From contig NC_043014.1 of assembly GCF_006345805.1 (NCBI RefSeq), positions 20,832,001 through 20,896,000 of the forward strand: a stretch of 64,000 bases of DNA, written 5' to 3'. The position numbers and the translations under genes were made by a program. Shown here one piece after another: positions 1 through 64,000 of the stretch. Below the pieces are notes generated by a model. The model saw only the letters and a program-made list of their open reading frames with translations, ran no database searches and had not been told where the DNA came from. The stretch is from Octopus sinensis (taxonomy: Eukaryota). Within the stretch, counting starts at the first letter, position 1, and each line of letters begins with the position of its first letter.

Positions 1-262
1 ACAAGAGGCAGTAAATTTGGTACAATTGAAGTCCAATTTAATGATGTAGGCAGTGCAAGTTTGAACTCGTCAACAATATTAAAGAACTAGGAAGTAGCGA
101 CGTTGCCAATATATGGTGGAAGGAGAGCTATAAGGGTCAACGTAGAGGGAATCCCCCCAGACGTCGACGTGGCTTGGATAGTAGCTGCAGTCTTGCCACC
201 AAGATGGAAGCAAGGAACTGGAAAGGGCAATCCTTAAATATGGTGATATGGGGACCGGATGA
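1..262 (+). mobile_element. Tx1/L1-type LINE ORF1 (RRM-like) fragment, decayed
   Basis: Frame +1 reads TRGSKFGTIEVQF...*EVATLPIYGGRRAIRVNVEGIPPDVDVAWIVAA. This aligns by eye with the 22992-23333 ORF (RRKNYGTVQVRF...LTYLGRRVVRVKVAQVPSEVNISLLAAA), which carries a downstream CCHC knuckle. One in-frame stop. Confidence 0.6.
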
Positions 263-400
263 TGCAAGCGTGAGAAAACAATCCTTACCTTCGTTTGTTA
301 AAACTTCTGGTGGGTCAATTTTTATAATTGACTCAGTCGATAGCCGTACTCTTCCTTCGCCGGACAACAGGTATTCAAAATAAACCCACATTTCAGATAT
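263..400 (-). mobile_element. Tx1/L1-type ORF2 C-terminal fragment
   Basis: ORF 137..391(-) WVYFEYLLSGEGRVRLSTESIIKIDPP...CFLTLA matches the SAEFIVKI segment of the ORF2 remnant at about 2.6 kb. Confidence 0.5.
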
Positions 401-414
401 CTCCGGACACTGAA

Positions 415-598
415 AAATAACGGATAAAGTTGATTATATCGACCCCAGTGCGTAACTGGTACTTATTTAATCGACCCCGAAAGGATGAAAGGCAAAATCG
501 ACCTCGGCAGAATTTGAACTCAGAACGTAACTGCAGACGAAATACGGCTACGCATTTCGCTCGGCGTGCTAACGGTTCTGCCAGCTCGCCGCCCTAGA
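415..598 (-). mobile_element. tRNA-derived SINE, family B (GGCGGCGAGCTGGCAGAA head)
   Basis: The minus strand gives GGCGGCGAGCTGGCAGAA...GTTCTGAGTTCAAATTC (B-box-like)...AAGTACCAGTTACGCACTGGGGTCGAT. The same sequence recurs at 6.5, 10.1, 30.8 and 58.3 kb. Confidence 0.8.
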
Positions 599-1079
599 CG
601 GAAAAATATTGCATGATATTCTGACTTCTTGTTTTCTACCAATTTGTCTTTTCTTTTTTTTTTGCTTTTGTTTTTGTTTTTGTTTGTGTTTTGGGGGCAT
701 TTTTTGGATGGACTGAAAAATCCTTTCAGTTTTGCTGAACTATTTTACCTTCGTAGCAGGCAGAAGATCAAAGGAGATAAAATAAGACAAAAATAATTGA
801 CGCGTATCAAATAGAAAGGGGAAAAAAACAACTTTTAAATTAGATGTTTTGGCAAAAATCCAGAAAACTATTACATATCATACCTGAATATGACAAAATC
901 AGGTTTTTTCTTTTGTATTTTTTGGTTTGTGTTTTCTTTTTATTTCTTTTTGTTGTTGTTATTTGTTTGTTTGTTTTTTTAATGCTCAGTCATTAGAATG
1001 GTCTTATCTGTCACGCCGCACCAAGATACCATTTACCGCACATTGTTTAGAAATCACTACCCCATTACCGTCAATGTTT

Positions 1080-1836
1080 ACATACACGTACATTCATACG
1101 TGGGAGGGCGCGCGTACGCGCACACGCACATACATGCGTACACACACTCACACGCATACATATGTACACACACACACACGCACATGCACATACATACACG
1201 CAACATCTTCACAGACATACTTTCTCTCTTTTATCTTTCTCTCCAAACATTCACTCCGTATTCTTTTTCTCGGTTTTTTTTTGTTTCCTTTATGAGGAGA
1301 TTGCGTCAAAGGAAATAAAGACAGGCTAGTCATGGTTGGAATGTCTTTTTGATCATAGGTCTTCGCCAGCCAGGACTGGTCTGGTGTTAAACAACACACC
1401 TATACTCGCAAAGACCGCGCGCGGTCACAGACAAGCACATAATACACACAAAAACATATACAAAACACAAACACATACAAACAAAACGAAACACACGCAC
1501 ACGCACACACATATAATATATACACACACAAACACACACACACACAAGCGCACTCATACCCAAACACATGAGCATATACAATTATGATTGGACAAATACA
1601 CGCACATGATATAACATCTACACAAACACTCTTAAATCGTATACACCCTATTGCAACCATCCAGCTACCACCCAAACACCCAACGAACCACACACACACA
1701 CACACACACACGCAGACACACACGCACACACATGCACGCACACACGTATACATACGTATTCCTAATGTCAGGTGACATATATCAAGTTAGTGACCGAAAG
1801 CACGGGTGATAAAACTCATTAATCACCATAATCACA

Positions 1837-1893
<57 letters not shown>

Positions 1894-1930
1894 TGTGTGT
1901 GTGTGTGCGTGTGTTTGTGTGCGTGAGTGC
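1080..1930. repeat. Clustered (CA)n/(TG)n microsatellites
   Basis: Interrupted CA runs at 1085-1200, 1440-1560 and 1690-1750, and a long TG run at 1839-1915. Confidence 0.95.
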
Positions 1931-2199
1931 GTGTTTCTTGGTTAATATGTGTGTAGGTGCGTATCTATTGTTAGCAATGTATGTCATTAAAAATTTTAAA
2001 TTGCTCCCCGGATTTCAACATATTGGTGGTAAGTCTTTTCACAAAACTCCTGCAATGACATATTTGGGTATTAAACAACAACGCCATCATCAACAACAAC
2101 AACAACAAAGCATTCTAATGAAATCTCAGATGATAATGATTTCTTTATTTGCTACATGGCCTCAAAACAACAAAAAAAAAACAAAGACATTAATAAAAT

Positions 2200-3430
2200 G
2201 ACGAAAATGCAAAATTTAGTAAGGGTTTAATTAAATGGTATTAAAAAACAATAACAAAAAATGACTAAATTTTAACAAAATTCTCCAAAACTGGTTAGGG
2301 TCAATCAAGAAAACGCCATAAAAATTCATTGGCCTAGACTACCAGGGACAAGTGCGTTTTCTCATTTGCTGTTTCTTAGCATGCAGGAGCATACTTGGTG
2401 TATGTCCGTTTCCGGTGGCCAACTTTACTACTCTAACTTAGCTTTCAACGTATCCCCTTTCTACGCTCATTTTCTTTTGCAAATGAATCTTGGCAAGCTA
2501 GCGAGAGTCTAATCGGAAAGGAAAGTGTCTATGGTCAGTCCTTTTCTGTCTTGTCCGCCATACAACTTCGTTCCCCATCGTTTCCTGAAAGGGGGAAACT
2601 TACTGGCCTTTCTAAGGTACAGAAGAGTGATAGGGTAATCTTCACGATGAACTCAGCTGACATCCAGATGTGTTCTACATGCGAAAACATCTTCCATCAG
2701 CAATTTTCGAACGCTGAACGAGAGCATACAGAACGGTTTATTCACTCGGCAAACAGCAACATTTCTGTGCCTGTACAGTTTATCCTGAATCTGCAATCCC
2801 CCTCGGCAGCAATGCCATGCCAGAGATTTCTGGAAATTATCCATAGACCCTGGTACACAAGTTCTCGAGAAGAGACCAGCCAGATGACTCCTGGGTTTCC
2901 CTGAAAATGTAATTCCAGTTCCCCACTACTACTCTAGTAAAGAATGTAATAGTGGAAGTTCTACCGACCACATTGCCCAACTAGTAGAGGTCTATGGGAA
3001 TCTGACAGCATTCCAGATACTAAGCACCTTGTCTTGGTTTCCGCTTCTTCCAAAATCGCAGCTCCGTCAGAGAGACGAGCTGAAGGAAACGTACTTGACA
3101 AAGGACGACTACACCTCACGTTTTCAGCCTTCCACTGTTATGCACCGTTCTACCTTTTTCGGAAGTTGAATTAGATCATGTAGTTTTACAAGTGTTCTGG
3201 CTTCACCTATAATAGAATCTTCAGTCCTGTTCTGGAACAATTTTTCGGTCTATATTTTTTAATTTACAGGTGTCACCTCCCTTCAGGATAATGCACGCCA
3301 TAACCCACCAGATTGTCCGGCTCCGGTAGCACACCATATAGCTTCATCTTAATAATCCCTCCATCTTAACAATCCTCTCCCCATAAAAGTGAGAATGAGG
3401 TCACCAACAGCTGGTGTCGAGGATTAAGCG
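2200..3430 (-). mobile_element. Tx1/L1-type LINE, 3' part of ORF2 plus 3' UTR, frameshifted
   Basis: Minus-strand pieces STFPQLVSLTELRFW, MDNFQKSLAWHCCRGGLQIQDKLYRH, EVVWRTRQK/GLTIDTFLS and KIHLQKKMSVER. The C-terminus and the UTR motif GAAAAcGCACTTgtCCCTgGTaGTC match 22.6-22.9 kb. Confidence 0.65.
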
Positions 3431-4559
3431 AGTTATTTTTATCACCCTCAGCGCTTGGAACAGTCTTTTGTTTTGGGGCGGGAAGCCATCAGTCTTTTTT
3501 TTTTTTTTGTCTTGTCGCTGCCGATTCTATTAATTTCTCTCCTCTTTCCCTCTCTTTCCACGTCCTCAGTATAAAAACACTCAGGTAATTGTTTTTAATA
3601 CTGCATGAGTAACTGCTAGCCTTACTTGCCCTGCGTCGCTATTTGTATCGGGTTTTTCTGCGCCCACAATCGTGTACAAGTTTAGTATGGCTATGGGTTC
3701 TACAGGGAGGGAAACATCAATACGTGTATATCCATGCAGTTCCCACAAGCCATGTCATTTTGGATTACTTTTTTTCCCACAATCTTCCTAGACTGCACCA
3801 AAAAAAAGGGATGAGGAGCCATGAGTCATTATTACTACCAATGACACTGGAGTGATCCTCGTGTTGTACTGTGCAGTATATTGCGACAGGGGCTTGTGGG
3901 CAAATGTGTCATACACTAACTCAATCTATCACTTCGCCGCGTCCCCAGCTTCGAAGACGAAGCATTTTGTCTAACATGTCCTTTCTTCGATCGATGAAAA
4001 CCACAGTTGTCCTTATATTAGCCAGAAGATCTTTCGACTGCCCTTTGAGAGCATACTGAAAACACTTCTGCTTTTTGATAAGCAAAACTATATCACGCAT
4101 CTACATGCTTTGTCTTCGATAAAATTAATAGGCAAGGAGGTTGAAGATTTCGTGACATGCTTTCTACGCATACTTTTTTTTGTGCGAATCAAACAATATT
4201 CAGAATTTCTTTTTGGAAGGCAATACCGTAAAGCATTTACAGCTTTGGTTGCTTTCATCTTTGTTAGTTGTTATTTGTAGCATTTTTATATGTAATAAAA
4301 ATGTCTGTTTGCTTATTTAACTGCTGTATTTTTTCCTTTTGTTTGTTAAAATTCTTTGGGGCATGAAAACTAGTCGACGAAAACATGTTTTACATAAGTA
4401 AGCGAATATTTACAATATAATTTATGAAATATACAAAAATGTTTAGTGACAAGCCTCATTTCTTTTCCAAATTAAAACGATGAATATTCAAAATATTCCT
4501 GTGTGTGGAGAAAGGTAAGAGACAATTTACCACATTGTCTGTTCAGTTTCTAAACCCAG

Positions 4560-4995
4560 GAAGAATACATATATAGGCATGGCAGAGCTGGGGTCTACAT
4601 ACACTGGACGTTAGGAAACATAGACAGAAAATAGATAGTATAAACATACCACCAGGCAAGATCGCTGCTAATAATAAATTAGCCATATTTGTATTCTGGG
4701 ATATACACATAGACAGGGAGATCGAGGTTAATAGAAGAAATAATGTTCTCAAGGACCACCAGGTAAAAAAAAATTTCATAATCTACATGTTATTACCATT
4801 AGATGATAATGTATCCCTCAAAGAAATGCATTATTTATCCAGTCATAAGGACCCGGAAATAGTAATAATTTGAATGTAGTGGAACTGGAAATTATCACTA
4901 TAATGGTAGGCACATTAAGAATAATAAGAAAAACCCAAAACCCCGCGACTTACAAATATATCGTGTACACAGAGAATAGCACTGCAAACCATTGT
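4560..4995 (+). mobile_element. R4/Dong-clade (RLE) LINE, 3' fragment
   Basis: HGRAGVYIHWTL, FWDIHIDREIEVNRRNNVLKDHQ (PD-motif region), IITIMVGTLRIIRK and QRIALQT follow the RHD..IHW / WD..TDR...NRPD / PIIVGALG / QK.AL order of RLE LINE C-termini. Confidence 0.7.
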
Positions 4996-5000
4996 ACATA

Positions 5001-5206
5001 CGAGGAGATGCTAAAAAGTTCCTGGCTTTAAGTGTATCGCGAAAGGTCTGGTTGGAGGCCCAACCTTCCGAGTTCTCTTACAGGATTTAAAAAAACTGAA
5101 GGACCTGCCATAAGTGTGTGAATCTGAGAGGGAAATATTTGGAATAAAATTATAATTAACTGATCCTCCTGTATTTTCTTTTGCCCAAAGCCAGAAACAA
5201 CCTATC
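5001..5206 (+). mobile_element. Mariner-derived MITE
   Basis: TA at 4999-5000 followed by CGAGGAGATGCTAAAAAGTTCCTGGCTTT, an internal KCVNLRGKYLE* transposase tail, and a degenerate inverse end CCCAAAGCCAGAAAC. Confidence 0.65.
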
Positions 5207-5253
5207 ATAAATGATGTGGCTATTGCGGTCAAATGTATGTGCTTGTTCATACA

Positions 5254-5452
5254 TTAGCTCATTTCCGGCATCAGATCGGCGTTGCCTGAATAGGTAAACC
5301 GTGTGCCGCACGTCAGGTGTCGAAGTAATCGAAGGTCAACGCGAGTTGAAGTGTTTTGCTCAAGAATACAACGCACAATCCGGTCCAGGAATTGAAACTA
5401 TGACCTCGCGATCATGAGCGCAACACCCTAAGCACTAGGCCATGCGTCCTCA
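5254..5452 (-). mobile_element. tRNA-derived SINE, family C
   Basis: Minus strand GTGAGGACGCATGGCCTAGTGCTTAGGG (A box)...GTTTCAATTCCTGGACC (B box)...GTTGTATTCTTGAGCAAAACACTT. Sister copies at 33359 and 54580. Confidence 0.75.
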
Positions 5453-5809
5453 CCAGATGTATGTATATAAATAACATTAAAGCTATTTGCTGATGTGCAT
5501 ATGCGTTGCGCAAGGAAAACAGAATTAGAGAACTTTTTGACCGCAGAATATCGTTATTTGTCACTCTCTTTCACTTGCGGGGCGATTTCATTTTGCCTAG
5601 TTATGTGGTAAACTGTGTTTTTAAACACAGTACATCTTAAAGGGACCTACCTTGATAAAGTACCAAAGGTTCAGAGCGTTTAACAACATACAGACATTGA
5701 GTATATCATAATAATGTTTACATTATTTAAGCTATTTCCAACAAAAATTCCAATTTAACACACACACATACGCATGCACACACACGCATGCACATACACA
5801 CACAAGTAC

Positions 5810-5866
<57 letters not shown>

Positions 5867-6079
5867 TAAGGAGACACCTCACATTGTAGTGTTACTTTGT
5901 GTGGCAAAATTGCGAACGTGTTAGATTTGTAAGAAAAACGCGCAAATAACTAGATACAACTGGCTAAAATATAATGTATAAGGAGAAGATCAGCTATAAT
6001 ATATTGGACATTGTAGATTATAATATTATAAAAAAAACATTTTAAAATGGATTGCGAGAAAAAACAAGAAAAGTATCAA

Positions 6080-6480
6080 TAGAGAAACGTATCTTTATGA
6101 AGTGAAAAATATCAGTTTAAATCGAATGAAAAACTTACATTGGAACAGCAATGTATGTAGCGATGAAGGGAAAATATCAAGAATTGCATTGAGCTGATTT
6201 TGGTTTTCTTTGGAGGGACATAAAGAGATCATGGAGAATTCTTCATAAAGTTGACCATGAGTAAAGCAGGTTTTCTCAAGATGTAGTTCAGCAACTGTTA
6301 ACGTTTGCCTTAACATTTATTGATTGATAGCACAATTTAGGTTTACTGGAATCTGACATCTCCAAATCGAAAGGGTATATTTGTTGGTATGTAAGAAATA
6401 CTGGTTATAATTATATCATTCCTTTGGTTCACCCAGTGACAGTAGTAGTCTTGGTGTCAGGTGAACTAAGCTTCTTAACC
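6080..6480 (-). mobile_element. Helitron Rep/Hel PIF1-helicase C-terminal remnant
   Basis: PTNIPFRF..QIPV, SINKC*G and QTLTVAELHLEKTCFTHGQLY correspond to the Helitron motif SINKSQGQTL..AGL.L..PCFSHGQLYVA. Frameshifted. Confidence 0.75.
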
Positions 6481-6493
6481 AATGACACAGCAT

Positions 6494-6820
6494 AAGGTGG
6501 CGAGCTGGCAGAATCGTTAGTACACCGAGTAAAATGCTTAGCGGCATTTCGTCCGTTTTTATGTTCTCAGTTCAAATTCCGCCGAGGCCGACTTTCCCTT
6601 TCGTCCTTTTGTGGTTGTTAAAATAAGTACCAGTTGAAAATTGAGGTCAATATAATCGACTGACCCACTCCCACGATCTTCCTTCCTGTATTTCAAAGGG
6701 GCCAGCCTTGTCACACTGTGTCACGCTGAATATCCCCGAGAACTACGTTAAGGGTACACGTGTCTGTGGAGTGCTCGGCCACTTGCACGTTAACTTCACG
6801 AGTAGGCTGTTCCGTTGATT
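6494..6820 (+). mobile_element. SINE family B copy plus common SINE/LINE tail
   Basis: TAAGGTGGCGAGCTGGCAGAATCGTTAG...AGTTCAAATTCC, followed by the tail GGGGCCAGCCTTGTCACACTGTGTCACGCTG...GGCTGTTCCGTTGAT. Confidence 0.75.
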
Positions 6821-7218
6821 ATAATAGCCAAAGATTGTCTTAGACATAAACGAGTTTGAATTGATATTATTTGAGATATATAGAAATATATTTCGATAGT
6901 TGTAGATTCTTTTTTACTTAATTATTTTGTCCGTCATAATTTTGTTGTTTTTTTTTTATTGTAATTGTTATGTAGTTGAAAAGTTAACGCTCACGCTCAT
7001 AATACATAAGCTTTTGAATTGTCTGTCTATAACCCAAAACTCTGAAGAGACTTATATAAGTGGATATGTATTGTTTGTAAATCGAATGTATATTAGCCAA
7101 AACAAATTGTTGGCTATTTTGGTTTTTTTAATAATTTTTTTAATGTTATATTATATCATATTTATAGAATTTTATATTATATTATAACATAAATAAATTA
7201 TTGGGTTGTTTATTCAAC

Positions 7219-7358
7219 ATGCATGCTTCACTTGCTTCATGCTCCCAGCCTAATGGGCCCAGAGATGTCATCATGCGTGGAGCCGACCAGGTCCACCAGT
7301 GGCCCCTATCGTTGGTGGTCTCGTGCTAGCCCTCTGCATCCTATCTACATACATACAT
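7219..7358. repeat. ~140-bp dispersed repeat, copy 1 (copy 2 at 8035-8176)
   Basis: ATGCATGCTTCA.TTGCTTCAT.CTCCCAGC.TA.TGGGCCCAGAGATGTCATCATGCGTGG...CCTATCTACATACATACAT occurs twice in direct orientation. Confidence 0.85.
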
Positions 7359-7409
7359 GTGTACGTAAATACAATTCTGCATATCTCTATTTAATTTAGT
7401 GTTTAAATA

Positions 7410-7615
7410 TAAAGTAATCCCTCGACTATTGCGAGTGTAACGTTCCAAAAAAAAACCGCGATAAGTGAAAATCCACGAAGTAGAAACAGTACTGTACTGT
7501 GTGTATTATTTTATTACTTTTATAATGTTATATATTTATTTTATTATAAATGCAAAACAACAACGGAGGAATCGACGCAAGCTTAAATAATAAACCGCGA
7601 TAGGTGAACCACGCT
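7410..7615 (+). mobile_element. Tigger/pogo-type MITE remnant
   Basis: AGTAATCCCTCGACTATTGCG...GTTCCAAAA..CCGCGATAAGTGAAAATCC resembles a Tigger terminus. The internal CCGCGATA.GTGAA motif occurs twice. Confidence 0.5.
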
Positions 7616-7792
7616 ATATATATTTGTGCGTGTTTACGTATGTGTGTTTGTTTATATGTTCGTACATACTTGTGTATATACATATTTATTTACACAGACG
7701 TGTCTGTGAAGGTACGATTGTGTGTGTGACGGGGTCGTTGCTTAGAGTAACAATGTAATAAGACATACGAATATATATCATATATATTATAT

Positions 7793-7970
7793 CCGCTTCA
7801 CTGCTTATTTAGGTGTCAGATTTCTTTGACAAATTTATGTTGTACATCAACTACAAACGTCTCCTGCAATTTTTAATTAAAAAATACTCTCTCTTCAATT
7901 GAATAGAAACTGACGCCGCCTGTTTGCTTTTCTTGACTGGTCGGTGGAAGATTACATTGCTATGGTCAAT
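7793..7970 (+). repeat. ~180-220-bp dispersed repeat (second copy at 13650-13868)
   Basis: CCGC.TCACTGCTTATTTAGGTGTCAG..TCTTTGACAAATTTATGTT...AATTGAA.AGAAACT.ACGC is shared by both copies. Confidence 0.8.
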
Positions 7971-8034
7971 GATATTTTGTTCTTATTTTCAATGGGCTAT
8001 ATAATATATAGGGAAGTATAACGTGGGTATTTAC

Positions 8035-8176
8035 ATGCATGCTTCATTTGCTTCATACTCCCAGCTTAGTGGGCCCAGAGATGTCATCATGCGTGGATCC
8101 GACCAGGTCCACCAATGACCCCTGTCGTTGGTGGTCTCGTGCTAGCCCCTCTGCATCCTATCTACATACATACATG
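8035..8176. repeat. ~140-bp dispersed repeat, copy 2
   Basis: Near-identical to 7219-7358. Confidence 0.85.
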
Positions 8177-8439
8177 AGGAAGAAAACAGTGGAGAAGAAG
8201 AAGAGAGAAACAGAGAAATAGCGAGAGGAAGTGTAAAAATAGATAGGGGCAGAATGTTACATTATGACGCCCGAAAGTAACCAGCAACATTTGGATACTT
8301 CGTATAGCTTGCGCAACGAACATATACAAACGCGCACATGGAATTACATGTATATCTACATAAGTATAAATATACATACAAACACACCTATATGGATACG
8401 CAAACAAATATACAAAAATACAAAAATGTGTACGCAAAT

Positions 8440-8574
8440 ACATGCTCACATATATAAAAGTATACGCATATATACATACACATTTATATATGTATGCATA
8501 TATGTATGTATATATACATATGTATATATATATATATACATATATATATATACATATATATATATATATGTATA

Positions 8575-8618
<44 letters not shown>

Positions 8619-8725
8619 CACGCATATGCATACGTACACGCAAATACATGTATATACATATATATACATGCCTACAATACATACGCATATATATATTGAG
8701 ACATATCTACATCATAATGTATATA
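8440..8725. repeat. Compound (TA)n/(TACA)n microsatellite
   Basis: Long TA runs interleaved with CATA/TGTA units. Confidence 0.95.
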
Positions 8726-8799
8726 TACAAACAACTTTAAAAAACTGTTCGGTGTGATTAATATTAAAATGTAAAATAAGGAAATTGTACATGAATTTG

Positions 8800-9300
8800 A
8801 TGTAACATGATTAAATACGTGAGTAAAAATAAGAATAATAAAAATAAACCGTCGAAGGCTTTCTTAAAGATGAAATCGCAATGTACATTAACGTTGCGAT
8901 GGAAAATAACAATACCGTGTAAAGTCAAATTCAAATGCGACGTTCAAAAAATATATTCCGAAAGTCTGAATATATTTTACCCGTACGGTATTTGTCAGTT
9001 GACATTTTAAACTTTGTGGTGTGCCTGCAGGAATTTAAGAGCTTGCGTCTCTGGTTCAAAGCGTTTTTATCCTGGAACAAGATAAAGAACTTCTCTGAGA
9101 GGCAAAGATTACATTTCATAGATCTCTCCATGTCTGTATGCTGATGCTTTTTCTAGAACTTTCCAGGTTACATTGAAAGGACAGGTGTCATTCTCTTTCA
9201 ATTCCCAGACATGCTTTGCAAGACTAGTCGCTATCCTGTTCTCGGGGTATCGGAAAGAATTTGTGTGGGAATAGAATCAAGTCTTGAATGAATTCTTTGA
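8800..9300 (-). mobile_element. Penelope-like element, GIY-YIG endonuclease C-terminal remnant
   Basis: TSLAKHVWELKENDTCPFNVTWKVLEK...CNLCLSEKFFILFQDKNALNQRRKLLNSCRHTTKF is the typical PLE C-terminus (HVW.LK / W.IL / CNLCL.EK..I / LN.R.E...CRH). Confidence 0.8.
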
Positions 9301-9466
9301 AGCCTCTTTCAAAATTTATATCAAACTTTTTTCTGAATTCCCCACACCTCTCTCTTTATACATACATATATGCACGTATGCATACATACATACATACATA
9401 CATACATACATACATACATACATACATACATACATTTATACATACATGTATGCATATATATATATT

Positions 9467-9506
<40 letters not shown>

Positions 9507-9507
<1 letters not shown>

Positions 9508-9866
9508 TCTTTTACTCTTTTACTTGTTTCAGTCATTTGATTGCGGCCATGCTGGAGCACCGCCTTTAATCGAGCAACTCGACCCCGGGACTTATTCTTT
9601 GTAAGCCCAGTACTTATTCTATCGGTCTCTTTTGCCGAACCGCTAATTGACGGGGACGTAAACACACCAGCATCGGTTGTCAAGCGATGTTGGAGGGACA
9701 AACACAGACATACAAACATACACGCACACACATATATATATATACGACGGGCTTCTTTCAGTTTCCGTCTACCAAATCCACTCACAAGGCTTTGGTCGGC
9801 CCGAGGCTATAGTAGAAGACACTTGCCCAAGGTACCACGCAGTGGGACTGAACCCGGAACCATGGA
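9507..9866 (-). mobile_element. tRNA-derived SINE, family A (most abundant here)
   Basis: Minus strand ATGGTTCCGGGTTCAGTCCCACTGCGTGG...CTTGGGCAAGTGTCTTC..., a central TA/TG tract, and the tail GTCAAATGACTGAAACAAGTAAAAGAGTAAAAGAG. Confidence 0.9.
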
Positions 9867-10052
9867 ACAATAGCAATTTCTGTCATAAATGTTTTCTCTT
9901 ACAAAATATTAGCTGTCGTAAATAACAGTTGATATTATTTATCACATCAACGATTTGCTGATTTAATATTCATTTCTAAGAATGTATGTATTATTAGATT
10001 TAAAAGTAAACAACGAACCGATAATCTTCTGACAAAACTCGAAATGATAGTT

Positions 10053-10262
10053 ACAAATTTTGGTACAAGGCCAGCAAGTTCGGGGGTTGGATTAAGTCGA
10101 TTACTTCAAACCCAGTTCTCCACTGATAATTATTTTATCTACCCCGAGAGAATGAGAGACAAAGTCGACATCGAGGAATTTGAACTCAGAATGTAAATGC
10201 TGACGAAATGCCGCTAAGCACTTTCCCCGGCGAGCAAACGATTCTGCCAGCTCCCCACCTTC
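10053..10262 (-). mobile_element. SINE family B
   Basis: Reverse complement of the GGTGGGGAGCTGGCAGAATCG...GAGTTCAAATTCC head and core. Confidence 0.75.
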
Positions 10263-10654
10263 AAAATCTGAAATACTATTTTTTTTTTTTAATCAATGTC
10301 TTTCAATGACATTCCAATGAATTTATTATGCATCAAACTTCTCAGCTAGAAAAGGAGCACGTGATGTGTGCTGCTGAAATCTCATTCCTCATTCCCCGTT
10401 CGGTTTTTATATTTGTAGCTCTCCCGTCATTCAGCCAGCCATATCATGAAACGTATGCAGTGCTATCTCAGAATAACTAACACATAATCTTATGAGAGAC
10501 GACCGAAATATTAATTTCCTTTTGTGATCTATTATTATGTTATCTGTAAACTTTATACTCATTACGAATTTATCATCTTTGGTGAATTAACAGAGTTCGC
10601 TTAGCACATCCAATATATGCATCGCTAATTTGAGTGAGTTTGTGTGTGTGTTCA

Positions 10655-10706
<52 letters not shown>

Positions 10707-10875
10707 GGTGTGTGAGTGAGAGAGAGAGAAAGAGAGAGGAGAAGGTAACAATAGAATTACTTCGAAGTAAAAATAAACAACAAATAGCATTGTACTCAAC
10801 AAACGCTACTGAGTAATCCTGCAGTTTAGTGTAAAACAGTTTTTATTATAAATCGATAAAAAAATCAATCATATA

Positions 10876-12119
10876 TCAGGTCATCCCATGAGTAATGTCT
10901 GGACGTCTATATTTTCAATTTGTAAACGCTTTGACAGTATTTGAATGTCTAATGGTATCGAGTAATATTTATATGTATTTGGACATATTTTAACTGATTA
11001 AATTTCATTTTGCAGTATAATCTAATTGAAATTTCATTAATTATAGCTTTTAAAATATGGAAGTGTTTAAGGAGCATTTGAGGCACATAATGCTTTATGA
11101 GTTTAAAAAATGAAACTCCGCAGCTAAAGCGACTCGAAATATTCACTTAGTTTATGGAGAAGAATGCCTGAATGAAAGAACTTGCAAAAGATGGTTTGCA
11201 AAATTTAGAAGTGGAGATTTCAGTCATGAAGATGAGACTCAAACAGGACGTCCAACTAAGTTTCATGACAAGCTCCTTTTGGCAGAACTTGAAAAAGATT
11301 TTGCAATTTCAGTTAAAGATTTGGCAAGCAAGCTTCTTTCAATCCATACAACTGTTCACCTCCATCTTCAACAGCTTTGAAAGGTCCCAAAACTCAGAAA
11401 ATGGATGCTTCGTGACTTGTCTGAAGCCAACTGCAAATCCCGTTCTCGTGAATTCATCTCACTCTTTTTGGACAGACTGGTGACCGGTGATGAAAAATAT
11501 GTGAATTAATGTAGACTTACCTTGGGTCTTTTTATCAAAATGCTAAGCGTGTAGACATTGGCTTGATGAAGCGGGGAAGGCCCAGCCACAACCGAAAAAG
11601 GAATCCATGGGAAGAAGGTTCTTTTCTCTGTTTGGTGAGATTGCAAAGGAGTCATCTATTTTGAGTTGCTACCAACTGATTCAACAATCAATGCTCAAAC
11701 CTACTGTCAATAATTAGAACGTTTGAACGCTGCTTTGACAGAAAGAAGGGGAGTGGTGTTTCATCAGGACAATGCAAAGATCATGTCACAGAAGATCGAG
11801 GAACTTGGCTGGGAGAAAATTGCTCATCCACCTTGCTCCCCAGACCTTGCTCCTTCAGATTACCATTTGATCCGTAGTTTACAGAATCATCTGGGTGGAT
11901 TAACTCTCGAAACAACTGAAAAAGTCGAAACTGACCGTTCAGAGTTCTCTTTGAAACCGAAAGTTTTTCACTAATGGGATTACAATGCTTATGAGTATAT
12001 GGAAAGATGTAATAGATAATCATGGAAACTATATTGACGATTAAGTTTCATTAAAATGTAAGATTTGATAACTTGTTTTCCATAATTAGAATCCGGTCAT
12101 TACTTATGGGATGACCTAA
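10876..12119 (+). mobile_element. Full-length mariner (DD34D) transposon, 1244 bp
   Basis: TA flanks at 10874-75 and 12120-21. The ~28-bp imperfect TIRs are TCAGGTCATCCCATGAGTAATGTCTGGA and the reverse complement TTAGGTCATCCCATAAGTAATGACCGGA. Confidence 0.9.
11057..12044 (+). pseudogene. Mariner transposase pseudogene
   Basis: MEVFKEHLRHIMLYEFKK*...CKRWFAKFRSGDFS, then LVTGDEK, FHQDNA and SPDLAPSDYHL (catalytic D, D, D). Several stops and frameshifts. Confidence 0.9.
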
Positions 12120-12258
12120 TATACGTATATATCACCCTCTGGTCGATAACTAAAGAGAAGTTGATGACCTTCTGTGTTTTCAGTTCGTCTGTGCAGTTAG
12201 TGTATGTTCCTATACATTTTTTCCTAAACGTTTTTTTTTAATTATAAGTATATATATA

Positions 12259-12316
<58 letters not shown>

Positions 12317-12542
12317 TATATATATACATATATATACATATATATTTATAGGTATGTCATATTTTACGTTTGTTGTCTTTTTATTTAATCATGAATATAT
12401 ATATAGGTGAGCACAGGTGTGTACGTACGCCGCTATATGAATATATAAACATAAAAAATGGAACAGAAACGCAAGAGAGCACAATAAAACATTCGGACAG
12501 ATAGACGATACAAAGGCGGATAGAAGGACGGGGAGAAAAACG

Positions 12543-13325
12543 ACGAGTTATTCGTGGCCTTCTTTCTTCAGTCAAGTTACCAGATGTCCTTACAGTTTCG
12601 GGCAGTTACACTTGAGACTGTTCGATCTGGTTTGCCCAAAAAAATTCTAAACTAAGAACATTAGATTTTATATAAGAAAGCTAGCGAATGTGTACGGCAA
12701 CAAAGACAAAAAAACGGAGAACATGGTATATACATTAAGTATGTATCTATATTTTGTACGACTCTTTTACTCTGTCTTTTAGTCCCTCTCATACATTCTT
12801 CCTCTTTTCTTTCTCTCGCTCCCCTTGTCTCTCACATTTTTGGTCCTCTCTTTAACTCTCCCTTTTCCTTCTCGTTTATCTCCCCTGTACATTTTCCTTT
12901 GTCTCTTTGATTTTTTCTAATCTTTCAGTCCCGCTACCCCTACCCCTCTCTCCTTCCACGTGACCGGTGTCCGGCCAGCCATGATCTTTCTTGGCCTGAC
13001 TGCCGACCGCCAACACCGCTTATGTCCATCTATGTTCCTGCCTTTAGGATTTCACTTCATACACGCCAGCTCAGTTTGATTCATCCTCAGTAGAAAGACA
13101 CCTGTTGTTATATTCTTGTTGTTTGTATTTGTAATTGTGTACCATGTTCTCCGTTTTCTATCTTTGTTGCCGTACACATTCGCTAGCTTTCTTACAAAAA
13201 ATATAATGCTCTTAGCTTATACTTTTGGTGGGGCAACCAGATCGAACAGTCTCAAGTGTAACTGCCCGAAACTGTAACGTTTTCTGGTAAACTTGACTGA
13301 TGAAAGAAGGCCACGAATGACTCGT
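12543..13325. repeat. Long inverted repeat (~185-bp arms, ~410-bp spacer), possibly inverted Penelope-like termini
   Basis: 12543-12728 is the reverse complement of 13140-13325 with few mismatches (e.g. ACAGTTTCGGGCAGTTACACTTGAGACTGTTCGATCTGG). The Penelope assignment is inference. Confidence 0.75.
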
Positions 13326-13752
13326 GCTTTTTTCCCTGACCTTCTAATTGTTGTTTGCATGTGGTTACATGTTTCTGTGGATATGTTTGTGTATGTGCGC
13401 GTTTGTGTATGCGTATGTAACTGCATATGTGTGTGAGTACTTGCTTTTCTGTTGTATGCACGCGGCTTTGTCTGTGCTTGTATGCGTGTATGTGTATGTG
13501 TTTGTTTTATATAGCTGCATATACACGTATACATTTATATATGTGTGTATGTATGTATATATGTACCAACGAACACACTTGACAAATATCTGTTTACAAG
13601 TATGCTTATCACATTCGCTATCTAATTAGACGCGCAAATCTATATCATAACCGCCTCACTGCTTATTTAGGTGTCAGGTCTCTTTGACAAATTTATGTTA
13701 TTCATCAACTATAACTCTTTTGTGAAAATTTTCATTAAGAAACTCCCTCTCT

Positions 13753-13793
<41 letters not shown>

Positions 13794-14844
13794 TTGAACA
13801 GAAACTAACGCTGCCTTTCCTTAATTTCCTTGACTGGTTAGTGGCAGAGTTACATAACTACGTACAATAACTGTTACAAATTTTGACCGAAGTTCAGCGA
13901 TTTTAGTAGGTGGGAACATATCGACAACTTTGACTCCCAATGTTTGATTGGAACTTTGTTTTATCGATCCATGAGTAAAAAACAAAGTCGACTTCGGTGG
14001 AATTTGAACTCAGACCGTAATGAGTCGGAAAAAATGCCACTAAGCTTTTTGTCCACTCTGGTTTGTTGTCTTAATAATTGCGGATAATGATACAAAGGTT
14101 TTATTTTCAAGGTGCTACATAACATATAAATATATGTAATATGAATATTTATGTATATCTCTGCTATATTGTTAAAAGTATTTAGTTTCTGTTCGGACTT
14201 CCGTGATTTTCAACTCATGTAGACAAGCAGCCTGAACAACAACAACGACAACCAACGACTCAGCAACAACAACCAGTATATTTAGATATTTTAGCTGTGA
14301 AAAATATAGCAAGGTATCGCATATACAGTTTTTTCCATTTTGATCAGTTCATCTAGCTGTTAATAGGCGCAATGGAGTGGTACACAGTTTCTCACTGTAA
14401 TGACATGCTGTCCATCTTGTTATGAATAAATTCCATTTCATTGAGCTGTTGTTGATCCACTGGCAGATAAGAGTCACAGCGTGCCGTTACTGATTATCTA
14501 TGCTGGTTGTATGTTTACCTGTCGACGCTGGCCGATTGCGAGACGGACGTGTCGCTCCATGCGTTAGGGGATTAATCCCGGCCAAATTCAGGTAGAATTT
14601 GAACTCAGAACGTAAAGAACCAAACCAGATATCACATGCATATTGTCCAACGTTCTAACAATTCCCCCAAGCTATTGTACCGTGATAGGGACTCTGTCTA
14701 CCAAGCGTGAGAGTATGAGAGGCAAAGTCGATCTCAGCTAGATTCGAATTCAGAGGAATCATGCCAGCCATTCTATCAAACGTTCTATTGACTCAGCTAA
14801 TTCACCACCTTATGTCATAAAGTATGTTTTTAACTTATTACCTT

Positions 14845-14990
14845 TACTTATTTCTGTCATTTGACTGCGACCATGCTGGAGCGCCACTTTAACGAGTTAT
14901 AGTCGAACAAGTTGTCCCCAGTACTCTTTTGTTTTTTAATCTGATACCTATTCCATCGGGTTATTTTGCCAAACCGCTAAGTTACAGGAC
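14845..14990 (-). mobile_element. SINE family A, 3' half
   Basis: TCATTTGACTGCGACCATGCTGGAGC...AAACCGCTAAGTTACAGG. Confidence 0.7.
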
Positions 14991-15061
14991 AAACACACAC
15001 ACACACACACACACACACCACACACACACACACACACACATACACACACACACACACACGT

Positions 15062-15522
15062 AGGCGCATGCGTAGGTGTGTGATAAGAAATTTGCTTCCC
15101 GACCACATGGTTCCGGGTTCAGTCCCACTGCGTAGCATCTCGAGCAAGTATTTTCTACAATAGCCTCGGACCAACCAAAGCCTTGTGAGTGGATTTGCTA
15201 GACGAAAACTGAAAGAAGCCCATCGTGTGTGTGTGTGTGTGTGTGCGTGTGTGTGTGTATGCGCGTGTGTGTGTGTCTGTGTGTGCGTGTGTGTGTATGT
15301 GTGTGTGTTTGTGTCTGTGTTTGTCCCACCACCATCGCATGACACCCGGTACTGGTGTGTTTACGTCACCACAACTTAGCGGCTCAGCAAAAAGAGATTG
15401 GTAGAATCAGTAGTAAAATAAAGAGATAAAAAAGAAAAATTCCAGGGTCGATTTATACGACTAAAACCCTTTGAGACGGTGCTCCAGCATGGCTGCAATC
15501 AAACGACTGAAGCACATAAAAG
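15062..15522 (+). mobile_element. SINE family A
   Basis: Head GGTTCCGGGTTCAGTCCCACTGCG, a central (TG)n, and the tail GCATGGCTGCAATCAAACGACTGAA. Confidence 0.85.
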
Positions 15523-15779
15523 ATAAAGAAGATAAACGACATACAGCATAGATTTCGGTGAAGATTCTATCAAATTCAAGTACAAAAGGGATTCGTCGGC
15601 TTAAGGGCTGAGGCTATATAGTATAAGTCACTTGCCTGAGGTACCGCACAGTGAGACTGAACCCGAAAGATCGTGGTTGCAAAATGAGCTTCTTTATGGC
15701 AGCCTTGCCTACCGCTTCATCCACCCCTAGAAAGAGAGGCATTGATAAAGAAACCCTGGGAGACCAAGTAGTTTGGTAC

Positions 15780-15812
<33 letters not shown>

Positions 15813-16020
15813 GACTGGGCCCGAGTGAGCAGATAAACAAATGTCTAAACATGCTCCTTCTGTGACCATCCCATCTTTTATCTTGAAATAATATAACGCA
15901 GAATGCATTATCATTTTTCTCCTCTTTTCTATGTGTGTGAGTGTGTACTTACGTGTGTGTGCGTATGTGCGTGTTAAGGATGCTAGAATGCTTTTTGAAG
16001 TGGATTTAGGCAGCTATTTT

Positions 16021-16180
16021 CAGCAGGAGTGGCTGTGTGGTAAGTAGCTTGCTTACCAACCACATGGTTCTTGGTTCAATCCTACTGCATGGCACCTTGG
16101 GCAAGTGTTTCTATTATACTCTCGGGCCGACCAAAGCCTTGTGAGTGAATTTGGTAGACGGAAAATGAAAGAAGCCATCG

Positions 16181-16235
<55 letters not shown>

Positions 16236-16445
16236 TGTGTATTTGTCTGTCTATATTTGTCCCCCCAACATCGCTTGACAACCGATACTGGTGTGTTTAC
16301 GTCGCCGTATGTTAGCGGTTCGGCAAAATAGACTGATAGAATAAGTACTGGGCTTACAAAGAAAAAGTCCTGAAGTCGATTTGCTCGGCTAAAGGCGGTG
16401 CCCCAGCACGGCCGCAGTCAAATGACTGAAACAAGTAAAAGAATG
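16021..16445 (+). mobile_element. SINE family A
   Basis: CAGGAGTGGCTGTGTGGTAAGTAGCTTGC (A box)...GGTTCAATCC (B box)...GTCAAATGACTGAAACAAGTAAAAG. Confidence 0.9.
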
Positions 16446-16914
16446 AAAGAATGAAAGAATATCGAAAGACAACGTAGAGCATCCTAAATCAAGCAAAAAT
16501 CAGCCTATAACTCAAATAGCACACCTTCTATCCTTCCACCCACACTCTACTCAGTATGTGTGTGTGCGCGCGCGTTAGTGTGTACAGAGTTGAATGCTCT
16601 AGTAGTGTCATTCAACACAAACCATAGTTACGTTTGACTAACAACGAAGCTATTTTTTTTAATAGATGTTCCAAGGGAGGCCACTTAAACGTCTTTGATT
16701 ATCAAACTTAATTACTTCCCTTTGAATGGACTGACAACTATTGTTACAATTTACGTCAGTGAATCTCTTTGACGTTGACTTCCAGGCCCATTCGAGATTA
16801 AATAAAAAGAGACAATAGTGGCATATTTGGGGTGGAAAGTTTAAAGAATAATCTGTTTTAGAGTTAATAATATATAGAAAATTTGAGCCTTATTTCATTA
16901 TCTTATCTTTTACC

Positions 16915-17285
16915 TTTTACATACTTATCTTTTACCTTTTACTTGTTTCAATCGTTAGACTGCGGCCATGCAGGGGCATCACCTTGAAGGATTTGTAGTC
17001 GAATGTATTAACCCCAGTACTCATTTTTTAAAGGTCTGGTATTTATTCGTGTCTGTTTTCCCGAATCGCTAAGTTAAGGGGCGTTAAGACGCCAGCGCAC
17101 ATTGACAAGCAGTGGTGCCGGTGGGATTACAAATACAGACACAAAGATACACACATGCTGGCTTTGGTCGGCCCGAGGCTATAGTAGAAAACATTTGCCT
17201 AAGGGTGCCAATGCTGTGAAACTGAACCCGTTACTATGTGGTTTAGAAGCAAACTTCTTACCACCCAGTCACACCTACGCCTATA
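16915..17285 (-). mobile_element. SINE family A, diverged and internally deleted
   Basis: Reverse-complement tail TTTTACTTGTTTCAATCGTTAGACTGCGGCCATG and head ...ACTGAACCCG...CTTCTTACCACCCAGTCACACC. Confidence 0.75.
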
Positions 17286-17605
17286 CTTAAGTATAACAAT
17301 ATTGTGACGTAAACGTTTTTCAAGACATTAGGATGTATTTTCTAAAGACCTAAGCATTTTTTAAATTCTCCGGTATACCTTGCGGTACACCGTTTGAAAA
17401 CTAATGTCTTTCGAAGTCTACGACTGTTAAAAACAGTTGTTAAATTTTACCCGCGAATCACGCCTTACCGTCTCAAAATAGACAAGAGATCTTGAATGTC
17501 CATTGCTTGAAAAAAAGAAACAAGAACTGGATGAGTGTGGATTGAATGTTTGGTGGGCCATTGCTGATATTTTTATTTGTTTTGTTTTCATGCATTGGTC
17601 TGGAG

Positions 17606-17862
17606 CAATGTTTCCCAAAATATTTTCCCTCAGACCCCACTGTAACTTTCCAGAAAAATGTATTCTCCGCTCGGGTTTGGAAAAAAAGCAATTTTATTTT
17701 TGATATTTTATCACAATTATTTAATACAAAAGAATTTATCGGTAACTCTTTTATTAAGGAATGAGTACAAAAAAGTGTACAATATTGACTACGGTACCAC
17801 GCCCTGCCACAATTTTCCCAGGCCCCTCCGGTGGAGCGTATGCCCCACATTGCGAATCACTG
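17606..17862. mobile_element. hAT-type MITE, 257 bp
   Basis: Ends CAATGTTTCCCAA and (reverse complement) CAGTGATTCGCAA. The 8-bp flanks GTCTGGAG (17598-17605) and GTCTGGCA (17863-17870) resemble the NTCTAGAN hAT target. Confidence 0.7.
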
Positions 17863-18249
17863 GTCTGGCAGATTAAGTCATGCCTTTTTATTGCCTTCAC
17901 GCCTTGTGACAGTGGTAAAGAGATTCCCGCAGTTGACACATTCCTTTTGAATTGTAGCAAATTGATAACTGCAGAAAAAAAAACATGGTTTGGAAGGAAC
18001 TTCTGAATGGTTTCGCTCTGAAGAAGAAGGATTGGAAGCAGTGGTAGGCACAGAACTTGCTTACTGGTGGGGCCACAATATAGACGAGGGAATCAGGAAA
18101 CATAAATAAGTTAGGTACCTTTGAAAGGAACTGGTAAAAGACCAGCCATATCCAAGGAGTATTTTCAGGCTCAGAAGAGAAAAGAGAGCTTTTGTGATGT
18201 ACTTTCTGCTGTGTTGAGGTTGTGTGTTCGGCAGGAGAGATCGTCAAGA

Positions 18250-18407
18250 ATGATAAGAATAAGTACTAGGATTTTAAAAAATAAGTCATTGGTCGATTTG
18301 TTCCACTAAAACCCTTCAAGGCGGTGCTCCAGTATGGCTGCAGTCAAATGACTGAAACGTTTCAGTCATTGTTTCAGTCATTAGAATACGGCCATGCTGG
18401 CGCTCCG
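18250..18407. mobile_element. Two SINE family A 3' ends fused tail-to-tail
   Basis: The + tail ends AATGACTGAAAC and is followed immediately by GTTTCAGTCATT (24-bp palindrome), then a second minus-strand tail. Confidence 0.7.
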
Positions 18408-18557
18408 TCAACAATACATCATTACATCAGACAAGCTTAACCGACAAGGAAGCCTCAAGATCAGTTGTTCTAAACCGGGATCAATATGGCCCCTAAGGAT
18501 CCATATAAGATGTTTTATTAAAATTTATCTGCAATAAACTGGTTATACTTCTACATC

Positions 18558-18715
18558 GGCGCAAGCGTGACTACGTGGTAAGAAGTTTGTTTCCCAATAA
18601 CATGGTTTTGGGTTCAGTCCCACTGCGTGGCACCTTAGGCAAGTGTCTTCTACTATAGTCCCAGACCGACCAAAGCCTTGTGAGCGGATTTAGTAGAGAG
18701 AAACTGAAAGAAATG

Positions 18716-18767
<52 letters not shown>

Positions 18768-18985
18768 TGTGTGTGTGTTTGTCCCGAACCACTGTTTGAC
18801 AACCGGTGCTGGTGTGTTTATGTCCCGTAATTTAGCGATTCGGCCAAAGATACCTATAGAATAAGTACCAGGTTTTACAAAAAAAAGTCATTAGTACTGG
18901 TGTCGATTCGTCCGATTAAAATTCCTCAAGGTGGTGCCCCAGTGTCGCCGGAATCTAATGACTGAAACAAATAAAAGTTAAAGGA
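18558..18985 (+). mobile_element. SINE family A
   Basis: Head GGTTTTGGGTTCAGTCCCACTGCGTGGCACC, central (TG)n, and tail AATGACTGAAACAAATAAAAG. Confidence 0.85.
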
Positions 18986-19316
18986 CAAAATATACGAATT
19001 ATTTTAATTTTTCATGCTATTCCTAATAATATCTAATTATAAAAAATATAATAATGCTTTTTTTTTTAGCATTGAATGGCTAAGCGGGTTCACCGAAGTA
19101 AAATAGGAATCCATAGGGGTCGATAGACAAAAATAGTTGAGTAACACTGCTCGACGTGGTCATCCGACTTGCCAGAAATCGCTATCAAATTCTCTTTCAC
19201 CAACTTAGAGACGGACACTTTAAATGATATGCTCTTGGTTTACCTGCACGTAGGAAACTGGTGTGATGCTCGTAGCTGGAATACCCACTGGTCGTTGGTC
19301 TGTTCGATCGGCACTG

Positions 19317-19424
<108 letters not shown>

Positions 19425-19425
19425 G

Positions 19426-19685
19426 GAAAGTTATGGAGCATGAGGAAAGTAATGGTGATACCGGTGGTAATTGGAGCATTAGGAGCAGTTTTCAAGGGCT
19501 TTGAAAAACGTATTTATTGGAGCTGCTGTCTGCAGGCTCGATGTGATCCAGAAGACAGCATTGTTGGGTACAGAACGCATTCTAAGGAGAGTATTTTCTC
19601 TTTGAGTCACAGGAGAGGGCACTACTTGAAACCTTTGGTGATTTGTTATTGCCTGCTTTCAAGTAATGAGTAACCGTGAGTCTTT
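19426..19685 (+). mobile_element. R4/Dong-clade LINE 3' end, flanked by (TAA)n on both sides
   Basis: LWSMRKVMVIPVVIGALGAV...IQKTALLGTERILRRV, then a short 3' UTR. (TAA)n at about 19350-19425 and 19690-19753. Confidence 0.85.
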
Positions 19686-19689
19686 AATC

Positions 19690-19753
<64 letters not shown>

Positions 19754-19754
<1 letters not shown>

Positions 19755-20261
19755 TAACTGATTGGAAGTGTTATCATGTACATTGTTTTGTCTTAGTATA
19801 AAAGATGGGCTACAGCAAATATTCTGCTGAATACCACAGATTTGCTTGTCAGTTGATCGACCATAACCAGTTGAGCATGTCCCTTAGTGGCTGACGATAT
19901 GTGCATCTCTGATCACAAGCAGAAGTAGTGGGGGAGCATCATAGCCGTGTGTTGAAAGGAATTCTTGGAGGTTTAGATAATTCACTTTTGGAAACATGGG
20001 TGGTTTGTTCAACATCCTTAAACAATCCTTATTCAGGGACCTTTTGAACGGGATGGGCTACTCGACCAGAAGAAAATTCTAAGTGGACCCCATCTGCAAG
20101 GTCATGTGCTATTTATCTTGATATGAGATCCTCATGTCGCGCACATATGGTTGTGATGCATGTACCTGGTGTACCCTTATCAGATGGGTAGTCATGGGTA
20201 TACTGGGCTTCGTATATTTTACCCCAGTGTCACTTTGATCGCATGCACTACTCTCTCACTC
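19754..20261 (+). mobile_element. ~500-bp non-coding dispersed element embedded in (AAT)n
   Basis: TTAACTGATTGGAAGTGTTATCATGTAC...CTCTCTCACTC, with (AAT)n on both sides. Homologous copies at 21122-21495 and 21789-22162. Confidence 0.75.
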
Positions 20262-20690
<429 letters not shown>

Positions 20691-20861
20691 AGGTATAAAC
20701 TGAACGGGGTACGCTAAGTACCTTTTTGTACATATATGAGATAATCCTTTAATCCTCCAAATGGTAAATCGAATTAACAACTAAAGCGTGTACATAGCAT
20801 ACGGAACTTGCTGGAGTTTTTAAAACAGTGCAGAGCTCTGTTTTATATTGGTTAAATAGAC

Positions 20862-20865
20862 GATG

Positions 20866-20926
<61 letters not shown>

Positions 20927-20928
20927 TG

Positions 20929-20981
<53 letters not shown>

Positions 20982-21081
20982 CATAATAATAACAACAACA
21001 ACAACAACAACGACGACGACGACGACGACGACGACAACAACAACAACAACAACAACAACAGCAACAATAATAATAATAATC

Positions 21082-21123
<42 letters not shown>

Positions 21124-21738
21124 CAGTACCAGGTAGTGGCTCTCGTGGCTTCTGATCTTAACTGATTGGAAGTGTTATCATGTACATTGTTTCGGCTTGG
21201 TATAAAAGATGGGCTACAGCAAATATTCTGCTCAATACCACAGATTTGCTTATCAGTTGTTTGACCGTAACCAGTTGAGCATGTCCCTTAGTGGCTGACG
21301 ATATGTGCATCTCTGATCATGGGCAGAAGTAGTGGGGGTGCATCATAGCCGTGTGTTGAGAGGGATTAATTGGGGTTTGGATAATTCACCTCTGAAAACA
21401 TGAGTGTTTCATTCAACATGCTTTAAAGAACCCTTATTCAGGGACCTTTTGAGCGAGATGGGATAATCGACCTGAAGAAAATTCCAACTGGTCTTAACTG
21501 ATTGGAAGTGTTATCATGTACATATATGAGATCATCATCATCATCATCATCATCATCATAATAATAATAATAATATAATATAATAATAATAATAATAATA
21601 TAATAATAATAATATAATAATAATAATAATATAATATAATAATATAATAATAATAATCATAATAATAACAACAACAACAACAACAACGACGACGACGACG
21701 ACGACGACAACAACAACAACAACAACAACAACAGCAAC

Positions 21739-21790
<52 letters not shown>

Positions 21791-22197
21791 CAGTACCAGG
21801 TAGTGGCTCTCGTGGCTTCTGATCTTAACTGATTGGAAGTGTTATCATGTACATTGTTTCGGCTTGGTATAAAAGATGGGCTACAGCAAATATTCTGCTC
21901 AATACCACAGATTTGCTTATCAGTTGTTTGACCGTAACCAGTTGAGCATGTCCCTTAGTGGCTGACGATATGTGCATCTCTGATCATGGGCAGAAGTAGT
22001 GGGGGTGCATCATAGCCGTGTGTTGAGAGGGATTAATTGGGGTTTGGATAATTCACCTCTGAAAACATGAGTGTTTCATTCAACATGCTTTAAAGAACCC
22101 TTATTCAGGGACCTTTTGAGCGAGATGGGATAATCGACCTGAAGAAAATTCCAACTGGTCTTAACTGATTGGAAGTGTTATCATGTACATATATGAG

Positions 22198-22205
<8 letters not shown>
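20862..22205 (+). repeat. Tandem duplication, period 667 bp
   Basis: ATGCAGTACCAGG at 21121 and 21788, and ATATGAGATC ends at 21531 and 22198. The (AAC)(GAC)(AAC) block is also duplicated. Confidence 0.9.
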
Positions 22206-22241
<36 letters not shown>

Positions 22242-22294
22242 TATCATCATAATAATAATAATAATATAATAATAATAATTAAAAAAATAATAAT

Positions 22295-22337
<43 letters not shown>

Positions 22338-22365
22338 TAATAATATAATAATAATAATAATAATA

Positions 22366-22408
<43 letters not shown>

Positions 22409-22459
22409 TATTATGATATTATTATTATTATAATAATAATAATAATAATAAATAATAAT

Positions 22460-24127
22460 AATAATTTCTCTATTAACCAGAAAGGGTTTACATAAAAAGC
22501 AGAATGGACAGCACAGGACAAGTACAATGAGGAATATGTGAAAAGCGTGTCAATAATGAAAAACAAAAACAATAATGAAATATAACAACAAAACTCGTGA
22601 AAACCCCACGAGTCCACAAACGTCCTGACCACTAGGGTAGGTGCCCTTTCCGCTTTATCTACAGGCACATGTTTAGAGTAGGCCCATTCATTTGGGCTAT
22701 TCTTGCGACATTCACCCACCTTTTAACAAAGTTGCTGGGGAGAAGAACTTCCCTCTCCATCCTCACTTTCCTTTCCAAGTGAAATTTAAAACAGTTGATG
22801 AGGGCTTGGCCAAAGAGAAAAGTATCTGTCTTCAGCCATGTCAGCCCTCTCTTTTGTTGTTGTTGTGTTGGAGATGTCTGCAGCAGCACGGTTTTCTCTT
22901 TTGATTGTCTAGGGCAGAAAGCCTTTAAGTGGTTTGTTTGGCCACAAATGTGACATCTGGACTTTCTGCCCTCTACCGCTACAAATAACTTTCACCCTCT
23001 TGGGAGCTCGATGAGAACAGGGATCTCTTGTGCGGTCGCGAAATCCACACGCACTAAGATATCCATTACAGTCCCGTACCAGTTTTCTGTTTTGTGTCTC
23101 CGTATTTCAAGGATTTTGGCCGCCGCCAGTAATGAGATGTTCACTTCTGATGGCACTTGTGCCACTTTAACTCTGACAACTCTTCGACCGAGGTACGTCA
23201 GAATCATATGTAATTCCTCGGTCTTCATGTTTGTTGTTGCATTTTCTTTGGCCAGGTATTCTGATGAAAATCTCACCTGAACTGTACCGTAGTTTTTGCG
23301 ACGTGCAATATATTCCATACAGGTCTCAGGCATTTTCGACCTGAGCCTGCGCGGATCTTTCTATCTTGCGCGTCTTTAAAGATATATTGTCCTCCTCCGT
23401 GTCTCTTCCTGCACCTCCTCTGGCGTGTTCAGGTGGGCCGTCCTGCCAGCTCTTGTTAGATGCATTTTTGCTCTAGCCAAGGCAGTTTCTGGCAATTTCA
23501 CTTCTTCCAACCTGTGATACATTTCTGCAAATCCATTTTGTGTTTTCTTAGAAGAAGCAGATGACGTTGTTGTTTTAATAATTCTTTTTCCCTCTTTGTT
23601 TGACGTAATAGTGGCGGCGGTGGCGACAACTACAGGTGCTTCACTTGAAGGAATTCCACCTTCCTTCTTTTCACCTTCCTGCTTATTTTTGTTATGTTGC
23701 TTGGTCCTGTGATGGCAATTATGGTAGCGGTGTTAGTGTTCTCCTCCGCTCCCTCCCTCATGCCTCCGTCTGTATTCATGGTGTTGTTGTTGATGGTGCT
23801 GGTGTTGGTGTTGCTTCTACTCTTCCTCTCCCCCTCAACCAAATTGGTAGTGAAGGGAAGGAAATTACGAAAATGCTGCGAGTTCTCCACACCCATAACT
23901 TGTGTGGCCATATTGCAAGTTTTGTTTAAATATGATATTTTGAGTCATTTAAAACGCAAAATTCGCCCTTACGGACGAATTTTTTGTCACCCCCAGCTAG
24001 CCCTGCTTGTGGCGAGCTGGGTTGTAAAAACAACAGTTCAACAAAAATGGGAAAACAAAATGTAAAACAGCAAGTTTATAGAAAAGTTCACAGACCTCTG
24101 AACACGCGACCGACAACTCCAGACACA
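22460..24127 (-). mobile_element. Internally deleted, ORF1-only Tx1/L1 derivative (HAL1-like) in a (TTA)n array
   Basis: 5' UTR; ORF1 with RRM-like segment and zinc knuckle CHICGQTNHLKAFC (22914-22955); in-frame ORF2 tail LKTDTFLFGQALINCFKFHLERKVRMEREVL...RWVNVARIAQMNG; 3' UTR ending TGTAAACCCTTTCTGGTTAATAGAGAAA followed by (TTA)n. Stops at 22992 and two upstream of 23333. Confidence 0.7.
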
Positions 24128-24134
24128 AATAATG

Positions 24135-24182
<48 letters not shown>

Positions 24183-24460
24183 GTTGTATACAGTGCCCAC
24201 GTGCTCTACAACCAAAAGCGCATGAAGAGTACATAGAATTGGTATGCAGTCTGCACATCCAACATCCAAAATACACTTTCACCTTTATGCTTATCCACCT
24301 TGATCAAAATACGACTGAACCTGGACTCTTGGAGAGAAACCATAATTCTATAAGTCATTCGCTACTAATGATTGCGTTATCTGGAACAATTAAAATCTGG
24401 AAGGTTCTCTTGAATTTAGAGAGTGAATGTTTACATAGAGGACGATGAAGAGAACAAGCG
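24183..24460 (+). mobile_element. Possible RLE-LINE C-terminal fragment
   Basis: KAHEEYIELVCSLHIQHPKYTFTF...IALSGTIKIWKVLLNL resembles the K..KY..L...L..L.P.Y.F / SGT.KI.K.FL ending of RLE LINEs. Bracketed by (TAA)n and (TTA)n. Confidence 0.4.
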
Positions 24461-24520
<60 letters not shown>

Positions 24521-24569
24521 TTGTAACCAAGCAGGATGATTGATCAAGCTCCAATCAGGATGAGAAAAC

Positions 24570-24721
24570 ATACATGTATCGATACATACATACACACATG
24601 AATGCTTGCATGCATGCATACAAACATACATATACACACACATGCATGCATCATACATACACATGCACATATACATACGCACACATACATACACAGACAT
24701 ACATGAACATATATATATATA

Positions 24722-24798
<77 letters not shown>

Positions 24799-24914
24799 CA
24801 TACATACCCATACATTCATACAAAAATACATACACACATACACATAATGTACACATGCATACTACATGTAGACAAACAGGCAGGCAGATACGTACACACA
24901 CACACACACACACA

Positions 24915-24949
<35 letters not shown>

Positions 24950-24986
24950 TACATATATCCATCTATCCATCCATACATACATACAT

Positions 24987-25015
<29 letters not shown>
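24570..25015. repeat. Compound (TACA)/(TA)/(CA)/(CAGA) microsatellite
   Basis: Direct inspection. Confidence 0.95.
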
Positions 25016-25019
<4 letters not shown>

Positions 25020-26039
25020 AGAAAAGTCATGTACTGTTGTTAGCAGCCAAACGGATGTGAACATTTTAATCAAAATCAATGGAGCAGTGAATATTCATGG
25101 ACAACTGCTTCGAAAACTTTAAATTGTTTAGTCAGGTTATACATTTACATATGTACCTATAATTATACACTGGTGCTCTTGGTTACGTTGCTAAGTTCTT
25201 AGAAATTGGAAAGCTGGGATTTGTTGAAAATTATATATTAGCGTCAGACGCAGTTACCGAGAGATAATATTTATCCCCACTTAAAAGTAGACATTCTGTT
25301 AGAAAAAACTATATTGTGGTAGACACCACGAGAGAAACTCTCGTATGGGTTTTTGGTACCAGATAAATCCCCGCCATCTTCAGCGCCGAGACACCCAGAT
25401 CACGGGATTTCGACCTTCTTTAGTCTTGTCAATGATGGACACTCGACCCTTAGAGACAGCAGTGATTCATCTTCCCTCCAGCGATATATAGAAAATCATC
25501 GTCAAGACAGGCACTGGTGTCGCGAATAATCAGTGAGCTTGTTAAAATGTATATATGTTAGTGACAGACACAGCATTAATACCGAGAGGTAATATTTATG
25601 CCAACTTAAACAAGGATGTTCCGTGAGAACAAACTATGGTATTTACAGCATTATAGTTTGTTCTAGCAGAACATCCAATTTTAAGTGGTGGGGAAAAATA
25701 TCACCTCTTGTTGAGAATTGTTGAAAAGCTATAATTTTCAGAGAAAAGTAAATGCCATCTAACATATATTCCACAAATTGAGTCAAGTAGAACAGTAAAA
25801 GTATGCAAGACATTTTTGAAATTTAGCCTGTAATGCAGGCTAAATGTTGTTTGGTGTTCGTTAATTCTAATAATGGTGTTGTTTCTTAGTTACGAACAAA
25901 TAGCTTCTTTGAGAAAAATTCAAAGGATTTTAAAAGAGAGTGAGGGAGATACAGGAAAGAGAGAGGGGAGAGAGAGAACATGTGTAAGAGAACTGAGGAT
26001 ATTCTTCATGTTAACAAAAATTTTCTTTGAATCTTTTTA

Positions 26040-26108
26040 GTTGTGCGGCCCGCCAGATGATGAATCATGACTCATGCGGCCCACACTTCCGGAAAGGTTG
26101 CCCATGCC
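26040..26108. mobile_element. hAT terminal fragment
   Basis: GCGGCCCAC...AAGGTTGCCCATGCCT followed by ATCTAAAA. This is the reverse complement of a CAGGCATGGGCAACC-type TIR with an NTCTARAN-like flank. Confidence 0.45.
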
Positions 26109-26289
26109 TCATCTAAAAGGCTACGATTCGTCTTTTTACTTGTTATTTTTATTCTTATGCAGCTTCAGTTAGCACTGCTCAGGCACTGCTATGAAGCATC
26201 TAAATGCGAACTGTATATCCAGCATTCCGGATATCTTATGTTGTTGTTGTTGTTGATATGTAGTCATAGGCAACGATGATAAGTAGTCA

Positions 26290-26988
26290 TAGTCAGACCT
26301 GCTGAAACAGACCCACACTACATAGCAGTCGTCTTGCGCCTACAGAGTATCTCAACAGGCATGATAGAGCAGCACAATATATTCACTGGGTAATTTGTAA
26401 AAAGCATGGACCTGCCTCATGATAAAAACTGGTGGGAACACAACCCACCTCCAGTGCTTGAAACTTCACCATTCAAATTAACAGAAAGATAAATGCAAAT
26501 AGGCCAGACATCCTTTTGAAAGACTTCAGACAAAAATCATGCCGCCTCATTGATATGATTGTCCCAATCGATATAAGTGTATCTGACAACACCTACCAAA
26601 AACTGGGCAAGTATAAAGATCTTGAAATAGAAATTGGCACAATGTAGAACCTCAAGACTAAAACAATACCTGTTGTCATAGGTGCCCTAGGAATGAGCAA
26701 AAGGAGCTGATTGCTACCTAGCTCAGATACCAAGAAACTCCAAAAAGATAGTGCTCATGGGAACTGCCCATATCCTACGTAAAATACTATCACTACAAAC
26801 TCAAATCTTTAGACAAACTCATAATTTTCTTATGTCTTCTTAAACATTCTCTAGAACAATACTATGTACAAAACCAACTATATGACACCCTAGGCATAAC
26901 ATCAACATGAACTTCTAACTTGTCGTCTCTTGGGGTCTCTGGGTAGGACTTGGAGCCAACTTGTACAACTATAAAGCAAAAGTCAAAC
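26290..26988 (+). mobile_element. R4/Dong-clade LINE 3' fragment with (TAA)n tail
   Basis: APTEYLNRHDRAAQYIHWVICK, WWEHNPPPVLE, QKLGKYKDLEIEI, TIPVVIGALGM and KIVLMGTAHILRKILS, then a 3' UTR and (TAA)n from about 26990. Confidence 0.85.
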
Positions 26989-27078
<90 letters not shown>

Positions 27079-27083
27079 TAATA

Positions 27084-27118
<35 letters not shown>

Positions 27119-27175
27119 TTTTCGTTTTGGGATTTGGTTTGGAAGATTCTTTATATGAGTTCGTGTGTTGAAGCA

Positions 27176-27439
27176 TATTCTGTTCTGTCTGGGGAGAGTC
27201 ATTTTCTTTTTGTGCCTATAAATGTAACACACTCACCGGTAAAACTTCCACTTCTTTTTTTCTTATTTTTATTTTCCTAAAATTTTCGTTGCGTCTTGCA
27301 ACTATTGAAAAGGTTGCAAGATGCAACGAGAGTTTTAGGAAAATAAAAATAAGAAAAAAAGAAGTGGAAATTTTACCGGTGAGTGTGTTACATTTATAGG
27401 CACAAAAAGAAAATGACTCTCCCCAGACAGAACAGAATA
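27176..27439. repeat. Near-perfect palindrome, 127-bp arms, 10-nt loop
   Basis: 27176-27302 is the reverse complement of 27313-27439 with about 4 mismatches. The loop is TATTGAAAAG. Confidence 0.95.
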
Positions 27440-27463
27440 ATAATAATAATAACAACAACAATG

Positions 27464-27526
<63 letters not shown>

Positions 27527-28016
27527 GAGTACCGATGGTATGAAGATTCAGAAGAGATGGCCTATAGATGACCTATATGAAAACGAAACCTACCATCATT
27601 AAAAAGAAACCATACGTAATCGGCAATGTAAAACAAGAAAACGGAACAACATTTTATGTTAACGTAATTTTTATTAACTTTGGATATGGCGTATTTCTTG
27701 ACTATTATAGTCAGTGCCATGGAGAAGAGAGTCTCTTGAATTATGGAAGCATAATTTCAATGATTATAGTTTGAAACAATGATATTGTTTGCTAGAAGAT
27801 AATATAAAATAAAATAAAGATATTAAAACGATGGCAGACGATACAAGTTAAGCATCCAGTGGTATAAGAAACCAGTATGGTGCTGAACTTCCCGAGTGAA
27901 TATAAATGGAAGGAAAAGTAGATAATGAAAGTCAGACAAGACGTTAGGAAAGATACCTTATCCCCAGCCTCGCATCTTGACACTGTTCCTGTGTTCGTCT
28001 TCTTTCGATGTTGTTA

Positions 28017-28580
28017 TTATTTTTTATCTTCTTCTTCCTCCTCTTCTTGAATGGTCGGTAAACTACTCATGTAAAAATATCTGTTATATAGTCTCATTCC
28101 ATTGTAAAAACCATCTCTGTTTTTGTGTTTTAAACGTCTGGACTTTACATTTTCACAACTGACAATTTTTAAAATCTTCTTCTTCAAGCTGTCATCATAT
28201 TCAACAGGACCACCACCGCTTACAGCAACCCCAACAGTGGCAGCAGCACCAACTTTCACTTGTAATATATTTTCACCAGAACCTTCCATGATGGGCTTCA
28301 TTTGTTTCCTATCCTCTCCATCAGTTGATGTTGATGTAGTCGATGGTGGTGATGTTGATAATGATGACATTTGATCTGTGAAGTAGGGAAAGTTGAGCTG
28401 ATCTTGTTGTTGTTCCTGTTGTTTTAATTGCTGTAGTTGTTGTAAAAGAAGTTCACCGATAGTAATAGGAATGTCACCGGCAGACTGATTCTCTATCGAA
28501 ATTTTGGACTTAACTCCTGGCTCGTTCTGCTCACTGTCTAGTTCTAACGCTAAAGAAAGCAGTTTCAATTTTGAATACAT
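28017..28580 (-). CDS. Candidate intronless orphan protein, 187 aa, with Q-rich segment and C-terminal LxxIxE motif
   Basis: ATG with an in-frame stop 5 codons upstream; non-microsatellite sequence; no TE motif recognised; ends SSLPTIQEEEEEEDKK; AATAAA at 27675-27670, about 340 nt past the stop. Confidence 0.5.
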   Translation of the reverse strand: MYSKLKLLSLALELDSEQNEPGVKSKISIENQSAGDIPITIGELLLQQLQQLKQQEQQQDQLNFPYFTDQMSSLSTSPPSTTSTSTDGEDRKQMKPIMEGSGENILQVKVGAAATVGVAVSGGGPVEYDDSLKKKILKIVSCENVKSRRLKHKNRDGFYNGMRLYNRYFYMSSLPTIQEEEEEEDKK

Positions 28581-29034
28581 CCTTTCGTTTAAATGTTATT
28601 TAGTGTTTCATTTTTCAAATTTCCGAAAGAAACATTTACGGAAAATAAATAATCTAGAAGTAGAAATATTACAACGGTAACAACATCCCGACACCTATAA
28701 TACTAACAAAATGCTGATTAAAAAAATAGTGACAATAAAAACTATATCAGAAATTCTGATAATTCTGAATGGAGATATGACAACGAAATTGTTCAAAATG
28801 TTGAGAGAAGCGTGTGTTTGTCTGTGTGTATGTGTGTATACACGCACACACATACACACGCACACACATACACACGCACACACATACACACACACGCACG
28901 CACGCACACACATGCATGTGTCCATATACGTGCGTGCGTGCGTGTGTGTGTGTGTGTGTGACGTTCTCGGATTTGTGACGTCATATGGAACTACGAAATT
29001 GTCACAATCAAAGAGACATTCTAACTTCATGTTT

Positions 29035-29255
29035 GTCTTTGTGCCTATTTGATCCCCCACCACCGCTTGACAAACAACCGGTTCTGATGTGTTTACATCC
29101 TCGTAGCTTAGCGGTTCAGCAAGAGACACCAATAGAATAAGTACCAGGCTATAAGAAAAACGTACTGAAGTTGATTCATTCGATTAAAACCTCTTCAAGA
29201 CGGTGCCTCAGCATGGCTGCAGTCTAATGACTGAAACAAGTAAAAGATAAAGGAA
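29035..29255 (+). mobile_element. SINE family A, 3' half
   Basis: CCGCTTGACAA...GGTGCCTCAGCATGGCTGCAGTCTAATGACTGAAACAAGTAAAAG. Confidence 0.8.
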
Positions 29256-30674
29256 AATGACTAGCGATCTATCCAGGGGAAGTAGAGAGGAATTTATCTC
29301 ACATTTGTGTAACACTGCTGAAACTTGGAGGTTAAGAATTTTAATGGGGGTTCTTTCTGTCTTTACAAACCCCAACAAAAATAATGTAAATAATGAAAAA
29401 TTCTAATCACGACATATTTATCCCATACTACTCATCTTTATGCCCAGATACCAAAATCAAAATCATGTAAAACCCATTCAAACGTTTTTGCTCCTGAAAA
29501 ATGGAAGACATGGAGCACATGAAACTCTAACATGTGGGAGTTAAGGCCCCTATTAGGGAGCTGTTAAAGTCAACCAAAGAAGTTGAATCGTTGGGAATCG
29601 TTTTTAACTTGTGTCATATATCTATTGTTCAAATTTCTTTGAAGTCGGAAATATATGAATGTTCAGTGGGTTTGTAAAAGAGAGCAAAGCTAGAGGAAAC
29701 CAAAAGACGAATGATTACAATAAGCAGTCAGTTACCCTACCCTAGCCGTTACCACTCCCCAATGTAGGATTCCTCGCCATACAGGTTACCGGCACAGCCG
29801 TAAAATGCAATACAGATCTATACTGGAAGGCGTGACCCAACTCAAATAAACATTAACAACTGTGTGATGTGAGGGCTAAGGGGAAATGAAAGTGTCATCT
29901 CTGGAGTTTGTCAATGATCACTATGCCGATAAGAAGCTGAACAGAATAAATTTGCAATCTATAAATCTCTTTGAATGACCAATCATTTATCTGGAAAGGC
30001 CTTGAAATCGATGTTACCATCTGGGGACTATCTCTGACGCAGTGATAATAAAAAACCTCAAAGGAGGTCTGCAACCAAATAATTTTACTCAAACTAACAC
30101 TTTGCAATTGAATCAGTACAGGCAAAGATGTCTGTCCTTTACTCGACAATTTATGCACCGCATTGCAGAAATCACGATCTAAATATATCTCAAAGCAAAC
30201 ATTGAATTACAAATAACGCTTGTTTTGTATGCTCGGGTGACTCTACAGCATCCACGACTACAACTGTATTCGTCTTGGCTTAGGAAAAATGACTAAATTG
30301 TGGAAATTAAGCCCCCATTAAGGGGTCTTACTAACTACCTAAGAAGTTGAAATTTTAGGAATATTACTTCATTTGTGTCTAATATCTATGGTTAAAATTT
30401 CATCAACAGCAACAATATATTAATTTTCATGGGGGTTATGGCCTCATTTATGGCCCTCACTTTCAAACATATACTGCATTACATCCGACCTTATGCATAG
30501 AATATAATTTCCAAATTTCATAAATATCCATTAAGTACTTTTGACTTTGTTTTGGATCATAAAAAAATGACTAAAATTTGGGAATTAAGACCCCAATTAG
30601 GAGCTCTTAGAATCCTCATGAGAAGCGGAAATTTTGGGAATACTTCTTGATTTTTGTCGATTGCCTATGGTTGA

Positions 30675-30990
30675 ACTTAATTTATCGACCCCGAAAGGAT
30701 GAAAGGCAAAGTGGACCTCGGCGGAATTTGAACTCAGAACGTAGCAGCAGACGAAATACCTATTTCTTTACTACCCACAAGGAGTACTTATTTAAACGCA
30801 GAGAGAACAAACAAGGACAGACAAACGGATTAAGTCGATTACATCGACCCCAGTGCGTAACTGGTACTTAATTCATCGACCCCGAAAGGATGAAAGGCAA
30901 AGTGGACCTCGTTGAAATTTGAACTCAAAACGTAACGGTAGACGAAATACAGCTACGCATTTCGCCCGGCGTGCTAACGATTCTGCCAGC
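30675..30990 (-). mobile_element. SINE family B, partial copy plus full copy in tandem
   Basis: ATCGACCCCGAAAGGATGAAAGGCAAAGTGGACCTCG occurs twice. The full copy has the AAAGAAATA tail at 30761-30770. Confidence 0.85.
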
Positions 30991-31879
30991 TTATGATTCA
31001 ACAGTATTAAAGACGTCCGACACTTTAGGACGGTACGGTAAACTGATACTGATCAAGTGTCAACAAAACTTAAAGCTACAACGAAACCGATCGGTTCGAT
31101 CATCAACGCCAAGCTGCCAAAAACAGCCTCATGAAACTTAATTCAACAAGACAAGACACATACGATAATGACGCCATCTCCTTATTTATCTATCTATTTA
31201 TTTATTTATTTATTTATTTATTCATCCATTCATTTATTTACTTACTTAACTGATTAGTTAGTTTGTTAGTATGCCTCATAGTATCTGTTCCGAGTCTCTG
31301 CTCTCCGAATTCAGATTCCGCCTCTCATTCTTTCGAAGTCGATATAAATGTATCAATCCAGGCTGGTCAGAAATCTTGCTAAGACGAGATGACTGACGAT
31401 ATTTTTACTAGCTCTGCGTTTTAACAGCAATGCTAAACGTTAGTGATTCCAATAGGAATTCGTGTAAATTGGTCCGAACGACGACTTTGTTCAAATGCAG
31501 TGTAAGTTACTTTTCTTTTATCTTCACTTCATCGTAAGCACTTTGTAGGTCCAGTAAACTGAAGATCTTACATTGTAACATTTCCCCGACCATCTCCTCA
31601 ATGTTTAGTAAAGGATAGGCATCTAGCAACGTATAACGATTTATTGTTTGTGAATAATCGACGATTATAGGTTTCTAATGTTCATCGCAAGATAACAACA
31701 CCTAAGCGTTCCAAAGAGACTTATATGGCTCAATAATACCCTCCTTTAACAAATATATTACCTTAGAATTTATAAATTTCTGGTCATCCCGAGAGTATTG
31801 TCTAGATTTTGCAACCACTGGTTTACAGTCAGTTGTGAGATTATCAAACAGAAAAGGACAGAATCAGTTGCGAGACTAC

Positions 31880-32640
31880 TATCAAATTAGGTTTAGTTCC
31901 ATTAAACAGAATCTCGTAGCCAATTTAAGTTTTTCTAGGTGGAACTTCTGTTGTCTCATCTCTATTCTCAGCTTGTTCTTTTTCTAATGGCTTCAGCACC
32001 TCGTTAGATTAACTTTTTCTCTGGAACACTAGCAACTCAATCACATCATCTTCTATGACTTCTTCAAATCCTACGTCATTTGCAAGTCTGGTCATATACA
32101 GTCTGGTCATATACTTTTCCAAGTACTATTCAAAGTTGAAGGATTCACTTCATCCTATAACTCAGCTTATATTATCCATAGCATCTATTATATTGAATCT
32201 CTCCCATAAATCTCTAGCTGTAGGTTTATCTTCCCATCAACTGTCTTCATAAGTTGTTAGAAAGTTCTTCCTATACAATATACCTTTGAAGTTCTTCTCA
32301 TATATTATGCCTTTCAAACCAGCTTTTACTGACAAAAATACGTTTTTCATCAGAAGTTTCACCTTCCTTTTTCGGCAAATTGCCACATAAATTTTTGGTT
32401 CTTTTTTTAATTACCGTAGCGTTTATTGACACATTACACCGATTCTGATTCTCGATCCATTCACTCAAAAGTCGCTCTATTTTAATCATAACATTAGATC
32501 AATGGGGAAATCAATCCGGACAGTTAACGGAGTAGCTTCTTGAACACATAACATATTTTTCCTTCAGTTGTCATAGTGTTCCCACTGTGAAACGTTGCAA
32601 GATTTAATGCTTTGGCAAACTTAATTTTACTTCCGCATCA
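31880..32640 (-). mobile_element. Tigger/pogo transposase remnant (CENP-B-type HTH)
   Basis: MIKIERLLSEWIENQNRCNVSINATVIKKR...VSKSWFERHNI, and downstream LANDVGFEEVIEDDVIELL. Confidence 0.7.
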
Positions 32641-32850
32641 AAATCTTTTTAAAACATCAAGTTTAATATTCAATGTAATCCTTTTAAACTGAGGACAAAT
32701 CTATCAGTAAAGCTGATGAATTATCCACAATTGAAATATGTAATAAAAAAAAAGCCAGCCCAACAAAGGTTTAACTTTTCAGAGGAGAAAATAGTCTTTG
32801 TTCCTATAGATGTAAAAATGAAAATGAGATGGAAAAGTGAAAGACTGAGG

Positions 32851-32894
<44 letters not shown>

Positions 32895-33304
32895 CGCACA
32901 CACTCTAGCACACACGTGTTAGAGTGCATGCTGGTATCTTGTTGTCGGTTGGATTAAAAAATAGGTGGGTCGATAGTGAGGATGATGTGGGTTGCATTGA
33001 TTAAGATGTTAGTGACGGTGGGTGGATATTGTTGGTGGTGTAGTGATCATACTGTTCTTGCGAATTGTTTTGTTGTGGCTGCTTAATCTGAAGTCAGTCC
33101 TTGTAGACCTAAGATCGAAGACATTGCAATTCAACTTTTAAAATACTCTAGGATACCACATCATATGGTTTTATTTGAAACGGATTTGCGTATCTACTTC
33201 ATACTGTATATTACTATTGCTCTTGGTGGTTGTACTGGTATGGATGATAGAAACACGCACACATTGATACATACATACATATGTGTGTGTGTGTGCGCGC
33301 GCGC

Positions 33305-33357
<53 letters not shown>

Positions 33358-33358
33358 T

Positions 33359-33606
33359 GGAGGCGCGTGGCTTAGTGGTTGGGGTGTCAGCATCATAAAC
33401 GTAAGATTGTGTTTTCGATTCCTGGACCGGGCGACGCGTTGTGTTCTTGAGCAAAACACTTCATTTCACGTTGCTCCAGTTCACTCAGCTGGCAAAAATG
33501 AGTAACGCTGCGATGGATTGGCGTCCCGTCCAGCTGGGGAACACATACGCCGTTGAAACCGGGAAATCGGGCCCATGAGCCTGACTAGGCTTTAAAAGGG
33601 TGCATT

Positions 33607-33614
<8 letters not shown>
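33359..33614 (+). mobile_element. SINE family C, full length
   Basis: GGAGGCGCGTGGCTTAGTGGTT (A box), TTCGATTCCTGGACC (B box), GTTGTGTTCTTGAGCAAAACACTT core, and the tail GGCTTTAAAAGGGTGCATTTATTT. Confidence 0.85.
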
Positions 33615-33653
<39 letters not shown>

Positions 33654-33656
<3 letters not shown>

Positions 33657-34440
33657 TACAAAATTAGAAAATGGAGAAACATACTTAAATCAATAAAACA
33701 TCAACTAACAGATGATACCCAATCAATACTTTATTACACCATTACATATCATAGGTTAAATGAGGTATGACTACCCTTACTGCTGAAACAGCTGTCAGAT
33801 ATGATATAATCACATATTTTATTTTATATTTTATATTTCTATTTCCTTGTCTATTTATATTTACTATATATTTTGTATAATGCCTTTACTGATATGTAAT
33901 GGTGTAATAAAGTATTGATTGGGTATCGTCTGTTAGTTGATGTTTTATTGATTTAAGTATGTTTCTCCATTTTCTAATTTTGTAGTATTAATTTACGGTA
34001 ATATTATTACCTTTGCCCATATAATACAATAGATGAACTAATTGCTTGGCAATTTTTAACATCTATGTATTAGTCTTGTTGGGTACCTATCTAGCAGTAT
34101 ATTGGATATATGTTATCCCATGGTGGGTTGAATTTTTCAACCCCTATCTCATTTTATAATATATATATATATATATAAAATAAATGCACCCTTTTAAAGC
34201 CTAGCCAGGCTCATGGGTCCGATTTCTCGGTTTCAATATATATATATATATATATATTTATTATATAGAAGGAGCTTCTACAGGACTAGAACTGTTTCAT
34301 TCAAGAGAAATCTTCAAAGATTTCTCTTGAATGAAACAGTTCTAGTCCTGTAGAAGCTCCTTCTATATAATAAATTAATTTTACTCTACTATGTATTGAG
34401 TACCTTATTTACTGTGGTTAACCCCGAATCAACCCGGGAC
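33654..34440. repeat. Fold-back complex: 98-bp inverted repeat, inverted SINE tail and 120-bp perfect palindrome (Penelope-like termini suspected)
   Basis: 33654-33751 pairs with 33890-33987 (1 mismatch). 34175-34236 is the reverse complement of 33553-33614. 34256-34375 is a perfect palindrome with a 2-nt loop. Confidence 0.85.
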
Positions 34441-34441
34441 C

Positions 34442-34513
<72 letters not shown>

Positions 34514-36450
34514 TCACATTATGTTAATTTTATATACGTGTGTAACGTAATGATAGTTTCTCAAATCGTTAACCATATACTTTGATCTCAAAACGCAAGT
34601 GGTCATTGTGCTAAGAAGAAAGAGTAGTTTTAAATTGTTAACAACTGAAAACTACACAAGTTTCTATAAAAGCGAAATTACGGACCGTATCCCGAAATTA
34701 AGGCCACACTTTACAACTTCCGTAAGCGCGAAATCCCGTAATCTGAGGTGACCGTAACGCGGGGAATTCCTGTATGTACTTGCTCATGGGCGGTCTGTTG
34801 ATCTAGGATTGTTTTCAAGTAAATGTTACCTTAAGAGTAACGATAAACGACAATAAAAAACGTCCCTTATACGGCCATTCCTGTACTGCACAGCAGTTAA
34901 TTACTTTAAAGGTACATTCCTTTGCTAAAAGCTTCAATGTCTGCAAATATCGGTCTAGTAATTCATTAAACTCCAGCCAAAACATGATGCGCATATGCTC
35001 CCTTCTTGGTTTCACACATAGCCGGTAGTACATTTAGAGCAGCATTTTATATAGACACATTAATAATATATTTAGATACTTTTGGTGATGCATAATTGAT
35101 GAAATAGATTTAGTTTATTGATATCTTGTCCTTAGAAGTGTAGCACTACAATAAAGTTTTGAAACATTTTCTATCAGTGTGGCCACTCCTAAACAACATG
35201 TGTGTAATAAGGGTGCATCCAAAGGTTATGAGCAGAGGAACTTTTCCATGAAGAAATGGTGAATAAATTAACATACTTTAAGACTAATTTACCTTTCTCG
35301 TGTTTTATTCGCCAATAAACGAAACTAATAGTGCATGTTACAAACCGGAAGAGGTTTGTAATGGCAAACACACAAGGGAGACTACTTAGTTCTATAACGG
35401 ATTATAGTTCAAGTATTAGTATCTTGGTTAGCCTTAAACCTCTTGTTGGGTTGTTCACTACTAGTGTTAAGTACAAAAGTACAAGAACAGTAAACACTTC
35501 CAAAAACCACACGACCCAGTAACAGCGCTCTTAGTTGGTCAGTCAACTTGCTCAGAATAGCAGGTTGGTCTCCTTCAAATCATACTATAATGTCTTATTA
35601 AAAAAAAAGGGGGTAGGTCACATTGAAAAATATTTCTAGGGTGCACCATGCCTCAAGTGGAGGCTAGAAATCGTTTGATCTCTGGTCTGCTGGATCGCGA
35701 CAGGCTTGGAGTTAAACAATCGACGAAATATTTATACCGAACGGTATGCGATTCAATCCTGCGTACCACTAAATAGAGGAATGGTAAATCTGGAATATTT
35801 GATCTTTGAATTTCACCTGGTCGTTCAACTAGGGGCTTGTTAGATCAGAGGTGACACGAGGAATGCAAAATAACAATCAGCTCTTCTATTCTATTCTTGA
35901 AAATGGTTTCGTCTAATTTTTCTCAAATGAGGTAGCTACAAACAAGTACCAGATTTGGGATTGGTAAGGTCCTTCGTGCTAAAAGAAAATTAAACCATAA
36001 AACCTCATAAAAATTTAAAATACATGTCCCATTTAATTATTTTGAGACCTCACTACCACTGGTAGAATTTTTACTAGTGCAATAGCAAACCAAAATATGG
36101 TAGGATTTCTTAAAGGGTTCCGACATTGGTAGGTCTTTTCCTACAAATGTTAAAACCTACGAGTGCTTGTTATGTGCGAGCTTTTAATTGATTAAGCTCT
36201 ACGAAAAACTGTGAGCCTCATACATTCACTACAGTTAACATTCAGCGTAAAAGCCTGTACGCAATCACACGACTAACAAAAATAGCAACCAAATCTCCCT
36301 CAAATCCCATCCTGTCTTAGAAAAGAACACATGGATAACGTGGTTCTGGGGCTCTTGCACTTAAGGAGAAAAAGACGAGATGGTCACAGCTGGAATGATT
36401 TTGAGCATAAGTCTGCTCCATCAGAACAACCTCAGGCTTGACAAAAACAC

Positions 36451-36481
<31 letters not shown>

Positions 36482-37589
36482 GTTCTTAGCTCTACAACTA
36501 TCCTCGTAATACTATAGATACCTGATAACACTTGAACTGCTCTTATCTCAGCCACTACTATTGTACCATTGCAACCACCATCACCACATCTACTACTACC
36601 ACGACAACACCAGCCATCGCTGTATAAGTACAGACAGCACCACATCCGCTACTAATCCACCACAGTCACCAGCACATAACTACAACCACAATTTTACTAC
36701 CTCACTTACCACCGCCACCACCACCATTGTGACGACCAGCACACCAGTGCAAATAGCAATACCACACCACTGCAGCTACAACTACTATACGTACGAGCTA
36801 ACGTGGAAATCTCAGCATAGTCGCCCGACCTCGTAGAAACAGCAGCCAAATTCTCCCTCAAATTACGTCTGTACCGACCTTAAAAATGGACATTGGATAA
36901 TGTAGTCTAAAATAGGCTTATCTAACGGTAGAAAAAAAAGAAAAGAATGAATGAAAAAGGTATGGTCATTGCTTGAATGTCTTTGATCAAAGATCTGCTT
37001 GCTCAAGGTTGACCTAGGGCTCATCACCATATTGTTATAAACTACCATCGCGCTAATACTCCAACTAACACGCCGCTACAGCCGCCACCATCACCACCTA
37101 GCTAAACAAGAACAACAGCAACATTATAACTGCCAGCCCTAACACGCAACTGCAACTACCACCTCGCCACTTCAGCCATTGCCACACAAATGTTGCTACC
37201 ACCACACCACAACAAACAGCCACTTCAGTCACACCACTTCATACGCAAGCTTTTTAACTACCAATACAGTTGAGTCTTGAGAGTGGTGCGGTGACACTCA
37301 TTCGGGTCCTCAATGACGTTAAATGAAAACTACAAAGAATCGGCACTAAAACAAAAACTACAATAATAAACGAAGAAGAAGAGGTAGAAAGAGAGAACAA
37401 AAATGTATGAAACAAAGAAGTGAGATAGAAGGAAAGAGAAGAAGAAAGGAACAAAGAAAGAAGTGAAAGCGGAGGCAAGCAGCAGTGGTGGCAGTAGGGA
37501 GGGGGATAAAGAAGGAGAAGGTGGAGGAAGAGCAGATGGAAGAGGAAAAAACGAAAAACGAGCTGAATGAAGTACAGTAGAGTTGGAGG

Positions 37590-37989
37590 TAGAGTTGTTT
37601 CCCCCTTAGGTTGCTACCAACGCCACCTGCTTAGACCGGTTGACCGATCAACTCCCTTGTCATCACGTCATCCTTAACCGGGCGGCCAGACGGACAGTGA
37701 ATGAATCTAACACGGCTACATTACCACAAACAAACCACCCGGTCACAGTGATAACCATAAAAAAAATATTCCGTCACTTTAAGTTACTTGAAATTATTCG
37801 TCTTCTACGCCACAGTTTCTAAATTTCTGAGATAACAATTATAAAAGAAAAAGAAAAAAAACACAGCTTCAATTATCGGCCCCTGAGTGGGTTTTCTTTA
37901 GGACAGGTACAGAATTTAGTGGACACCGCCAGATGGCTTATGGAGTCGTGACTCTATTGAGCAGAATAACTTCAACGTTTGGATTGACT
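37590..37989 (+). promoter_or_regulatory. Putative promoter and first exon of the downstream ZNF gene
   Basis: Non-repetitive CpG-containing segment; CRE-like TCACGTCA at 37663; GC box GGGCGG at 37680; donor ACT|GTAAGT at 37990; CpG depletion starts just downstream. Confidence 0.45.
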
Positions 37990-39110
37990 GTAAGTATATA
38001 TATAATTGATGTATAAATCCACCTTTATATTTACTATATATATATTACAGTAAATATGTGTATGTATTTAAATATATATATATATATAGTACCAAGCCTC
38101 TAATTTTAACTGGGTTTCTATTAATGATGAAGATGTTTCATCTTTTGTGTGGTTGGTTTTGGTTTCTTCCTATTTTTATTTTGAGTTATACAAAGGCGAT
38201 ATGTGTGTTAGTCGATTTTGAAAAGTTATATAAAACATCAGCCAGCGGGATTGTCTCCTTGGATACATATATACATACCTACATTCATATATATATATAT
38301 ATATATTGTATAGATATTGACTATTGATGAACAGAGTTTGTATATGTTGACCACGGAAATCGATAGACCCAGTAAACATGTTCATTGTATAGACAAGCAC
38401 GGTGTCTGGCGGTTGACTGGATAAATAGATACAGTGTGTAGTGGTGGTTGTATAGATAGACTCTATAGACGTTGGTTATAGAGACATTCTTTGTGTAAAT
38501 ATTGACCATAGATAGGCTGAGGATATAGATTCTAACTGTACAAAGTATCTATGTGTAAAGATAGTATGTAACATAGTTGATGTTAGTTGGGCAGATTAGA
38601 TAGTGTTTAGAAGATACGTAAGTATCGAGTGTTTAGACAGATTGAGGATGTTAACTATATGGATACAATACGTACGTGTTAACTGGCTGAGTCACTATGT
38701 GTATATATACACCCTGCTTCTCTCTCAATGATATGTGATGCCATCATATTCATAATTGTAGCATCCGAGTTTTCTTTCTGATACAGGTTGGATAGGTTTG
38801 TTGCACATAATATCGTTTCCTTGATTGTGAAACCGTTTCTTCAAGGTTTAATATCTAGAAATCTGACTCTGACACTGTCTCAACTAGCTCCCAGTCAGAA
38901 TATGGTGTTTTTTCAACCATTTCTTAACACCCGGTGATATCATAACTCCATACCAGTGCAGAGATCTTACACATACATCAGCTTATGCTGTAATGTCCAC
39001 TCACTCTTCTTAAGTCTATTACAGATTCTACAGCATCTTTTGCATACCTATTGCTTGTACTGATTGCACATATTCAGCAAGTTACATCCCAGATGGTACA
39101 GGCTTATTAA

Positions 39111-39328
39111 CCCTTTCTACTTCAGAAAGCAGATATATCCCACTCAAGATTTTATTACTCGTAACTGCAGAAAGCAGCTTTCTGTACAAATCTATTTTTT
39201 CTTCATAAATGTCATGTTTGAAACTATTTTCTGTTAAGATATGTCAAGTTTATTGAAGCAGTATGACTTGCAGAAAATACCAATTCATCACTGGAACGAC
39301 TCTGAAATTTAATTTTGCAGTGAAAGGG
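39111..39328. mobile_element. piggyBac-type MITE, 218 bp
   Basis: TTAA|CCCTTTC ... GAAAGGG|TTAA. Confidence 0.7.
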
Positions 39329-39764
39329 TTAATTAGCATTTCGTCTTTGTTAAGTTGATCTTTAACCTCTAAAATTTTATTTTTTTAGTTCTTTGGCAAA
39401 TACTGCAAAGAAACTATTTCAACAAAAGCAGGAATATTTGCTGCTAAATTTAGCAGTGTAGAAGTTCTTTCAGTGATTTATGTGGTCTTTATTTTAAAGG
39501 GAAAAGGGAGCGTTTAGAAGATTTAGTTGTTAGATTGAGTGAGAATAGCAACATTATAGAATTTCCCTTGCTGGTTGGTGTTGTTATACTCCTTAATATA
39601 ATTAAGGATTGTTAATCATACCATCTCTCCTTTCTACCTTTTCTATTACGGCTACAATGGCCTCTTCTCCTGAATAAACTACTTACCCACCTCTGCTATC
39701 CTGGATCCAGTCATACCATCAGCTTTGTCTTTCATCACTGTGACTATATCTAATTTCCTATGTC

Positions 39765-40690
39765 ATCATTTCTGTTTCGACTTGGTTTCTATGACTTGAT
39801 GCCCTTCTAACCACTTTACAAAGTGTACTGGATGCTTTTTATGTGGCACCATCACCAGTGCTTTTTACATGTCACCTTGGTTTTAGGATATAAATTCTGC
39901 TGTGATAGTGGATCTTCTTGAGTACAGCAATTAGTCACATATTTCAGTCCACTGTCATCTCCTTCGTAAGGCTCAGTGTTTAGAGATCAGCCTTCAGTAG
40001 TCCATCCCATATCTACCTGGGTCTCCCTCTTCCATAACTTCCCTCCACTTTAAGTGATTGGCACTTTATGCAACTGACCTCATCCATCTATATCACATCA
40101 CCAAACCAGCACAGTCTCATCTCTTGCACACTTCATATAATTCTTCTTATGCTCAATTTTTCTCTCAAAACACAGATGTTCTGTCACACATGTACACTGA
40201 CATTGCACATCCAGTGGAACATACCAGCTTTGTTGCTGTCTAGTCTTTGCATGTCATCAGGGCCCATGTTTCATTATCATGTAGCATTGCAGTTCATACA
40301 CATGTGTCACACAATCTTCCTTTCACTCAGAGAGAGGGACTTTTGGTTGCTAACAGATGAAAGCTCTTTGAACTTTTTCCATCTTATTCTTGTTCTAGCA
40401 CTTTCTGTACAACTTCCTCCACTGCTAATTAAGTTGCCTAGGTAGCAGAAATTATCTACAACTTCTAGAGTGTCTCTGAGACATTTGAGGGAATTTGTAG
40501 TCTTTATAGCATCTTGTACATCTACCACATACAAACACTACTTTCATGCTAAACTATGAAAATAGCATCAGTGGTACTTCTCCACAGGACAAAATCAAAC
40601 TGCATTTCATCTAATTTTGTTCCTAATTAACTAGGCTGTAACTCTCTCCTCAACTTTCATCCTCTGGTCCAGTAACTTGATGCTGTATGA
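39765..40690 (-). mobile_element. RTE LINE 3' fragment, decayed and internally deleted
   Basis: LEVVDNFCYLGNLISSGGSCTESARTRIRWKKFKEL matches the 47.3-48.8 kb RTE ORF. The 3' UTR motif GGTGCTTTTTA.GTG is present. Confidence 0.8.
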
Positions 40691-41279
40691 AACACTTCAT
40701 TCTATTTTTCTTCCCCAGAATTACAGACTTCAGAAATTCCTTCCCTTGCCTCACATTTTGCCAGGAGATGTCATGCTACAGTTATTTAAAGTTAAACATT
40801 AACCATAGAAATCTCTTCTGTCATGATGACCCTTTGTTTTATTATATACATCATCAGCCTTTAACTTCACAAAACTCCACATCTCTGAGGTTGTTCAAGA
40901 GCGCCAAAACCAGCAGAGGACAGTGGAGCAGGGATTGAGTTTTGATCTGGAACCATTGACCCTCACAAGATAAAGATGGTGGTGGTGATGAGGGGCAAGA
41001 TGCCACATGATAGTGTATTGATAAGCAAACAAGCAAACGGTAATAGTAATGATTTTTGTGATGATGATGATAGTTGTGGTGGTAGTGTTAATGATGACAG
41101 TAGTGATAGTTGTGATGACAAGGAATGGATGTTGCTGTGTCCTGTCTTTATTCCAAATCCAAACTCCACTTGACTGATAGAGAGAAGCCAGAATATGACT
41201 GAAAGTTTACCCTTCATCTCATTGCATGCCACAGACATCTCTGAATAGGTTTGGTGTTGCTCTTCATAAATCAGTCTTT

Positions 41280-42460
41280 CCAGTTGCTGATATTATCAAC
41301 CTGGAGAAAGCTTTTGACTGAGTCCCATGCTCTGTTATCTGTTAGGAGTAGATGAGTGGATTGGTAGAGCTGTACAAGCCATGTACAGCAGTGTTAGCAG
41401 GGTGAGAGTTGGCCATGAATACAGTGATAAAGCATACATGTAGGGGTCCACCAGGGCTCAGTTCTCAGTTCACTATTATTAATCATCATCTTCCAGGCCA
41501 TAACAGAAATTCAAAATGGGATACCTGTGGGAACTAGTATATGCTGATGACCTTGCTCTTGTTACAGAATCTATAGCAGAATTGGAGAAATTCCTGTTAT
41601 GGAAGCAAAGCCTGAAAGTTAACCTAGTGAAGACAAAAGTTGTTAGCAAGAAAGTAGATAAGACTTTCTTACCATCAGGTAAATGGCTCTGCCAAATATG
41701 TAGAAAAGGAATTGGAAGTGATTCCATTCCCTGCACCCAGTGGAATCACAAATAGATTAACAGATAAAGTTGTCTTTGTATGTGGCAGAGGTGCAGGTGC
41801 AATAAGCACTAAGGTCACACAGGAATTAGACTCTCCCAAATGTCCAGGTGGCTCTCTTGAGATTGTGGATAGTTTCTGTTACTTAGGTGACCAAATTAGC
41901 AATGGTGGAGGATGTTCTGAAAGTATTTTTCCCAGAATAAGAATAGGATGGAGGAAGTTCAGAGAGCTATTACCTCTGTTGGCAACAAAAGGACTCTCTC
42001 TTAGATTGAAAGGTAGATTCTAAGATGCTTGTGTATGAATGGCTATAATCACTCCATGGTAGTGAGACATGGGCTCTGAATGTAAAAGGCATGCATAGAT
42101 TTGAGAGGAATGAAGGTAGTATGCTCTGTTAGATGTGCAATGTCAGTATGCACATACAACATAAGTGCAAATGTATTGAAAGAAAAGTTGGGAATAAGAG
42201 GAACCAGATGCAGCATGCAAGAAAGCAGACTGCGTTGGTTTGGACATGTGATGGGTATAAATGAAGACAGCTGTATAAAGAAATGCTGATCACAGAGAGT
42301 GGATGACACCAGTGAAAGAGGGAGGCCCAGGAAGACATGGGATGAAGTGGTGAGGACTGATCTCAGGATGTTGAGCCTCACAGAAGAGATGACAATGGAC
42401 CAAGATATCTGGCAATATGAGGTTCTCGAGAAGACCCACCAACTTCAGTTTTAGATGCAT
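41280..42460 (+). mobile_element. RTE LINE RT/C-terminal fragment, decayed
   Basis: NLEKAFD, WELVYADDLAL, WLCQICRKGIG, LEIVDSFCYLGDQIS and RLRWFGHV, with frameshifts. Confidence 0.85.
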
Positions 42461-43143
42461 TGTGGGTTCCATCCACATGTAACAACAATGAAACTTTTCC
42501 CACCCAACAAACCAAACCATATCTCTCTTCTCCTCTTCCTCACAGTTTCTCTTTCTATGCGCTATGCTTAAGATTATTTCTTGCTTGCCGATCCTGTCCT
42601 CACTGTCGTGCTCACTCTACCAGTGCTATCCTGTTGACTCCCACCCACTCTGTATGCCCAGGTTTTACCAATCACTGCATTCCTCATCCTCACACTCTTT
42701 GCATTCATGTAAAGTCTCTACTCCCTACCCATGCACTTTGGCAATACCCTACCATTTATATTCTGACCCCATATCTTGAGGGTATGCCCTTCCACTTTAC
42801 CACCACTTATCTCTCCCTTGCTCTAGTCTATCATCCCATTTATATTCTGATCCCCATTCCTTTTAAGTATATCCTGGCACTTCACTATTTTTCCCCTGCT
42901 TTCTTTCACTCTCTCTTTCCCTTGCTCTCTCCCTCTGACTGGTATCTCCTCTACAGCAACACACCTGTTCCTGACTTAGTCTTTCTCTCTCTCTGTGACA
43001 TGTACTTCCTCTACAGCAAGACACCTGTTTCTGTCTCTTTGTCACATTAACCTTTCATCATCTGCCAGTGCCCCATCCCCTGAGCACTCATTATCACTGT
43101 TTAATATTAGAGTATATTTATATATATATATATATATATATAT

Positions 43144-43540
43144 AGGTGCAGGCATGGCTGTGTGGTAAGAAGTTTACTTCCCAACCACATGGTTCTGGGT
43201 TCAGTCCCACTGCATGGCACCTTGGGCAAGTGTCTTCTACTATAGCCTCAGGCTGACCAAAGCCTTGTGAATGGATTTGGTAGATAAAAACTGAAAGAAA
43301 CCCTTTGTATATATATATGTGTGTGTGTGTGTGTGTATCTTTGTGTATGTGTTTGACACCCACTACCAATTGACAACTGGTAATGGTGTGCTAATGTCCT
43401 CATAACTTAGCAGTTTGGTAAAAGATACTGATAGAATAAGTATCAGGCTTCAAAAATAAGTACTGGGGTCAATTAGTTCAACTAAAATTCCTCAAGGTGG
43501 TGCCCCAGCATGGCCACAGTCTAATGAGTAAAGCAAACGA
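43144..43540 (+). mobile_element. SINE family A (CpG-decayed)
   Basis: Same layout as the 16021 copy, with CG changed to TG/CA (GCCTCAGGCTGACC versus GCCTCGGGCCGACC). Confidence 0.9.
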
Positions 43541-44119
43541 ATATATATACTGTTAAGAAGTTTGTTTTGCAATTGTGGGACAGGATCCTAGATTTGATCC
43601 TACTGCGTATTGTTTAAGGTAAATGTCATTTGTCATGACCTTAGGTCAACCTAAGCATTGTGGGTGAATTCAGGTATACAAACTGTTTGGAAGCTTCCTG
43701 ATGGATTGAACCTGTGATTCAAAGGTCCATTCTTGTAACACTTTATCTTACTCTGATTCTGCCTGAGAATTACATTAAGTGGAATACCTTACCACATGTA
43801 CCTTAATTCAATGTGTCAGTAGTTCACTTAATCAAATAACTAAATATTCATTATCAAAATCAACAGAGATCCATTTGCATGTGTGTTTCTCAGTGTATAT
43901 GTGTATTACACAAGTACATTGTCTCCAATTTGCTCTCAATGTGTGACATTGAGCAAGTGTCTACTACAGTTGACTAGTACTCAATGAAATATGATAGCCT
44001 GAAAGTATAGAAGCCTGCTTGAAGGACACTTGTATGGCAGTCTTAATCTGCCACCTAATTAGAAATGGCAATGGTTACAGATTTTCCTCTTCTTGCTAAT
44101 TATTAAGACATGAAGAAGG

Positions 44120-44395
44120 CCTCTCTCTAGACACTGAGCCTTACAAAGGAGATGACTAAGGACTAAGATTTCTGGCAAATTGCTCTACTCAGGAAGACCT
44201 GTCCATCACAGCAGAATTGATACTGGAGCTGGTGCTACATAAAATTCACCCAGTACACTTTGTGGAGTGGTTGGCATTAGGAACAGTATCCAGCCATAGA
44301 AGCCATACCAGAACAGACAATGGATCCTGGGGTGGCCCCTGGCCAGTCAAACCTTCTAACTCATGCCAGCATGGAAAATGGATGTTCAATGATGA
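44120..44395 (+). mobile_element. RTE 3' end remnant
   Basis: CTGAGCCTTACAAAGGAGATGAC...GGCATTAGGAA...CCAGCATGGAAAATGGATGTTCAATGATGATG. Confidence 0.6.
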
Positions 44396-46474
44396 TGTCT
44401 TATTAAAACTATACTTTACAGTATCTTTATTATTCCTTAATATTTTATTTAGAATAATATATTTCTTTAGTCATTCAGCCTTCCAAGATCTTTCTTGTTT
44501 TAAGAAATGGATTTCTGTTGACATTGATCAAACTCAATGTCTTTCAAGGTTAATTATGCCTATGGCCACTGCCCCTCATGCTGTGGCCATTTGATGGTTA
44601 TACATTCATCTGCCCTTAAAGCACAAGCAGCTCTAAAAACTTCATTTGAGATCCATAGTAATAATCCTTAACTTGAAAAAGCCTGTCTGTTGATTAAATT
44701 CAACCTTAGTGCTTGACTGATATTTTATTTCATTGACACTGGAAGAATGAAAGGCAAAGTTGACCTCAGTGGGATTTGAACTCAAAACATAAAAGACTCA
44801 TTTCTGATGTTATGATTGTATCAACTGGTTTCTATGGTGTTTATTGTAGGTGAGTCTCTGGACTTTATAGTTTCTGAGTGCATTGATTTATTGAATCAAT
44901 CAGAAATAAATTGTGCCATGGTGTCTGATCTTTTTTTTTTCTTTTTTTCTTCTTGTTTTTTTTTTTTTATGAATCCCTTATTTGGGATGGCATAATGTTC
45001 TTCCCTGATCTATTTTCTCTCCTTGGATTTCTATCTCCTCTAAACAGTTTTTTTGCCTTTTTTTTTTCTTTTGTCAAATCTTCATTGTTAATCATTATCT
45101 AAAGTTTCTCTGGCACTTTTTTGAGTACTTTCTTTACTAGAGGTCTGAAATGCTTGTATTCTGTATGAAACCCTTCAATAATCTCTTTAATTCATGTGAC
45201 TGTATAATCTAGGGTTTCTTATGCAAAACATTTGAGGGCTTTGATGATGTCAGTCAGGTTCAACAATACTGCTTTTTCCTAAAGTTTTCAAAGGCAGGAT
45301 ATCACTTGTGAGTGACACAAGGACAACAGTAGAGCTGGCTGCAGTTGAAGCCATACTAGTAACCACTGACGATGGGAAGTGACTGGCCATGACAGCTTCC
45401 ACAGTACTTGATTAACTAGTGCTTTTTCTAGAAACTTAAAAGTGTCAGAGTTAGATAAAATTACAAACATATACCTTTAAATACCTGGTACTTCTAAGAA
45501 TCACTCCACTCAACACTGTAGGCAACTGCTTCTATCAGCTATGTCAAGTTCCTAGAATCTAAAAACTGAGCAAATTCATAGCATTTCTAAAACCCTAAAA
45601 AAACCCAAATGAAGTAACATCATTCTATGGATAATCTCCATAGTTTTAAAACACTCATCCATGACCATACTCACCAAACCATTACATTCAACCACCACAC
45701 GCACAAGGTACATGACACCTTCAAAAAAACTCCTCTCCCATTTGCCATTCTAACTGCCATCAATATTACTAAACTTCCAGAACTTAAATCTCCAGATTGT
45801 TATATCACTGGGATCCATCCTCATACTCTTTTCAATGTAGACCTACATGGCCTTCCAACATTTCCCCCAAAAGACAAACAACTTCAGGCACAGATACCAT
45901 CATAATCATAATCTCCCACTCCTCCCCATTATACTACAACATTAAAAGAATTACCTCTAGACCTATGGATATTTAAAGATACATTCCTATCATTCAGGAA
46001 CAGATTTAGGTTTCGCAAATTCTGTCTCACGGAGGAACATCACATTCTCTACTACGACAATCTTGAACAAAATGTCTCAGTTACCTCTACTATCTACCAT
46101 ATGCCAAAGTTTCTTCTGATTATCTTCAAAACAGAACCATCTCCAGACAGAAAGAACTCAACATCATAGATCATATGACCAATCAAAAGCATCCAATGCT
46201 TTCTAATGTCCTGAACAATCATTTTATTGTCTCTTATTTAAATTCACTGATGAATGCTATTTACCTCTATACAATTCATTCTTATTTTTATGTCCACTTC
46301 TTCCTTGCTGGCATTAGTTGGACAAGATTTTTTGAAGCAATTCTTCAGCTGAATGCTTTTTCTGAACCAACTCTTATTTTCTTTACTAGACAACAAACCA
46401 CTCTCAAATATTTTGCTTCTGGGAGATATAATGTCACTGCTATCTAAGTTTGAAGACAAATACATACACATAGA

Positions 46475-46655
46475 TGCAGGCGTGGTTGTGTGGTAAGTAG
46501 CTTGCTTACTAACCACATGGTTCCGGGGTTCAGTCCCACTGCACAGCACTTTGGGCAAGTGTCTTCTACTATAGCCACGGGTCGACCAAAGCTTTGTGAG
46601 TGGATTTGGTAGACAGAGACTGAAAGAAGCCCATTGTATATATATATATATATAT
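46475..46655 (+). mobile_element. SINE family A, 5' half (split by RTE insertion)
   Basis: Head through ACTGAAAGAAGCCCATTG and (TA)n. The 3' half resumes at about 48870. Confidence 0.85.
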
Positions 46656-46660
46656 ATATA

Positions 46661-48866
46661 TCATCATCATCGTTTAGCGTCCGCTTTCCATGCTAGCATG
46701 GGTTGGACGGTTCAACTTGGGTCTGGGAAGCCAGAAGGCTGCACCAGGCCCAGTTTGATCTGGCAATGTTTCTACGGCTGGATGCCCTTCCTAACGCCAA
46801 CCACTCCATGAGTGTAGTGGGTGCTTTTTACGTGCCACCGGCACAGGTGCCAGACGTGTCTGGCAAACGGCCACGATCGGATGGTGCTTTTTATGTGCCA
46901 CCGGCACGGGGGCCAGGCGAGGCTGGCAACGGCCACGAACGAATGGTGCTTTTTACGTGCCACCGGCACGAGGCCAGTCGGGGCGGCGCTGGCAACGGCC
47001 ACGTTCGGATGGTTCTCTTATGTGCCACTGGCACTGATAACTCAGCTGCAATTTCCATTGATCGATTTCAATTCTGTTTCTCACTTGCCTCAACAGGTCT
47101 TCACAAGTAGAGTTTTGTGTCCCAAAAAGGGAAGGTATGCATAAGTGGGCTGGCTACATCCCATGTAGAAGGCCACGGGTTATGGTCTCACTTGTCCTGC
47201 CGGGTCTTCTCACACACAGCATACTTCCAGAGGTCTCGGTCTCTAATTTGAAGGTCGTGCTTCACCACCTCGTCCCAGGTTTACCTGGGTCTGCCTCTTC
47301 CACAGGTTCCCTCAACCACTAGGGTGTGGCACTTTTTCACGCAACTATCTTCATCCATTCTCGCCACATGTCCATACCAGCGCAATCGTCTCTCTTGCAT
47401 ACCACATCTGATGCTTCTTAGGTCCAGCTTTTCTCTCAAGGTACTTACACTCTGTTGAGTATGAATACTGACATTACACATCCATCGGAGCATACTGGCT
47501 TCATTTCTTGCGAGCTTACGCATATCCTCGGCAGTCACGGCCCATGTTTCACTGCCATGTAGCATGGCTGTTCGTACACATACGTCATACAGTCTGCCTT
47601 TTACTCTGAGCAAGAGGCCTTTTGTCACCAGCAGAGGTAAGAGCTCTCTGAACTTTGCCCAAGCTATTCTTACTCTAGCAGTTACACTTTCAGCACACCC
47701 GCCCCCGCTGCTGACTTGATCACCTAGGTAACGGAAGCTATCAACTATTTCTAGTTTTTCTCCCTGGAAAGTGACAGAAGTTGGTCTCAGAGCATTTTCA
47801 GTGTTTATTGTTCCTGAGCATCTGCCACATACAAAAACCATCTTCCTAGTTAGCCTTCCTTTGACATTGCTGCACCTCTTATGTGTCCATAGCTTACACT
47901 TGGTGCATCTTATAGAGTTTCTACCTACACCTTTTCTACAGATCGAGCAGGGCCATCTACCTGAAGGCGTTTGTGATTTGTCTACCTTCCTACTTATTAG
48001 GACTTTGGTTTTAGCTAGATTGACTCTAAGGCCCTTCAATTCTAATCCTTGCTTCCACACCTGAAACTTCTCCTCCAGTTCTGATAGTGACTCAGCAATT
48101 AGAGCAAGGTCATCAGCATAGAGGAGCTCCCAAGGGCATCCTGTCTTGAATTCCTCCGTTATTACCTGGAGGACTATGATAAATAGGAGGGGGCTGAGGA
48201 CTGAGCCTTGGTGGACCCCTACCTCTACCCGGAATTCTTCACTGTACTCGTTGCCAACCCTCACCTTACTAGCAGCGTCCCTGTACATGGCTCGCACAGC
48301 TCTCACTAACCATTCATCTATCCCTAGTTTCCTCATTGACCACCAGATAAGGAATCGGAGGACCCTGTCGAAGGCTTTCTCCATATCAACAAAAGCCAGG
48401 TACAGGGGCTTATCTTTGGCTAGGTATTTCTCCTGCAGCTGCCTTACCAGGAATATAGCATCAGTGGTACTTTTCCCTGGCACGAACCCAAACTGCATCT
48501 CATCTAAACTAACTCTCTCTCTAATTAGTTGGGCTATGACCCTCTCCGTAACCTTCATCACCTGATCCAACAGCTTGGTACCTCTGTAATTATTTGTATC
48601 TAGGGCGTCACCTTTACCTTTGTAGCAGTTGACTATTATGCTGCTACACCAGTCATTGGGTATGACTGCTTCGTGTATCACCTGATTAACTATACGGGTG
48701 ACTAGGCTATAGCCGACACTACTAGATATTTTGAGCATCTCTGCAGTGATTCCTGATGGGCCTGGGGCTTTCCCTGTCTTCATGCTTCTAATTGCCTTAA
48801 CTACCAAGGAACTGTCAACTCAGATAGCTGGTCCCTCTGTTGGGTCAACATTCGACAGACTCTCTT
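46661..48866 (-). mobile_element. Young 5'-truncated RTE-clade LINE, ~2.2 kb
   Basis: 508-codon reading frame 47281-48807 with RT motifs (KAPGPSGI, QFGFVPGKST, FVDMEKAFD, GVHQGSVLSP, YADD, FRYLG, RLRWYGHV). No ATG start; premature TAA at 47281 before KTWDEVV; (ATG)n tail. Confidence 0.95.
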
Positions 48867-48869
48867 TAT

Positions 48870-49110
48870 ATATACATATATATAAATATATGTGTGTGTA
48901 TGCATGTGTCTGTGTTTGTCCCCCCTCCCCATCATCACTTGATAACTGATGTTGATGTGTTTATGTCCCCGTATCTTAGTGGTTCGGCAAAAGAGATCGA
49001 TAGAATAAGTACTAGGCTTACAAAGAATAAATCCTGGGATCGATTTGTTCGACTAAAGGCGGTGCTCCGGCATGGCCACAGTCAAATGACTGAAACAAAT
49101 AAGAAAATAA
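48870..49110 (+). mobile_element. SINE family A, 3' half
   Basis: GTGTCTGTGTTTGTCCCC...GGCGGTGCTCCGGCATGGCCACAGTCAAATGACTGAAAC. Confidence 0.85.
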
Positions 49111-49130
49111 TATATACATACATACACATA

Positions 49131-49435
49131 TATCCTCGTGACCGACCAGGCTATCAGATGTTGCTACACATTGCTGGTCACAATGCGCTTCGCATTGTTT
49201 TAGCCTTCAAATGACGCCATCCCGCTGGCTAAGCGAGCAGGCCAACAGAAGAAAGAGTGAGAGAAAGTTGTGGCGAAAGAGTACAGCAGGGATCACCCCC
49301 CCCCCTGCAGGAGCCTTGTGGAGCTTTAGGTGTTTTCGCTCAATAAACACTCACAACGCCCGGTTTGGGAATCGAACCTGCGATCCTACGACCGTGAGTC
49401 TGCTGCCCTAACCACTGGGCCATTGCACCTCTACA
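49131..49435 (-). mobile_element. tRNA-derived SINE, family D
   Basis: Minus strand GAGGTGCAATGGCCCAGTGGTTAGGGCAGC (A box)...GCAGGTTCGATTCCC (B box), then a unique body. Confidence 0.8.
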
Positions 49436-49479
49436 TATATATATACACACACATACACACACACACACATATATATATG

Positions 49480-49670
49480 CCAGACACTAGTGTCACGTAA
49501 ATGGCACATAAAAGCACCCATTACACTCTGAGTGGTTGGCATTAGGAAGGACATCCAGCCATAGAAAACCATGCCTAATCAGACCGGAGTCTGGTGCAGC
49601 TTTCCCGCTTACCAACCCTGGTCAAACCATCCAACCCATCCAGCATGGACAATGGATGTTAAATGATGAT
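49480..49670 (+). mobile_element. RTE-type 3' tail fragment
   Basis: CACGTAAATGGCAC...GGTTGGCATTAGGAAGGACATCCAGCC...CCAGCATGGACAATGGATGTTAAATGATGATG. Confidence 0.65.
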
Positions 49671-49809
49671 GAATATATATATGTATATATATACACACGC
49701 ATACATGTATGTGTACTAGTGTACCTGTGCTGTCAAAAATCTGGCATTTAAAAAAATAAGCTGAAACTGTTATTTAATAAATACATTGACATAACACACA
49801 TTCCATATA

Positions 49810-50956
49810 TTGTATCAGGTTGTAACAAAAAGTTCTGTTAGTTTTTTTAATTGAAATAAAAATGAAAATGCAACCAAAAATAGATTTATTTAATTATCAA
49901 TACTGTCACCATTCTTTTCAATGACACCTTCCCATCTTTCCCAAAGCTTTTTGATACCCTTTTCATAAAATTTACTTGGTTTTGACTCAAAAAAAAAGAA
50001 ACTAGCTTCATTTCAACCTCTTCTCATGTACTAAGCCAAAGTCCAGCAAAATGATTCTGTAAGATTCTAAAAAGATGATTATCTGTTGGAGCAAGGTGGG
50101 TGAAGCATAATTTCCCAGCCAAATTCTTCTAGTCGCTCTTGCATTATCATGCTGCAGGATCACTTGTTTTCTGTTTTCAGGCTATTTTTCCTGCAAAACT
50201 GTTTTTAAACATCTTAATTGATGGCAGTAAACTCCAGCTGTTATTGTTTGTCACCTAACAGCTCATAATAAACAATCCCCCCCCCCCATGTTCCACCATG
50301 CACTTAAAAGAATCTTCTTTGGATGCAGACCACTTTCAAGCTCTTGGTTTGTAGAGAATCCACTTACCTCCGGTAATGATTCTGTCTAAAAAAGGTGCTT
50401 GGAGTTCATGAGAATGCCATGAGACACAGCAGTCCACACATTTGCAATTGGATTCTGACATATATGTGGAACCCATCTTCTAGCTTGAAGACTTTGCCAA
50501 GTCTTATTATTTCATGATAGGTGGTCATATGGCTCACATTAAACTCCTTACTCAGTTCGCTAGTTGTAATGGATGGATTTTCATCAACAGTAGCTTGCAT
50601 TTCCTCAGAATTGAGTCCTTTGGGGCATCCTTTTCATGCTTCATCTTTTAGACTGAAGTCACCCTTTTTGAAATGTAAAAACCATCTCTGCATGTCGTTT
50701 CATTCACCACATCATTTCCATAAGTGTTTTTGAGTGATCATGCTACTGAGCTTCCTGTATTCCCCTTTTGGAATTCAAACAGCAAAGCATGCCATATGTG
50801 CTCTTTACTTGGAGTGTATATTTGAGCTATCTGAAAGAAGAAATATTTTAGTGATTTAAAAAGCTACTAATATCATTTAGAAGCTAGAATGAAGTAATCA
50901 TGTCTTATAATTATCCTTCAAAAAATGGATAGAGCTTTCATTACTGCCTGATACAA
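49810..50956 (-). mobile_element. Decayed mariner transposon, 1147 bp
   Basis: TA|TTGTATCAGG...CCTGATACAA|TA. Minus-strand remnants F.KGDFSLKDE, VDENPSITTSELSKEFNVSH and GIKKLWERWEGVIEKNGDSIDN*. Confidence 0.8.
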
Positions 50957-52321
50957 TATGAACAATTACTTGTACAATATGAATGATTACAGTTTTATTG
51001 AAAATACTTTGAAGAATTAGATCCAAAGAGAATTAAATATGATGGAAATTTTCATTTCATTTATTTTAATATTTTATTTAGGTTAAAACAAAATTTCTTT
51101 GTTTATTTACTGAAGATTTTGTCAATGATTTATTTATTGCATTGCTTTTAAGCCTGCACCATGAAAAAAATGACAGCACTTCACCCATATATTTATCAAA
51201 AGTTATTTATGACTTACACATAGGCATGGGTAAAAGATTTTACTGCCTACAGTTTACCTACTTCAGTTCATGATGGATAATATAACGGAGAAAATTCCTT
51301 GAAAAGTTTTATCTTTAAAAGGAGTTGGACTAATTTCCTTCTTTGTTAGTTCTTTCATTGATCTACAAGATAAGAAAAGATTATGCAAATAATAAATATA
51401 AATGAATATTATGACTGGGCAGATAAGACCTGTAAATATATATTTATTCAGAACTTGTCCACATACACTCACAATACTCCCTTTGATGATCTGTAAACCA
51501 CTTTACATATCTATTGAGTCCTCATTTAAACTATGGTCTTCCTAGATCTATACTTGGCATGTGTGTTTGTCAAATTTATTTCAGTACACAGCAGAAAAGA
51601 AATGAATTTAAAAACTTCAAACTTTTCTGATATGAGATATTTCCATTTACTTATGATGTTTCAGTATGTGTCTGAATATATATACATGTTTTTCTGTGTT
51701 AATGTGCATGTTTGTTTATTTGAGAAAACACCAGAATTGAAGGGAGATAAATTTTCAAATTTATTGCTGGGCTTCCATGCAATTTCCACTAGTCATTGGA
51801 CAATCCTGCTCACTTTCTATATGATAGTTTGTTTTCAGCAATAGATTTGTATGTGTGTATTCATTTGAGCTGTGGCCATACTTCCTTCATATCTTCCAGT
51901 CTTCTATGTTAAAAATGATTGGATACATTGACTGGTGTAGTCCTATACAGATTTCATTTGGAAAAGAAAAAGAATGAACATGAAATGGTCATGATGGACC
52001 ACCTTTGAACATGGTTCTGTTAAATCAAGATTGACCTAGGGTTAAACAAACAACTTTTGTCATGTATATTTTTTTAAAATTGCACTTCATTCATTATCAC
52101 TTTGCCCACAATGCTCTGTGATAATGAGATTTGTACAATTTTTTATTCATACATGTGTGTGGGGGGGTACAGTGAATATGTAGATATATATTCTTATTCT
52201 TAAACAAGAATGTTGTTGACAGCAATTTTGAATGCAAAAGTATAGGAACCTATCAGATTAATGTGAAATTTGTTATAAGTGAACATAAAAACAAACATGA
52301 ATATATATATATATGATGATG

Positions 52322-52714
52322 ACTAGCAGTATCGCCTGGCGTTGCTTGGGTTTGTAAGGGAAATAACTATATAAGCATTTTTAGAGATGTAAGGTATAAT
52401 AGCCATCTCAATATGGTTAACCACAAAGGTGGGGGGAGGGTATTACTGTAGCATTTTACGTTCTGAGATTTAATAATAAACTTTTAGAGAGTTACTTCCC
52501 TTATATATGCCAAAAATGGGAAAAATTGATGGTAAATTTTTTGTTAAATCGTAGACTCATCGTAGACGCGCGCTAATACCCAGAAGGGCTTGATATGAAT
52601 CACGACTATAAGATACCCAGTTTTGGTTAAACTGCACCGCAAAATGTGGGAGTAGTTAGGAATCTAAAGCGTAGGAGACAGACAGCACACAACCTTACTT
52701 TTATATATAAAGAT
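52322..52714 (+). mobile_element. Non-autonomous Helitron-family element (DINE-1/HINE-like layout)
   Basis: Starts ACTAGCAGTATCGCCTGGCGTTGCTTGGG (subterminal hairpin) and ends GACAGACAGCACACAACCTTACTTTTATATATAAAGAT. Confidence 0.55.
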
Positions 52715-54579
52715 ATATATATATATATGTATGCACATATATATGTATGTACATATATATATGTATGCACCCAGTTTCACAGCACAGTACCTTGGGCAAG
52801 CATATTCTATCACTCCAGGCCCACCTAATCCTTGTGAGTTGGTTTGGTAGAGGGGAAACTTAATGAAGCTCGCTATCTGTATGTGTATTTGTGTACCCTC
52901 TTCTTGGCATCATGTGATGATTGTAAATGAGTATGCTGGCCATTCTGAAAAAAAAAAACGTCTGACTGTGGGGGAAATAGGTGAGGGTTGGTGAATGGAA
53001 GGCTGTGGAAAATCTGCTTCAACAAATTCCATCTGACCCATGAGAGCATGGAAAAGTTGACATTAAATGGTGATGGTGATGATAGCTTGTCCTTCCCTTC
53101 CAATTTGTAATTTTTTTTGTGTGTGTTTTTGACGTTTGTCCCGCCAAGTGAAATGTGTTCAAATTTAATCACCTTACTGTTTGTTTAGTAGTGTTGTTGT
53201 TTTAGCCCAGGGATTAATATAATAACCATCCTGTGTTTTTCTTTTCTTTTTTGTAGGGTTTTTGCCACATGTAATAATTCTCAAGCTGTGTTATTTAATG
53301 ATTTTTATTTATTGTTAAGACAGTAGAATATGAGGGAGATTTGGCTGTTATTTCTTGGAGTTTGACTAATCATCTAGAGTCTTTCTTATTGGCTTGTTTA
53401 TAAGTTATTCAAGGAAATAGAGAGAATGCTCATGACTTTTGATTGCCACAGCTTCATATTGGTGAGACTGATATTACTGATGCCCATTCTGAATGTTAAT
53501 GTATGCAGGACAGGAAACAAGTTGTCTGCTGTGAATTATGCTAAAGCTAAAGGTGCCCAAGGCCTGAGTATATTGGCACTTTTAAACTGGTTAGTATAAT
53601 ATGCCTATCACTCAGCTAAAGGTACCCAAGGACCATTTGATGTGAGAGTTTAAAATGGACGTCATGTTTAGTCTCTCACCTGACTAAAAGCACTCAAAGA
53701 TAATCTTGGGAATGGGGTTAAACCAGACATCATATGAGGCTTTCCCAATTGAATGTATACAAGGTTTTATGTAGAGGAGGTGTTAAATGAGTCGTTCCAG
53801 CTAACTAAAAGCATAATATTATCTTTGAGATGAGGGTTAAATTAAGCATCATGTGAGGCCTTCCACCCAAATAAAGGTACTCGTGGATCACAGGATGTTA
53901 AACTGAGTGGCCATGTTAGGAATAACAGTTTACTATGAGGGAGTTGTTAAAAAATAGAAAGGTGCAAAAAAAGAAAAAGCTGGAATTTCTACTTTCTGGA
54001 GTAGTCTCCCTAGTTACCTACATAGAGATGCTTGCATGTGTAATTAGAGTCAGTTTGTCAATTTCAACTGATAAAGGGTGTATGTTCCAGCCCACCCTCA
54101 GTGCCAAACAGTCAATGGTGCAACTTAATGAATGAAGGCAGATGAACTTTCACGGCTGCAAGGATGGCCCACAATTTTTTATACTGGCCAGCTTCTACGT
54201 TTGTGCCCATCTTCTGCATATTGTAGCAGTCCCTTATGTTCACAAGAAGAGAAAGGAGTGTTTGGCCCACACTACTTAGTCACCCTAAATTCACTATGCA
54301 AGTTTTCTCTAGAAAAAGCCCTACAGCATGGAATAAACTGATAGGGAATGCTTCTCACCAGGAATTCACACATAGGCAACTAGGAAAAGGCCAGTTTGCA
54401 ATTAATATGACCCAACTCAGATGCTGCTCATGTGACAAAGCTATTCATTAAGGCAGTTCTACTTCCCTTGGGAGATACAGATAAAGAATCTGAAAAAAAC
54501 ATAAATATTGTTCTAATTAACCATTTTGATACCTTAAAAAAAGTGAAGTTTCCTTCTCAAGTCCTAGTGACTCACAAGG

Positions 54580-54783
54580 GCCAGTTTCATGGTGTATATA
54601 TTCTCCACCTGGATGGGACGCCAGTCTGTCACAGAATTGCTCATTTTTGCCAGCTGAATGGACTGGAGCAAGGTGAAATAAAGTGTTTTGCTAAAGAATA
54701 CATGTTACCTGGCCCAGGAATTGAAACTACAATCTTACAATCATGAATCAAACACCCTAACCACTAAGCCATGCACGTCCACA
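54580..54783 (-). mobile_element. SINE family C
   Basis: Reverse complement of 33359-33560 with CpG decay. Confidence 0.75.
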
Positions 54784-55534
54784 TTTTGATACCAATCCAC
54801 CTGATAATCATTCCTGGTTCTGTGCATCTTATTTACATGAAGTGGAGTTGTCTGTATAATTATATAAACATTTGAATGACTGCGTAAGCTAATCTTGCAT
54901 AAAGTGGGGATCCGTGTATAACTGTGTGATTGTACGAGTATATAGTTGATGTTGTCAAGTTCCAGTTGAGCCCTGGTTAAGAAAACCCATTATCCTAAGC
55001 ATTCCGGATGAGTACATGCTGCTTTTTGTATTTAGAAGTACGTTTCTGTTTTGTTTTGTTTCTTGTTTTTTTAAGTGACAGTGTGTGATTCAAATAAATT
55101 TGGTTGTGAATTTTGGGGTCAGGTAATCACATTAAAATCAAAGCTCTCTCATTGTCTTCCATATGCATATGTACAAGGTATATTCGTGTAGTTAAGAAGT
55201 TTGCTTCACCATCATGAAACACCCAGGTTCAGTGCTACTGTATAGCATCTTCAGCAAGTATCTTTTCTCATAGCACCAGGTCACCACAAGCTTTGTGAAT
55301 GAAATAGAGTCAGACAGATACTGTATAGAAGTCTGTCATATTGACTGCACCTGTAATTTTAATGCCTAGCATGGTTGCTTACTCTTGATCATGCTGGTCT
55401 ATGGGATACTCAGCTACTTAACTAAAACAGCGGAGAGGTACCTCAGTTGATTGAATACTCATTGTCAGAGAATTATTTTTATTTTACATTAGTGTGTATG
55501 CGAATATCTATCTAAATATATATATATATTCATA

Positions 55535-55830
55535 TCTTTTTCTCCCTGTTTCAGTCATTAGACCGTGGCCATGCTGGGGCATGCCTTGAAGAATTTTTAA
55601 ACAAGTGAATCAGCTCCAGTACTTATTTTTTTTTAAGCCTGGTACTTATTTTCTCGTTCACTTTTGCCAAACTGCTAAGTTACAGAGATGTAAACACACC
55701 AACACCAGTTGTCAAGCAATGGTGGGAGACAAACATACACACACACATATACGATGGGCTTCTTTCAATTTCCATCTACCAAATCCACTCACAAGGCTTT
55801 GACCGGCCGAGACTGTAGCAGAAGACACTT
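55535..55830 (-). mobile_element. SINE family A, 5'-truncated
   Basis: GTTTCAGTCATTAGACCGTGGCCATGCTGGGG...CTACCAAATCCACTCACAAGGCTTTG. Confidence 0.8.
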
Positions 55831-56124
55831 AGACCCAAAGACTCCTGTCCGTCGTCTGTGGTCTCCATTTAATTGTTCAACAACACCAGAGGCTTAGCTC
55901 GTTCCTAGTATGAAGTAGAGAAGGACGTAATTGAAGTGAGTGTTTAGCAATGATGATGAGTGACGTAAGTGATGGATGTCATTAATGAATGATAGAGAAG
56001 AGTGTAATGAGAAAGAGAATAATAGTGATAAAGAAGGGGGTCGAGTGATGGAAATGGAAGACCGAATATGGTCAAGTCCTGTGCAATGCTCCCTGTTATA
56101 ATATAGGCTGTTTATGTATGTGAG

Positions 56125-56590
56125 TATATCTTTATCCCTGGGCATGGATACATTGAATCTCCGACGTCTGGCAGCTGACTTGGCAGACACCCATAAAATT
56201 ATCAACCATCTTACAAACAATAACTCTGAGCACCTTTTCAAACTCCACTTGTCTAACACCCGTGGACATGTTTACAAAGTCAGAAAACAGCACAGCTCCC
56301 ATAACTTTCGGAAACATTTTTTCACGCTAAGAGTTGCTGAAGCATGGAACAGACTGCCGACATCAGTTGTTACTTGTCGGAGCACTGCATCGTTCAAAAC
56401 TTCCATGCTTCCTGAGATTCACCAACACTACACCTGATTTTCTCCCCTCCATACACACGCAAGCATATATCTGACTCATACACTGTACACTTTCCAGACA
56501 TTTGTACATTACTGCATAGCTTTATACACACTTTTGACAAGTTGTGGTGCACCTGAGCACTGTATACAATAATTTCATTATTATTATAGA
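56125..56590 (+). mobile_element. CR1-clade LINE 3' fragment
   Basis: LNLRRLAADLADTHKII...TRGHVYKVRKQH...RKHFFTLRVAEAWNRLPTSVV...SFK, then a 3' UTR ending in (ATT)n. Confidence 0.85.
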
Positions 56591-56621
56591 AATTTATAGA
56601 AAGTAATATGTGTGTATCCAT

Positions 56622-57188
56622 CTTCTATCTTACTTGTTCTGGCCATTAGACTGCGGCCATACTGGGAACCGCCTTGAAGAATTTTTTAGTCTAATGAATG
56701 AACCCCAGTATTTTTAATTAGTCCTGATACTTATTCTATCTGTCTTTTGCCGAAGCTTTAAGTTACGGGAACGTAAACACAACACCGGTTGTCAAGTGAC
56801 ATCTTCACACACATATATGTACTTCTTTCAGTTTCCCTCTACCAAATCCAGTCACACGACTTTACGGGTAAATTTTTATATTAACACCCGCACGATTTTC
56901 ACTAAGAAAAAGAAAATTACAGAAGACTGCCTACAGTCACGTGGAAATGAAATCGTTGTACTTCGACCGGCATAGTATAACCCTTTTCCTTTAAGTTAAG
57001 ACGATTATTTATATATATATATATTCTTGGTAGTCTTCCGTAATTCTTTTTCTTAGTGAAAATCGTGCGGGTGTTAATATCAAAATTTACCGACTTTGGT
57101 TAGTCGAAGATACAAGCCGAAGGTGCCACGCAGTGGGAATGAACCCGGAACTATGTTGTTGAGAAGCGAACTACTTACCACACCTACA
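56622..57188 (-). mobile_element. SINE family A interrupted by a MITE
   Basis: The SINE body breaks at CCAAATCCAGTCACACGACTTT and resumes at GACTTTGGTTAGTCGAAG after the insert. Confidence 0.75.
56867..57091. mobile_element. 225-bp MITE with ~63-65-bp TIRs
   Basis: 56867-56931 is the reverse complement of 57029-57091 with few differences. Flanks GACTTTACG and GACTTTGGT may be a degenerate 9-bp TSD. Confidence 0.85.
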
Positions 57189-57599
57189 CACACACATACA
57201 TACATACCATGCATTTCTAGATTATATGCTCATGTGTATACATATTTACATACATGTATGTACATCTGTTTACGACTGCATATTATGTATATATTTATGT
57301 CCAAATACGAAAGGTGTTTCAACGTGGCTTTAGCTGTGATGGCGAAAGAAAATAATGTGTGTGTGTGTACAAGTATAAGTCTACTGGCTTGGTATGATTA
57401 ACCCATTGTATCCTGAATAACAAAAGGAAAACTCAATGAAGGGGAGATAATGATGGAGAACCTGTGGTGGAACTTTATGAAGGCGGAACTATTCTGTCGG
57501 TGTGTGTACGAAGAATTCTCATCAGTAGGGATGATGACTTGTAACGTATTCTGACACTGACCATCATTTTGGTCACCGTCCTTTTCCATCATCCTAATC

Positions 57600-57723
57600 G
57601 CCACTCTTGAATATTATTTCAGTTCGTGATATCCTTCTTCCAGTTATCACTATATATATACACACACACACACCTAAGCTTCCGGCACGCCGGCTGTCGA
57701 CATTTGGAAGTGTGCAATTGTGG
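57600..57723 (+). promoter_or_regulatory. Possible alternative promoter/first exon in a local CpG island
   Basis: CpG-dense CCGGCACGCCGGCTGTCGAC, then the donor TGG|GTAAGC at 57724, inside otherwise CpG-depleted DNA. Confidence 0.35.
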
Positions 57724-58273
57724 GTAAGCTTCATTACTGCGCTATTTGGTTACTACTGTAAATACTAACAGTCACCCAAATATCACCATCTTTTTGTCTT
57801 CTATACGTATGAAGCATTTGATAGGTAACGAAATCGTTATAGTGTCGGTCGCTCTGCATCCCTCAGATCGAATCTCGCTGTCACTTTTGCTTCCCATCCA
57901 TCCTGGGATTGATGAAACATGTACTATTCAAGTACTAACGGTCGATATATTCTATTATAAGTCTCCTCCAAAGTTTGTGGTCTTGTACCTATGTCGATTT
58001 TGCTTAGAGTGCCGGCCGTATGTTTGTTTATCTCCCTTCGCTGTCAGAGTTCGATTCCCATCCGGATCAACTTGGTCTTTCATCTTTTTGCTGCAGTTGA
58101 TAAATAAATACTAATCAAGCACCGATGGCGATGAATTTAAATATTCTCTACTCCTTCCTCCACCCATAAAATTTTAAGTGCACCTTCATTATTAACCCCA
58201 CATCGCATTCTTTTCTTTGGGTATTTGGTCTGTCAATCACTTGATTCTATAGGAAAATTTTTTTTCTTCCTAA

Positions 58274-58498
58274 TTTTGGCACAAGGCCAAGATGGTTTTT
58301 TTTTTTTTTTTTTTGGAAGTGTGGGTAAAGTTGATTGTGTCGATCCTAGTGCTCAACAAGCGCTTATCTTTCGGCCCCGAAAGGATAAATGGCAAAGTCG
58401 GCTTCGGTAGCATTTAAACTCAGAGCATGAAGGGCAGGAAGAAATGTCGTTAAGCATTTTGTCCGACGCTATATCGATCCTGACAATTCATTGCTTTA
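58274..58498 (-). mobile_element. SINE family B
   Basis: CCCCGAAAGGATAAATGGCAAAGTCGGCTTCGG...AACTCAGAGC...TAAGCATTTTGTCCGACGCTA. Confidence 0.7.
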
Positions 58499-59383
58499 TA
58501 TTCATTTGGAAATATTAATTGATAATTATGGTTCTTCATATCCTTGTATATAAGAAGAAAAACTTTAAATTTTGACTTTTTTGTTTCTCGTATGTTCAGA
58601 TATGGTTTTGTGTGTATTTTTCATTTTGGAGAAACACTAAATCTAGCATCCTCATGTCTGTGTTTGCAAGTACTGTTGAATAGAAATATTTTGTATTTGA
58701 TTACGTTAGTTCAGAATTATAAGGACGATGCATGGCAAAAACGTTCTTGTTTTGGATCAAATACTTGTTGATGTAGGTAATGAGTAATAGTGGTGGTGGT
58801 GGTGGTAGTTATGTTTAAACCAATCGGCATTTCTTTGGAAGTGAAACTATTTACCTTGTCAATATTAGCTTTCGTAGGTGAAATGTCGAATGCTAGGGAG
58901 AAGGCCATCAATTTCGCGAAACAGTGATCGTTTCTTGTGTCCGTTCTTTTATCTTATTAACGTTCTATTCGCATGGGTAGTTTACTGCCATCTTTACTCA
59001 CGCTAATTAGGAATGTAATCAATATATTTGATGGATCCACCTTCGATAATGGCATTGTCACACTGGATGCTTCATAATATACAGCCCGTACCGAGATCCT
59101 ACCGTCCACAAGTTTACTTGCATTCTTTAGTAATTCCATTTTGGCGCAAAACACTTTCACTTCTATGGGGCCCTGCAAATGAAGAAATGCCAATTGCTCT
59201 TTGTTTTGTCTAATTATCTCTCCCATTAGTTAATTTCTCTAATTTACTGATGCTTTTTTGTTGTGTCAGTCATAAGAACCTCACGGGGTTCTTAAAGCTG
59301 TGCCACTATATTTTTTACAGACACTCAAAGTGTGGGATTGACATATTCTAAATGAATTAAGAAATAGAAAATATATATACATG

Positions 59384-59780
59384 TAGGTGCAGGCATGGCC
59401 ATGTGGTAAGAAGTTTGCTTCCCAAATACCTGATTCCAGGTTCAGTCACACTGCATGGTACCTTGAGCAAGTGACTTCTACTACAGCCTCAGGTTGACCA
59501 AAGCCTTGTGAGTGGATTTAGTAGAAGGAAACTGAAGGAAGCCTGTCATAAATATATGTGTCTGTGTTTGTCCCCCACCGCCACTTGACAACTGATGTTG
59601 GTGTGTTTACATCCCTGTAACTTAACAGTTTTGCCAAAGAGACTAATAGAATAATTACCAGACTTTACAAAAAAATAATTAAATACTAAGGCTGGTTCAT
59701 ATGACTAAACATTCTTCAAGGTAATACCCCACTATGGTCACAGTCTAATGACTGAAACAAATAAAGGATAAAAGTTAAAG
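59384..59780 (+). mobile_element. SINE family A (CpG-decayed)
   Basis: Full layout from head to the AATGACTGAAACAAATAAAGG tail. Confidence 0.9.
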
Positions 59781-60249
59781 ATGCTGACTTAACTATCTGT
59801 CATTCTCCCTCAGTATTTTTCCCTAGTCCTTAACTATATATATATATATATTTCTATATGTCTTTCTTGTTTATATGTTCATCTTATCCACCCATATGCT
59901 TGTCGTTTTTATATGCTTTCCTTATGTATAAACAAAAGTGTCAGTGGCTGAAGTTTTTACTAGCATGAAAAATAATTTAGTAGCTTAGTAGCCAGCAACA
60001 CACAGGTCCCATTTCTGAAGTATGTTTAGCATGATGGCTTTTTCAATGGTATAGCAAGAAAAAAAAAAGTACGAGTTGCTTGTCAAAACAATTGAAGATG
60101 GTTGTTGCATGGTTTGGCCAAATTATTGGGTCTGATACATCAGCTTGGTAGTGTTTATCAAACTGACAATATCCATGCACCACTCAACACTACAAAAAAG
60201 AAAAACAGCAATTCAGTGCAATTTTTGCTCCTCCCTAACTTTTTATTAG

Positions 60250-60426
60250 CCCTTTAGTGTTCACATTATTCTGTGAAATGTAATGCTTATTTATTCACAT
60301 TGTTTTGACTTAACCATGCATTATCTTGTAGCTTTTAGATTTCATTGATGTAATTGCTTTAATTTTAGAAGGGCATAGTAGGGTTGGTATCAGAGACTGA
60401 ATATAGCTAGTTTAAATGTTAAAGGG
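60250..60426. mobile_element. piggyBac-type MITE, 177 bp
   Basis: TTAG|CCCTTTA ... TAAAGGG-type end (AAAGGG)|TTAA. The left TSD has one substitution. Confidence 0.6.
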
Positions 60427-60994
60427 TTAATGTGAAGAGAATACAGAATTTACATCCATATAATTGATTTACCTTCACCATGGTGTTAAACAAGTAAGTT
60501 TAAGGTCTTTTTATTAAAACATGGCAACTAATTCATCTTCTTTCATAGCTTGTAGCCCCTATGAGAATCACTCCTGTAAGGGTTGATTATTCACACATCA
60601 GTACAGCTAAATTTTGGGTAATTGTCAAATCTCCAGATGCTACCAGAAAAATAGTTTCATAACTGTATATTATTTGTTAACATACATGCAAGACAATCCA
60701 TTTGATGACTCTACATGGTGGATCACATCACACTTTTCTAATCTTAAGAACAAATTGAGTGGTGTAATGCTAGGTACTAAAAAATGTGGGAGAGTAACAG
60801 TCACAGCTGAAATGTGTTTGATCATAGGGCTATTTAATCAGGGTTGATTCAAGGTAAACAACAAACTCAAGCATTACATGAAGTATTCAGTAACAAAAGT
60901 AATTTCGACTATTAATCATAGATTCAGGGTTAATGTTTTTAATTAACAAAAAATGGTGAATAATAACATGTTTCATTCTACCGTAATATTAATT

Positions 60995-61024
60995 ATTTTC
61001 CTTTTTTTTTTTCTCTCTCTTCAG
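60995..61024 (+). promoter_or_regulatory. 3' splice acceptor of the ZNF coding exon
   Basis: TTTTCCTTTTTTTTTTTCTCTCTCTTCAG|, 60 nt upstream of the ATG. Confidence 0.8.
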
Positions 61025-61084
61025 CCTTGCCACGCATTGCATCTGCCATTTGTGGTGCCGATTATATAGTCCTTCATCAAGAAT

Positions 61085-63115
61085 ATGCCCCGCAGGAGAC
61101 GAATATTAACCACAATGACATACTCTTGTGATATCTGCCACAAAAATTTCACTCAAATGTCCAGTGTTATCCGACACAAACGGATACACTCGGGTGAGAA
61201 ACCATTCCAGTGTGAAATCTGTAAGAAGGCTTTTTCACAGTCGTCAACTCTAGTCAACCATCAACGAACACACTCAGGTTTCAAACCATTTGAATGCAAT
61301 CTTTGTGGACGCAAGTTTTCAAATCACTCAAGCTTATCTCGTCACCATCAAACGCACTCAGATGAAAAACCTTATCCGTGCGATATTTGTAAAAAGTCCT
61401 TTTCTCGTTCAACATACCTTCTGTGCCATATTCGTACCCACACTGGTGAGAAACCTTACAGCTGCTCTGAATGTAACCAGACTTTCTCTCACCTCTCCAG
61501 TCTGGCTCGTCATGGTCGGATCCACTCAGGTGAACGTCCTTATCATTGCGATATCTGTGGTAAAACATTCTCGCAGTCGTCTATCCTTGCCAACCATCGG
61601 CGGATTCACTCCACTGACAAACCATTCACTTGCCAGATCTGTGAGAAGTCATTTTCCAACCGGTCTAGTCTTCAGCGTCATGTCAAAATTCACACGTTAC
61701 AAGACATGCCGTTGTCATCAACATCGGCATCGTCCCCGATTGTCTTCTCTTTATCCAGCCATGATGAACAGTCAGTGACAAAACCAAATGAGGAAACTGC
61801 TGACGATATGAATTTAGACAACAACAACAACAGCTGTGAGGAAATAATTTCTAACAATGATGAGAACCCCATAAGATGTAACTTGTGCTTTGAAGTCTTT
61901 CCACTGGAGACGGATCTATCAAACCATTTAAATGATAAACACCCAGAAGTTGTGATGGCAGAGAAATCTTATGCAGAACCTGGCAATGAAACAAAATCAG
62001 AGAATACTGAAAGCAATGGTCTGGTACCTGTCTTCAATGATACCACTCAGTTGGTTGACAAGTCCATACAAAACCAACAAATTCCACAGCAGATTCCAGA
62101 AACTGTTAAAAAGAAGCGCCAATATGCATGTAACTACTGTCAAAGACTATTTTCTGATCGTTCTAACATGTGCAAGCATCGGAAGAAATGTCAGCTTACT
62201 TTCATTTCAAGCATGGGCTTAGCTTTGATTTCAAACCAACTTCCCTCTGCTCTTGTAGATGGTGGCTTCAATATGCCAATACCACCGCTACCAACTGTAC
62301 AGTGTGAACTTTGCCATAAGTCCTTTGCAAAGCAGTCACATCTGGCTTCTCATATGTATCAGATACACCGTCCTCTTGGTGAAACAGTAAAAAATGACAA
62401 TGCTAATGTTCCAAAAAATACTCGCTATGAATGCAAAATCTGTTTGAAAACTTTCACCCAAGCCTCTAGTCTACAGCGTCATGGTCGTGTTCATTCCGGA
62501 AACAAACCCTATCATTGTAATGTATGTTCCAAAAGTTTCTCACAGTCTTCAATCCTATCAAACCATCTAAGGATCCACTCTGGAGAGAGACCTTACAAAT
62601 GCGATATCTGCTCCAAGAGTTTCTCCAATTCATCGAGTTTGTCTCGTCACATGCAAATACATTCAGGAGAAAAACCATATAAATGCAAAATCTGTTTAAA
62701 ATCTTTCTCTCGCTCCACTTATGTAGCATCTCACCTGCGAGTGCATTCAGGTGAGAGACCTTTCCAATGCAGTATCTGCAATCGTACCTTCTCTCAGTCA
62801 TCCTCTTTAGTCCGACATAAAAGAACCCATAGTGGTGAGAGGCCATTCTTCTGTGAGGAATGTGGTAAATCTTTCTCTCAGTCCTCAGTACTTGTTAACC
62901 ACCGTAAAACTCATTCTAAAGACAGACAGTTCACTTGTAAGACCTGCCTTGAACCGTTCCCTGATAAATCCAGCCTGCTTAAACATTTCAAGGTCCATTG
63001 TAATAACAAAATGAGATCATATCCTTGCAATTACTGTGGTCGTGTGTTCAAACGAGCACCCTATCTCGCTTCACACATGCGAGCTCACACCAAAAAGTCT
63101 ATAGTACCCTCATAA
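61085..63115 (+). CDS. C2H2 zinc-finger protein, 676 aa, 18 fingers (7 + 3 dispersed + 8), single coding exon
   Basis: Uninterrupted ORF; repeated CX2CX12HX3H with SGEKP/TGEKP-type linkers; in-frame TAG at 61067 upstream of the ATG; acceptor at 61024. No KRAB, ZAD or BTB domain was recognised. Confidence 0.97.
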   Translation: MPRRRRILTTMTYSCDICHKNFTQMSSVIRHKRIHSGEKPFQCEICKKAFSQSSTLVNHQRTHSGFKPFECNLCGRKFSNHSSLSRHHQTHSDEKPYPCDICKKSFSRSTYLLCHIRTHTGEKPYSCSECNQTFSHLSSLARHGRIHSGERPYHCDICGKTFSQSSILANHRRIHSTDKPFTCQICEKSFSNRSSLQRHVKIHTLQDMPLSSTSASSPIVFSLSSHDEQSVTKPNEETADDMNLDNNNNSCEEIISNNDENPIRCNLCFEVFPLETDLSNHLNDKHPEVVMAEKSYAEPGNETKSENTESNGLVPVFNDTTQLVDKSIQNQQIPQQIPETVKKKRQYACNYCQRLFSDRSNMCKHRKKCQLTFISSMGLALISNQLPSALVDGGFNMPIPPLPTVQCELCHKSFAKQSHLASHMYQIHRPLGETVKNDNANVPKNTRYECKICLKTFTQASSLQRHGRVHSGNKPYHCNVCSKSFSQSSILSNHLRIHSGERPYKCDICSKSFSNSSSLSRHMQIHSGEKPYKCKICLKSFSRSTYVASHLRVHSGERPFQCSICNRTFSQSSSLVRHKRTHSGERPFFCEECGKSFSQSSVLVNHRKTHSKDRQFTCKTCLEPFPDKSSLLKHFKVHCNNKMRSYPCNYCGRVFKRAPYLASHMRAHTKKSIVPS

Positions 63116-63934
63116 TTATTTGGAAAACTTCAATATAGGAGTTCTCAATTGTGTTTTTGTGTTTTCTTTTTTAAGCAATCAAAATATCCTTGCCAAAACC
63201 ATGCTAAGTATGGAAAATATTTTTTGCTATCATCACCATTTCAAGACAGTGGACACCTCTCACTCTCTTGTTTTTCTATATTCTAGCTTGAATATTAAAG
63301 AGAGAAAGATAGTCTCCTGTTTTTGTCCTACAAGATCTAATTACAGTTAAAGGGTGGCTTGCTTGCAATTAACAGATGTTATTGTGCTAGGAATATGACA
63401 TGAGTAAATCCAAACATGCAATCTTTCAGCAGTACAACCATGCTTTTAAAAATGATAATACAAATACTAATATTTCCAACATAGACACAAGGCCACAGCT
63501 TTGTGAAGGAGGGTATAAGCATTTTAATCAACAACGGTACTTGTCCCATGTTTGGCAAGGTCATGAAATTTTAAGGGAAGATGGTAGAGTTCTTATTTTA
63601 TCAATCCTGCAGATATGAAACTAATATTTTTATTATGATCAAAATTATTATTATTTGGCAAATATATAAACACTTGTCCGTCTCTCTCTCTCTCCCTCTC
63701 CCATTTAACAATAGCAAAATTGCTAAGTAAACCATCCAACCATGGGACAGTATAGGAAAAAAACAAAAGAAAAGGGAAACACAGTTACTCCACAAATTCT
63801 TGCAAATATTTGTATTAGCAAACCATGTCAACACAATATTCTAAGCAAAAATGATTATTTGCAGGCCTTTGCTTCTTTTTCCTTTGGCTTATTTCTACAT
63901 GGTTTGACTGAAAGACATTTAGTCTCTTTCATTT

Positions 63935-63944
63935 ATATATATAT

Positions 63945-63990
<46 letters not shown>

Positions 63991-64000
63991 CATATATCTA
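63935..64000. repeat. (TA)n microsatellite
   Basis: Direct inspection. Confidence 0.95.

What the first reader, a model, noticed from the sequence alone, without database searches (positions are those of the whole stretch)
28017..28580. Orphan 187-aa intronless ORF ending in a near-optimal PP2A-B56 docking motif
Seen: the longest non-TE, non-microsatellite ORF outside the ZNF. It looks largely disordered, with an LQQLQQLKQQEQQQ helix, an S/T-rich stretch, a basic patch (KKKILK...KSRRLKHK), a clean start context and a downstream AATAAA. The C-terminus is SSLPTIQEEEEEED. Known: B56 subunits of PP2A bind LxxIxE motifs, with affinity raised by downstream acidic residues; LPTIxEEEE is close to the strongest binders described. 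Inferred: a lineage-specific small phosphatase adaptor or competitive inhibitor, possibly a member of a cephalopod-restricted gene family.
Basis: partly seen in the sequence, partly recalled or inferred. Interest (0 to 1): 0.7.

Follow-up and report, generated by a model that had tools for sequence, protein, structure and literature searches.

The report
Octopus orphan gene with PP2A-B56 docking tail
This is a real small protein-coding gene, so far found only in octopuses, whose conserved tail closely matches the strongest known docking peptide for the PP2A-B56 phosphatase, although neither its expression nor that binding has been shown.

Summary
The 187-aa ORF is real. It lies on the minus strand at 28017..28580 of an Octopus vulgaris chromosome and ends ...SSLPTIQEEEEEEDKK*.

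**It is a gene under purifying selection, not a chance ORF.**
- Full-length orthologues of 186 aa exist in O. bimaculoides (95% identity) and in a third octopod (86%).
- dN/dS is 0.16 overall and 0.065 in the C-terminal third.
- There are 26 amino-acid changes where neutral simulation gives 43-47.
- The only indels are in frame.

**It is an orphan.** An exhaustive HMMER search of 1.84 billion representatives, a 5.8-billion-protein word search, Pfam and PDB sequences found nothing beyond these octopods. No paralogue was found, so it is a singleton, not a gene family.

**The motif claim holds at sequence level.**
- LPTIxE plus seven acidic residues is invariant except at the free x position (Q/E).
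- It sits in the most constrained block of the protein.
- It matches 10 of 12 residues of the published 80 nM B56-inhibitor peptide.
- A conserved basic patch lies 18 residues upstream, as in RepoMan and KIF4A.

Expression, B56 binding and the role (adaptor, inhibitor or substrate) remain untested. I rate it a plausible new B56 interactor of moderate interest.

The parts
28017..28580 (-). Complete coding sequence: 187 codons plus TAA, in a single coding exon.
   Evidence: ORF listing and sequence. Orthologues of 186 aa in O. bimaculoides and a third octopod. dN/dS 0.16. Differences by codon position 17/12/35, Fisher p = 2e-4. Neutral simulation P < 5e-5.
28044..28061 (-). Core B56 docking motif L174-P-T-I-Q-E179 (LxxIxE).
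   Evidence: It is the only strict LxxIxE in the protein. L, P, T, I and E are invariant in three species, and only the free position 5 varies, Q/E. The same LPTI.E core is in the published 80 nM B56-binding peptide.
28026..28043 (-). Acidic tail E180-E184 plus D185 directly after the motif, followed by K186-K187 (28020..28025) and the stop.
   Evidence: Its length is identical in three species despite synonymous GAA/GAG changes. It overlaps a weak (GAA)n-type repeat, 28027-28048, TRF score 30. Acidic residues C-terminal to LxxIxE raise B56 affinity according to PMC11954910.
28116..28184 (-). Basic region K133-R155 (KKKILKIVSCENVKSRRLKHKNR). It fits a bipartite-NLS-like pattern and is a candidate 'basic patch' for the B56 acidic groove, ending 18 residues before L174. 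A helix is predicted at 130-141.
   Evidence: Regex match KKILKIVSCENVKSRRLK at 134-151. All basic residues except K146 (T in the third octopod) are invariant in three species. AF2 predicts a helix at 130-141 with low confidence. The basic-patch rule comes from PMC7108865.
28062..28115 (-). [quoted passage not shown] It contains two YxxM motifs. Its function is unknown; it may be a second binding module.
   Evidence: 17 of 18 residues are invariant in three species. dN/dS of the C-terminal third is 0.065. YxxM matches at residues 159 and 168.
28401..28580 (-). Conserved N-terminal module (residues 1-60) with two predicted helices, 4-17 and the Q-rich 41-59.
   Evidence: dN/dS 0.10 for residues 1-62. 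AF2 predicts helices 4-17 and 41-59, and the second has the highest pLDDT in the model at about 61-66. The Q-rich part overlaps a weak (CAA)n repeat at 28404-28443.
28209..28394 (-). Relaxed, low-complexity S/T/P/G-rich linker (residues 63-124) with one SP site (S77).
   Evidence: dN/dS 0.34. pLDDT 32-48. A weak hexanucleotide repeat lies at 28324-28359. The in-frame indel of O. bimaculoides falls here.
27650..28016 (-). Putative 3' UTR with a poly(A) signal AATAAA at 27675..27670.
   Evidence: It is the only AATAAA on this strand between 27300 and 28016, and it is conserved in L001. Cross-species identity is 84-87% up to about 27650 and falls to 69% beyond. No transcript data were available.
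28581..28700 (-). Conserved 5' leader or proximal promoter. It holds an in-frame TAA 18 nt upstream of the ATG, three mini-uORFs, and a TATA-like or acceptor-like T-rich tract at about 28695-28725.
   Evidence: 90.8% identity to L001, higher than 4-fold sites at 81.5%. uATGs at 28686, 28635 and 28611. Sequence.

Best explanation
The locus is a real, single-copy, octopod-restricted protein-coding gene of Octopus vulgaris, already annotated as an uncharacterised protein. It encodes a 187-aa, largely disordered protein built from five modules:
- a conserved N-terminal helical part;
- a fast-evolving S/T-rich linker;
- a basic, NLS-like patch;
- an aromatic-rich conserved segment;
- a C-terminal LPTIxE motif followed by seven acidic residues.

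The most likely mechanism is that the exposed C-terminal tail inserts into the conserved LxxIxE pocket of the B56 regulatory subunit of PP2A. This would be phosphorylation-independent and high-affinity, helped by the acidic tail and possibly by the upstream basic patch contacting the B56 acidic groove. The protein would then either tether PP2A-B56 to whatever its N-terminal and aromatic modules bind (adaptor or substrate), or, if abundant, occupy the pocket and compete with other LxxIxE clients (inhibitor).

Shown here: the gene is real, selectively constrained and orphan, and the motif is conserved and of the strongest published sequence class. Inferred: disorder and accessibility, nuclear localisation, B56 binding, and the adaptor-versus-inhibitor role.
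For: **The gene is real.**
- Orthologues at 95% and 86% identity have the same length and the same ends.
- dN/dS is 0.16 overall, 0.10 for the N-terminal third, 0.34 for the middle and 0.065 for the C-terminal third.
- Under neutral simulation, 64 substitutions keep the frame open in only 2-6% of trials and give 43-47 amino-acid changes, against 26 observed; 0 of 20,000 trials reached 26 or fewer.
- Third-position excess is 35 versus 17 and 12, p = 2e-4.
- The ORF has only in-frame indels, while the flanks carry 1-, 2- and 10-nt indels.
- The protein is present in the NCBI and UniRef annotation of GCA_951406725.2.

**It is an orphan.** Only the three octopod proteins appear in an exhaustive HMMER profile search of 1.84 billion representatives and in a word-seeded search of 5.8 billion proteins at E <= 10. 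Pfam gave no hit above cut-off and PDB sequences gave none.

**The motif.**
- SSLPTI[Q/E]EEEEEED is invariant except at the free x position.
- It shares 10 of 12 residues with STLPTIHEEEEE. The literature reports that peptide as a non-phospho-dependent B56 binder with Kd 80 nM, stronger than the 750 nM-110 uM of the other peptides compared with it there, and able to displace B56 clients when merely expressed.
- An almost fully conserved basic patch (one Lys, K146, is Thr in the third octopod) ends 18 residues N-terminal to the motif. RepoMan RKKK563-566 lies before its motif at about residue 590, and KIF4A KKK1208-1210 before residue 1224.
- The tail is predicted unstructured.
- The motif-plus-acidic pattern is unique in the window's six-frame translation.
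Against: - No expression evidence was obtainable. The third-species contigs look genomic, because they are collinear with the window through a (TG)n microsatellite and past the poly(A) signal.
- No binding data exist, and no complex model could be run.
- The whole C-terminal 40 residues are almost invariant, so conservation cannot be assigned to the motif specifically.
- The acidic run coincides with a degenerate (GAA)n tract in a microsatellite-rich genome. It could serve another role or be partly a compositional by-product.
- The AF2 disorder call rests on a 3-sequence alignment (mean pLDDT 44.6) and is weak evidence.
- Three uORFs upstream could mean low translation.
- Only three closely related species are available, so the depth of conservation is shallow (4-fold divergence 18.5%).
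Confidence: 0.45

Rival explanations
1. This is a real octopod orphan protein, but the C-terminal LPTIxE and acidic tail has a function unrelated to PP2A-B56. Possibilities are a CK2-phosphorylated acidic cluster (T176-I-Q-E fits S/T-x-x-E), an electrostatic partner for the protein's own basic patch or for histones and other basic proteins, or part of a larger conserved binding surface with the aromatic segment. On this reading the resemblance to a B56 motif is coincidental.
For: - The entire block 148-187 is invariant, not only the motif residues.
- The acidic run overlaps a (GAA)n-like repeat.
- L..I.E alone occurs 15 times by chance in the window's six-frame translation.
- A CK2-type site lies at T176 and YxxM motifs lie nearby.
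Against: - The match goes well beyond the minimal consensus. LPTI.E plus at least five acidic residues is identical to the strongest published binder.
- The only substitution in the motif is at the position the consensus leaves free.
- The B56 pocket is exceptionally conserved across 150 B56 sequences, so an exposed peptide of this sequence would be expected to bind.
Confidence: 0.33
2. The ORF is only the last coding exon of a larger spliced gene, or a gene with additional upstream coding exons. The 187-aa 'small protein' would then be an incomplete model.
For: - A conserved T-rich tract followed by AG dinucleotides lies at about 28695-28725 on the coding strand, in both the window and L001.
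- Octopus genes often have very large introns (general knowledge).
- No transcript data were available.
Against: - An in-frame TAA 18 nt upstream of the ATG is conserved in L001, so any acceptor in the 5' flank would give only a non-coding leader.
- Protein conservation starts exactly at Met1, with 15 of the first 15 residues identical.
- The independent gene model in O. bimaculoides has the same start and stop.
- No other gene is called within 10 kb on either side.
Confidence: 0.07
3. This is not a functional protein-coding gene. It would be a chance ORF, a non-coding transcript, or a decaying pseudogene or retrocopy that gene predictors picked up.
For: - No homologue outside octopods and no domain.
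- A third of the ORF is low-complexity, repeat-like sequence.
- uORFs lie upstream.
- There is no expression evidence.
- The flanks are nearly as conserved as the ORF at DNA level: 84-91% against 88.5%.
Against: - dN/dS is 0.16.
- There is a strong third-position excess.
- Amino-acid change is far below neutral expectation (P < 5e-5).
- The open frame and exact length are retained in three species, with in-frame indels only.
- No parent gene for a retrocopy is detectable.
Confidence: 0.05
4. It is a secreted peptide or neuropeptide precursor, processed at its basic sites (KKK, KSRR, KHK).
For: It is a small protein with several di- or tri-basic sites and a moderately hydrophobic N-terminus, KLKLLSLALEL.
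Against: - The hydrophobic core of the N-terminus is only about 6 residues. It is interrupted by E13 and followed by an acidic stretch, and is predicted as an amphipathic helix.
- There is only one Cys, no Gly-dibasic amidation site and no repeated peptide units (composition).
- The basic region fits an NLS-like bipartite pattern instead.
Confidence: 0.03

Closest known systems
Engineered PP2A-B56 inhibitor peptides: the 'high-affinity LxxIxE peptide' and 4x LxxIxE inhibitor of Kruse et al. 2020 (PMC7327492), and LIE1 of the directSLiMs system (PMC11954910)
   Same: The local sequence is the same: S-x-L-P-T-I-x-E-E-E-E-E, 10 of 12 residues identical. It needs no phosphorylation and has an acidic run directly after the core. 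LIE1 binds B56 at 80 nM, and when merely expressed it already competes off some B56 interactors.
   Different: Those are artificial constructs of one or four peptide copies. This is a natural 187-aa protein with one copy at its extreme C-terminus plus other conserved modules. The octopus tail has Q/E instead of H at position 5, seven acidic residues, and a terminal KK. Binding has not been measured.
Natural LxxIxE-plus-basic-patch B56 interactors: RepoMan/CDCA2, KIF4A, AIM1, NHS (PMC7108865); BubR1
   Same: A disordered region carries an LxxIxE motif with a conserved basic cluster some 15-25 residues N-terminal to it. Here the cluster is KSRRLKHKNR, ending 18 residues before L174. These proteins act as substrates or adaptors that bring PP2A-B56 to a site.
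   Different: There is no sequence homology. Those are large multidomain proteins conserved across animals, and most have micromolar, often phospho-enhanced motifs. This is a small orphan with a constitutively optimal motif.
Small endogenous PP2A regulators: BOD1 (B56 inhibitor, <200 aa, PMC12794331) and ARPP19/ENSA (B55 inhibitors)
   Same: Small size, and the proposed role as a stoichiometric modulator of one PP2A holoenzyme family.
   Different: There is no Pfam or HMMER similarity to them. They become inhibitors upon phosphorylation (general knowledge) and are widely conserved, whereas this protein would act through a constitutive docking motif and is octopod-restricted.
Taxonomically restricted (orphan) genes of octopus genomes
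   Same: No homologue outside the lineage, a short single coding exon, low-complexity composition, and annotation as an 'uncharacterized protein'.
   Different: Unlike many orphan models, it shows clear purifying selection and carries a recognisable, high-quality functional motif.

Membership tests
PP2A-B56 LxxIxE-motif interactors (SLiM class) | Core motif L/[MFIC]-x-x-I/[VL]-x-E | tested here: met
   L174-P-T-I-Q-E179 is the only strict match in the protein.
PP2A-B56 LxxIxE-motif interactors (SLiM class) | Acidic or phosphorylated residues immediately C-terminal that raise affinity | tested here: met
   E180-E184 plus D185, the same length in three species. The rule comes from PMC11954910.
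PP2A-B56 LxxIxE-motif interactors (SLiM class) | Motif lies in an intrinsically disordered, accessible region | tested here: inconclusive
   AF2 gives no structure and pLDDT of about 40 for residues 142-187. However, the alignment has only 3 sequences, so low confidence is expected anyway.
PP2A-B56 LxxIxE-motif interactors (SLiM class) | Motif conserved among orthologues | tested here: met
   It is invariant in O. vulgaris, O. bimaculoides and a third octopod except at the free position 5, Q/E. C-terminal dN/dS is 0.065. The phylogenetic depth is shallow.
PP2A-B56 LxxIxE-motif interactors (SLiM class) | Direct binding to the B56 pocket, lost on L/I/E-to-A mutation | not testable with these tools
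   This needs ITC, pull-down or a complex model.
PP2A-B56 interactors with auxiliary basic patch (PMC7108865) | Conserved basic cluster within roughly 15-25 residues N-terminal to the motif | tested here: met
   The basic cluster of residues 146-155 ends 18 residues before L174. R148, R149, K151, H152, K153 and R155 are invariant in three species; K146 is Thr in the third octopod. Spacing in published cases is about 13-23 residues. Its functional contribution is untested.
Known small PP2A inhibitors (BOD1, ARPP19/ENSA and others) | Sequence homology to the family domain | tested here: not met
   Pfam at E <= 10 gives only DUF4657 at 13.9 bits, below the 27-bit cut-off. The exhaustive HMMER search found no relatives.
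Pfam DUF4657 (PF15552) | Score at or above the gathering threshold | tested here: not met
   13.9 bits against a cut-off of 27, E = 0.042. The match is confined to the Q-rich and S/T-rich low-complexity region, residues 47-111.
   No second copy in the window. Only one protein per species, and only octopods, in searches of 5.8 billion and 1.84 billion proteins. Database coverage of other cephalopod genomes is unknown, so absence there is provisional.
Taxonomically restricted protein-coding gene (orphan) | Purifying selection on the ORF together with no detectable homologue outside the clade | tested here: met
   dN/dS 0.16 and neutral simulation P < 5e-5. No outside hits.

The most novel reading that the evidence does not exclude
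Octopods evolved, possibly de novo from trinucleotide-repeat-rich DNA, a natural stoichiometric blocker or re-targeter of PP2A-B56. It would be a small nuclear protein whose constitutive, phosphorylation-independent C-terminal LPTIxEEEEEE tail occupies the B56 LxxIxE pocket with nanomolar affinity. That would make it the natural counterpart of the engineered B56 inhibitors, giving a lineage-specific layer of control over a universally conserved phosphatase.
Probability: 0.15. Interest if true: 0.65.

Novelty: new member of a known kind. Interest (0 to 1): 0.35.

Why it matters
If the tail binds B56 as its sequence predicts, this would be a rare natural protein carrying a constitutively optimal, phosphorylation-independent B56 docking site. 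Most validated natural motifs bind with micromolar affinity, and per the reviews read here binding is enhanced by ligand phosphorylation.

It would also be an example of a young, lineage-restricted gene plugging into an ancient signalling hub through a short linear motif. That bears on two questions: how orphan genes acquire function, and how PP2A-B56 client competition is tuned. It would also give cephalopod biology a tractable candidate regulator.

If the tail does not bind B56, the result is still a well-supported octopod orphan gene under purifying selection, which is ordinary for this genome.

Tried and rejected
1. **Distant homology.**
   - Pfam at E <= 10 gave only a sub-threshold low-complexity hit, DUF4657.
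   - The exhaustive HMMER profile search returned only the O. bimaculoides orthologue.
   - A second word-seeded search at E <= 10 over 8000 candidates returned only the three octopod proteins.
   - PDB sequence search at E <= 10 returned nothing.
2. **C-terminal-only profile.** A 60-column profile search returned nothing, not even the query's own proteins. This is uninformative and probably reflects the word index failing on short queries. A first attempt failed on a parameter limit.
3. **Nature of the third-species runs.** I looked in the literature for what SRR11869391 and SRR11869385 are. The only hit was a false prefix match to an unrelated plant accession. Whether L001 and L002 are DNA or RNA is therefore unresolved. 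Their collinearity through microsatellites and the very high contig index suggest genomic reads.
4. **O. bimaculoides DNA.** The locus was not on record, so dN/dS used only the window and L001.
5. **Fold search.** I did not run it, because the model's mean pLDDT of 44.6 would give meaningless matches.
6. **Second B56-like motif.** MKPIME at 94-99 was rejected because position 1 is Thr in the other two species.
7. **Other docking motifs.** PP1 RVxF, calcineurin PxIxIT and LxVP, KEN and D-box are all absent.
8. **RNA genes.** No tRNA or Rfam family anywhere in the window.
9. **Paralogues.** No copy of the ORF elsewhere in the window.
Full report
**1. The observation**

The window carries an ATG-to-TAA ORF of 187 codons on the minus strand at 28017..28580.
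- a Q-rich LQQLQQLKQQEQQQ stretch;
- an S/T-rich stretch;
- a basic patch, KKKILK...KSRRLKHK;
- a C-terminus ...YFYMSSLPTIQEEEEEEDKK*.

- Two lysines follow the acidic run.
- The only AATAAA on the coding strand downstream is at 27675..27670, 342 nt past the stop.
- The start has A at -3 and an in-frame TAA 18 nt upstream. However, three short out-of-frame uORFs (uATGs at 28686, 28635, 28611) lie within 106 nt.

An ATG ORF this long is not expected by chance. Mononucleotide shuffles of the window give 0.01 ORFs of at least 187 aa each. The pattern L..I.E followed by three acidic residues occurs exactly once in the 128,000 residues of the six-frame translation, and that occurrence is here.

**2. 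Where the window comes from**

The exact protein is encoded on record OX597833.1 (73.6 Mb) of assembly GCA_951406725.2. That is the chromosome-level Octopus vulgaris reference genome. The protein is already present in NCBI and UniRef, so the gene model exists but is uncharacterised. No other gene is called within 10 kb on either side.

**3. Is it a real gene?**

Two full-length orthologues were found:
- O. bimaculoides A0A0L8GJK7 ('Uncharacterized protein', 186 aa, 95% identity in the alignment).
- A 186-aa protein from short Logan contigs of runs SRR11869391 and SRR11869385 (L001, L002; 86% identity). These come from an unidentified, more distant octopod.

Start, stop and length are preserved. 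The only indels are one codon each, in the Q-run and the S/T-run.

Evidence from comparing the window with L001:

| Measure | Result |
|---|---|
| dN / dS | 0.066 / 0.40, ratio 0.16 |
| dN/dS for codons 1-62 | 0.10 |
| dN/dS for codons 63-124 | 0.34 |
| dN/dS for codons 125-187 | 0.065 |
| Differences by codon position (1st/2nd/3rd) | 17 / 12 / 35, Fisher p = 2e-4 |
| Neutral simulation: frame stays open after 64 substitutions | 2-6% of trials |
| Neutral simulation: amino-acid changes | 43-47 expected, 26 observed; 0 of 20,000 trials at 26 or fewer |
| Indels in flanks | 1, 2 and 10 nt |
| Indels in ORF | a single 3-nt indel |

I conclude that this is a protein-coding gene under purifying selection. 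The N- and C-terminal thirds are strongly constrained and the middle third is relaxed.

*Flanks.*
- The 120 nt upstream of the ATG are 90.8% identical between species. That exceeds 4-fold degenerate sites (81.5%) and the other flanks (84-87%).
- Identity falls to 69% just beyond the AATAAA.
- This pattern is what a transcribed unit of roughly 27650..28700 would give, but it is indirect evidence.
- A conserved T-rich tract with several AG dinucleotides at about 28695-28725 could be a 5'-UTR splice acceptor or a TATA-like element.
- 'Intronless' is therefore established only for the coding region.
- L001 and L002 are collinear with the genome through a (TG)n microsatellite and beyond the poly(A) signal. 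They probably come from genomic reads and say nothing about expression.

**4. Relatives**

| Search | Result |
|---|---|
| Pfam at E <= 10 | Only DUF4657 at 13.9 bits (cut-off 27), on the low-complexity stretch |
| HMMER profile of the three orthologues vs 1.84 billion cluster representatives | Only the O. bimaculoides protein |
| Word-seeded search of 5.8 billion proteins at E <= 10 | Only the three octopod proteins among 8000 scored candidates |
| PDB sequences | Nothing |
| tBLASTn of the protein against the window | No second copy |

On present data the gene is therefore a single-copy, octopod-restricted orphan. It is not a member of a detectable gene family. Absence from squids, cuttlefish and nautilus is provisional, because I could not search their genomes directly.

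**5. Anatomy of the protein**

| Residues | Feature | Evidence |
|---|---|---|
| 1-60 | Conserved; two predicted helices (4-17 and the Q-rich 41-59) | Helix 41-59 is the only region with pLDDT above 60 |
| 63-124 | S/T/P/G-rich low-complexity linker with relaxed constraint and one SP site | |
| 130-141 | Predicted helix | |
| 133-155 | KKK...KSRRLKHKNR; fits a bipartite-NLS-like pattern | |
| 156-173 | Nearly invariant aromatic-rich segment DGFYNGMRLYNRYFYMSS; two YxxM motifs | |
| 174-185 | LPTIQE plus EEEEED, followed by KK | |

The AlphaFold2 model is low-confidence overall (mean pLDDT 44.6 on a 3-sequence alignment). It is compatible with a mostly disordered protein but does not prove it.

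Three of the low-complexity stretches coincide with weak, degenerate repeats on the coding strand: (CAA)n, (ATCAAC)n and (GAA)n. This fits a young gene assembled in a microsatellite-rich genome. It also means the acidic run could have arisen by repeat slippage. Its length, however, is fixed across the three species despite synonymous GAA/GAG changes.

**6. The motif**

- L174, P175, T176, I177, E179 and the following seven acidic residues are identical in all three species.
- The single difference is Q versus E at position 5, the position the LxxIxE consensus leaves free.
- In the 17 terminal codons there are three synonymous changes and this one replacement.

What the literature retrieved here says:
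- The peptide ...STLPTIHEEEE... is the 'high-affinity LxxIxE peptide', used alone or as a tetramer to block the B56 pocket (PMC7327492).
- As LIE1 (STLPTIHEEEEE) it is non-phospho-dependent and binds with Kd 80 nM. The other published peptides it was compared with there range from 750 nM to 110 uM.
- It is predicted to lose affinity progressively as the C-terminal acidic residues are removed (PMC11954910).

The octopus tail SSLPTI[Q/E]EEEEEED shares 10 of 12 residues with LIE1. The differences are at the residue before L and at the free position.

PMC7108865 adds two points:
- A conserved basic cluster N-terminal to the motif strengthens binding through an acidic groove on B56. Examples are KIF4A KKK1208-1210 before residue 1224, and RepoMan RKKK563-566 before about residue 590.
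- The concave surface of B56 is exceptionally conserved across 150 B56 sequences.

In the octopus protein the basic cluster at residues 146-155 (invariant apart from K146, which is Thr in the third octopod) ends 18 residues before L174.

**7. Mechanism**

The most likely reading has confidence about 0.45 as a whole. Within it, my own estimates are about 0.9 that the gene is real and about 0.7 that the isolated tail binds B56 in vitro.

The exposed C-terminal tail would dock constitutively into the LxxIxE pocket of PP2A-B56. The acidic run and perhaps the basic patch would add affinity. Three outcomes are possible:
- The N-terminal helical module and the aromatic segment bind something else, so the protein tethers PP2A-B56 to it (adaptor).
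- The protein itself is dephosphorylated in its S/T-rich linker (substrate).
- At high abundance it competes with other LxxIxE clients (inhibitor).

The NLS-like basic region suggests the nucleus as the site of action.

Shown: gene reality, selective constraint, orphan status, motif presence and motif conservation. Taken from the literature: the affinity class of this sequence. Inferred: accessibility, localisation, binding, and which of the three roles applies.

**8. Rivals**

| Rival | Confidence | Main point |
|---|---|---|
| (a) Real orphan protein whose conserved acidic C-terminus does something else, for example a CK2-phosphorylated acidic cluster (T176-I-Q-E fits) or an electrostatic module | 0.33 | The whole 40-residue block is conserved, so the motif cannot be singled out by conservation.
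| (b) Terminal exon of a larger gene | 0.07 | Disfavoured by the conserved in-frame stop upstream and by conservation starting exactly at Met1. |
| (c) Not a functional gene | 0.05 | Contradicted by all selection tests. |
| (d) Secreted peptide precursor | 0.03 | No convincing signal peptide and no amidation sites. |

**9. Comparison with what is known**

- Functionally it resembles the engineered B56 inhibitors, and natural LxxIxE-plus-basic-patch interactors such as RepoMan, KIF4A, AIM1 and NHS.
- It is not homologous to them, nor to the small PP2A regulators BOD1 and ARPP19/ENSA.
- Membership in the SLiM class is met for the sequence-level criteria: core, acidic flank, basic patch and conservation.
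- The accessibility criterion is inconclusive, and the defining criterion, mutation-sensitive binding, is untested.

**10. Novelty and verdict**

The gene model is already in public databases as an uncharacterised protein. What is new is the evidence for purifying selection, the orphan status and the functional hypothesis. I rate it a candidate new member of a known kind (LxxIxE-bearing B56 interactors) carried by an octopod orphan gene, with interest 0.35.

The most novel reading not excluded is a natural, lineage-specific, constitutive blocker or re-targeter of PP2A-B56 that arose de novo. I give it probability about 0.15 and interest 0.65 if true.

**11. Dead ends**

- The C-terminal-only profile search returned nothing, not even the query's own proteins.
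- The literature search for the SRA runs gave a false match.
- The O. bimaculoides DNA was not on record.
- Fold search was skipped because of the low-confidence model.
- No tRNA or Rfam family was found in the window.

Noticed in passing
window 27176-27302 and 27313-27439: A near-perfect hairpin with 127-nt arms, 97% complementary, and a 10-nt loop. It is flanked by long microsatellites, (ATA)40 at 27000-27118 and (AAT)30 at 27436-27526, and lies just downstream of the gene's putative 3' end. It could be a foldback or MITE-like element or a palindromic duplication.
   Followed up: partly
window ~29030-29258, also e.g. 18761-18988, 55533-55747, 16254-16442, 9508-9719, 43332-43536, 15300-15528, 59567-59772: A dispersed SINE-like repeat of about 210-230 bp with at least 12 copies at 71-79% identity in the window. 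One copy sits about 450 bp upstream of the ORF's ATG, beyond a (TG)n/(ACAC)n microsatellite at 28812-28960. ARAGORN found no tRNA-like head.
   Followed up: partly
window 47281-48807 (-): A 508-aa ORF with a reverse-transcriptase domain (RVT_1, E = 2.8e-29) and a weak, sub-threshold PHD-finger match. It is probably a remnant or partial copy of a retrotransposon.
   Followed up: partly
Pfam reports 11 matched zinc-finger stretches, which from the translation fall into N- and C-terminal groups separated by a non-finger linker.
   Followed up: partly
window 28611, 28635, 28686 (-), 5' leader of the gene: Three mini-uORFs of 3-6 codons lie upstream of the main ATG. The two at 28686 and 28611 are visibly present in the third octopod's contig L001. 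They imply either a very short 5' UTR or uORF-regulated translation.
   Followed up: partly
window 28284-28301 (-), residues 94-99: A second, degenerate B56-like motif, MKPIME, is present only in O. vulgaris. Position 1 is Thr in the other two octopods, so it is probably not functional, or else newly arisen.
   Followed up: yes
window 19263-25122: A cluster of long pseudo-ORFs made entirely of trinucleotide and dinucleotide microsatellites (poly-N, poly-T, poly-S, poly-L, and CV/YI repeats). It shows how readily long open frames arise from repeats in this genome.
   Followed up: no
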